Assembly: GCA_964016885.1 (NCBI GenBank)
Contig: OZ024755.1
Coordinates: 8,556,001-8,620,000, forward strand
Origin: Eledone cirrhosa
Taxonomy: Eukaryota
Length of the DNA: 64,000 nt
Direction: 5' to 3'
The notes below the pieces were generated by a model that was given only the letters and a program-made list of their open reading frames with translations, made no database searches and was not told the DNA's origin. Shown piece after piece: positions 1 through 64,000 of the stretch. Positions within the stretch are counted from its first letter, which is position 1; every line of letters starts with the position of its first letter. The translations under genes were made by a program, and so were the position numbers.

Positions 1-119
1 TACATTCACAGATACATACGCATGTCAATATGTGTGCACATGCATCTGTGTATATGTGCATATGCATGTGTGTGTATCTTTGTGTGTGAATACGGAGATA
101 CATACTTGTGTGTATATAA

Positions 120-233
120 GGCGGTGAATAGCGAGAATCTTTAGAGAGCGGAACAAATTTCCTGGCAGTATTTGTTTCGGTTAATTACGTTGTGAGTATA
201 AATTGTAGAGGTTAAATTTTCCTTTCATCCTTT
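120..233 (+). mobile_element. Degraded 5' part of tRNA-derived SINE family A (octopus OK/OR-type)
   Basis: GGCGGTGAATAGC start and TTTCCTTTCATCCTTTC match the better copies at 49469-49653 and 7986-8172. Confidence 0.5.
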
Positions 234-699
234 CAATGGATTGGCGGGATTATTGGAGTGTTGAATAAAATGCTTAGCAGAGTTGTTTTGTCCCTTGCGA
301 CAACACCGATACCAACCAAGCAGCGTCGGTATTTACCTTTCCATTGGAAAACATCGGACACATGAAAAGGGGGAAGAGTTTGCTTCAGGAACAATTGTGG
401 GTATTTCATATAAAAACCGAACACTTGTCCAGGCCATAAGCGTAGACAGAAACTTTCCATGAGTAATTACCTGGTCATGTCTCATTGTCAGACTCCTCTA
501 AAACACACATGCACGCACACGCCCACGCACGCGTGCAAGGACGTACGGTCGAGCGTGCATATATATGATATCTGTCTCTGTGTGAGTGTGCAGGGGTGTG
601 TTTGCGAGTTAGCGCATTTACTAAGAGAAAAGAGTCATGGAGCCAAATCATACTTTGATAATATATACGTGTTCCATGATGCATATCCTGCTTATTTTT

Positions 700-860
700 T
701 TCAGTATAATTAAGAAAGTTCGCGTCGTAATCATTAGATTAATGTTTCGATCCCATTGCATGGCATCATGGTTGTATGTCAGTTACCATGATTTTGGGTC
801 GACCTATGACTTGTGAGTGAAATTGTATAGACAGAAACCTCTTAGAAGCTCATCAGATGG
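700..860 (+). mobile_element. Degraded tRNA-derived SINE family C
   Basis: AAAGTTCGC..TTCGATCCCA..CTTGTGAGTGAAATTGTATAGACAGAAAC matches 43035-43205. Confidence 0.5.
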
Positions 861-884
861 ACTGTGCCATTAATCTGAGGTAGC

Positions 885-1052
885 CGGATTTTTCACATAC
901 TTTGTGTTGTGCTGAAACTCCCTGAAAACTACATTAAAGGTACATCACGTTTCTGGAGAATCCTCAGGTATTTATACATTAATGTCATGACATAGCTATT
1001 CCGTTGATCGAAAATCTGGAACACTTGTCAGAATCAATGGAATTCCAACAAT
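885..1052 (+). mobile_element. 3' part of SINE family B
   Basis: GCTGAAACTCCCTGAAAACTACATTAAAGGTACA..TTCCGTTGATCGA is shared with 8940-9070, 9400-9720 and 52850-53000 (minus). Confidence 0.5.
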
Positions 1053-1098
1053 ATCAACAATATATGTATATATGTGAGTGAGTGGGCGTGTGAGAGAG

Positions 1099-1148
<50 letters not shown>

Positions 1149-1152
<4 letters not shown>

Positions 1153-1352
1153 AACGAGTAGGACCCCGACGGCTGAGCTCAAGCCGTTTCGATGGCTAAT
1201 TCTGGACGCAGAATTAGCCAAAATTAGCCATTGAAACGGCTTGAGCTCAGCGCTCGGGGTCCTACTCGTTCCTATTACCCACTCTACTACCCTAAGTATT
1301 GAGTACTTTGGTGCGTTATGGTCCATCTGGTTCTTTACCACATTTCCTTCGT

Positions 1353-1355
<3 letters not shown>
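1149..1355 (+). mobile_element. (TA)n-inserted fold-back element, family H1 (Penelope-like/retrozyme remnant)
   Basis: ~125-bp palindrome 1149-1274 followed by the conserved tail TTACCCACTCTACTACCCTAAGTATTGAGTAC..CCTTCGTTA; (TA)n on both sides; 7 copies in the window. Confidence 0.8.
1163..1190 (-). ncRNA. 3' half of a type I hammerhead ribozyme
   Basis: Minus strand reads GAAAC-GGC-UUGAGCUCA-GCC-GUC-GGGGU: GAAA box, 5-bp stem III, GUC triplet; the CUGANGA box is absent from this copy. Confidence 0.7.
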
Positions 1356-1387
<32 letters not shown>

Positions 1388-1392
<5 letters not shown>

Positions 1393-1504
1393 GAAGTGTG
1401 GTAAGGAACCTGGTGGACCATAACGCACCAGAGTAGTCAATACATAGGGTAGTAGAGTGGGTAATAGGAAAATGTTCAAGACCCCGACGGAACATTTTTC
1501 CTAT
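1388..1504 (-). mobile_element. Family H1 copy, short fold-back, tail-to-tail with 1149-1355
   Basis: Reverse tail GGAACCTGGTGGACCATAACGCACCAGAGTAGTCAATAC plus hairpin TAGGAAAATGTTC..GAACATTTTTCCTA. Confidence 0.75.
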
Positions 1505-1520
1505 ATATATATATATATAT

Positions 1521-1722
1521 AGAAAAACCACAGACCCTCCATCTCAACTCTATTTTTGAAAAGCAGAAGAACTCCGAAACCGGTAAAGGAACCAAATAAA
1601 TATATATATTTTTTTTTTAAATAAGACTCCAGTTGCATTTTCGATTTCATCTTTTTTTCTTTATACTTTCACTCGTGTAGGACACCTCGGTTATTTTTCA
1701 TTTTGTAAAAAACTTCACTTTC
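1521..1722 (+). mobile_element. (TA)n-flanked insert with a decayed minimal hammerhead
   Basis: TTGAAAA-GCAG..CTCC-GAAACCGGTA (GAAAC at 1576) followed by AATAAA at 1595. Confidence 0.5.
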
Positions 1723-2030
1723 TAATATATATATATATATATATACCAATATATATAACAATATATAACTATATATATATACCAATATATATAACAATAT
1801 ATATATACCAATATATATAACAATATATATATACCAATATATATAACAATATATATATACCAATATATATAACAATATATATATATATTGGTATATATAT
1901 ATCAATATATATATACCAATATATATATACCAATATATATAACAATATATAACTATATATATATATATATATTTGCGGGGACAAAATCGTCGTAACGTCA
2001 AAAGAAAACAGCTCACTAATACAGTAGTTT

Positions 2031-2070
<40 letters not shown>
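1723..2070. repeat. Interrupted (TA)n microsatellite with CCAA/ACAA punctuation
   Basis: Direct reading. Confidence 0.9.
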
Positions 2071-2072
<2 letters not shown>

Positions 2073-2655
2073 ATAATGTGTGTGTTTGTGTACATGATAA
2101 AGTGTTACATGTGTACAATATTTGCATAGTTACAACAACTACAACATTTTGATATGATGCCACTATACATCCTTAAGACGTCGTCTACTACAAACACTGA
2201 ATATACATCAGATGAGATCAGATGAAAACGGCTAGAAATATATATGGAGAGAAATCAATACAGACAACAGAACGATAAAACAAAGTCCAACTAAATGAAC
2301 AAGAAATAAACATTGTTTTAAAGCAAACAAATAAAACCTGGATCAAGTAATAAATTTTCTGTAAAGGAAGAAGGCAAATAACAAAATGAAATATTAAAAT
2401 ACATGAATACATGATGTTGCTGCATTCGAGTGAAAAGAATTATGGTTTTAAACTTCTGAAGAACCAACAAACTCACTAAAGTACATATCAATGATTAAAT
2501 GGATAGAGTTGGGGTAATGTTTGGCATTGTATATATATATATATGCATATATACATATATTGTGTATATATATATACAATATATATATCTATATATATCT
2601 ACGATTGTCAATTGAATATGTGCTGTTGTGTAGAAATATGGATGTGTGTGTTTAA

Positions 2656-2692
<37 letters not shown>

Positions 2693-3344
2693 TATGTTTA
2701 TATATAGGTTATTTATGTATATATATATATATGATATGTATATAAATATATATGTATATATTTATATATATATATATACACAGTTATATATATATATATA
2801 TATATATATTTACATTTATGTACATGCGAACAAATATTAACTTCTCTGTATGTATGTGTATATATATGATGTTTGTATGTGTGTGTAATTATAAGAAGAT
2901 TATATATCTGTGTATGATACAAAGAGGTCAAATACAAAAAGCTAGAATCTGTGTATGTTTTACGCTATGGCAGTGGTGATGGTGTTTTATGTCCGATACT
3001 TCAGATCGCTGATTTATCGTCTATCATAATCTTATGTGAACAATGACCTTTACTGCCAAATTATTGTCTATTAGTTCACAGAGAAAAGTTTTCACTGCTC
3101 TCAGATTATGTTTGAAATAGTTTTGCTTTACATGTTTCCTTCTTATGTTTACTCATTATTGTCAATACTAACTTCTTCAGTTTAGTACTAATATTTTTTT
3201 TTTCGTTCTTTATTCTCCACTTGTCTATTAATAATTCTCTTTTAACTTATTGAAGTGGCATTTTTAAACAACAAAAAAGTATTCGAATATTTTAAAGTAA
3301 TTTATTATTTAGTAATACATAATTGTACATTAGCATATTCTGTA

Positions 3345-3525
3345 GAGATCGCACAAATTCCTATCGGTATATAGTCACGACTTTTACTCCTCAGTTCAAA
3401 TACAACCCAGGCCAACTTTGCTTCCATCCATCCGGGGTCGATAAAGTAAAATACCAAATAAATACTAGGACCGATATAACCAACTTCCGTCTTTCCCCAA
3501 ATTAGTGGACTTTGTTTAAATTTCA
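3345..3525 (+). mobile_element. SINE family A, diverged
   Basis: CAGTTCAAATAC..AACTTTGCTTCCATCCATCCGGGGTCGATAAAGTAAAATACCA. Confidence 0.65.
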
Positions 3526-4223
3526 CAAAAATTTATTTACTAATAAATTTATTTTAATTTCTAAAGAGAAAGAAATGCAATTTTCAAAATTTACAAAATT
3601 ACCGCCGTCGATTCATTCCCAGGTCGATAAATAAAGTACCTATCCTCTCTGTCTATTTCTCTCTCCCCATCTTTCTGTCACTCTCTGTCTCTCTCACGTT
3701 CTTCACTCTCTTTCTCTCTGTCACTGTCACACACACACACACTCTCTCTCTTTCTTTCTCTCTCCCTCTAAGAAGAAGAAGAAGAAATAGTTTGTGTTCA
3801 GACATGGGGAGGAGATCGTCACCGTCAGGTTACAATATGCCACTACGGCATTCCACCGAAATTGAAATAATTTTTATGTAAGAATCTTTATATTCTTACC
3901 GTCAGAATAACGAGAAAGTTACTTGTATTACGAAATTCCTGGTTAATTCAGAATTATTTGGAAATCATAGACCGCGTCATTCATTAGTAATATAGTAATG
4001 AAAGTGTTAAGACTTCCTCTCTCTTCACAGTCACTCATCTCATTTCTTGGTACAAAATGTGTTCAAAATGGCGCTAGCTGATCAGCACTTGATCTATTTT
4101 AAAATATAAAAATGTTAAACGTATAGTATCCATTCAAACATCTTAAGAAACACTTTCTTCATTGGAACGTTCTTTACTTAAGCTATAAGACTTCGTCTGG
4201 AAGTCTCTTTCTCTCTCTCTCAT

Positions 4224-4284
<61 letters not shown>

Positions 4285-4352
4285 ATATATATGAGAGTGA
4301 GAGAGAAAGGGAAATATATATACATAAATATAATGTAATATCTCTCTCTCTC

Positions 4353-4395
<43 letters not shown>

Positions 4396-4989
4396 TTGAA
4401 AGTCCATTAGTTGGTATTTGATCTACTTATAGCCCGATAATTGTTGTGATGGTGATAGTGATGATGATGTGGATTATATTCATAATGGCGGTGATGATGA
4501 TGACGATTTTGATATTGATTTATCGAACTCACTCATGATATACCAGATTGGCGTGACTATTACATGCTGGCAGAACTGGAGGCAATATTTATCCGTGAGG
4601 TAGTTTATAAGAGATGGGAAAGATAGTTTTATCAGCCTTCTTAGATAGACATGGCTTGGAAGTTGTGTTAAAATATATGTTCTGATATAGAGGAGCAAAT
4701 ATATATTGCGGGGAATGGTATATTCGATGTTATCCACACGACAAAGATGAAAGGCAACTTTGAATGTGGCGAGTTTTTAACCCAAACGTAAATTTATTGT
4801 TGTTGATGAAGGGTGGTCCAGGAGAATCCTGCTGTCGAGGTGCAAATAGGCCGAAACAGCTGAGGTACTTGCACTTTTTTTTGTTACTATATACAACATT
4901 GCCTGTATCACATCCCTATATGTTGGTATTGTTCGTGGTGGTATTATGAATGTGGGATGAAAGCCCTGGATGGGGTAGTAGTAATGTGG

Positions 4990-5960
4990 TAATGATGGCA
5001 GGTGCAATGGTGGTGGTGTTGGCGGTAGTGGTTGTGGTAGTATTGGTGATTGTGGTGGTGTTGGTGTGTGTTGGTGATTGTGGTGGTGTTGGTGTGTGTT
5101 GGTGGTTGTGGTGGTGTTGATAGTGGTGGTGGTGGTGTTGATAGTGGTGGTGGTGGTGTTGATAGTGGTGGTGGTGTTGATAGTGGTGGTGGTGGTGTTG
5201 ATAGTGGTGGTGGTGGTGTTGATAGTGGTGGTGGTGGTGTTTATAGTGGTGGTGGTGGTGGTGGTGTTGGTGGTAGTGTTTGATAGAGTTGGTGGTGTTG
5301 GTGGTGATGGTGTTGATAGTGTTGGTTGGTGGTGTTAGTAGTGTTGATGATTGTGGTGGTTGTGGTGGTGTTGGTGGTGGTGGATGTAGCAGTGGTTTTG
5401 ATGGCTGTGACGGGTGTGGTGTCGGTTGTGATGTCAGTAACAGTAATGGCGGCGGATAAGGTTTTTGGTAGTAGTAATGTTAGCGGTGATGATGAATGCC
5501 CTAGCGTGGTGGTGTTGTTAGTGGTGGTGTTGTTCGTGGTGGTGTTGTTAGTGGTGATGGTGCTAGTGACTGTAGTGATAGTGGTCGTGTTGCTGCTGTT
5601 GTTAGAGATGGGGTGGGATCGTTAGTAATGGAGATGTTTAGGATTATGCTGGAGATGATGGTGATGGTGATGGTGTTGGAAATCGTGAGGTTGGTGGTGG
5701 TGAAGGTGCTGGTAGTGATGGTGATGATGATGGCGATGCTGTTGGAAAAATTGAGGTTGTTGTTGATGATGGTGGTTGGCGTGCTAGTGGTGGAAACGGT
5801 GATGAGGAGGATAGTAGGAGTGGGCTGGGGGTAAATGTGATGGTGATGGTGTTAAAGGTGGTTGTAGAGACATTGTAAGCTATGTGGTTTCACTGGTGAG
5901 GGAGATGATAGTGGTGGTTGATTTACTAGTCTAGGTGTTGGCGATGGTGGTGGTTATTGT
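4990..5960. repeat. (GGT)n/(GAT)n low-complexity region with ~21-bp GTTGATAGTGGTGGTGGTGGT units
   Basis: Direct reading. Confidence 0.85.
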
Positions 5961-6560
5961 TGTAATATATTCTATAGATTATGAACTAAGCACCACTAAT
6001 CACTAATGATGGGAAAAGAGAGACATAATTTTAAATAAAAAATTAAATAAATGAGTAAAATAGGAATTAGGTTAAAAAAGATAAAAGAAAAGATCGTTAG
6101 GGTTGGGAATGGGGGTGCGGATATTTCATTGTGGAGGTCTGGGCAGGTGAAATTGAAGTACAGGTAAAATAGGTTAATTAAGGGACGTTTAAAGTCAAAA
6201 CGGAAATGACTACTACACAGACAATGGTTGATTATACATCAATCTGTCTGTCTATCTAATCAAAATATGTCTATTTAACTCCTGAAATTACTACAGCCCC
6301 TCTCTCACACTTTCTCTCCCCCCCCCCCTCTTTCTCTCTCTGTCTCACACACCTTCTCCTCCTCCTTCATTTACTAAATTTCTTTCCACTTTTGAAAATC
6401 ATTACACACGCACACTTATATACAGACACACATGTATATATTTGTATTCATTTATTATATATATATATATACATAGTTCAAGATTAAATGAGACAAAGAC
6501 TGGGATACAAAAATGCCTGATTATGTTCAATATGTACATACAGACATGCATATATATATA

Positions 6561-6911
6561 TAGGAAAAAGTATGATCCCGACGGCAGAGCTCAAGGCTAT
6601 TTCTGGACTAAATTAGAATTTTTAGCCTGGTGAATAAATAGCCGAACTTGTCAAGGGGTACTTCCTTATATCGAATTGACAACTATATGGATTGATAACT
6701 ACAATCTCCCCATATAAGGAAGTACCCCTTGAGAAGTTCGGCTATTTATTCACCAGGCTAAAAATTCTAATTTAGTCCAGAAATAGCCGTCGAAACGGCT
6801 TGAGCTCTGCAGTCGGGGTCATACTTTTTTCCTATTTCCCACTCTACTACCCTAAGTATTGAGTACTCTGGTGCGTTATGGTCCATCTGGTTCCTTACCA
6901 TAATTCCTTTG

Positions 6912-6914
<3 letters not shown>
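6561..6914 (+). mobile_element. Family H1, longest copy, ~270-bp fold-back
   Basis: Arms 6561-~6670 and ~6712-6834 are near-perfect inverted repeats, followed by the H1 tail and (TA)n. Confidence 0.85.
6724..6819 (+). ncRNA. Complete but decayed type I hammerhead ribozyme
   Basis: Stem I ACCCC/GGGGT; core TTGAGAA (TTGACAA in the mirror arm, cf. CUGACGA); stem II CGGCTATTT/AAATAGCCG; GAAAC at 6792; stem III; GTC at 6812-6814. Confidence 0.65.
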
Positions 6915-6953
<39 letters not shown>

Positions 6954-7985
6954 TGATGGCCGAATGAATTAACTATGGAGATATAAAAGATGCAGAAGCG
7001 AAAACCAACCAAACAGTGAGTGTGTTCTGTTATTATTTCTGGCAATAGTATTACATATATTCCTCATATATATACACACACACATATAAATATTCATACA
7101 TATATATATATACACACACAAACACATCTCTCGAGGAGAAGGTCACTCTGATATAAAACCTGCGACCAGTTCTAATTTTGGGTAAATGTATTTGATGTTC
7201 AAAGACGGGTATTGGCCCCATGCAAAGCCTTTCCTCACTTCAAACACAGGCATCGCTTGATATATGATTTTTTTTCCGATGCATGGCATTGCTGGCCATA
7301 GGCAAGACCCTAGGACTAAAATGCCACGTCCATGGTGTTCATGGTTAAGTACCAAGCAATGGCATTACTCGAATCCGAATTGCAGCCATAATTATCATCA
7401 TGTACGTATGTATGTATGGGTGTATCTATTTAGGTATTAATGTACATATGGATGAATCGATATATGTATGTATATTATGTATGTGCCTATGTAAATCTAT
7501 CTTCCCATCTCTCCATCTTTAAATATAATATAGCCAATTCTATATACGCCTTGATCCACTTCCAATAAATTCACCATCTTTCCGCTGCTTAATATTATTT
7601 TTTCCATTCCTACAACTCCGTTGTATTGGTTAAAGTGAAGACATAAGGTTGACGATGACGATGGTAAGATGAAATATTGTTGCATGACTATCATAATGAA
7701 TGGTGCATGTTTCCTTCTACATCTGGACACGACACTATATTTTACATGCCTCACTTGACCAACCTCGTTGATATAAGCATCAGCGATTCACTCATAGAGA
7801 GAGATAAAACTAGAGAGAGAGGCGTGTATAGCTTGGGGCTGGCTGGCGAAACACATTAAATGTTGAGCTAAGGATGATTAATGAATATATATAGCTCTTG
7901 GAACCATTCATTAATACTATTATTAATATTTTCTCTCTCTCTCTCTCTCTATAGTATATATATAGTATATATGTATAGTAATAAT

Positions 7986-8172
7986 TATTTCTACTTTTGG
8001 TACAAGGCCAGCAATTATATCAGTGTATTACTGGTACTTTATTTTATCGACCCCGTAAGGATGAAAGGCAAAGTTAACCTCGGCGGGATTTGAACTCAGT
8101 CCGTAAAGGGACGTAACTGTGCTGCAAAGCATGGCACCCGACCCTCTACTGATACTGCCAATTCACCGCCTT
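7986..8172 (-). mobile_element. Full-length tRNA-derived SINE family A with 18-bp TSD
   Basis: B-box GAGTTCAAATCC on the minus strand; TSD TATATGTATAGTAATAAT at 7968-7985 and 8173-8190. Confidence 0.85.
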
Positions 8173-8199
8173 TATATGTATAGTAATAATAATTTTAAA

Positions 8200-8278
8200 T
8201 GTGAAGACTAAAATCCAAGAAGATCCCATTGAGGGTGAAAGCAGCGAAATTTTGCTTAAACTTTAATCTGTTATATTA
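8200..8278 (+). mobile_element. Microsatellite-associated family H3, 3' end
   Basis: GAAGATCCC..AGGGTGAAAGCAGCGA..AAACTTTAATCTGTTAT is shared with 55662-55720 and 61580-61660 (both minus). Confidence 0.7.
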
Positions 8279-8282
8279 ATAT

Positions 8283-8314
<32 letters not shown>

Positions 8315-8769
8315 TATACTACTGAGATTATTCTCTGATGCTTGATCCCTCGTGTTTAGCAGCAATACTCGATATTCGGAGTATCAACAGAGAGTATAAT
8401 CTGTAATATGATAAATATACTTTACTTTAGCATGCTTTGCTATGTTTATAATCCCGAACGTACTGATGTATGAATATATATATATGTATATGTATATGTA
8501 TATATATGTGTGGGGGTGGGGTGTATACCTATGCATATTTATCATTATTCTTGCCAATTGAATACAATTCGCTTCGCCGAGGATGTATAATATGGTGGAA
8601 ACATGTCCGTAACTATAGAAACCAGATCCACTAAAACCCGCATTTTCCTAGATTTTACTACAATTAATTGATTTTATCGGAGTTAACAGCTGAGAAGCAA
8701 CCAGTCCGTCATTGTGAGGAATTATATCTTCAATTCATTCAATATGAATACATACTCTACTTATTTATG

Positions 8770-9070
8770 TGTAGGTGAATGGTTGACCGGTTAGAGCTAT
8801 TTACTGATGATTGCTGGCTCGTGAATTCAACTCCTGGCTCGGAGAGCGTATTGTAACCTTGGGGAGGAAACCTCATTTTCTCGGCTACAATCCACTCAGC
8901 TGCCAAAAATGGGTTGTCCCTACAATTGAAACAGCCTGCCTTATCACAGACAGTGTTGCGCTGAACCTCCCTAGTTACACGTGTCTGTAGAATTTAACGA
9001 GCAGTTATTATTCCCGGTGTTTAAATACCTGGAAAACCCGCCATCATAACTGAGTGAGGTCCAACAACAA
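8770..9070 (+). mobile_element. SINE family B, diverged
   Basis: tRNA-like head (GTGAATTCAACTCC), CACTCAGCTG core and a 3' part shared with other copies. Confidence 0.55.
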
Positions 9071-9269
9071 ATTATATAATGATTACTTTCTTAAAGCTCT
9101 CGACCCTCCAGCCTTTGTTTCATTGGTGCATTCAGAATGTGATGGTGGTATTTACTTTATCGACTAAACAATGATGAAAGCCAATGTAGACTTTGGTCGG
9201 ATTTGAACTCAGAATGCAGTGAGCCTGAACAAATTTATAAAGTTCTCACAGATCTGCCAGCTTGATCAG

Positions 9270-9720
9270 CGTAAGATTATGAGATCGTGAGATCGATTCG
9301 TTGACTACACTTCGCATTGTTTCTACACTTCGCATTGTTTCTGTTTACTCAACTGGCTAAAATGAGTTGTACTTGTAATCAAGCGATCAAGCCTTGTCAC
9401 AAACTGTGCCACACTGAATCTCCCTGAGAACTATGTTAAAGGTGCACCAATGTGTGGGAGGCTCAACCAACTTTAATGTAATTTCACAAGCAAGCAGTAT
9501 TTGGGTTAAATCACTTGGAGCCTTCGTTATTCGCAAGAGTTGTGACCTGACTGAAGCAGTACTTCAAATGGCCAGTCTTGTTATACTGAATCTTACAGAG
9601 AAAAGCATTATTATGTGTTTGTGGAGTACTCAGCCATTTGAATGTAAACTTTATGAACAGGTTGCCTCATTGATCGAACATTGGAACATCCATCGTCAGA
9701 ACCGGTGAAGGTCCAATAGT
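9270..9720 (+). mobile_element. SINE family B fragments (two tandem 3' parts)
   Basis: CTGAATCTCCCTGAGAACTATGTTAAAGG and TGTGGAGTACTCAGCCA motifs. Confidence 0.5.
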
Positions 9721-11206
9721 AGTAGTAGTAGTAGTGGTGGCGGTGGTGGTGGTAGTAATAGTGGTAGTGGTGGTAGTAATAGTAGTAGTGGTAGTGGTGG
9801 TAGTAATAGTAGTAGTAGTAGTAGTTGTGGTAGTAGTAGTAATAGCACTAGCAGTAGTAGAAACAACAAGAGATGCGGTAGTATTGGTAGTAATAGTAGC
9901 AACAGCAATAGTAGTAATAGTAGCAACAGCAATAGTAGTAGTAGTAGTAGCAGCAGCAAAAGTAACATTAGCAGCAGTAGTAGTAGTAGTTGTAGCAGCA
10001 GTAGTAGTAGTAATAACTCTAGCAGTAGTAGAAACAAGAGCAGCAGTAGTAGTTGTAGTAGTAGCAATGTTAGCAGCAGCAATAGTAGTAGTAGTAGCTA
10101 AGTAGCATTAGCAGCAGTAATAGCTCTAGCAGTAGTAGAAGCAACAAGAGTAGTAGTAGCAGTAGTAGTAACAGTAGTAGCAGAGCAGCAGCAGCAGTAA
10201 TAGCTCTAGCAGTAGTAGAAGCAACAAGAGTAGTAGTAGCAGTAGTAGTAACAGTAGTAGCAGAGCAGCAGCAGTAGTAGTAGTAGTAGCTAAGTAGCAT
10301 TAGCAGCAGTAATAGCTCTAGCAGTAGTAGAAGCAACAAGAGTAGTAGTAGCAGTAGTAGTAACAGTAGTAGCAGAGCAGCAGCAGCAGTAATAGCTCTA
10401 GCAGTAGTAGAAGCAACAAGAGTAGTAGTAGCAGTAGTAGTAACAGTAGTAGCAGAGCAGCAGCAGCAGTAATAGCTCTAGCAGTAGTAGAAGCAACAAG
10501 AGTAGTAGTAGCAGTAGTAGTAACAGTAGTAGCAGAGCAGCAGCAGCAGTAATAGCTCTAGCAGTAGTAGAAGCAACAAGAGTAGTAGTAGCAGTAGTAG
10601 TAACAGTAGTAGCAGAGCAGCAGCAGCAGTAATAGCTCTAGCAGTAGTAGAAGCAACAAGAGTAGTAGTAGCAGTAGTAGTAACAGTAGTAGCAGAGCAG
10701 CAGCAGCAGTAATAGCTCTAGCAGTAGTAGAAGCAACAAGAGTAGTAGTAGCAGTAGTAGTAACAGTAGTAGCAGAGCAGCAGCAGTAGTAGTAGTAGTA
10801 GCTAAGTAGCATTAGCAGCAGTAATAGCTCTAGCAGTAGTAGAAGCAACAAGAGTAGTAGTAGCAGTAGTAGTAACAGTAGTAGCAGAGCAGCAGCAGCA
10901 GTAATAGCTCTAGCAGTAGTAGAAGCAACAAGAGTAGTAGTAGCAGTAGTAGTAACAGTAGTAGCAGAGCAGCAGCAGTAGTAGTAGTAGTAGCTAAGTA
11001 GCATTAGCAGCAGTAATAGCTCTAGCAGTAGTAGAAGCAACAAGAGTAGTAGTAGCAGTAGTAGTAACAGTAGTAGCAGAGCAGCAGCAGCAGTAGTAGT
11101 AGTAGCTAAGTAGCATTAGCAGCAGTAATAGCTCTAGCAGTAGTAGAAGCAACAAGAGTAGCAGTAGGAGTAACAGTAGCAGCAGCAGCAGCAGCAGTAG
11201 TAGTAG
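9716..11206. repeat. (AGT/AGC)n region containing an 80-bp higher-order minisatellite
   Basis: Exact 80-bp period visible across 10381-10700; not a multiple of 3. Confidence 0.9.
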
Positions 11207-11559
11207 TTATATATCCAATGTATTAATGAAGTTGATTTCTACTGCTACTTCTGCTGAAGCTGCCGCGACTGCTGCATCTACTGAGGCTGCTGCTGTGGTT
11301 GCTTCTACTGGTGCTGCTGCTGTGATTGATTCTACTGGTGCTGCTGCAGCTGCGGTTGCTTTTACTGCTGCTGCTGCTGTGGCTGCTACTACCGGTGCTG
11401 CTGGTACTGCTGAGGATGCAACTGCTGCTGGCTCTGCCGTCACTGCTCTAGCTGCTGTACCGTTGCTGCTGCTGCTGTTGTTACATATATATATAGTTTT
11501 CTTCCACCAGTTGCTGCTGTCATTTCTACTTCAGCTGTTGCATGTATATCTACTGCTGC

Positions 11560-33670: not shown

Positions 33671-33702
<32 letters not shown>

Positions 33703-33728
33703 GTGTATGTATGTATATATATATAAAT

Positions 33729-33765
<37 letters not shown>

Positions 33766-34089
33766 TATGTGTATATATATATAGTGTATGTATATATATA
33801 TAGTGTATGTATATATATATATAGTGTATGTATATATATATAGTGTATATATATATATATAGTGTATATATATATATATATATATATAGTGTATGCATAT
33901 ATATATATAGTGTATGTATATATATAGTGTATATATATATATATATAGTGTATATATATATATATATATAGTGTATATATATATATATATATAGTGTATA
34001 TATATATATATATATATAGTGTATATATATATATATATATATAGTGTATATATATATATATATATAGTGTATATATATATATATATATA

Positions 34090-34123
<34 letters not shown>

Positions 34124-34173
34124 TATGTGTGTGTATATATATATATATAGTGTATATATATATATATATAGTG

Positions 34174-34264
<91 letters not shown>

Positions 34265-34275
34265 TACATACATAC
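33272..34275. repeat. (TA)n array punctuated by TAGTGTA
   Basis: Direct reading. Confidence 0.95.
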
Positions 34276-36644
34276 ATACAGAGAGACAGGGCGGGAGAGA
34301 ATGTATGTGTGTAGGGTGGACAAATGGTTCTCCGTCATTTTCAATAAGTAGGGTCCCAGTTGTTCGATCAAAGGAAAATCCTTTTAATGGAATAAACGTG
34401 TAGGTGGCTGAGTATTTCATTAATGTTACTCTCAGCTAGATTCAGTGTCATACAGTATGGGCTAAGACTGGCCAATTGAATTATAGGTACGGGCAATCCC
34501 ATGGGCTTCCAAACAGTTTCCGCCCACCAAATATCCTACCATGATACTTAGCGGTATCGAACTCGGAAGATAATGATTACAAAGCGAACTGCTTCACCAT
34601 TCAGCAAAGCTGCATCTATACACGTAACACACACACGCCTACACACATTTATGTATGTGGATGTGCGTGTGTGTGAGTATAGACACACCAAAACTATAGA
34701 AACACCACCTCCAATCAGAGACAAACGTGGTAAGTTTCCACCAGGAGATGCAAGTGTTAGATAACATCAGGACTAGAAATATGAACATTAAGAGTTTCAT
34801 AGGTCCGAGATGAGGGTCGTAATTATTTTTACTTTTCACACATACGCACACTCACTCACTCACACACTCACCTGCAGTGTGGGAGGGAGAGGGAAGAGGT
34901 GAAAGGAAATGAGAGAAACGGACACACATACACTCTTTGTTATTAATAGTGATTATATACTTTGAGGTTTCTCCAAAGCTACCGGCTTTTCAACACTCTT
35001 CTGAAAAGGCAGTAGCTTTGGCGAAACAACCTCTAATGTTAAATATATACATATTCCGTTTTTGAATTAGTTTTGTAAGATTTCTCATCTGAAAACGTGT
35101 GTTGAAACAGATATTGTTATAGTGTGTGTGTGGGGTGGGGTGGGTGGGGCTGTGGACTACATCTGCACCAAATATTTCTTCCCTTTGTCATTTTGAAAAC
35201 CTTCCAATAAAAAAATAAAAACTTTCGTCTGATGATTAACTTCAAATAAATTGAATATTTATTTCTAGTCATTTTTTAGTATAGATTTCTCTCTTCTCCA
35301 TCGTGTAGTCTTGCGCTTGCATGCATATTTATGTGTGTGTCTATTTTTGTCGTCGCTAGAAAATATGTAAAAACTTTGACTATAATTTAAATACATACAT
35401 ACTATGACTACTTTCACTCTCGTATGATGACGATCATTAGAATGGATCCTCCGTCGATTTTGACGATGACTACTTCAGTTCCACTTGCACATATTGTCTC
35501 TACCAATAAGCCAAAGAACGATACTGGGTTACTATATTCGATACAAATAGCCGCAAAATTGTTTGTTAGATCACATACTAACACCTGAAAATAATATCAG
35601 AAAGATGTATAGTAAAATATAGTCCAGTATATGTGTAAATTTATCTGATGGTCATGGCTTGAACATCATTGGTCAAAACTCTGCTTAAACATGATACACT
35701 TGGAAAAGCAATATATAAACTTTATTCTTGCCGGACCAGTTCACATAGGGCGGAATCGTTTATTAATATATTGCACCCAGGTTCTGTCTAATTAATGTGA
35801 TTTGACAGCTAGGGCACAATACAACCATACAAGCGGATGGTGGTACATTATTTTGCAAGGACTGTAGCCATGAAATCTTTATTTCAGATGGCACAACAGA
35901 GCCAGCTGATGTGAGGTAGGAAACGATATAAAAACATAATTGACTATGGTCTGTGTTAATTGGCAGTGGCTTGTTAAACTATTTCTTTTTGGTACACATC
36001 AAACAGGATTTGACCAAAATTGTTACCATAAATTCCGACGGAGCTAATAAAGAGCCTCTTGTGTGCCTCACAGCCCACTAGAAGGAGCAGCCAAATATCC
36101 TTCAAAACACGCCTTCTCAGTTCATATCCTCCCGTCTCATAAAAATACATATTGGATAATATTGTCCTAGTCACAATGTTTAAATAAATGACAGGACGAT
36201 GAAAGCTAAAACCCCCTTTAATCATAAGTCAGCTTAACTTAACTAGACGTGACTTGGCTCTAAACAAGACCAACAGCAAAAATCTATACTCTGGGTCTTC
36301 AGATGTCCCTCACATGATTAAATCCTGAATTAAATCCATCTGAAACAGCCCCTGGTTTTATTTTTAAAAAGTGTTCCTTTAAATTCAAATTTTCCATTAA
36401 AGTTTAAGTAATAAATTTGTGTTGATATATTTCCAAACCCCAATTTATGATACAGTTAATTATTTTAACAAACGCATTGAGAATATTTAAACTTTGAAAG
36501 GTAGTCTCCCGAATGTAGATGAATACAATAATCTATAAATAATGGTTGAAAACAATCGGGTAAAGTACTTAAAAACTATTGGGAACATTTAAGATTTTAA
36601 ATAGTTGTATCCCAATGATCGCAACAACTGTCAATCACTATAAA

Positions 36645-36737
36645 TAATTGTTTCTACTTTTGGCACAAGGCCAGCAATTATTCCAGTGTATTACTGGTAC
36701 TTTATTTTATCGATCACGTAAGGATGAAAGGTAAAGT
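36645..36737 (-). mobile_element. SINE family A, 3' fragment
   Basis: TTGTTTCTACTTTTGGCACAAGGCCAGC..GGATGAAAGGTAAAG. Confidence 0.75.
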
Positions 36738-36789
36738 GTGAAAATCGTGTGAAGTACACCTGGAGTCTAAAAAGAAATGAATAGAGGTG

Positions 36790-37082
36790 CAGGGCCGGAT
36801 TTAGACTTTGGTAGGCTCGGCGTACTTCAAGTCGGGGAGGGATCTCATATATAAAAATATTAAAATACACAGCAAACCCCTAATTTAAAATATCAAAGTC
36901 AGTTTGCCTCAAGAATTGAAAAGTTATACATACAGGTATCAAATTCGCAAAATCTAATCATCCTAAAATTAAAAAGCCCAGCTGAGGGCACAAATACATT
37001 GCTATGACCATTACTAGTTTGGTCCCCACTGCAGGGAGCCCAGGGCAAATGTTCCCTTTGGTCCCCATTAAATCCGGCCCAG
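36790..37082. mobile_element. hAT-like MITE
   Basis: TIRs CAGGGCCGGATTTA / TAAATCCGGCCCAG (1 mismatch); no clear 8-bp TSD. Confidence 0.55.
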
Positions 37083-37746
37083 CATCTACGCCTTCGTCTA
37101 CATTTTTCGTCTCCTGTGGTATTTTACCTGTTTTCCTCAAATATAATTTAAAGTGATCGAAGGTTATGTTCATTCGATTTGCGATGAAGATATTTCATGT
37201 TTTTATATGTTTGTTCGAATACTCAGAGTGCTTCAATGTCATGACATCATAGGAAATGGATTTAATATAATTTCCATTTGAAATATATTTATTATTTAGT
37301 ATTTTGTTTGTTGTTACAGCTACAGAGTTTGGATATGTATTGGAACAACTAAATCTAATTTATAAATAAATTTAAAACAGGAAATATAGTGTTATACATT
37401 TTGTCGTGTGTTAAGTCTTTTGAAGTAATCTGTAATGTAATATTCCAATTGATCCCTAAACTATTCAGATTGCTCTCCAACATTCGAATTGTTCTCTAAT
37501 ATACAAGTTGCCCCACTAAATATTAGTATTATCCTCCAAAATATATGAATTAACAGCCTAAATATCCAAAAAGTAGAGTGTATGGCCATGTTCAGAAAAA
37601 CTGATCTAGGACTGTCAACGTCAACTATGTTTCACTCCCAAAACATGAGTCGGGACGAGGCTATGATGAGTGAAATTAGTTCAAAAGTACAAGATGTGGG
37701 GTCGAGGACCTTAACTATGATGCGATTTCGCGTTCACAAACACAAA

Positions 37747-37955
37747 TGTGTCCCCAAAAAGTGTATACACAAAGGTGTCCCCCCAAAAAGTGTATATACA
37801 AAGGTGTCCCCAAAAAGTGAATACACAAAGGTGCCCCCCCCCCCCAAAAAAAGTGTATATACAAAGATGTCCCCAAAAAGTGTATACACCATTCTAATAA
37901 ATATGGCCTGTACAGGTAATCAAAGTGTGTATACATTTTGTGGGGACACCCAGTA
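37747..37955. mobile_element. Tc1/mariner-type mini-MITE with a tandemly amplified left TIR
   Basis: 5x TGTCCCCAAAAAGTGTATACACAAAGG, then inverted GTGTATACATTTTGTGGGGACACCCAGTA. Confidence 0.6.
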
Positions 37956-38069
37956 TATATTATACAATAGAATACAGAATATTGCATGTTTAGTTCATTA
38001 TTGTTGTTTCTGCTGTTAGGGCAGTGGATTAACTTTGGAAAAAATGTATCTTGGCATTTATTCACAGCT

Positions 38070-38215
38070 ATTTGTTCGAAACTTGCCAGGGCCCACTTTT
38101 CTTTTCATTCTTCTGGCTTCGATAAAATAAAGTACCAGTCAAGTAATGGGGTCAATGTAATCGACTTTCCTGTTTCCTCAAATGGTTGCCTTGTTTCAAT
38201 TTTGGAAAGAATTAT
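38070..38215 (+). mobile_element. SINE family A, diverged
   Basis: TTCGATAAAATAAAGTACCAGTC..GGGGTCAATGTAATCGACT. Confidence 0.6.
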
Positions 38216-40269
38216 TTAGGAATACAATTTACAAAATTTACAAAAAGAAAGAAAAAAGAATGAAGTGGTGTTGAATTAAATATGATACATAACTTAGCTA
38301 TATTCCTATTTATATGTGAGTTCAAATCCAGCTGGTGCCGACTTCCACTTCCTTAAGATCCCGGTTTACAAATATAAATAGTCATCATATATTGGGGAAG
38401 AAAGTATATGAAATGCTACTAAACTAATCTAAATCTTATTTTATATATCATGCATGCAGCAGCAGCAAATATTTCATTAAGACAATGTAAAGTACCAGTT
38501 ATATACTGTGATCAATATAATCACCCCCCCCCCTCCACCACCACCACAAACGCAGTCAATTACTAGCCTTGTGCCAAATTTAGAAATCATCATTATTATA
38601 GTTGCGTTTATAGCCCTAGGTCAGCTTTAGTCGAGTAAACATATGGTGAAATTAAATTTACTATTAAACATTTCCTACTGTCATTACTTGTTCTGTATAT
38701 TACGCTGCAATATTTAATGTTTTTATTTTCTTTCTTTAATACAGTGGTTATATTAGTATATTGGTCGTGGTGGATATATTAGTAGTTAGATTTATAGTGA
38801 TAGAGGTGGTAGTAGTAGTTTCAGTAATGATGGTTGAGGCTGTAGCAGATGTGGTGAATGTGGTATTTAGTAGTAATAGCAGCAATAGAAAGAATAATAT
38901 CCCGTATGTAGTATTTAACTTCGATCCGATACATTCTAAGTTTATGCTGACGAGGTGCAGTGCACTTAGTCATCCTTAAATGATCATGACATTAAATTAT
39001 TGTCATTGTTGTTGTTTGTTGTTATATATCTTCCGGGCCAACCCTGTCCAAGCATACTGAACATAACCACCACATCATCTAATCCGTCTCCAATATATTA
39101 CCTTTCTTCCCTATTTATATCACAAGGAAGTATCCTAGAGAGAGATTATCCCGGCCACTAGATATAATCTGTATTTCCCTGTTTATAACACGGGGAAGTA
39201 TTCAGGATGGAGCTTCGGCTAATAATTCTAGTTTCTAGCTGCTCCTGGAACTAAGGAGAGCAGAGATCCCCAAACTATATCGACCACTTCCCCCTTAATA
39301 AAATCTGTGGCTCCTCATGAAACAGCCGTGTAAAACATATACAAACCCATAAGTAAACAGAGTATGAAATAAATAGACAGTAAAGCTGTGTCATTGTATT
39401 GTTGTGTGTGTTTTCATTTCCTATTCAAATATCAGGTTTTGACCCGAACATTCAATCGATGCCATGATTATTCCTATTAAACTCGGGTGAGGGGGTCGTT
39501 GTCAATAAATTTGGGAACCTCTGTTATAGGAGGTCTGTCGTTGGTTCATTGTCGGTAAATAGTGGAGAGGTAGAGATGACAGTCCACTATTACAGTTATT
39601 TTTGTAGTTTTAAAAGTTTTAACACAACCAACCCATGCTGTTTCTAGCTACAGCCTGAACATTTCTTTGCTCCCTGAAAGATTTACGACCTAGTCGGACT
39701 TTCTGTCTCCGAACACATTCAATTTAATTCACTTTTGAAATAAAGATAAACAAATATACTTGTTTTCTAATACTATTTATCTAACTTTGAAAAAAATTCT
39801 GTATCTTCTTTTAAATAGAAAAGAATATTTTATTTATTATTTATTTATCATATTTATAATTTTTTTAAATCTTTAACCGTTTAATCAAGGGGGAAAGGCA
39901 GTGCCTGTGCGGTCTATTTTTACCACCACTCCGTTGTTTGTAATAGGAAGGGAAAATATCCACTAATCGAAGACGTAACTCAAATGCTTGTAACACAGTG
40001 GATTCTATTAAAGGCACCTAGCTCCATGTGTTGTTGTTAGACAGGGTGTTGGTTTAAGTCTACAATACATATATACAACGGCGAAATCTGACCACATGAG
40101 CCGGACCAATTATCTTGACTGACGTACTAATAATTTAACATTTCCTCCAAACCCCAGCTAATCCGGAGAAAAATCTGAGGAGTAAATTATTCACGCAGGA
40201 TAGAAGGATGCTGGTCCGGTTCATTCCGTTATCACGTCCTGTTCCGTTATCACTATCCTTGTTATTGCT

Positions 40270-40428
40270 TTGCCACAGGACAGTTTGAGTAGGCACATGG
40301 GCTTGCAATCGAAAGGTTGTGAATTCAATTCTCGGACCGGGTGATGTGTTGTTTCCTTGAGCAAGACACTTTATTTCACGTTGCTCCAGTTTACTCAGCT
40401 GTAGAAATGGGATGATAGCACTGGGGTC
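40270..40428 (+). mobile_element. tRNA-derived SINE family B, 5' part
   Basis: GTGAATTCAATTCTC B-box-like; CCTTGAGCAAGACACTTTATTTCACGTTGCTCCAGTTTACTCAGCTG core. Confidence 0.7.
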
Positions 40429-42334
40429 CCTATCATTAATTCACCCAAGACACCTCCAACGAGATATACCTTGGAGGAGGCCAGCTAAACCTGCATAGGT
40501 ATGAGCTGTAACCTTTTATTAATACCGAGAGAACTAGACATACCCTGGAGTGGCTTTCCATATTTCCTTTGCCTCATTCAAACTCACAACAGGATATTAC
40601 CTCTGTACTGTAATCTCATGACATACTCTCCTATTGTACGGCCCTGTCACTATCTACAACAGTCGAACATGACCCATTCTGCATTACACACCTGTTTCTG
40701 AAGTCGGTTGAAACGAAAACGCTTCAACGAAGATAACATAGTCAGTAACAGTGATGAATTTTCCCATTACTTTCAAACATAAGTATTCGGTTGTTCGATT
40801 AACTGAACATCTAACTCATCAATTAACGTGTATGTGACTGAGTTTTCTACAAGCATGTGTACCCATAACTTTTCTTGTTGAATCATGTTCGTACACTATA
40901 TGACAAGGCTATTATGTATTACAGTTAGTCAACGTATACTCGCTGTATTACTACATAGAATTTTGAGAATCTACGTGTATTTATAAATACTTTAACATTT
41001 CACAAATGATACCAAAGCTGACATCAAGGAATATTTTGTACAATAAAAATAAGTCACAATCTCCACATCCACTCTTCCTCCAAACTCTCAAAGGTTCGAA
41101 CATCTGTAAACATATATAATGTTGTTGCTAATAAATCTCAGGTTGGTAGTAAACGGCAAAACATCTAATGAAAGGCATTCTTACTTTAACTGACCTGGGA
41201 CGGTTTCCCTCCATACTGTATTATCCAATAGGTAATTTCTTTTTAAAATAGTAAGTAATTTTGGCTGCTAGGATGAACGACCAGTTTGAGCTGGGCACCA
41301 TAACATTTTTAGACCATCGACTCCTCACATAATACTTCACTCCTTAGTAAGTAAATAAATATATCAAACAGAATATATATAGACAATAAAGGCTAATCGA
41401 TACAAATAAATGCCTAGTTCTGTGTCTCTCCACGGTTGACTGGCTACGGCAAATATAAATGTTGTATTCAAGAATTAATTTGAATTAACCACAAAATCAA
41501 ATATGCGGTTGCAAGTTCGTATCGTCCTCTCGTCACGAAAGAAATACTAGGTTTTGATTATCAGTGACACTGTGCACTCCTAAAATAAAGAGTATAGGGT
41601 GTCAGAGAATCGATAAAAAAAAAGAGAGAAAAAAATATACTATATTATCCGGACATCGGTACGAGTTCGAATATCTTTGAGGTTGCTGAACTGAATTGTT
41701 TCAAGCAGGCTGCTGCTTATTACTGATTTACAGACCTGTCAACTCTCCCTATTCGACGGGTAGATCCCACTCTCTTTAGGGTAGATGAGAGATGTCTTCT
41801 CTTGTGAAAATTATGTGATTTCATGTGAAATCTCCCCATTTTGCCTCATTTCTCCCCGTTTCGGAGCACTTTTTTTCATGGTACTCTCCGTTTGGGTTTT
41901 TAGAGGTTGGCAAGTTTGGATTTATATCCTTACTTTAAAAATAAACATCGTTTATTTTATAATTAAATAAACCGCTAGACGGAATATGTCAAAGCAAGTA
42001 TGTATTAACTTTATGGCAAAAATGTAGTATTCTCTTTTCATAAACTTGTATATGTTGATAGATACGTTACGAAACACACACACACATTAGCAGTAAGCTC
42101 TGTAGAAAAATGAGATTTATTAGATTACAATATTTATCTTAATTTTTTAAGCAAATATCGAGTTTTATTCTATGTGTCCAATCGTACTGGGATTGATATG
42201 ATCGACTAAATACCAACATGGTTGTAGTTTAACAACTGAAACGTGTAAAAGTGTAACTAAAGTTTTTAGACATTTTCACTGGTTTATATAACAATTTACT
42301 TTCTTCGTCATGTCTCCGGGATGCAAGTGAAATA

Positions 42335-42434
42335 CATCGCCACCACCTGGATGTCATCGCCACCACCTGGGTGTCATCGCCACCGCCTGGGTGTCATCGC
42401 CACCGCCTAGGTCTCATCACCACCGCCTGGGTGT
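42335..42434. repeat. GC-rich 20-bp tandem repeat CATCGCCACC(A/G)CCTGGGTGT x5
   Basis: Direct reading. Confidence 0.9.
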
Positions 42435-43034
42435 CGTCTCCCCCTCGCTTCTCCTTTATTTTCATTTTCTAATATCGTATGCTAAATATTTATATAAATA
42501 AAGCCGTTGCAGCGGAGGCCACTGGCCATTGTCCCCCGAAATGTTTTTGTGGTCATGTCGCTTCCAACTCCCATTCTTCTGTGACACTAGAGCCCTTGCC
42601 GTTTCCTTCCTTTTCTGTTTTTAAATATTTGAAATGTGTTTCTATATTTCCTTTCTAAATAGTAGGAGACTTATCGTCGTGACTATATTAACTAGGCTTT
42701 CTAAGTTTGACATTTTAATGCATCTTATTCAATTCATTTAATGTCCTTAAGAAATATATCTATAACATGAGATCCCATTTTCTCTTTCGTGTTATGTCAG
42801 AAACAATCACTACGTTGATATCGTTACGTTCATATAGCTTGTGAAGCAATTGATTCGATATATCACACTTGTGCGTGTGATAATTACCCTTGTCATCAAA
42901 TAATATGAAGTTGACCAATGGCTTGTATGTCTCTCTATGTAGTCGGAAATTGGCTCGTTGAAAGCTTCTTTGATAAAATCAACTTTCCAACAATATACTT
43001 TATTTTGGTCTAACAGCCTGAGATTGGACATATG

Positions 43035-43205
43035 CACGCGGGTGTGGCAAAGTAGTTAAAAAGTTCGCTTTGCAATAATGGAGTCGTGGATTCGATCCCA
43101 CAGAGTGGTATCTGAAGCAAGAGTAATGTATGTAATCTCGTCTCGATTGAAGCCTTGTGAATGAAACTAGGTAGACAGAAACTGTTTAGAAGCATGTAGC
43201 TTGGG
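43035..43205 (+). mobile_element. tRNA-derived SINE family C
   Basis: A-box-like TGGCAAAGTAG, B-box GGATTCGATCCC, GCCTTGTGAATGAAACTAGGTAGACAGAAACTG. Confidence 0.65.
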
Positions 43206-43655
43206 TTGTACATGCTTATTGAAAGGTCCTCCTCATTTCAAATATTTTGTCAGGTTTGCTAAAGCTAAAGACATGAGCTCTCGGCGAGCCAAATTAATGA
43301 TAGGGTTTCTAGGGTGTCCACAGCGAGAGCCATGTTAATTAAGTGAGATTATAAATTACTCTTTGTGACATTGTTAATTTTATTGCAATCCGTTCCACCC
43401 ATAAATCCGGAACTCTCTTTGTTAAATTCTTTTATCAATTTTAGTCATTGAACTGCAGGCATTCTGGTGTTTTTGTTGAGTACTTTGATCACAGTAGTTC
43501 TTGCGTGATTTACTTTCTGGAGCTCTGGTACGGGAATGCTTATTCTGTTGTGGAGTCGGGATAACTTTGCGAAACTCAGAACCTAAATATCGCAAGATTT
43601 TTTACACAGTCTTTTATCTATCCATCTATCTATATATCTATCTATATATCTGTCT

Positions 43656-43715
<60 letters not shown>

Positions 43716-43834
43716 TAGATAGATGGATGAGCATACGCACACACGTATGCACACACACGAACAAATGCAGGTATGTATAATGAATGTATTGCTATGTCGC
43801 CTGCTATCTATCTCGATATCAATATCTTCTTCTC

Positions 43835-43865
<31 letters not shown>

Positions 43866-44041
43866 GACCCTCTATATATATATATATATTCATCAATGTA
43901 TGTATCTATCTGCTTTTATTTGTTAGATTGAATATTCCACACTCACAATGTATTTCTCTTTCCCCTTCGATCACTTCTCACTATATATAGAAAACTATAT
44001 GTACGTACACACATGCATACATATACATGCATACACCCAGG

Positions 44042-44084
<43 letters not shown>

Positions 44085-44389
44085 GTAAGTATTATAAGTG
44101 TGTATTTAAGTGAATTTCTATGTATGTTTACCCTACGATGTCAAACCACTCGAAATATCCGACATTTTAATCCCAGTTCTTAATTAGAAATTTGAGTTTA
44201 GCAATTATATCTTAGGTGAAGTTTAATTAAATAGTTTAATTCCATCCGAATGAAAGGGTGTACGAAATCAAAAATAGAAAACTGCCTTCGGCTCTCTGAA
44301 ATTATATACTTTGGTCACGTCTTATGAAAGTTATCTGCCCCAAAAGAACTTCGTGATATAGCTGCGAGTATTTGTTTATTCCGATTACT

Positions 44390-44450
<61 letters not shown>

Positions 44451-44678
44451 CTTGAAGGCGGCCACCCGGTCTAGCAACTGCTAATTTTTGGCCGACTTCT
44501 CGTCCTGGGCATCTCTCTCTGCTTTTCAGACCCTTGGATTGTGTCTACTATATTCCTTTGTTGGATAAATTTCGGAATACCTGATGATGTCACCGGATTT
44601 ATACTGAACCCGGTCATTGGAATGTTCATAGTATAATAAACCTTTAAGAAATTACACCAGTCCAGCCTCCTGTTATTT

Positions 44679-44683
<5 letters not shown>
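44451..44683 (+). mobile_element. (TA)n-flanked insert with a decayed hammerhead
   Basis: CTGATGA at 44581; stem ACCGG/CCGGT; TTGGAATGTT (cf. TCGAAACGTT); AATAAA at 44635. Confidence 0.5.
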
Positions 44684-44718
<35 letters not shown>

Positions 44719-44740
44719 ATGTGTGTGTGTGTGTGCGTTT

Positions 44741-44777
<37 letters not shown>

Positions 44778-44780
<3 letters not shown>

Positions 44781-44958
44781 AATATGGAAATGGCTTCTAC
44801 AGGACTATAACTGTTTCATTCCAAGGAAGTCATCAGGAAAACCTTTCCTGATGAAACAGTTCTAGTCCTGTAGAAGCCATTTCTATATTAAATTTTTATA
44901 CTCTGCTATGTATTGAGTACCTTACTTACTGTGGTTACCCCCGATTGAACCCATGATA
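44778..44958 (+). mobile_element. Family H5 fold-back element between (GT)n and (CA)n
   Basis: Palindrome 44778-44892; minus strand CTGATGA-CTTCCTTGGAAT-GAAAC..GTC; GTATTGAGTAC in the tail. Confidence 0.7.
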
Positions 44959-45289
44959 CACACACACACACACACACAGTTAACGATAGAGAGAAACAGT
45001 GGCATGGGAATCGACTGGAGGAACACAGTGTCACACTATTTTTATGTTGCATGAAAGGATATTTGGCAAAGTCCACCTAGCCGGGATTGTGAATATGGCG
45101 GGTAGAGCGCCTTTACGAATATTACATCATTGTATCCGACGTCCTAACGGTTCTGAAGAGGTGTCACCTATGATCTAAATATCTACGAAAGTTCTTAAGA
45201 GAGTGTATTGTGGTTTAAAGGGGATTGGTAGCGAAGCGAAGGACCTGGTAGACAGTCCCTCATCAGCTTCCCTCAGTCTTTCCCGCCAC

Positions 45290-45780
45290 TGTCCTATCTC
45301 TTCCCCCACTCTCTCCTATCTCTTCCCCCACTTTCTCCTCTTCCTCTCCCACTTCTCTCCTATCTTTTCCCTCTCTCCCCACTACCATCTTTCCTCTCTC
45401 CACTCCTCTCTTCTCCTTCTCTCCACCTCTTCCCATCCCCCATCTCATCTCTCTCCGCCTTCATCTCCCTCTCCCTCCCTCTCTTCCCCCGCTCCCCATC
45501 TCCCCACTCTCCCCGTCTCCTCTCTCTCATCCCTCTCTCTACTCTTCTCCCCCTCTCTCCCCCTCCCTCTCCTCACTCTCTCCTCCATCTCCCCTATCTC
45601 CTCTCTCTCTCTACCCCCGTCGATCACCATCTCCCCACTCTCCCCACCCCCTCTCCCTCCTCTATCTCCCCTTCTCACGTCATCTCCCACTATCCCCTTC
45701 TCCCCTCTCCCATCTATCTCCCCCTTCTCCTCTCTCTCCTCCTCTCTCCCCTCCTCCATCTCCCCACTCTATCCGCATCT
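45290..45780. repeat. CT-rich polypyrimidine low-complexity tract
   Basis: Direct reading. Confidence 0.85.
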
Positions 45781-46088
45781 CTTCATGCCACTAGCAATGG
45801 TGAAGACAATTAACTTGTGTCTTGAGAGACTTCACAATATCCAGTACATTACATTATTATTCTGGACTAGAACCTCATCAGAGGCAACTTGTATTTCTAT
45901 CACTATTTCTGTTTGGTTATTATAGTCAGAATAAGGAGGAGGAGGTAGTGGTCGTGGTCGGAGCGGTGGCGATGGTTCTTGTTCCACTACTTCCCCTTCT
46001 TTTTCTTCTTTTACTTCTTTAATTTTTCTATTTTTCTTCATCTTCATTGCCTTTTTTCTTTTGTTTTCTTCATTTTTTCTCAACATTC

Positions 46089-46130
<42 letters not shown>

Positions 46131-46131
46131 T

Positions 46132-46184
<53 letters not shown>

Positions 46185-46351
46185 TACAAGCGAAGTCATT
46201 GTTCCTCCCTATCGTTAGCAACAGATATGTAACTGGTGTAGACTGGTGATAAGGACAGCTCACACATAGAGAGGACTGTGTTATAGACTATATCAGTTCC
46301 CAGATCTAAAGTCATTCGCTCAACATACAAGAACAGCGTTCAAACCACTTT

Positions 46352-46469
<118 letters not shown>

Positions 46470-46595
46470 ACTGATCCTTTTATCACAGACCTTTTCAATC
46501 TGAGCTACCCTATGCCTACACACATACATGCATATATATATATATAGTTAAAGAAAGAAGAGTAACATGGTTGGCTGTACAATAAGGGCTTTATT

Positions 46596-47205
<610 letters not shown>

Positions 47206-48859
47206 CAAATAAATCATAATGAAAAGCAATTTAAGACTGAATCTATTCCACGTGATCCCTGTTTGTTGCTGAGCATGGTGAAATAGATTACATAGAGTTA
47301 GGTTGAGGTTTATACAGATTCATTGTAATAAAGTATAGTGTTAAAACAAAACATTATGGTACTATTAATTTTTGTAACGAACTAGATCTCAAATATATCT
47401 GCAAGTCGATCAACCTTTGTATAGAGTTAATTATGACATACAGACATAAAAGAAATATCAACATGGAACTGAATGTAGATCGACTGATGCCTCTATCTCT
47501 GTCCATCGAGGTTGTATAAAGAAAAAAGGGATTTTACATCTGTCTATACGTACAGATTAGGCCAAAATGTATAAATATAATTTGTAGTAAATTATATCAT
47601 TTATGTTTAAGTTACGAAGAAGTGGTGTAGTGTCTATGACGTTAGTATGTCTTAAAGAACTTGAGATCCATGCAAATTCTGTATTGTTTATGCTGTATGC
47701 AGGATAGCTCGGAGTATGAACAAAAACACTGAATGTATATTAGAGAAAAAAAACTTCGAATGCAGAGTTAAGACATAGCTGTTATAGGGACACATTTTCA
47801 ACCGTGTATACTGAAGCATCAGGAAATGTTCTATAACAGAAGGCAGGTCCTGGACCAATAATCGCACCAACGCCATTATGATCCTAGGTTTCACACCTTA
47901 ATAACTTGACAACTCGTCTTCAATTTGAATGTATATTGCAGTGTGTGAAATGTTTTACTCAATAAGAGAAAGTTGTGCAGGAAATGAACGTAGATTTTAG
48001 TGAAGGATGTATGCAACCATCTAGCTCAGAAAAGCAGGGATCATGGGAGAAGAATGAGAGATTAAAATAGCTTGAGAGAGGGTTAATATAGAAGATAAAT
48101 ATTTGGTAATCACCTGGATTCTAATATTTTGAGATGTGGATATGGATGTGGTTTGTGTATCATATTATTGTGATCTTACTATAGATTTTGAGTTGGCTTT
48201 GTAAAGGGCCAGATACTGATATGGAGGGAAATAACTTCTAGTCCAGAAGAGTAAGTATAATATTGCCACTGCAGTTGTGGCAATACCATATACAGTTTGA
48301 AGCGCTGAAATTCAGTAATTGTGAGTTATAGAATTTTTAATGACAACGGCTCTTATAAATATATATATATGTTATCCATGTTAGTAACTTTCACCTTGTT
48401 AATTTGCAAAGAGCAAATGTTTTCTTTATTACCAATTAGACTGGGACGTTTGAGAGTGAATGTTCTTGTCCAAGGATATAATGCAACATAGCAACATTGA
48501 TGACGTTATATCATTCAACTGGCTGTGTAATATCATATCGATCAAGTCACTACCATAACTACTACAGCATGAGATGAATCATTGCACAACAGCTATAATA
48601 TGCCTGACATACACAGATGTTAACACAGAGAGTAAAATAACTGTTCGGATATACGAGTACTTTAACTCTGGAATATCATTAGATTTCTTTACTTTTTCTT
48701 CTTCTGATTCGGTGAGCATTTTTAAATACTATTTATTTTATTGTAATTATTATTATTATTATTATTATTATTATGGCCTTTTAATGGGCTTTCTCCACAA
48801 ATGTCCCTCGGAAGTCTCCTCCCTATTGGGGAATTTTTCATTGTTATTTTTTTATTACA

Positions 48860-49138
48860 TCCTCTGTTTTTTGTTGGTTTTTTTTACACGCAGAAATGCC
48901 CATATGTACTGTCCTGTATTGTCCTGTACTGTCCTTAATGTCTACTTGATGTAAACCCTTGTGGTTAATAAAGAAAGCATTATTATTATTATTATTAATA
49001 TTATTATTATTATTATTATTATGTCACTCTGTTTTTGTTTTTTACACGCAGAAATGCCAAATTGCACCGTCCTGCATTGTCCTGTGTTGTCCTTAATGTT
49101 ATATTTTGTGTCAACCCTTGTGGTTAATGAAGAAAGCA

Positions 49139-49140
<2 letters not shown>
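48860..49140 (+). mobile_element. Two tandem retroposon 3' ends terminating in CCCTTGTGGTTAATAAAGAAAGC-(ATT)n
   Basis: Direct repeats 48865-48980 and 49025-49140; similar GTGGCTAATAAA ends at ~28303 and ~61496. Confidence 0.5.
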
Positions 49141-49180
<40 letters not shown>

Positions 49181-49182
<2 letters not shown>

Positions 49183-49445
49183 TTGCGCGTTATAACTGCA
49201 TTACCGAGCGCAGCTCTGTGTGCCTTGGGTATGTGCAGTGTGGTTTTTGTTCTGTTATATTGAAATCACTTTTCGTAATATGTGTGCAGTCCCTAGTAGT
49301 GTTATTTTTTCTATGTTGTATATAATTATGAGTCCTGGAGTTTTGTGTTATGTATCTGCCTGCGTGCTTTTTTATCATTCCCAGAGCACCTATTATTTTA
49401 GGTATTGTTTCTCTTTCAACATTCACATTCGGATTATTTCTATCT
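49181..49445 (-). mobile_element. R4/Dong-type (RLE-encoding) non-LTR retrotransposon 3' fragment
   Basis: Translates, with one frameshift, as ETIPKIIGALGMIKK..PGLIIIYNIEKITLLGTAHILRKVISI*, typical of the RLE C-terminus; followed by (AAT)n. Confidence 0.75.
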
Positions 49446-49468
49446 CTTATTATTATTGCCTGTTATAA

Positions 49469-49653
49469 GCGGTGGATTGGCAGTATCGGTAGAGGATCGG
49501 ACTCCATGCTTTGACGCATAGAGTTATGGCCCTTGTCCTTCTGAGTTCAAATCCCGCCGAGGTTAACTTTACCTTTCATCTTTACGGGGTCGATAACATA
49601 AAGTACCAGTAATGTACTGGTTAATTGCTGGCCTTATGCCAAAAGTAGAAACA
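49469..49653 (+). mobile_element. Full-length tRNA-derived SINE family A with 20-bp TSD
   Basis: A-box TGGCAGTATCGG at 49478; B-box GAGTTCAAATCC at 49543; TSD ATTATTATTGCCTGTTATAA at 49449-49468 and 49654-49673. Confidence 0.9.
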
Positions 49654-49674
49654 ATTATTATTGCCTGTTATAAT

Positions 49675-49880
49675 ATAATTGAGCATAGCTCTGTGTTTCT
49701 TGGATACGTGCCCTGTTGATTTTGTTGTTACAATTATATTCAGAGTAATCATCGTAATAGGGGTACAGTGTGTAGTAGGGCAATTATCTGTATGCCCTAT
49801 ATAAAGTGTGGTTTTTTTTAACATTCTCAAACTACCTATTATTATAGGGATTGTTGCTGTCTCCATCATCCATATTGGGA
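49675..49880 (-). mobile_element. Second, more decayed R4/Dong-type 3' fragment
   Basis: TIPIIIGSLRMLKK motif; similar to 49181-49445. Confidence 0.6.
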
Positions 49881-50257
49881 TTATTATTATTATTATTATT
49901 GTTGTTGTTGATGTTATAATTATTATTATATTGTGCCTTAATTAGAAACAATTATTATTATTATCATGAATTTTATATCTGTGTTATTGATATTATTAAA
50001 CTAGAAAATTTGTTCTAATGGATATCAAGCCCTTATCTGCAGCCTCTATCATCATCATCATCATCATTACTATTATAATTCAAAAACCATTATTATTATA
50101 GATATTATTTGTATTATTATTATAGTTATTGTTGTTGTTTTCCAGATGATAAGGGTTCATATATCAATGAACCAACAATCGATTTACAAGCGATTACGCT
50201 GTTGTATATAATTCATGATGGGCGAGTGAAAATGTGGGGTATTTTGACTCGACCCTC

Positions 50258-50365
50258 CCGTCGAGGTTAACTTTGCCTTTCATCCTTACTGGATCGATAA
50301 AATAAAGTACCAGTAATGCACTGGGTAAATGCTGGCCTTGTGCCAAAAAGTAGAAACAATTATTA
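50258..50365 (+). mobile_element. SINE family A, 3' part
   Basis: CGAGGTTAACTTTGCCTTTCATCC..GTACCAGTAATGCACTGGG. Confidence 0.75.
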
Positions 50366-51223
50366 GTGGGCACCAACACATGTATGGGGTGGCTTACCCT
50401 AAATAATTTTCACGTTTGATATTATATATTGTGTTAATTATTCTGTATATTTATACAGTTTTCATGTTTATCTAATTCCATCTGTCTATTATATATAGTC
50501 GTTTCCCTTAACCTCATTTTACATAACTATGTTTACACAGATCCATGTGTATTTAAACACATGTGTTTATCATTTTTAGTGTGTGCCATAGACAGACAAT
50601 TATGACTAAAAAAAGAAAGTATGGTTATATTTTTTTCTTATTCCTTTATCATAACAGTAACTATTTGAGTTCATGACAGTTGTTTAGGATATTCCTAGAT
50701 CTATAAATGTCGTTGATAATATTACCTTTGTATATACGATCACTGGATGAAATATGTATATCTGTTTTACTGGTTTCAGTCAATATCTGGCGGCCACACT
50801 GCAGCACTCTCTAGAAAATATTTAGTCAATTAACATGAGTATATTTTGTTTTAATATGTTGCAAGTCTGATTTATCTTCCATCGATCTGTTTAGTCGAGT
50901 CACTAGGCTAAGGTATATACATTATGAGGTCAAATCTTACCCAAGTTGATTTTTGCTTTCTTCCTTGTAAACCTAAGTACCAGTGAAATGTTTTGATCGA
51001 TCTATTTCATTCTACCCGTAGCTCCAATTTCAAATCCATGTCCAAAACAGTTATTTACCTATCAATAAATAAATATTATTGTGTATCTATATCCAATATA
51101 TTAGACCTTCACTCAATCACGTTTAATGTGTTAAGCAAATACATAAAACAAGAACACACACATATATTTATATAATCCATACATACATGCATACATACTT
51201 ATATATATAACAGCACACATTCC

Positions 51224-51261
<38 letters not shown>

Positions 51262-51316
51262 GGAATAGAATGAAACGAAATTTCATTTCTCACTCTTAAT
51301 ACGGCACTTACTTAAA

Positions 51317-51606
51317 TGTAAGTATGTATGTATGTATACGTACATACATATATGTATACAGACGTACAGTAGTATGTATATATATACATACATGCACACA
51401 TATATATATGCACGTATCGGTTTACCGAACATCTATTATGCGTAATCCTGGCTGTTTGTTTATTTACAAACGAACAAACCGAGCATTATAATAAATGTTC
51501 GGCAAACCGATACGTGCATATATATATATGTGTGCATGTATGTATATATATATACATACTACTGTACGTCTGTATACATATATGTATGTACGTATACATG
51601 CATACT

Positions 51607-51610
<4 letters not shown>
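51317..51610. repeat. Long inverted repeat (~120-bp arms, ~50-bp spacer)
   Basis: TGTAAGTATG..GCACGTATCGGTTTACCGAACAT mirrored by ATGTTCGGCAAACCGATACGTGC..CATACTTACA. Confidence 0.85.
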
Positions 51611-51650
<40 letters not shown>

Positions 51651-51653
<3 letters not shown>

Positions 51654-51751
51654 CGAAGGAAATGTGGTACGGAACCAGATGGACCATAACGCACCAAAGT
51701 ACTCAATACTTAGGGGAGTAGAGTGAGTAATAGGAACGGGTCCTACCCCTT

Positions 51752-51755
<4 letters not shown>
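51651..51755 (-). mobile_element. Family H1 copy with a 25-bp fold-back
   Basis: Reverse H1 tail plus TAGGAACGGGTCCTACCCCTTCCTA; TA arrays on both sides. Confidence 0.8.
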
Positions 51756-51798
<43 letters not shown>

Positions 51799-52799
51799 TA
51801 TATACATATACCTTCTATAAATATACGCTTACACAAATGTGCATTGTTCAAATTCTTCTAGTATTCTGTTTACCTTCTGTTTTTTTATTACATCTTTTCA
51901 ACTTCGAAATAATTGCTGAGAGTAGGTCCATTTACATTGGCCATTCTTGCAACATTCACCAAACTTTTAGCAAATCTACTGGGGTGGGTGGAAGCACTAA
52001 TGGAGATTTCATTAACAAATGCTGCAAATTCGCAGATGATTAAGGTGATGGATTAAATACCTCAGTACTTGTTACGGCTCACTGCGATCTTAGTTAAAAG
52101 TACTGATGTAGTTAATTGTGACTTTAAGCCGTTCAGATCTATAAATAAATAAAGAGTCCAGTGGATCTGGGAATAGGACAGGATGTTTATTGCATGTGAC
52201 TCGTGTCTGTGCAATCTGAGTTCAAATCCTGCCTCATTCTGCCAAGAGGTGCAACGACCATATATTATCTACAATAATTCCTTGATTCGACCTGAGAAGC
52301 GGTCACATTCCTTTTATTTTCTTTGTTCCCTTCGAGGCTCAATGAATGGCTTCCCGTTGTTTCCAGAAACACATATCTATGGCTCCTCAAACATCACATT
52401 CAAATATTGTTAGCGGGATTGATTGCTTGTTTATTATACATAAACACATCATATATTCCTTTCTATACACCTCTATTATTTATCTATTATTTATTCAATT
52501 AAAACGGCCGTATAGAGCTAGTAAGCCATGACAGACTAGGGGAAATATCGAATAATCCTTACAGTTGGTAATCAAAAGGAGCTAGTGAGAAAAGTAATTA
52601 AAACATTTTAAACGCGCTATGTTAGTGCTACTAATAATATATCAGATCCATGCATTTGGACCTTGCATAGAATAATCGCATCGTAATAAATAGGTTTCTG
52701 GATCTATATGACAATCTTTTAAGTTGGGAAAGTGCCTTATAAAGTGCCATATACCGGGGCCTCTGTTCGGCTTATACCTTCTGAGGGAAACTGGACGAA

Positions 52800-53005
52800 T
52801 GAACCTGTTTGGAAGTCTTTGGATAGATTGTATTTGTAATTCAAATGGTCAGCCTTGTCACACGTTGGGTAACCCTGAATTAACCTGAGATTTACGATAC
52901 TCGTACACGTGTCTGTTGCCGTGACACCTACTGACACGTTAATTTCATGAGCAAGTTGTTCCATTGATAGAAGGAATGGAACTCTCATTGTCGAAACCAA
53001 CAGAC
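52800..53005 (-). mobile_element. SINE family B, 3' part
   Basis: ACACGTGTCTGT..CACGTTAATTTCATGAGCAAGTTGTTCCATTGAT matches other family B fragments; strand uncertain. Confidence 0.4.
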
Positions 53006-54088
53006 TACGATTCCGTGTGTACTGTCAAACGCAGTAACAACAACGCCAGACGTGAGGTCAGAAGGAGTATTATTTACCATATCTATCTAATTATAGATTT
53101 ATTTCGTATGAATTATTAACAAATAATATCACATTTAGGGAATAAATAGCAGTCAGCAAATTGTGTCTCTTGCTTGTGAAATCATAATATATATATTTGA
53201 TATCAAATTATGCATATAAAATATGTATTATGAATATAAATGTATGAAATTATCGAAATGATTTCCTATATGTATAATAAACACACACACATACACATAT
53301 ATATATATATATATATATATAGCTAAATATACATATATATATATATATATAGGTGCACGTACGTGTGTGTGCACATACAACTCCCTATGCATATGGATAT
53401 ATGTATTTACATATGCACATATATCAATAAATATATAAATACATATACAGATGTACATCTGTGTGATAGTGTTTGTGTGGCGCTTGTCTAAAATTTAGAT
53501 TTTATAACTTATGTTGTTTTATTGCTATATAAACACAAACACAGATACATTCACACGTACATACACATAGATAATCAAAAACACACATCACATGAGAACA
53601 TTTCGTGTATAGCATTCATAAACCTTCACAATATTTATAACAAAATGATATACTATGTTTTAATAAGCAATAACCACAAGTTCTTATTCATAAAATTGAT
53701 ATATACGTATACAATACATTTGTTTTTCCCCCACAAACATACACACACGCACCACTCACCCGTGTGCAGATGTGTAAGCTTTCTCAATGTCCATATATGG
53801 CGAGAATCTCAGCTTAACAGGGGTCTACTTAATGTAATTTACATCTATATCGGAGTGTCTAATGTGGTCTGTATTAACCAATAAAACAGCCAGATGTGAC
53901 TTCATATCTAATCCAGACATTTTTTTTTTCATCGTGGACCTATAATATCTGTCTGTCACATCGATAATCTGTGTAACATCAAGTACTGGCAACATGCATC
54001 CACTGAATATATATTATTATATTCTACACCACTAATTGAAATATATACATATATAAATTTACTCTGGAGTTAACAGATCCAATTGTGG

Positions 54089-54173
54089 ACTTCGTTGAGT
54101 GCTCTACCCTGCATACTGAAGTGTTGCTGTTAAACTAACTGAGGTGGTGCTGTTAAGCTAACACATAATCCGA

Positions 54174-54227
<54 letters not shown>

Positions 54228-54289
54228 TCGGATTATGTGTTAGCTTAACAGCAACACTTCAGTATACAGGGTAGAGCACTCAACGAAGT
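54089..54289. repeat. Palindrome centred on a 40-bp (TA)n tract
   Basis: Arms 54089-54180 and 54221-54289; the left arm has an internal ~23-bp duplication. Confidence 0.9.
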
Positions 54290-54564
54290 AATAAGAACGA
54301 TATTTCCCGCTCTTCGTATGGATACTTACTTTTATATATATATATATCCATAGTACAGAGTACTCACAACCTCTAACTGGATTACCTAAAAGGATAACTT
54401 ATTATCCCATATATATATGGTTCGTTGATTATTCAACGAATTCAAGTTTACAATAAATTAGAAGCACTCGACAAATATTTATCTGGAGTATTTAATATTA
54501 TTCAAAATATTAAAAATCTTATGAGAGAATTTTTCATTTATTAATATTTCGAATAATATACATG

Positions 54565-54674
<110 letters not shown>

Positions 54675-55469
54675 CACACACAAAGAGGTGGGTATGAATG
54701 CGCAACGCTAGAGAAAAAGCAACAAAAAATGAACTGTGTAAACAATATACATACATGATATAGAAAAACAATATATGTAATAGAAAAAACCTATTGGGAA
54801 TAGTTATATGTCATCGTACCAAAATATTTCTTTCATACAATGTTCTCCCAATAGAGCCATTTCCTATAGCATATTTTACATAATTTACATACGTCGGATA
54901 AAATCACGTGAACATTCTTTAAATAGCGTTGATACAATAACATAAGAATCATTGAGTGGCGAAACGTATATTCCTAAAATATATGGTTTTAAATTAAACT
55001 ATATTCATGTATTGACAGAAAATAAATTCTTACAAATTTGCAAATCAAAATGGTGGGAATGTTTTTTACAGTTTTAAATACACAAATGTCGACATAAATA
55101 CTTGGAATTACACGCCTACGAGATATAGAAACAGAAAGAAGAGTAGAGGTGACTTTTTTTTCTCTCCCTCTCCCTCTCCCTCTCTCGCTCTCTCTCTCTC
55201 TCTCTCGCTATCTCTCTTTGTCTAGCCCCTTCTCTCCCTCTACTACCCACTCTCTCTCTCCATCTATCCCTCCCTCTCTCTCTCCTTCTATACCTCCTCT
55301 GTATAGTGGTTTCGTCACAGGTCTCATGAGCTAACCATTCCAGAGTCAGAATATATCCTACCTTCAGCTGACCAATGGTGAATCGTGTGGCACAATTAAA
55401 TAAAGTATGTACAAGATGATAATCTGATATTTCATTCATGAAGAAAAAAAAATAATAATGAGGGTCGTG

Positions 55470-55608
55470 GTCATTGAGTGAACTGGAGCAATGTGACGTA
55501 AAGTATCTTGCTCAAGGACACAACTTACCGCCCGGTACAGGAATTAAACTCATAATCTCACGTTTGTAATCATCCCAACACACCAAACACTTACCCACAA
55601 GCCCTCCC
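55470..55608 (-). mobile_element. SINE family B, 5' part
   Basis: GAGTGAACTGGAGCAA..TCTTGCTCAAGGACACAAC is the reverse complement of the 40345-40400 core. Confidence 0.7.
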
Positions 55609-55613
55609 ATATG

Positions 55614-55661
<48 letters not shown>

Positions 55662-55663
<2 letters not shown>

Positions 55664-55871
55664 GATAACAGATTAAAGTTTAATAAAAAATCGCTGCTTT
55701 CACCCTTAACGGGATCTTCTGAAACAAAGTCAATCTGTGAACGCCGAAGTGAATATTTCAAAAAACGTTGCAACCGGAGGAAGACAGGAAGACGATACTT
55801 TGCAACGTTTTTTGAAATATTCACTTCTTCGGCGTTCACAGATTGACTTCGTTAATTTCAGAAGATCCCGT
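55662..55871 (-). mobile_element. Family H3 with a long fold-back
   Basis: Tail joined to (TA)n; inverted arms 55709-55773 and 55800-55871. Confidence 0.8.
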
Positions 55872-55874
55872 ATA

Positions 55875-55976
55875 TTGCCTTTCATCCTTCCGGGGTCGAT
55901 AGAATAAAGTACCAGTAATGCACTGGGTAATTGCTGGCCTTGTGCCAAAAGTAGAAACAATTATTATTATTATTAT

Positions 55977-56030
<54 letters not shown>

Positions 56031-56145
56031 GAGTTCAAATCCCGCCGAGGTTGACTTTGCTTTCCATCCTTACGGGGTCGATAAAATAAAGTACCAGTAA
56101 TGCACTGGGTATTTGCTGGCCTCGTGCCTAAATTAGAAACAATTA
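55875..56145 (+). mobile_element. Two tandem SINE family A 3' parts separated by (ATT)n(TA)n
   Basis: 55875-55962 and 56028-56145 share GTACCAGTAATGCACTGGGTA. Confidence 0.8.
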
Positions 56146-56244
56146 TTATTATTATTATTATTACTATATATATATATATATGCATACACACACACTGTCA
56201 CACACACAAACACAAACACACGCGAACGCGCTCCCAAAACTTAC

Positions 56245-56448
56245 AAATACTTCTACATTCGAGTTGGAATGGCTCTGCCAGCGCGTCACCCTCCCCATCC
56301 TCCGTGCAAATGCCTTCTCTATTCTGTGCACCGGGGCAGCGGTGTCGGCCAGCGCGTGGGTCCCCATTTGCTCATAATAGTGAGACATGGGGAGAACAGA
56401 AGAGACGGAGGTAGTGACAGTGAGAGCTTGGTTCTTCTGTGTTCGGAT
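56245..56448 (-). CDS. Candidate coding exon of an unidentified gene (68 aa: IRTQKNQALT..HRIEKAFARRMGRVTRWQSHSNSNVEVF)
   Basis: GC/CpG-rich unique island; consensus donor GTAAGT at 56244-56239; CAG acceptor (weak pyrimidine tract); 204 nt with only one fully open frame. Confidence 0.4.
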
Positions 56449-56952
56449 CTGGTGTATATGTATATATTTCACAGACCCACACTCATGTATATGGAGAAGA
56501 TATCAGATGGATGATAATATTAGCTGAGATGCATTGTTCAGTTAAGAATAAAGGGGTTAGATCCTTCTATTTTCTTTCCTTCTATTTCAGTGATTCATTT
56601 CTCTCTCCCCACCATCACTACATAACTATATATAATTTAAAAAGCATTGCAGGATCAAATACTAAAAAAAAACATCTGTGTCAATTCTCAATAGGAGTTT
56701 AAAGTCTCAAGGGAAATATCAGAAATGTCATGTTGGTTTTTGTAGCTAAAGTCTTATATGAAATATTATTATTTAAAGCAGTGTTTCACAACAGGAGAAT
56801 CATGTAGCTCCCTTGGTAAATATTCTCAGTCTCAAGGGAGTAGCTTTGATTGCCGGCAGAACTATTTATTTATAGAAGATATCTCTTAATCTAATTTTTT
56901 GTAAATTTTCCTGATTCCGTTGCTAGATGCACATGCCTACACACACACACAC

Positions 56953-57050
<98 letters not shown>

Positions 57051-57759
57051 GTGTGTGTGTGTGTATGTATATTTATATATGTGTGTGTGTACAAAAGTGT
57101 TTGTCCGAGCTTTGGACCATTTGTTTGTGAAGTGAACTCTTTAAACACACGTGCAGTTGTCATTTCTATTTAATATATATATATATAACCCATCCATGGA
57201 TTGTATCCCTGAGCTTAAAGTATGAGCTTCATGGCTTCATACTAAATGTCATATGAAGGAATGTCTTTGGAAGAGACTACTGAGTCCCAGTATAATCGAG
57301 GGATTGTCTCTAGCAATCATTTACAAATCAATACTAAAAGCTAGAATCAGAATGAATAAGTCAAATGTGTAAATTTAATGAAAATACTTTAAATTTCTTT
57401 ATATACTACATTTCATGTGAAAGTGTATCTTGCAACAATAAGAATTTTCCAGCCCGTTTTGTTGCAGTAAACAACGACTTTGAGCTCACCATATATTCAC
57501 TTGCGTGTTGTATATTCAACGGTGGGTTATACCCTGTTGCCTATTGTTAGCAATTTTATTTATTTATTCATTTGCTGCTCTTTGTTTATTTTACATTGAT
57601 GTATTGCGTGAGTTTTACCATTGACTGCTCACTGTGTGGGATGTTGTTATGAGTTGAAAACTTTTCTACTTTGTTTCCTATGCCATACTAGTGTGTTACC
57701 TTACTGGTTTTATTGTGCACTTGTATCTGTATATGTACTGCTGCTCTGTCTGTCTGTCT

Positions 57760-57825
<66 letters not shown>

Positions 57826-58267
57826 CTCTCTCTCTCTCTCCCTCTCTGTATATATATATATATATATGGCGTATATATGTGTTTGTCTCTATATATTTCT
57901 CGTGTATGTGTGTATTAGATCTATATATATTTTATGTGCGTTTTCTTACTTGCGTAAACTGTGCATGTGTGTTTGTGCCTGCGTGTATTATATAACGAGC
58001 TGTATTTCGTGCTAAGTATGATGTATTTTGGTCCATTGAGTTGGTTCTTACTTGCAATCCTACTTTATATAGGACCATTAATACAACGCTATGTTTGCCT
58101 TACAAAGCGTTACTTCAGCTGCATGAAGGTGTGAAAGTTAAATTAACAGCTGGTTTAGCATGGAAGCCACACAATGCAAACAACCAGTCGTCGCTGACGC
58201 GAAAACACTGGAGTATTAGAATACGCTTTGATATATTTTTGCAATTCCTGTTCGAATCTACTACTAG

Positions 58268-58302
<35 letters not shown>

Positions 58303-58379
58303 TTACTACTACTACTCCTACTACTACTACTACTACTGCTAATAATAATAATAGTAATAATAATAATAATAATAATAAT

Positions 58380-58585
58380 GATTTCTAGTATAGGCACAAG
58401 GCCAGTAATTTTGGGGGAGGGGAAAGTCGATTAAATCGACCCCAGTGCGTGACTGGTGCTTTATTTTATCGACCCCGTAAGGATGAAAGGTAAAGTAATC
58501 TCGGCGGGATTTGAACTCAGACCATAAAGGGCCGTAACTCTTTGCTGCAAAGCATGGCCTCAGACCCTCTACCAATACTGCCAAT
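58380..58585 (-). mobile_element. Near-full SINE family A, long-tail variant
   Basis: GGCACAAGGCCAG..GTCGATTAAATCGACCCCAGT..GGCGGGATTTGAACTCAG. Confidence 0.85.
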
Positions 58586-58605
58586 ACTAATAATAACAAT
58601 AACAG

Positions 58606-58645
<40 letters not shown>

Positions 58646-58847
58646 GTTGCTGCTGCTGCTACTGCTACTCATACTACTACTAATAGTTATAATAGTAGAA
58701 ATATGTACCTGAAGGGCGAATGACAAAGCTAACTTACTTAGTCTAGGCCAGTGTGCAAAGGCAGGGAGATCAAAGCCAGTTAACCAGATATTGAAGTCAA
58801 AGACAACAAAGAAAATGAAAAGCAATCTAATTAATCTCCAAAGGAGA

Positions 58848-58879
<32 letters not shown>

Positions 58880-59204
58880 TATATATATTGAAATTAAGTG
58901 AGAAAAAAACTCTAATTAAGCATTATATATATATGTTGGTTGGATGCATCCATAGGCGGTATGCCGCGAACTCTTGATCAATCGACGGTCCACGCAAACC
59001 GGATGATGGCAGATGATAGAAATTCTAAGGGTCGGAGTCCAACGGAAAGAGGATTTGCTTTGAAATCACTAGACGTACCTGAGGAACTTGCGAATCCACA
59101 AACAGAACGCACCTCGAGCTGTTCGCTGGAGAAACAATTCTAATACATAATAAATTGTGTTCCGATGCATCACTGATTTTTCGTTTTCCGTATTATATAT
59201 ATTT

Positions 59205-59517
59205 ATATTTCGTTTCTGAATTTGTTTAGCAAGATTCTTTATCTGAAATCGTGTGAACACACAGAAACAAAATGGCGTAGGACAGAACAAAGGAGAGGCA
59301 CAGAAACAAAGAAAATAATCCCCAGTCACTGAAGAGGTCACAGAGTGTGTGACGAAAGGACTATGACTATATATAAACAACTATCTGGTTGTGGAACCAA
59401 CCAACCAACCAGAAATTTATAAATTTATAAATTCGTAAATTTATAAATATATAATAAATTGAAGTGAAGCAACTGGTGCATGTGTTTCTTATTGGCAACA
59501 TGACCCTCCCAAAGTAT

Positions 59518-59525
<8 letters not shown>
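59205..59525 (+). mobile_element. Family H2 copy with its 3'-terminal ~50 bp inverted at the 5' side
   Basis: 59205-59255 is in the same orientation as 20773-20820, while 59256-59525 is the reverse complement of 20830-21090. Confidence 0.8.
59324..59368 (+). ncRNA. Minimal type I hammerhead ribozyme
   Basis: Stem I AGTCA/TGACT; CTGAAGA; stem II GTCACA/TGTGAC; GAAAG-GA-CTA cleavage triplet. Confidence 0.85.
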
Positions 59526-59552
<27 letters not shown>

Positions 59553-59558
<6 letters not shown>

Positions 59559-59746
59559 GGTGCACGTTACTGCTGCATTAAGTGTGAGTGTGAACGAAAC
59601 TCGAGTCCGCGAACCCGTTTTACTTGTGTTGTATTGAAGCGAATAACTATGTGTATACTCTGGGAATGTATCCTACATTACCTATTGAGTACGCTGAGAT
59701 ACAACCTGTCCTGGCATTGATAAATATGCTGGGTCCGTCAACTCCT

Positions 59747-59750
<4 letters not shown>
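59553..59750 (+). mobile_element. (TA)n-flanked insert with a hammerhead 3' half
   Basis: CGAAACTCGAGTC (palindromic stem III plus GUC) at ~59595-59607; CTATTGAGTACG in the tail. Confidence 0.6.
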
Positions 59751-59783
<33 letters not shown>

Positions 59784-60382
59784 CAAGAAGATGGAGAAAT
59801 TATTTAAATATATGGATATGAAGATAGAAATAGAACCAACGATGATCTCACGCTGTATTAAAAGGTTATTTATTGTTCTAGGAACCAATTGTTATATTTG
59901 AAGGCTTCACTTGTGAATATATGTGGCTTGACTACTAAATTGACTGCGCATGTGAGGGACGACATTAACAAACACCAGATTTCAACTCCGTACATAAATA
60001 AAGCATGGTTGCTCTTGAAAACTTGTTTTGATAATAAGCCAACAAGGGGGACTTTAAAATAGCCTGATCATGCTGCTCATGTCAGTTTGCCAAACAATTT
60101 GGTGATTGCAAATGTTCTGGTTATAAATAGTAAAAGAAGACACGAGATGTATCAATGATGAAAGTTGAATTGAAGTTTGCTTAAGTCTGATAATCAGACC
60201 CTCTCTTTTACATTTAAATACATCTCTCATGTGAATCGTATGAATGGCAAAAATACGTGACCTTAAATGATAATTAATACAATGTAAATGTATCTGTATG
60301 TCTCTCTGTCTGTTTACATTTATTTAAATGTATGTATATATATAATAAACTATATCCATCTCTCGCACTCATTCATACACAC

Positions 60383-60417
<35 letters not shown>

Positions 60418-60420
<3 letters not shown>

Positions 60421-60538
60421 CGAAGTAGTTGTGTTAAGGAACCAGATGGACGATAACGCACCAGAGTACTCAATCCATTTCGACAGAAATAGCCATCGAA
60501 ACGGCTTAAGCTCTGCCAACGGGGTCATACATTTTTTC
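60418..60538 (-). mobile_element. Family H1 copy, internally deleted
   Basis: Reverse tail plus inverted arm carrying GAAACGGCTTAAGCTCTGCC-AAC-GGGGT (cleavage triplet mutated). Confidence 0.75.
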
Positions 60539-60559
60539 AGACATATATATAGTGTTATG

Positions 60560-61089
60560 CTTAGGGAGGGTCATGTTGCCAATAAGAAACACACGCACCA
60601 GTTGTTTCACTTCAATTTATTATAAATTAAATTTATAAATTTAGGAATTTATAAATTTCCGGTTGCTTGGTTGGTTCCACAACCAGACGATTGTTCATAT
60701 ATTGTCAATGTTCTTTCGTCACACATTCTGTGACCTCTTCAGTGACTGGGGATTCTTTTCTTTGTTTTTGTGCCTCTCCTTTGTTCTGTCCTAAGCCATC
60801 TTGTTTTTGTGTGTGTTGGGTGCTTAGTTTGCGCATGTGTTACATCCGAGTGTCAGTGTGTGTTTATATTTGTTTATTTATTTGTTTATCTACATGTTAC
60901 TGGTTGGTTGTTTGTTCTATGTGTGTGTGTGTTTTCATTTTGTCCTTAATTGTACGTTGTGATGTTAATTGAAGTGAAACAACTGGTGCGTGTGTTTCTT
61001 ATTGCCAGCATGACTCTCCCAAAGGATAACAATATCGGTTTCAACACACGTTTTCAGATAAAGAATCTTGCTAAACAAATTCAGAAACG

Positions 61090-61090
<1 letters not shown>
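60560..61090 (-). mobile_element. Family H2 copy (decayed hammerhead 60703-60747) with an inverted terminal segment at 60967-61090
   Basis: TCTTTCGTCACACATTCTGTGACCTCTTCAGTGACT; 60560-60618 is the mirror image of 60967-61022. Confidence 0.8.
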
Positions 61091-61154
<64 letters not shown>

Positions 61155-61518
61155 GAAGCAGTCAAAGCATAAACAATGTTTTCCATTCTTTAGCTCTCAT
61201 ACTGGGCGACTTTAGATTTGTTGGGTTAGATCACGTGTAATGTATACATCTGTCTATGTGTGTGTGAGTGTGTGAGAGAGAGAGAGAAGGAGAGAGAGAG
61301 AGAGAAAACAAATATAACAATGTATGTTTCAAATCACGATATTACTTCAAGATTGTTGGAAAAACAATATCCATCTATCTATCATATATGGGGAAAAATC
61401 GATTAATTTTTAAATTGCATTTGTGATAGTATTTTACACGTTTTTATTGTATGTAAACTTACCCCTTTGTATTTGTCCCATTCTTTTGTGTCCCTGTGGC
61501 TAATAAAGAAACATATCT

Positions 61519-61577
<59 letters not shown>

Positions 61578-61579
<2 letters not shown>

Positions 61580-61660
61580 TAAAATAACAGATTAAAGTTT
61601 AAGCAAAGAATCGCTGCTTTCACCCTTAACGGGATCTTCTTTGGATTTTAGTCTTCAATT
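61578..61660 (-). mobile_element. Family H3, 3' end between TA arrays
   Basis: ATAACAGATTAAAGTTTAAGC..TCGCTGCTTTCACCCTTAACGGGATCTTC. Confidence 0.75.
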
Positions 61661-61670
61661 TTATTATTAT

Positions 61671-61720
<50 letters not shown>

Positions 61721-62043
61721 CTGTTTCTGTGTGCTCGTTTAGTCGATCATATTGGGTACCATAGATATTTTATCTATCATTATTTGTCGAGCCGCTATGT
61801 TTCATGCCTAAAGAAACCCATAAGAAACACAGACACTGTCATATAATTATAAAGGTAAGCTTTATCATTAAATACAAGCATTTAATCGAAATAAAATCTA
61901 ATTCAAAACTTAAATAAGTTTGTACTCACATACACACGTATTTATATATTAAAAGAGATAGAGAATGTGTAAAATAGAGAGAAGTAAAGTGAGAGAAAGT
62001 AATGCTTATATAAATACTTATCTATATTGAATGGTCGATATCT

Positions 62044-62114
62044 ATGTCCCCAAAATGTATACACGCTTCAACAGCATTCTAATAAATATGTGTATACATT
62101 CTTTGGGACAGCCT

Positions 62115-62116
<2 letters not shown>
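62044..62116. mobile_element. Tc1/mariner-type mini-MITE related to 37868-37955
   Basis: TGTCCCCAAAATGTATACAC..GTGTATACATTCTTTGGGACAGCCTGTA. Confidence 0.6.
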
Positions 62117-62550
<434 letters not shown>

Positions 62551-63677
62551 AGTTAGAGAGTTGATAAATATGTGTGTGAGTATGGCCAATTATATGTGGT
62601 AGTATAAGACAGCTGTGTAGGAAAGGGTAATATATATAGTTATATATCTTCTCATTACTGTTTCTGTCTGGACGAAACAAAAACAAAACGTGTCTTCAAG
62701 AATGGATGCAGTCTATGGAGACACCACGTATCAGATACTAAAAAATAATATTTGTGATATCTCTAACTCGCCCCCTATCTCTTTCTGTCTGTCTATCTGA
62801 CTGTCTCCACTTTCATTATCTCACTCTCTTTCCTCTTACTCTCTTACTCTCTCTTACTCTCACAAACACAGCTATCGGTTTGTAATACATAAACTCATAC
62901 GCTTTTAATAATGCAAAGACACGAAGTCTGGTAAGTTTCAAAGGTCGTAAATGGGAAGCTGCGACCTCAGTGACTTTTCCAATCAGAGTTGAAATATCCA
63001 TTTTGCAAGGCAATATCACCACATTTATATATATATATATATGTATGTGTGTATGTTTGTATTTATGTATATATATATACAGTTAATTAAATATGTTTGT
63101 CTGTCTTATTCCACAAGGAGAGAGACAGGCAGATAGAGACAGATTAAAAGCGAATATGTTTTGTGTGCATTTTTTTTTGGTATATACTGTGTAGCTTTTC
63201 GTGTTATTGCATCTCAAATTAGAAACAACCTATTATTTGCCGTCTATATACTCGTCATTTAATTCTTCCAGTAAATGCTCCAACCCACATTGGGTATTTC
63301 TCTATCTATTGTATCAGCAACGCTCATGCAATCTCATCTGCAAAAGTGATGTGCTTTCTCTATTTTACTTAGTCTCCTTTAGTTTCTCAGCCATTTTACT
63401 GTGTAATGGGTGTATTTACTCTTGCCACTAATATAAAAGTGGCTGAGTTTTCCACTGAAAGTATTGCAGGCATTTTGCAGAGTGTAATGGATGAAGTTTA
63501 TCGGGTCAGAGAAAATAGGTTGGTTGCTATATCCTTTATTGGACTCAAGTGCTCTGCCTACTCTGCTTGGCATAGTTTGGTTTCTTTTGCCAGCACAGAG
63601 AGGGTTCCGATCCGTTGCGCAACTGACTGACGTGGTACAAATTCATCATGTTATGAAACTGTGTGAATTTTCTGCTG

Positions 63678-63715
<38 letters not shown>

Positions 63716-63723
63716 TATATATA

Positions 63724-63911
63724 TAACAAAGAAGGTGTGGTAAGATACCACGTGGGCCATAACGCAACAGAGTACTCAATACTTAGGGTAGTAGAGTGGG
63801 TAATAGGAAAAGAGTCTGGACCCCTACGGCTGAGCTCCAGCCGTTTCGACAGTTAGATTTGAACAGCTGTCAAAACGGCCGGTGCTCAGATCTCGGGGTC
63901 CTGACCCTTTT

Positions 63912-63915
<4 letters not shown>
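63724..63915 (-). mobile_element. Family H1 copy with a ~110-bp fold-back
   Basis: Reverse tail plus palindrome 63804-63915, in TA context. Confidence 0.8.
63820..63847 (-). ncRNA. Hammerhead 3' half with a GUA triplet
   Basis: GAAAC-GGC-UGGAGCUCA-GCC-GUA-GGGGU. Confidence 0.65.
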
Positions 63916-63963
<48 letters not shown>

Positions 63964-64000
63964 TCAAATTTAATATAAATTAAATTTATAAATTTAAGAA

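Follow-up and report, generated by a model that had tools for sequence, protein, structure and literature searches.

An enlarged type I hammerhead motif in a (TA)n-flanked repeat of Eledone cirrhosa and its likely affiliation with Penelope-like elements

Can a hammerhead motif residing in a repeat between (TA)n runs of the Eledone cirrhosa genome be expected to cleave its own RNA as a single molecule, and to which kind of element does it belong? The question is posed by an insertion at positions 6561-6914 of a 64,000-nt stretch of contig OZ024755.1 (assembly GCA_964016885.1, positions 8,556,001 to 8,620,000), in the following referred to as the window. Hammerheads of animal Penelope-like elements (PLEs) have so far been minimal and weak, and they are thought to depend on dimers or on protein. 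An abundant family with a helix III predicted to be competent in the monomer, as is the case for the family termed H1 here, makes it possible to examine cleanly whether cleavage is of importance. The window is AT-rich and laden with microsatellites, and Pfam recognized no gene in 150 of its 293 candidate frames. About 10 kb (18100-27800) consist of nearly pure TA/TATG-type microsatellite with a GC content of 10-17%.

Anatomy of the motif and its copies in the window

Upon sequence inspection, all parts of a type I hammerhead are found on the plus strand at 6716-6830. The 5' strand of stem I (6716-6728) ends with ACCCC (6724-6728), which provides the five core-proximal base pairs, and is followed by the core U3 U4 G5 A6 N7 A8 A9 (TTGAGAA, 6729-6735), a helix II domain of 56 nt (6736-6791) closed by G6736-C6791 (G10.1-C11.1), the G12 A13 A14 A15.1 stretch (6792-6795, within GAAAC at 6792-6796), a helix III arm of 19 nt (6795-6813) with 5-6 bp and a loop of 7-9 nt, the GUC triplet (GTC, 6812-6814) and the 3' strand of stem I (6815-6830), which begins with GGGGT (6815-6819). 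In the hammerhead numbering of PMC4209133, the cut is predicted 3' of C6814. Element sequence also precedes the hammerhead (6692-6715), with reads of all four runs introduced below aligning from about 6690-6692, and an optional tail of about 80 nt follows it (6835-6914); in many genomic copies the tail is missing, and the sequence passes into (TA)n near 6834. The motif given in a preliminary description of the locus (ACCCC, TTGA(G/C)AA, GAAAC, GUC and GGGGU) is confirmed at 6724-6819, its alternative core TTGACAA being situated on the minus strand at 6648-6654.

Positions 6729-6735, 6792-6795 and 6813-6814 fit the core, the A15.1-U16.1 pair and H17 of type I hammerheads, and three helices surround the core with helix I open, helix III being broken in the 6561-6914 copy. 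Beyond a 3-nt bulge, stem I continues with eight more pairs, two of which are G-U, and its four G-C pairs attain pair probabilities of 0.98-0.99 in the computed fold. Helix II is made up of an outer stem (6739-6747/6781-6789) and an inner hairpin (6756-6762/6771-6777). Pair probabilities of stems I and II amount to 0.6-0.99, closing pairs excepted, and the hammerhead region folds better than its shuffles (z -2.64). A contact between loops I and II is not recognizable in H1. Among 20000 shuffles of the 109 nt located upstream, 51 produced the core together with G10.1 and a stem I of at least 4 bp, and a 28-mer representing the 3' half was present at six places in the window with up to 6 substitutions and at none in each of 20 shuffles; a seventh, more decayed 3' half resides at 63873. 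These controls show that the motif is not due to chance, and H1 conforms to the definition of a type I hammerhead in both sequence and structure.

A relaxed type I scan of the window found H1 and a second family, H2, while the strict scan (perfect helix II, CUGANGA within one mismatch) returned no match. None of the Rfam hammerhead families matched H1 at E values up to 10, which is a weak test here since the ordinary hammerhead of H2 is also without a match. Rfam matches to the window as a whole were rejected: among the 150 listed of 503, all lie below the gathering score and almost all are miRNA models on inverted repeats or TA tracts.

Seven H1 insertions of 99-354 nt reside in the window. 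All seven are flanked by (TA)n of at least 9 nt on both sides and, as judged by eye, all seven contain an inverted piece, which measures only 9-19 nt in three of them. The insertion at 6561-6914, bounded by (TA)n runs at about 6550-6562 and 6913-6950, is composed of an inverted, truncated 5' arm (6561-6670, minus strand, core UUGACAA at 6648-6654), a forward arm and the tail. No other insertion contains the 5' core, which is present here once in each arm of a single inverted repeat, and the remaining core-region copies in the window are 3' halves. The four copies from which the motif had originally been reconstructed therefore hold for the 3' half, which does recur, and not for the 5' core. 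Two 3' halves are arranged head to head at 1149-1357, including an intact stem III with GUC (1163-1190, minus strand), and a further two make up the insertion at 63724-63916, where the intact stem III is combined with GUA (63820-63847, minus strand). Tail and stem I 3' strand are found at 1387-1504 (minus strand), the tail only at 30174-30272 (plus strand) and the tail at 51651-51757 (minus strand), the latter two each with a short inverted piece, and at 60418-60540 a partial tail (minus strand) is joined to a decayed 3' half (plus strand).

The full stem III reconstructed for the family is broken in the copy at 6561-6914. G6797 is placed opposite A6811, and the left arm (6561-6670), which retains C at the equivalent of 6811, has suffered an 11-nt deletion that takes out GAAA. 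Direct energy evaluation puts the hammerhead fold of this copy 7 kcal/mol above the minimum-energy fold, and one long hairpin of -203 kcal/mol is predicted when 6561-6914 is transcribed as a whole. With helix III disrupted and both arms expected to pair with each other in the long hairpin, this copy is likely inactive. A competing hairpin at 6787-6798 (CCGUC/GAAA/CGG region) can sequester GAAA, and it is almost exactly this hairpin that the 11-nt deletion removes from the left arm.

Core consensus of the family

Evidence on the family was gathered from four out of 15 public runs, aligned to 6672-6914 (22585, 19792, 43 and 7 records), namely X13, consisting of raw DNA reads, and X1, consisting of contigs, both from organism A, X4 from organism B and X8 from organism E. 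X1 may be near the source of the window itself. Read depth at the core is only 3-11% of that of the 3' half, and with so few 5' halves aligning, subfamilies with other cores could be unseen. Variant figures refer to the variants listed, beyond which 30 further ones exist, among them one A>G in X13; that the variant table is incomplete is evident from G6789A, which is present in three of five window halves and yet unlisted for X1.

Position 6729 is T in the majority of records, with 80% in X13, 87% in X1, 96% in X4 and all of the listed depth in X8, such that U3 accounts for 80-100% of the aligned depth across the four runs. C at this position occurs in 139 of 692 reads in X13, at 12.7% of the depth in X1 and at 4% in X4, and is not listed for X8. 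A6734G, corresponding to G8, is not among the variants listed for the four runs. For X1 and X8, A>G changes reaching 5% are not listed, the single one in X4 is at 6770, and the A>G that X13 has beyond the variants listed could be 6734. At N7, the alleles G, A and C coexist (A 40% and C 27% in X1; A 25% and C 35% in X13). The majority core of the family is UUGANAA, a known U3-A8 covariant. Natural covariation from C3-G8 to U3-A8, active in vitro, has been described by Perreault et al. (PMC3088659), and Cervera and De la Pena noted about 1300 U3-A8 motifs in Cercyon PLEs of Schistosoma (PMC4209133). The preliminary description had named CUGACGA as the ancestral core and proposed the consensus at 6729-6735 as a check; this consensus is UUGANAA and not CUGANGA.

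Across the four runs, which stem from three organisms, U3 prevails and A8 shows next to no variation, in combination with all three N7 alleles, and we consider it improbable that the canonical CUGACGA is the working core of the family and UUGANAA its product of decay. It is true that C3-G8 is the usual state among the motifs in Fig. S3 of PMC4209133 (53 of 56, U3-A8 being present in 2 of 56), that C3 persists at 4-20% in three runs, and that the aligning 5' half is available for only 3-11% of the 3' halves. C7-G8 moreover constitutes a CpG, which makes a path from C3-G8 via C3-A8 to U3-A8 plausible. In X1, however, C>T changes are listed at four places (6708, 6751, 6852 and 6868) and G>A at one (6733), none of which falls on a CpG of the ribozyme. 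The lack of listed CpG changes elsewhere in the motif argues against CpG decay, which was rejected as the origin of U3-A8. In the three runs with the C3 minority, C3 is not accompanied by a listed G8, and neither does the X4 contig carrying C3 have G8. C3 combined with A8 is a mismatch and should harm activity; judging from mutants with either C3G or G8C as their only change (PMC11167929), such a ribozyme should be crippled. The C3 minority may be a relic of the path from C3-G8 to U3-A8, and a deeper C3-G8 ancestor of H1 is possible.

High-frequency variants sit at N7, in loops and at pair-keeping positions, with T6737A (9-51% in three runs) giving helix II an extra pair, and none at 5% or more is listed at core positions 4-6, 8 and 12-17. 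This distribution speaks against the idea that the motif is a non-catalytic relic in a family spreading without cleavage, be it as a hitch-hiker or as a signal for protein binding or for reverse transcriptase. We grant this idea a low probability, even though insertion of an anole PLE in vitro was unimpaired by hammerhead mutants and used uncut RNA as the main template (PMC11167929), and eight of nine Xenopus retrozyme dimers stayed uncleaved (bioRxiv 10.64898/2026.07.22.740005). Within H1 itself, the idea is likewise favored by most copies being without the 5' half and spanning the cut site, and by a minority tolerating the combination of C3 and A8.

Organism B features a subfamily with several base changes in helix II (X4, 6749-6762); by eye, its inner hairpin pairs in a shifted register and one outer pair is mismatched.

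Helix III and its palindromic loop

In the family, position 6811 is occupied by C in 84-85% and by T in 14-15% of cases (X13, X1). Either base pairs with G6797, and about 99% of the aligned reads are paired at 6811. T6808A, present at 36-60%, gives helix III its sixth pair. In the window, the intact halves at 1169-1187 and 63826-63844 (both minus strand) have six of six helix III pairs and about -7 kcal/mol, with the four G-C pairs of helix III in the intact half at pair probabilities of 0.98-0.99. Observed pairing and computed energies together support a helix III that is stable in the family as a monomer. The hammerhead with a stable stem III proposed for this locus is thus retained at the level of the family, the reads restoring the 6797-6811 pair, and intact stems with GUC and GUA at 1163-1190 and 63820-63847 were correctly reported. 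Pairing across copies, which had been named as a further touchstone, is restored by the family reads and broken at 6561-6914; in the decayed copies of the window 66.7% of the helix III cells are paired. None of the six helix III pairs shows a two-sided change in ten decayed, partly misaligned window rows, and helix changes in the family reads are one-sided only and pair-keeping.

The loop of helix III contains the palindromic hexamer GAGCUC (6802-6807 on the plus strand of the 6561-6914 insertion), which is present in five of the seven loop-bearing halves of the window, absent at 60498 and 63873 (both plus strand), and also found in a loose-end subfamily with CG before the hexamer (1070 reads at 6823). 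The octamer UGAGCUCA occurs in two of the seven (1163, minus strand; 1233, plus strand) and was rejected as a conserved palindrome, so that the loop palindrome of the preliminary description persists as a hexamer and not as an octamer.

It is conceivable that helix III serves mainly as a kissing loop, in which two RNAs would join through GAGCUC and then pair over 18 bp, with cleavage or reverse transcription being dependent on this dimer. The helix III arm is a perfect palindrome save for one base, the hexamer is kept while its flanks vary (UU, UG or CG; A or U), and a PLE protein is predicted to be dimeric (PMC11167929). A loop of nine nt with a central hexamer (2 + 6 + 1) is also the layout of the HIV-1 DIS, a structural analogy with no claim of homology, in which the 6-nt palindrome can be extended to a duplex (PMC4066764). 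The DIS, however, requires its flanks of three stabilizing purines (PMC4066764), whereas the 5' flanks in H1 are mostly pyrimidines (UU/UG/CG, with A/U on the other side) and the loop often has only 7 nt. The computed energies are divided: for the first intact arm the homodimer advantage is -16.5 kcal/mol, a strength attained by 7 of 1000 shuffled loops (-6.5 +/- 3.3 kcal/mol), whereas the second, at -9.1 kcal/mol, does no better than shuffled loops (264 of 1000 as strong). A hexamer palindrome furthermore turns up in 11% of loop shuffles, it is missing from two of the seven window halves, and a palindromic helix III is a general trait of animal hammerheads (PMC4209133, PMC3088659, PMC7229834, PMC6155905). 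A dimer-dependent role of helix III appears rather unlikely to us.

We are similarly skeptical about a combination of both functions, in which H1 would have converted a weak, dimer-only palindromic helix III to a hairpin stable by itself and topped by a kissing loop resembling the DIS, being active as a monomer and providing an RNA dimerization signal as well. If so, the same arm would pair two templates and could explain the head-to-head double insertions that such elements typically show, and the long helix II would set the site at which reverse transcription folds back. Concerning the pairing of monomer cleavage with dimerization envisaged in the preliminary description, monomer cleavage is reasonable by analogy, while a computed dimer advantage over shuffles is seen in only one of the two intact copies.

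Relation to Penelope-like elements and proposed mode of propagation

The architecture of its copies makes it likely that H1 represents the terminal repeat at the 3' end (pLTR) of a PLE that targets (TA)n. Pfam revealed neither reverse transcriptase nor GIY-YIG in the 150 longer of the 293 candidate frames of the window (weak matches below the cut-off in 6 of the 150 frames, none to reverse transcriptase or endonuclease), and the assignment thus rests on anatomy. H1 insertions feature an inverted, 5'-truncated copy alongside and an optional tail with two 3' ends. Inverted 5'-truncated copies, a tail of 30-40 bp and a bias for (TA)n are PLE traits according to Craig et al. 2021 (PMC8557442), and Frangione et al. 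traced the PLE tail to two start sites of reverse transcription. By eye, the loose ends that precede 6692 translate to C-(V/L)-Y-N-K-F-stop, the stop being TGA for X1 and TAA for X4, as would fit a reading frame that terminates about 50 nt before the core.

Within the tail, an ATG opens a short frame at 6878-6913 (M-V-H-L-V-P-Y-H...), in which three family variants (6886, 6887 and 6901) leave the amino acid unchanged and a fourth (6903) does not; the ATG at 6878 is kept in four of six correctly framed tail copies and may be where the reading frame of the element begins.

Naiad/Neptune PLEs share (TA)n targets, 5' truncation, the inverted 5' copy and the optional tail with H1, but the Naiads are described in PMC8557442 as being without canonical hammerheads, and the published tail comprises 30-40 nt as opposed to about 80 nt in H1. 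Six H1 DNA motifs had no match in the consensus file of PMC8557442, in which exact words were sought and line breaks can hide a match, and an assignment of H1 to the Naiads was not adopted on this basis. Exact-pattern scans of viral, metagenome and prokaryote genome contigs likewise yielded no H1 match in any of the three. The core search of PMC8557442 permitted 7-17 nt between the core halves. A helix II domain of 56 nt and a U3-A8 core would slip past such published descriptors, and PLE families regarded as hammerhead-less may therefore hide forms of this kind.

With the pLTR hammerheads of metazoan PLEs, H1 has in common the type I topology, the position near the 3' end of the element, G10.1-C11.1 and a palindromic helix III, and the copies of these elements are also mostly solitary and truncated, with pairs on opposite strands (PMC4209133). 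The U3-A8 core is shared with the Cercyon hammerheads of Schistosoma mansoni, and "small palindromic helix III" variants are found in Aedes, Drosophila, shrimp and Saccoglossus (PMC4209133). In H1, however, the helix III arm has 19 nt and the helix II domain 56 nt compared to at most 10 and at most 23 nt in the 56 animal motifs of Fig. S3 in PMC4209133 (counted by eye), there is no extra base between A9 and G10.1, stem I is long and bulged, and the structure is predicted to be stable as a monomer. The definition of a minimal hammerhead, with helix III absent or small, an extra base between A9 and G10.1 and a helix II of 7-8 bp, does not apply. The contrast with typical minimal PLE hammerheads drawn earlier consequently stands in these respects and not for the palindromic helix III, which is the published norm in animals. 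The same palindrome of helix III and loop is seen in the double hammerheads of the newt/axolotl satellite, ASBVd and Aedes (PMC7229834; PMC3088659 Fig. S8), though these form a weak monomer helix of 1-3 bp and occur in tandem copies, in contrast to the strong helix and inverted copies of H1. U3-A8 core and palindromic helix III have thus already been published and it is the size of helix III that is new; in H1, a ribozyme type already known from retroelements is present in an enlarged form and in high abundance. A description of the family was not found in the literature searched, although subscription papers, repeat libraries and bioRxiv supplements could contain one, and the accessible text of PMC13282606 does not mention hammerheads.

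Fungal and protist PLE hammerheads such as that of Serpula lacrymans resemble H1 in being of type I and in having a large helix III; their helices I and II vary in size and show no recognizable tertiary contact (PMC4209133). The Serpula ribozyme serves as the precedent for cleavage of the monomer, with a kobs of 1.97 per min in 10 mM Mg2+ (PMC4209133). By analogy with these ribozymes, intact H1 copies would likely cleave as monomers, and with a helix III stable on its own (about -7 kcal/mol) no partner ribozyme would be needed. The fungal and protist elements are endonuclease-less and telomere-associated (PMC4209133), whereas H1 is interspersed in (TA)n and features U3-A8 and a palindromic loop. 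From insertion architecture, predicted folding and the fungal precedent, we regard it as fairly probable that H1 is a PLE pLTR whose intact sources would self-cleave after GUC, each RNA molecule on its own.

The H1 copies would have been made by an element with reverse transcriptase and endonuclease located elsewhere in the genome, and the tandem precursor RNA of intact source elements would be cut into units after GUC by the pLTR hammerhead. Within the window, tandem or partial-tandem pLTRs do not occur, and all H1 copies are solitary or inverted; head-to-tail complete hammerheads, which characterize non-LTR retrozymes (bioRxiv 10.64898/2026.07.22.740005), are not found among them. Reverse transcription would begin either near 6834 or near 6914, the two alternative 3' ends of H1 copies; loose ends at 6825 (1927 reads) and 6826 (989 reads) pass via TTCCTA into (TA)n. 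On reaching helix II it would usually stall or fold back within the 3' strand and give rise to 3' halves arranged head to head. Opposite-strand joints of genomic copies cluster at 6773-6780 in this strand, depth drops about twelvefold from 6790 to 6765 and 922 molecules end at 6769, which suggests stalling of reverse transcriptase or fold-back at the helix II structure. A hairpin at 1188-1217 was considered as a natural helix II and rejected, as it is an inversion junction at the same place as the joints 6775/6778-6779. Molecule ends do not pile up at the cut site 6814/6815 in the reads and the inserted copies span it, which points to templates of uncut or re-ligated RNA. The palindrome would represent an inherited, lengthened helix III of the dimer type.

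Further repeats accompany H1 in the window. The H2 family carries an ordinary minimal hammerhead of the PLE type, with CUGAAGA, an extra base after A9, a helix II of 6-7 bp and a helix III of 1 bp. Its motifs at 59329-59363 (plus strand), 20997-21031 and 60708-60742 (both minus strand) reside in elements at about 59257-59525, 20760-21094 and 60543-61106, which are likewise arranged with inverted pieces. CUGANGA words beside hairpins at 44581-44900, 45153, 45260, 45875 and 38947, none of which passed the relaxed type I scan, are possibly decayed ends of further families; an inverted pair is found at 44830-44854. Another interspersed repeat of SINE-like size (about 100-200 nt, 85-92% identity) is present in at least nine copies, located at 7979-8176, 28029-28183, 29215-29334, 36643-36737, 49464-49663, 50256-50368, 55875-55968, 56028-56150 and 58441-58585.

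Follow-up and report, generated by a model that had tools for sequence, protein, structure and literature searches.

The 64,000-nt window of the Eledone cirrhosa genome analysed here carries a minimal type I hammerhead motif which, in our judgement, is probably the terminal-repeat ribozyme of a high-copy Penelope-like element (PLE) present in truncated insertions, with cleavage that is likely to be slow and to need help, and with window copies that are likely to be decaying and to have no role for the host. It likely cuts RNA weakly, if at all, and its importance probably lies with the element and not with the genes of the host.

Three copies of the motif are found in the window:

59324..59368, + strand: hammerhead copy 1, minimal type I, with an additional G, loop 3 GA and triplet CUA, of the youngest subfamily
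59363..59364, + strand: predicted cleavage site, after A17 (hammerhead numbering), a position that is only A or U in 89/89 sampled copies
20992..21036, − strand: hammerhead copy 2, loop 3 AA, triplet CUA
60703..60747, − strand: hammerhead copy 3, U16.1 changed to A, predicted to be inactive as a substrate

Copy 1 reads, in order, AGUCA, CUGAAGA, G, GUCACA, GAGUG, UGUGAC, GAAA, GGACUA and UGACU. Helix I has 5 bp and helix II 6 bp including G10.1-C11.1, the C3-A9 box is followed by the one additional G with GAAA 3' of helix II, and helix III consists of AG/CU enclosing GA, with A17 of the CUA triplet at 59363. All of the parts that an earlier note had described at this site (a perfect stem I, CUGAAGA plus G, a 6-bp stem II, GAAA, a 2-bp stem III and CUA) were found, and the sequence also bore out that copy 2 is unlike copy 1 in loop 3 alone and that copy 3 has lost the triplet. 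Both copy 1 and copy 2 have the core C3UGANGA9, G12AAA15.1 and U16.1 H17 in type I order. In copy 3 this core is broken at U16.1, and since this position is U in 89/89 sampled copies, copy 3 is predicted to be inactive as a substrate; it further departs from copy 1 in loops 2 and 3, at position 17 and in the terminal base of helix I, all of which are common traits of its subfamily.

The motif in the window is real and above chance expectation. A structure descriptor returned two intact motifs (copies 1 and 2), while 200 locally Markov-resampled windows gave a mean of 0.005 relaxed matches and the strict motif in 0/200. An origin by chance or artefact would fit the weak folding z-scores (only -1.37 for copy 1) and the lack of an Rfam match: no Rfam hammerhead family matches 59200-59500 at E up to 10 in a covariance-model scan, and when the entire window was scanned, the matches listed (150/503) were all to miRNAs and driven by microsatellites. 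However, the empty null, the compensatory changes described below and the fixed position in a PLE pseudo-LTR have already refuted this explanation, which we regard as practically out of the question.

The evidence supports the motif being a PLE minimal type I hammerhead in the 3' pseudo-LTR (pLTR) of an EN+ Penelope-like element. The assignment to the PLE minimal hammerheads made in the earlier note was strengthened by tracing the element to an ORF with a reverse transcriptase (RT) and a GIY-YIG endonuclease. This ORF has RVT_1 and GIY-YIG matches, both under the Pfam cut-offs, together with DKSG and YVDD motifs, a CX4CxxC linker and, at the C terminus, a GIY-YIG with Cys/His, the RT preceding the endonuclease; a PDB sequence search with the ORF gave no match. 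The hammerhead lies in the pLTR in the same sense as the ORF, ~205-240 nt 3' of its stop codon and up to ~340 nt where a local repeat has expanded. Judged by motifs rather than by a tree with reference PLEs, the element appears to be of the Neptune/Nematis type and Neptune-like, with the Neptune traits of a CX2-5CxxC linker and microsatellite (TA)n targeting. The 256 nt around copy 1 are 92-97% identical to copies across the 3.0-Gb genome (best 40 of 649 candidates). Exact genome-wide searches found 3,550 matches to the GA-loop 34-mer and 12,634 copies of the AA-loop forms, and the upstream and 3' anchors were counted 5,961 and 26,074 times, with reversed controls at 0 throughout.

The hallmarks found for the element comprise pLTRs, partial tandems, inverted 5'-truncated copies and a tail, and copies are often paired head to head, inverted. 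Among 30 near-full-length loci the upstream pLTR contains the ribozyme in 18, starts 3' of it in 10, and no such pLTR is present in 2; the ribozyme is also found in the upstream pLTR of tandem copies, and the genomic tandems have a unit spacing of ~4.1 kb and are coding. The first 100 listed 3'-anchored copies have two 3' termini separated by ~60 nt, with the short end in 52, the tailed end in 47 and another in 1, and nearly all continue into (TA)n. The 5' coding region of the element spans ~350 aa and includes a low-complexity stretch rich in Asn/Thr/His (locus L035, 3780-4826, − strand; locus L047, from ~1533); at L035 it is not in frame with the RT region, which may reflect decay, an intron or the presence of a second ORF. 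Several retroelement ORFs near family copies (L035 6488-7267, +; L038 4933-6342, −; L037/L040 1-2760, −) we take to be unrelated to the family, two presumably belonging to another Penelope-type family and one to a LINE-like element with EN and RT.

In the window, where the repeat search was dominated by (TA)n, the following pieces of the family were mapped, with positions in the element given relative to the cut:

59257..59525, + strand: 5'-truncated 3' pLTR with copy 1, -106 to +161 from the cut, with the short 3' end, then (TA)n
59194..59255, − strand: inverted 3' tail piece of copy 1's element family, about +171 to +221, head to head with copy 1
59526..59553, no strand: (TA)n target tract adjoining copy 1 on its 3' side
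20771..21094, − strand: 5'-truncated pLTR and tail with copy 2, -97 to +221, flanked by TA-rich tracts
60549..60966, − strand: 5'-truncated element end with copy 3, -260 to +161, inverted relative to copy 1 and ~1 kb off
60967..61095, + strand: tailed piece paired with copy 3 in inverted orientation, +92 to +221, then (TA)n
35051..35121, − strand: lone tail fragment of the PLE family, 86% identity, without ribozyme

Other repeats share the window. A second dispersed, (TA)n-associated family occurs at 1151-1490, 6775-6912, 30184-30270, 51653-51749, 60420-60536 and 63726-63850; it includes a pair of copies tail to tail around (TA)n (1233-1490), and one of its copies adjoins the target tract of copy 3. 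A third, SINE-like family with 82-93% identity between copies lies at 7979-8176, 28029-28180, 29222-29334, 36643-36737, 49464-49660, 50256-50365, 55875-56141 and 58382-58585. Tandem repeats make up about 40% of the window, and long simple-repeat arrays at 12001-14000 and 18001-28000 show a GC skew of +0.75, and a GC content of 10-17% with skew to -0.95.

The kind of motif described here is already published. The PLE minimal hammerheads of Cervera and de la Pena (2014; PMC4209133), in the parts of that paper available to us, likewise lie in pLTRs and have a 5-bp helix I without loop 1, a long helix II with G10.1-C11.1, a nucleotide between 9 and 10.1 and a vestigial helix III, and they also occur mainly as single truncated copies and as opposite-strand pairs. 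In Fig. S3 of the same paper the Marsupenaeus japonicus row has the G15.2-C16.2 pair and CUA triplet seen here; PMC1636495 contains nothing on the CUA triplet. The additional nucleotide differs, being G here but H in the published >80% consensus, with G in 1/56 rows of Fig. S3 (Nasonia). Loop 3 differs as well, being GA or AA here, whereas by our own count the rows whose loop has 2 nt show self-complementarity in 9/9 cases, although the loop-less row Latimeria 3 is likewise non-palindromic. The Neptune/Nematis EN+ PLEs, as far as the accessible text of Craig et al. (2021; PMC8557442) describes them, share the RT, the CX2-5CxxC linker and the C-terminal GIY-YIG, as well as the (TA)n bias, partial tandems, inverted 5'-truncated copies, optional tail and canonical hammerhead; the tail is ~60 nt here compared with 30-40 nt in those elements. 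Non-LTR retrozymes, according to the portions available of PMC7229834 and bioRxiv 10.64898/2026.07.22.740005, also carry a type I hammerhead and have a proposed PLE ancestry, but they are short non-coding tandem units with mostly canonical hammerheads, while the ribozymes described here sit in the truncated ends of an element that is coding and has a ~4.1 kb unit. A non-LTR retrozyme was ruled out since the window holds no same-strand tandem and the genomic tandems are long and coding. No description of this hammerhead family was found in the octopus hammerhead ribozyme literature, in a search that left most subscription papers outside, and PMC13282606 makes no mention of a ribozyme or hammerhead.

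Conservation was assessed in 89 of 90 copies taken from the first 100 on the list of matches to an anchor that does not overlap the ribozyme, one being dropped for want of a 3' flank. The 45-mer of copy 1 is the commonest haplotype (29/89), so the additional G is a family trait, and decay was ruled out as its origin. The earlier description of copy 1 as near-intact was thus right about the motif but too modest. The unpaired nucleotide between 9 and 10.1 is present in 88/89 copies and is G, positions 15.2 and 16.2 are complementary in 89/89, and loop 3 is AA (48) or GA (41), neither of them Watson-Crick palindromic. Variants found in at least 3 copies fall on two positions of loop 2, on loop 3, on position 17 (A/U) and on the terminal helix I pair, with none at the 11 catalytic or the 12 helix II positions. 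At the lineage level, with classes set beforehand, 1/35 constrained positions were variable vs 4/10 free positions (p=0.006), and conservation of the core over the loops, which the earlier note had set as a test, was thereby upheld at this level. Against the flanks (23/197) the constrained positions with the classes set beforehand gave no better than p=0.09, and p=0.023 came after the terminal pair was reassigned to 'free'. Private substitutions showed no depletion in the core (5/973 cells vs 119/17,062 in the flanks, p=0.69). Since private mutations are equally frequent in core and flanks, we infer that selection acts on the transposing progenitor elements and that inserted copies drift. Contigs from three runs of unknown kind had identical variable positions, and one contig carried the AA/U variant in organism B, again from a run of unknown kind; both are uninformative on expression.

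In folding predictions the 45-mer of copy 1 alone favours a misfold (0.6), with a helix I probability of 0.31, and in its local context this probability is 0.02-0.31. The GA loop is predicted to give rise to a competing misfold. A monomer helix III of 2 bp with a 2-nt closing loop is nominal, and the 2-nt loop 3 requires a partner strand. The segments 59257-59525 and 60549-60814, containing copies 1 and 3, form a ~270-nt inverted repeat with 89% identity and 1 kb between the arms. In read-through of the + strand, a duplex of copy 1 with the inverted copy 3 is predicted over 245/269 nt, ribozyme included, at -386 kcal/mol; if transcribed, the repeat is predicted to yield a long dsRNA and could possibly be a substrate for A-to-I editing.

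The earlier note had also suggested that copy 1, if intronic, could cut host pre-mRNA. Its intact core, a GA junction that is the most dimer-friendly variant of the family (-1.7 kcal/mol in the model) and thousands of near-identical copies as partners in trans would allow for this. Yet no exon was detected, with 0/66 stop-free frames (chosen from frames of at least 70 aa, so that short exons may have escaped) reaching the Pfam cut-off, and the window holds no same-strand partner for copy 1. The predicted burial of the ribozyme in the duplex with copy 3, the low helix I probability in local context and the lack of core depletion among inserted copies also argue against it. The suggestion was therefore not sustained: copy 1 probably does not cut host RNA, and an active intronic ribozyme acting on host pre-mRNA is a very improbable explanation of the motif.

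The genomic 5' ends bear on how the ribozyme would be used by the element. Among 100 unselected copies the cut is spanned by 75, none (0/100) starts at +1 to +3, and starts at +1 to +25 number 4, with 4.9 expected. A pile-up of 5' ends just 3' of the cut in 4/30 near-full-length loci (+5 to +23) was not reproduced in these copies. Published minimal PLE hammerheads have the additional nucleotide and the long helix II; their monomers are inactive and their dimers cut weakly, as the available parts of PMC4209133 report. In the accessible text on the Anolis Poseidon PAc (Frangieh et al. 2024, PMC11167929), cutting by the PLE hammerhead requires the element protein and the ribozyme is dispensable for insertion in vitro. 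PAc also resembles the present element in its two 3' ends defining a tail, its AT-rich targets, unprocessed RNA as the main template and a cut site without ends, but its hammerhead overlaps the ORF start, while here the cut lies ~260 nt 5' of the point where the next unit has its first ATG. From these two papers, as far as we could consult them, together with the genomic 5' ends, we infer a slow, assisted and strand-swapped cleavage. Two hammerheads in tandem element transcripts would exchange strands to form helix III, in which a 2x2 purine loop would be flanked by the A15.1-U16.1 and G-C pairs, and the protein of the element would probably assist the cut after position 17. Cleavage would be a slow side process of the element life cycle. 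Reverse transcription would take place mostly on uncut RNA, and copies would thus keep the cut site intact.

It is also conceivable, though we consider it unlikely, that the fold is selected in the element but no longer for cutting, with helix II and the core serving in the pLTR as a signal for protein binding or for RNA folding. Such a role would suit the additional G, since a G at this position is strongly harmful in the CChMVd hammerhead (review PMC3705267, in the part available), and also the non-palindromic loop 3 of the majority lineage, the inner helix I of just 2 bp in sister families and the absence of 5' ends at the cut; the accessible parts of PMC4209133 leave roles other than cleavage open. 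However, 11/11 catalytic positions are without shared variants, position 17 is A, U or C but never G in the sampled rows, and N7 varies freely (A, U, C), as a catalytic core predicts. A further arrangement, a non-circularly permuted hammerhead whose cleavage strand is supplied by another part of the element, would account for the non-palindromic loop 3. It was ruled out, and is highly improbable, since no alternative strand lies nearby and there is conservation of U16.1 and of the helix I 3' strand at the motif itself. One near-full-length copy has a single candidate strand, which falls in the ORF 1.7 kb upstream, and a sister locus has 4 candidates at other offsets.

Returning to slow, strand-swapped cleavage, relatives of the family offer variants of the junction through which dimers would form. 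A looser search pattern exposed sister PLE families (7,375 matches vs 13 in the control) with about 55-70% protein identity to copy 1's family. They keep the core, with U as the additional nucleotide, two helix II pairs altered on both sides, an inner helix I of only 2 bp and the junctions GAACUU or GAUUUA. In 12 hand-picked, related sequences helix II is 97% paired, and the combination of a short helix I with a long helix II containing G10.1-C11.1 is supported by covariation; in this set the double-change cells exceed 500/500 shuffles but the pair number does not (194/500). One group of sister copies (L282-L285) is arranged in tandem, the units being near-identical and spaced 4,147 nt apart. 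That the sister variant arose by a deletion and has a tandem GA was ruled out, since the helix I register gives GAUUUA. This register also means that the 24,174 matches to a loop-less pattern (230 in the control) are in part misread sister copies. Several more families of hammerheads also match this pattern, and in many of them the junction is palindromic and has no loop (CG, UA).

The AGAUUU junction is found in 5,781 copies of a sister lineage. Modelled homodimer helix energies are +2.4 kcal/mol for AGAACU, -1.7 for AGGACU and +0.2 for AGAUUU, with -5.0 and -8.3 kcal/mol for true palindromes. In a tree of 30 endonuclease-region copies, rooted at the midpoint with the AA-loop sisters left out, all 17 copies with the GA loop fall into a single derived clade (100/96) nested among AA-loop copies. 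Since AGAACU is common to copy 1's family and the sisters, it is likely to be the ancestral junction. The two apparent shifts to better pairing hint at selection for dimers. A tentative and rather doubtful reading is that in this PLE clade the dimeric helix III is formed with purine-purine tandem mismatches rather than with a Watson-Crick palindrome, and that two lineages, starting from the weak AGAACU, independently gained better-dimerising junctions; these would be a sheared tandem GA (AGGACU, in the youngest clade including copy 1) and a wobble palindrome (AGAUUU). AGAACU dimerises poorly yet has >12,000 exact copies, which fits uneasily with a required dimer; the weak junction has been amplified most, and the change to GA also brings the misfold. 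No paper on tandem sheared GA in a dimeric hammerhead helix III was found in a search that most subscription journals lay outside. If true, this reading would provide natural evidence for selection on dimer cleavage in the PLE life cycle, together with an allelic series.

What is described here is one more family of the motif published in 2014, and as such it carries little weight, the genome having tens of thousands of such motifs. The genomic 5' ends accord with the in vitro finding of uncut RNA as template, as given in the available part of PMC11167929. The family is of modest use as test material for the role of the PLE hammerhead, since it offers natural variants in the junction (AA, GA, AUU) and in the additional nucleotide (G, U, A), along with near-intact ORFs.
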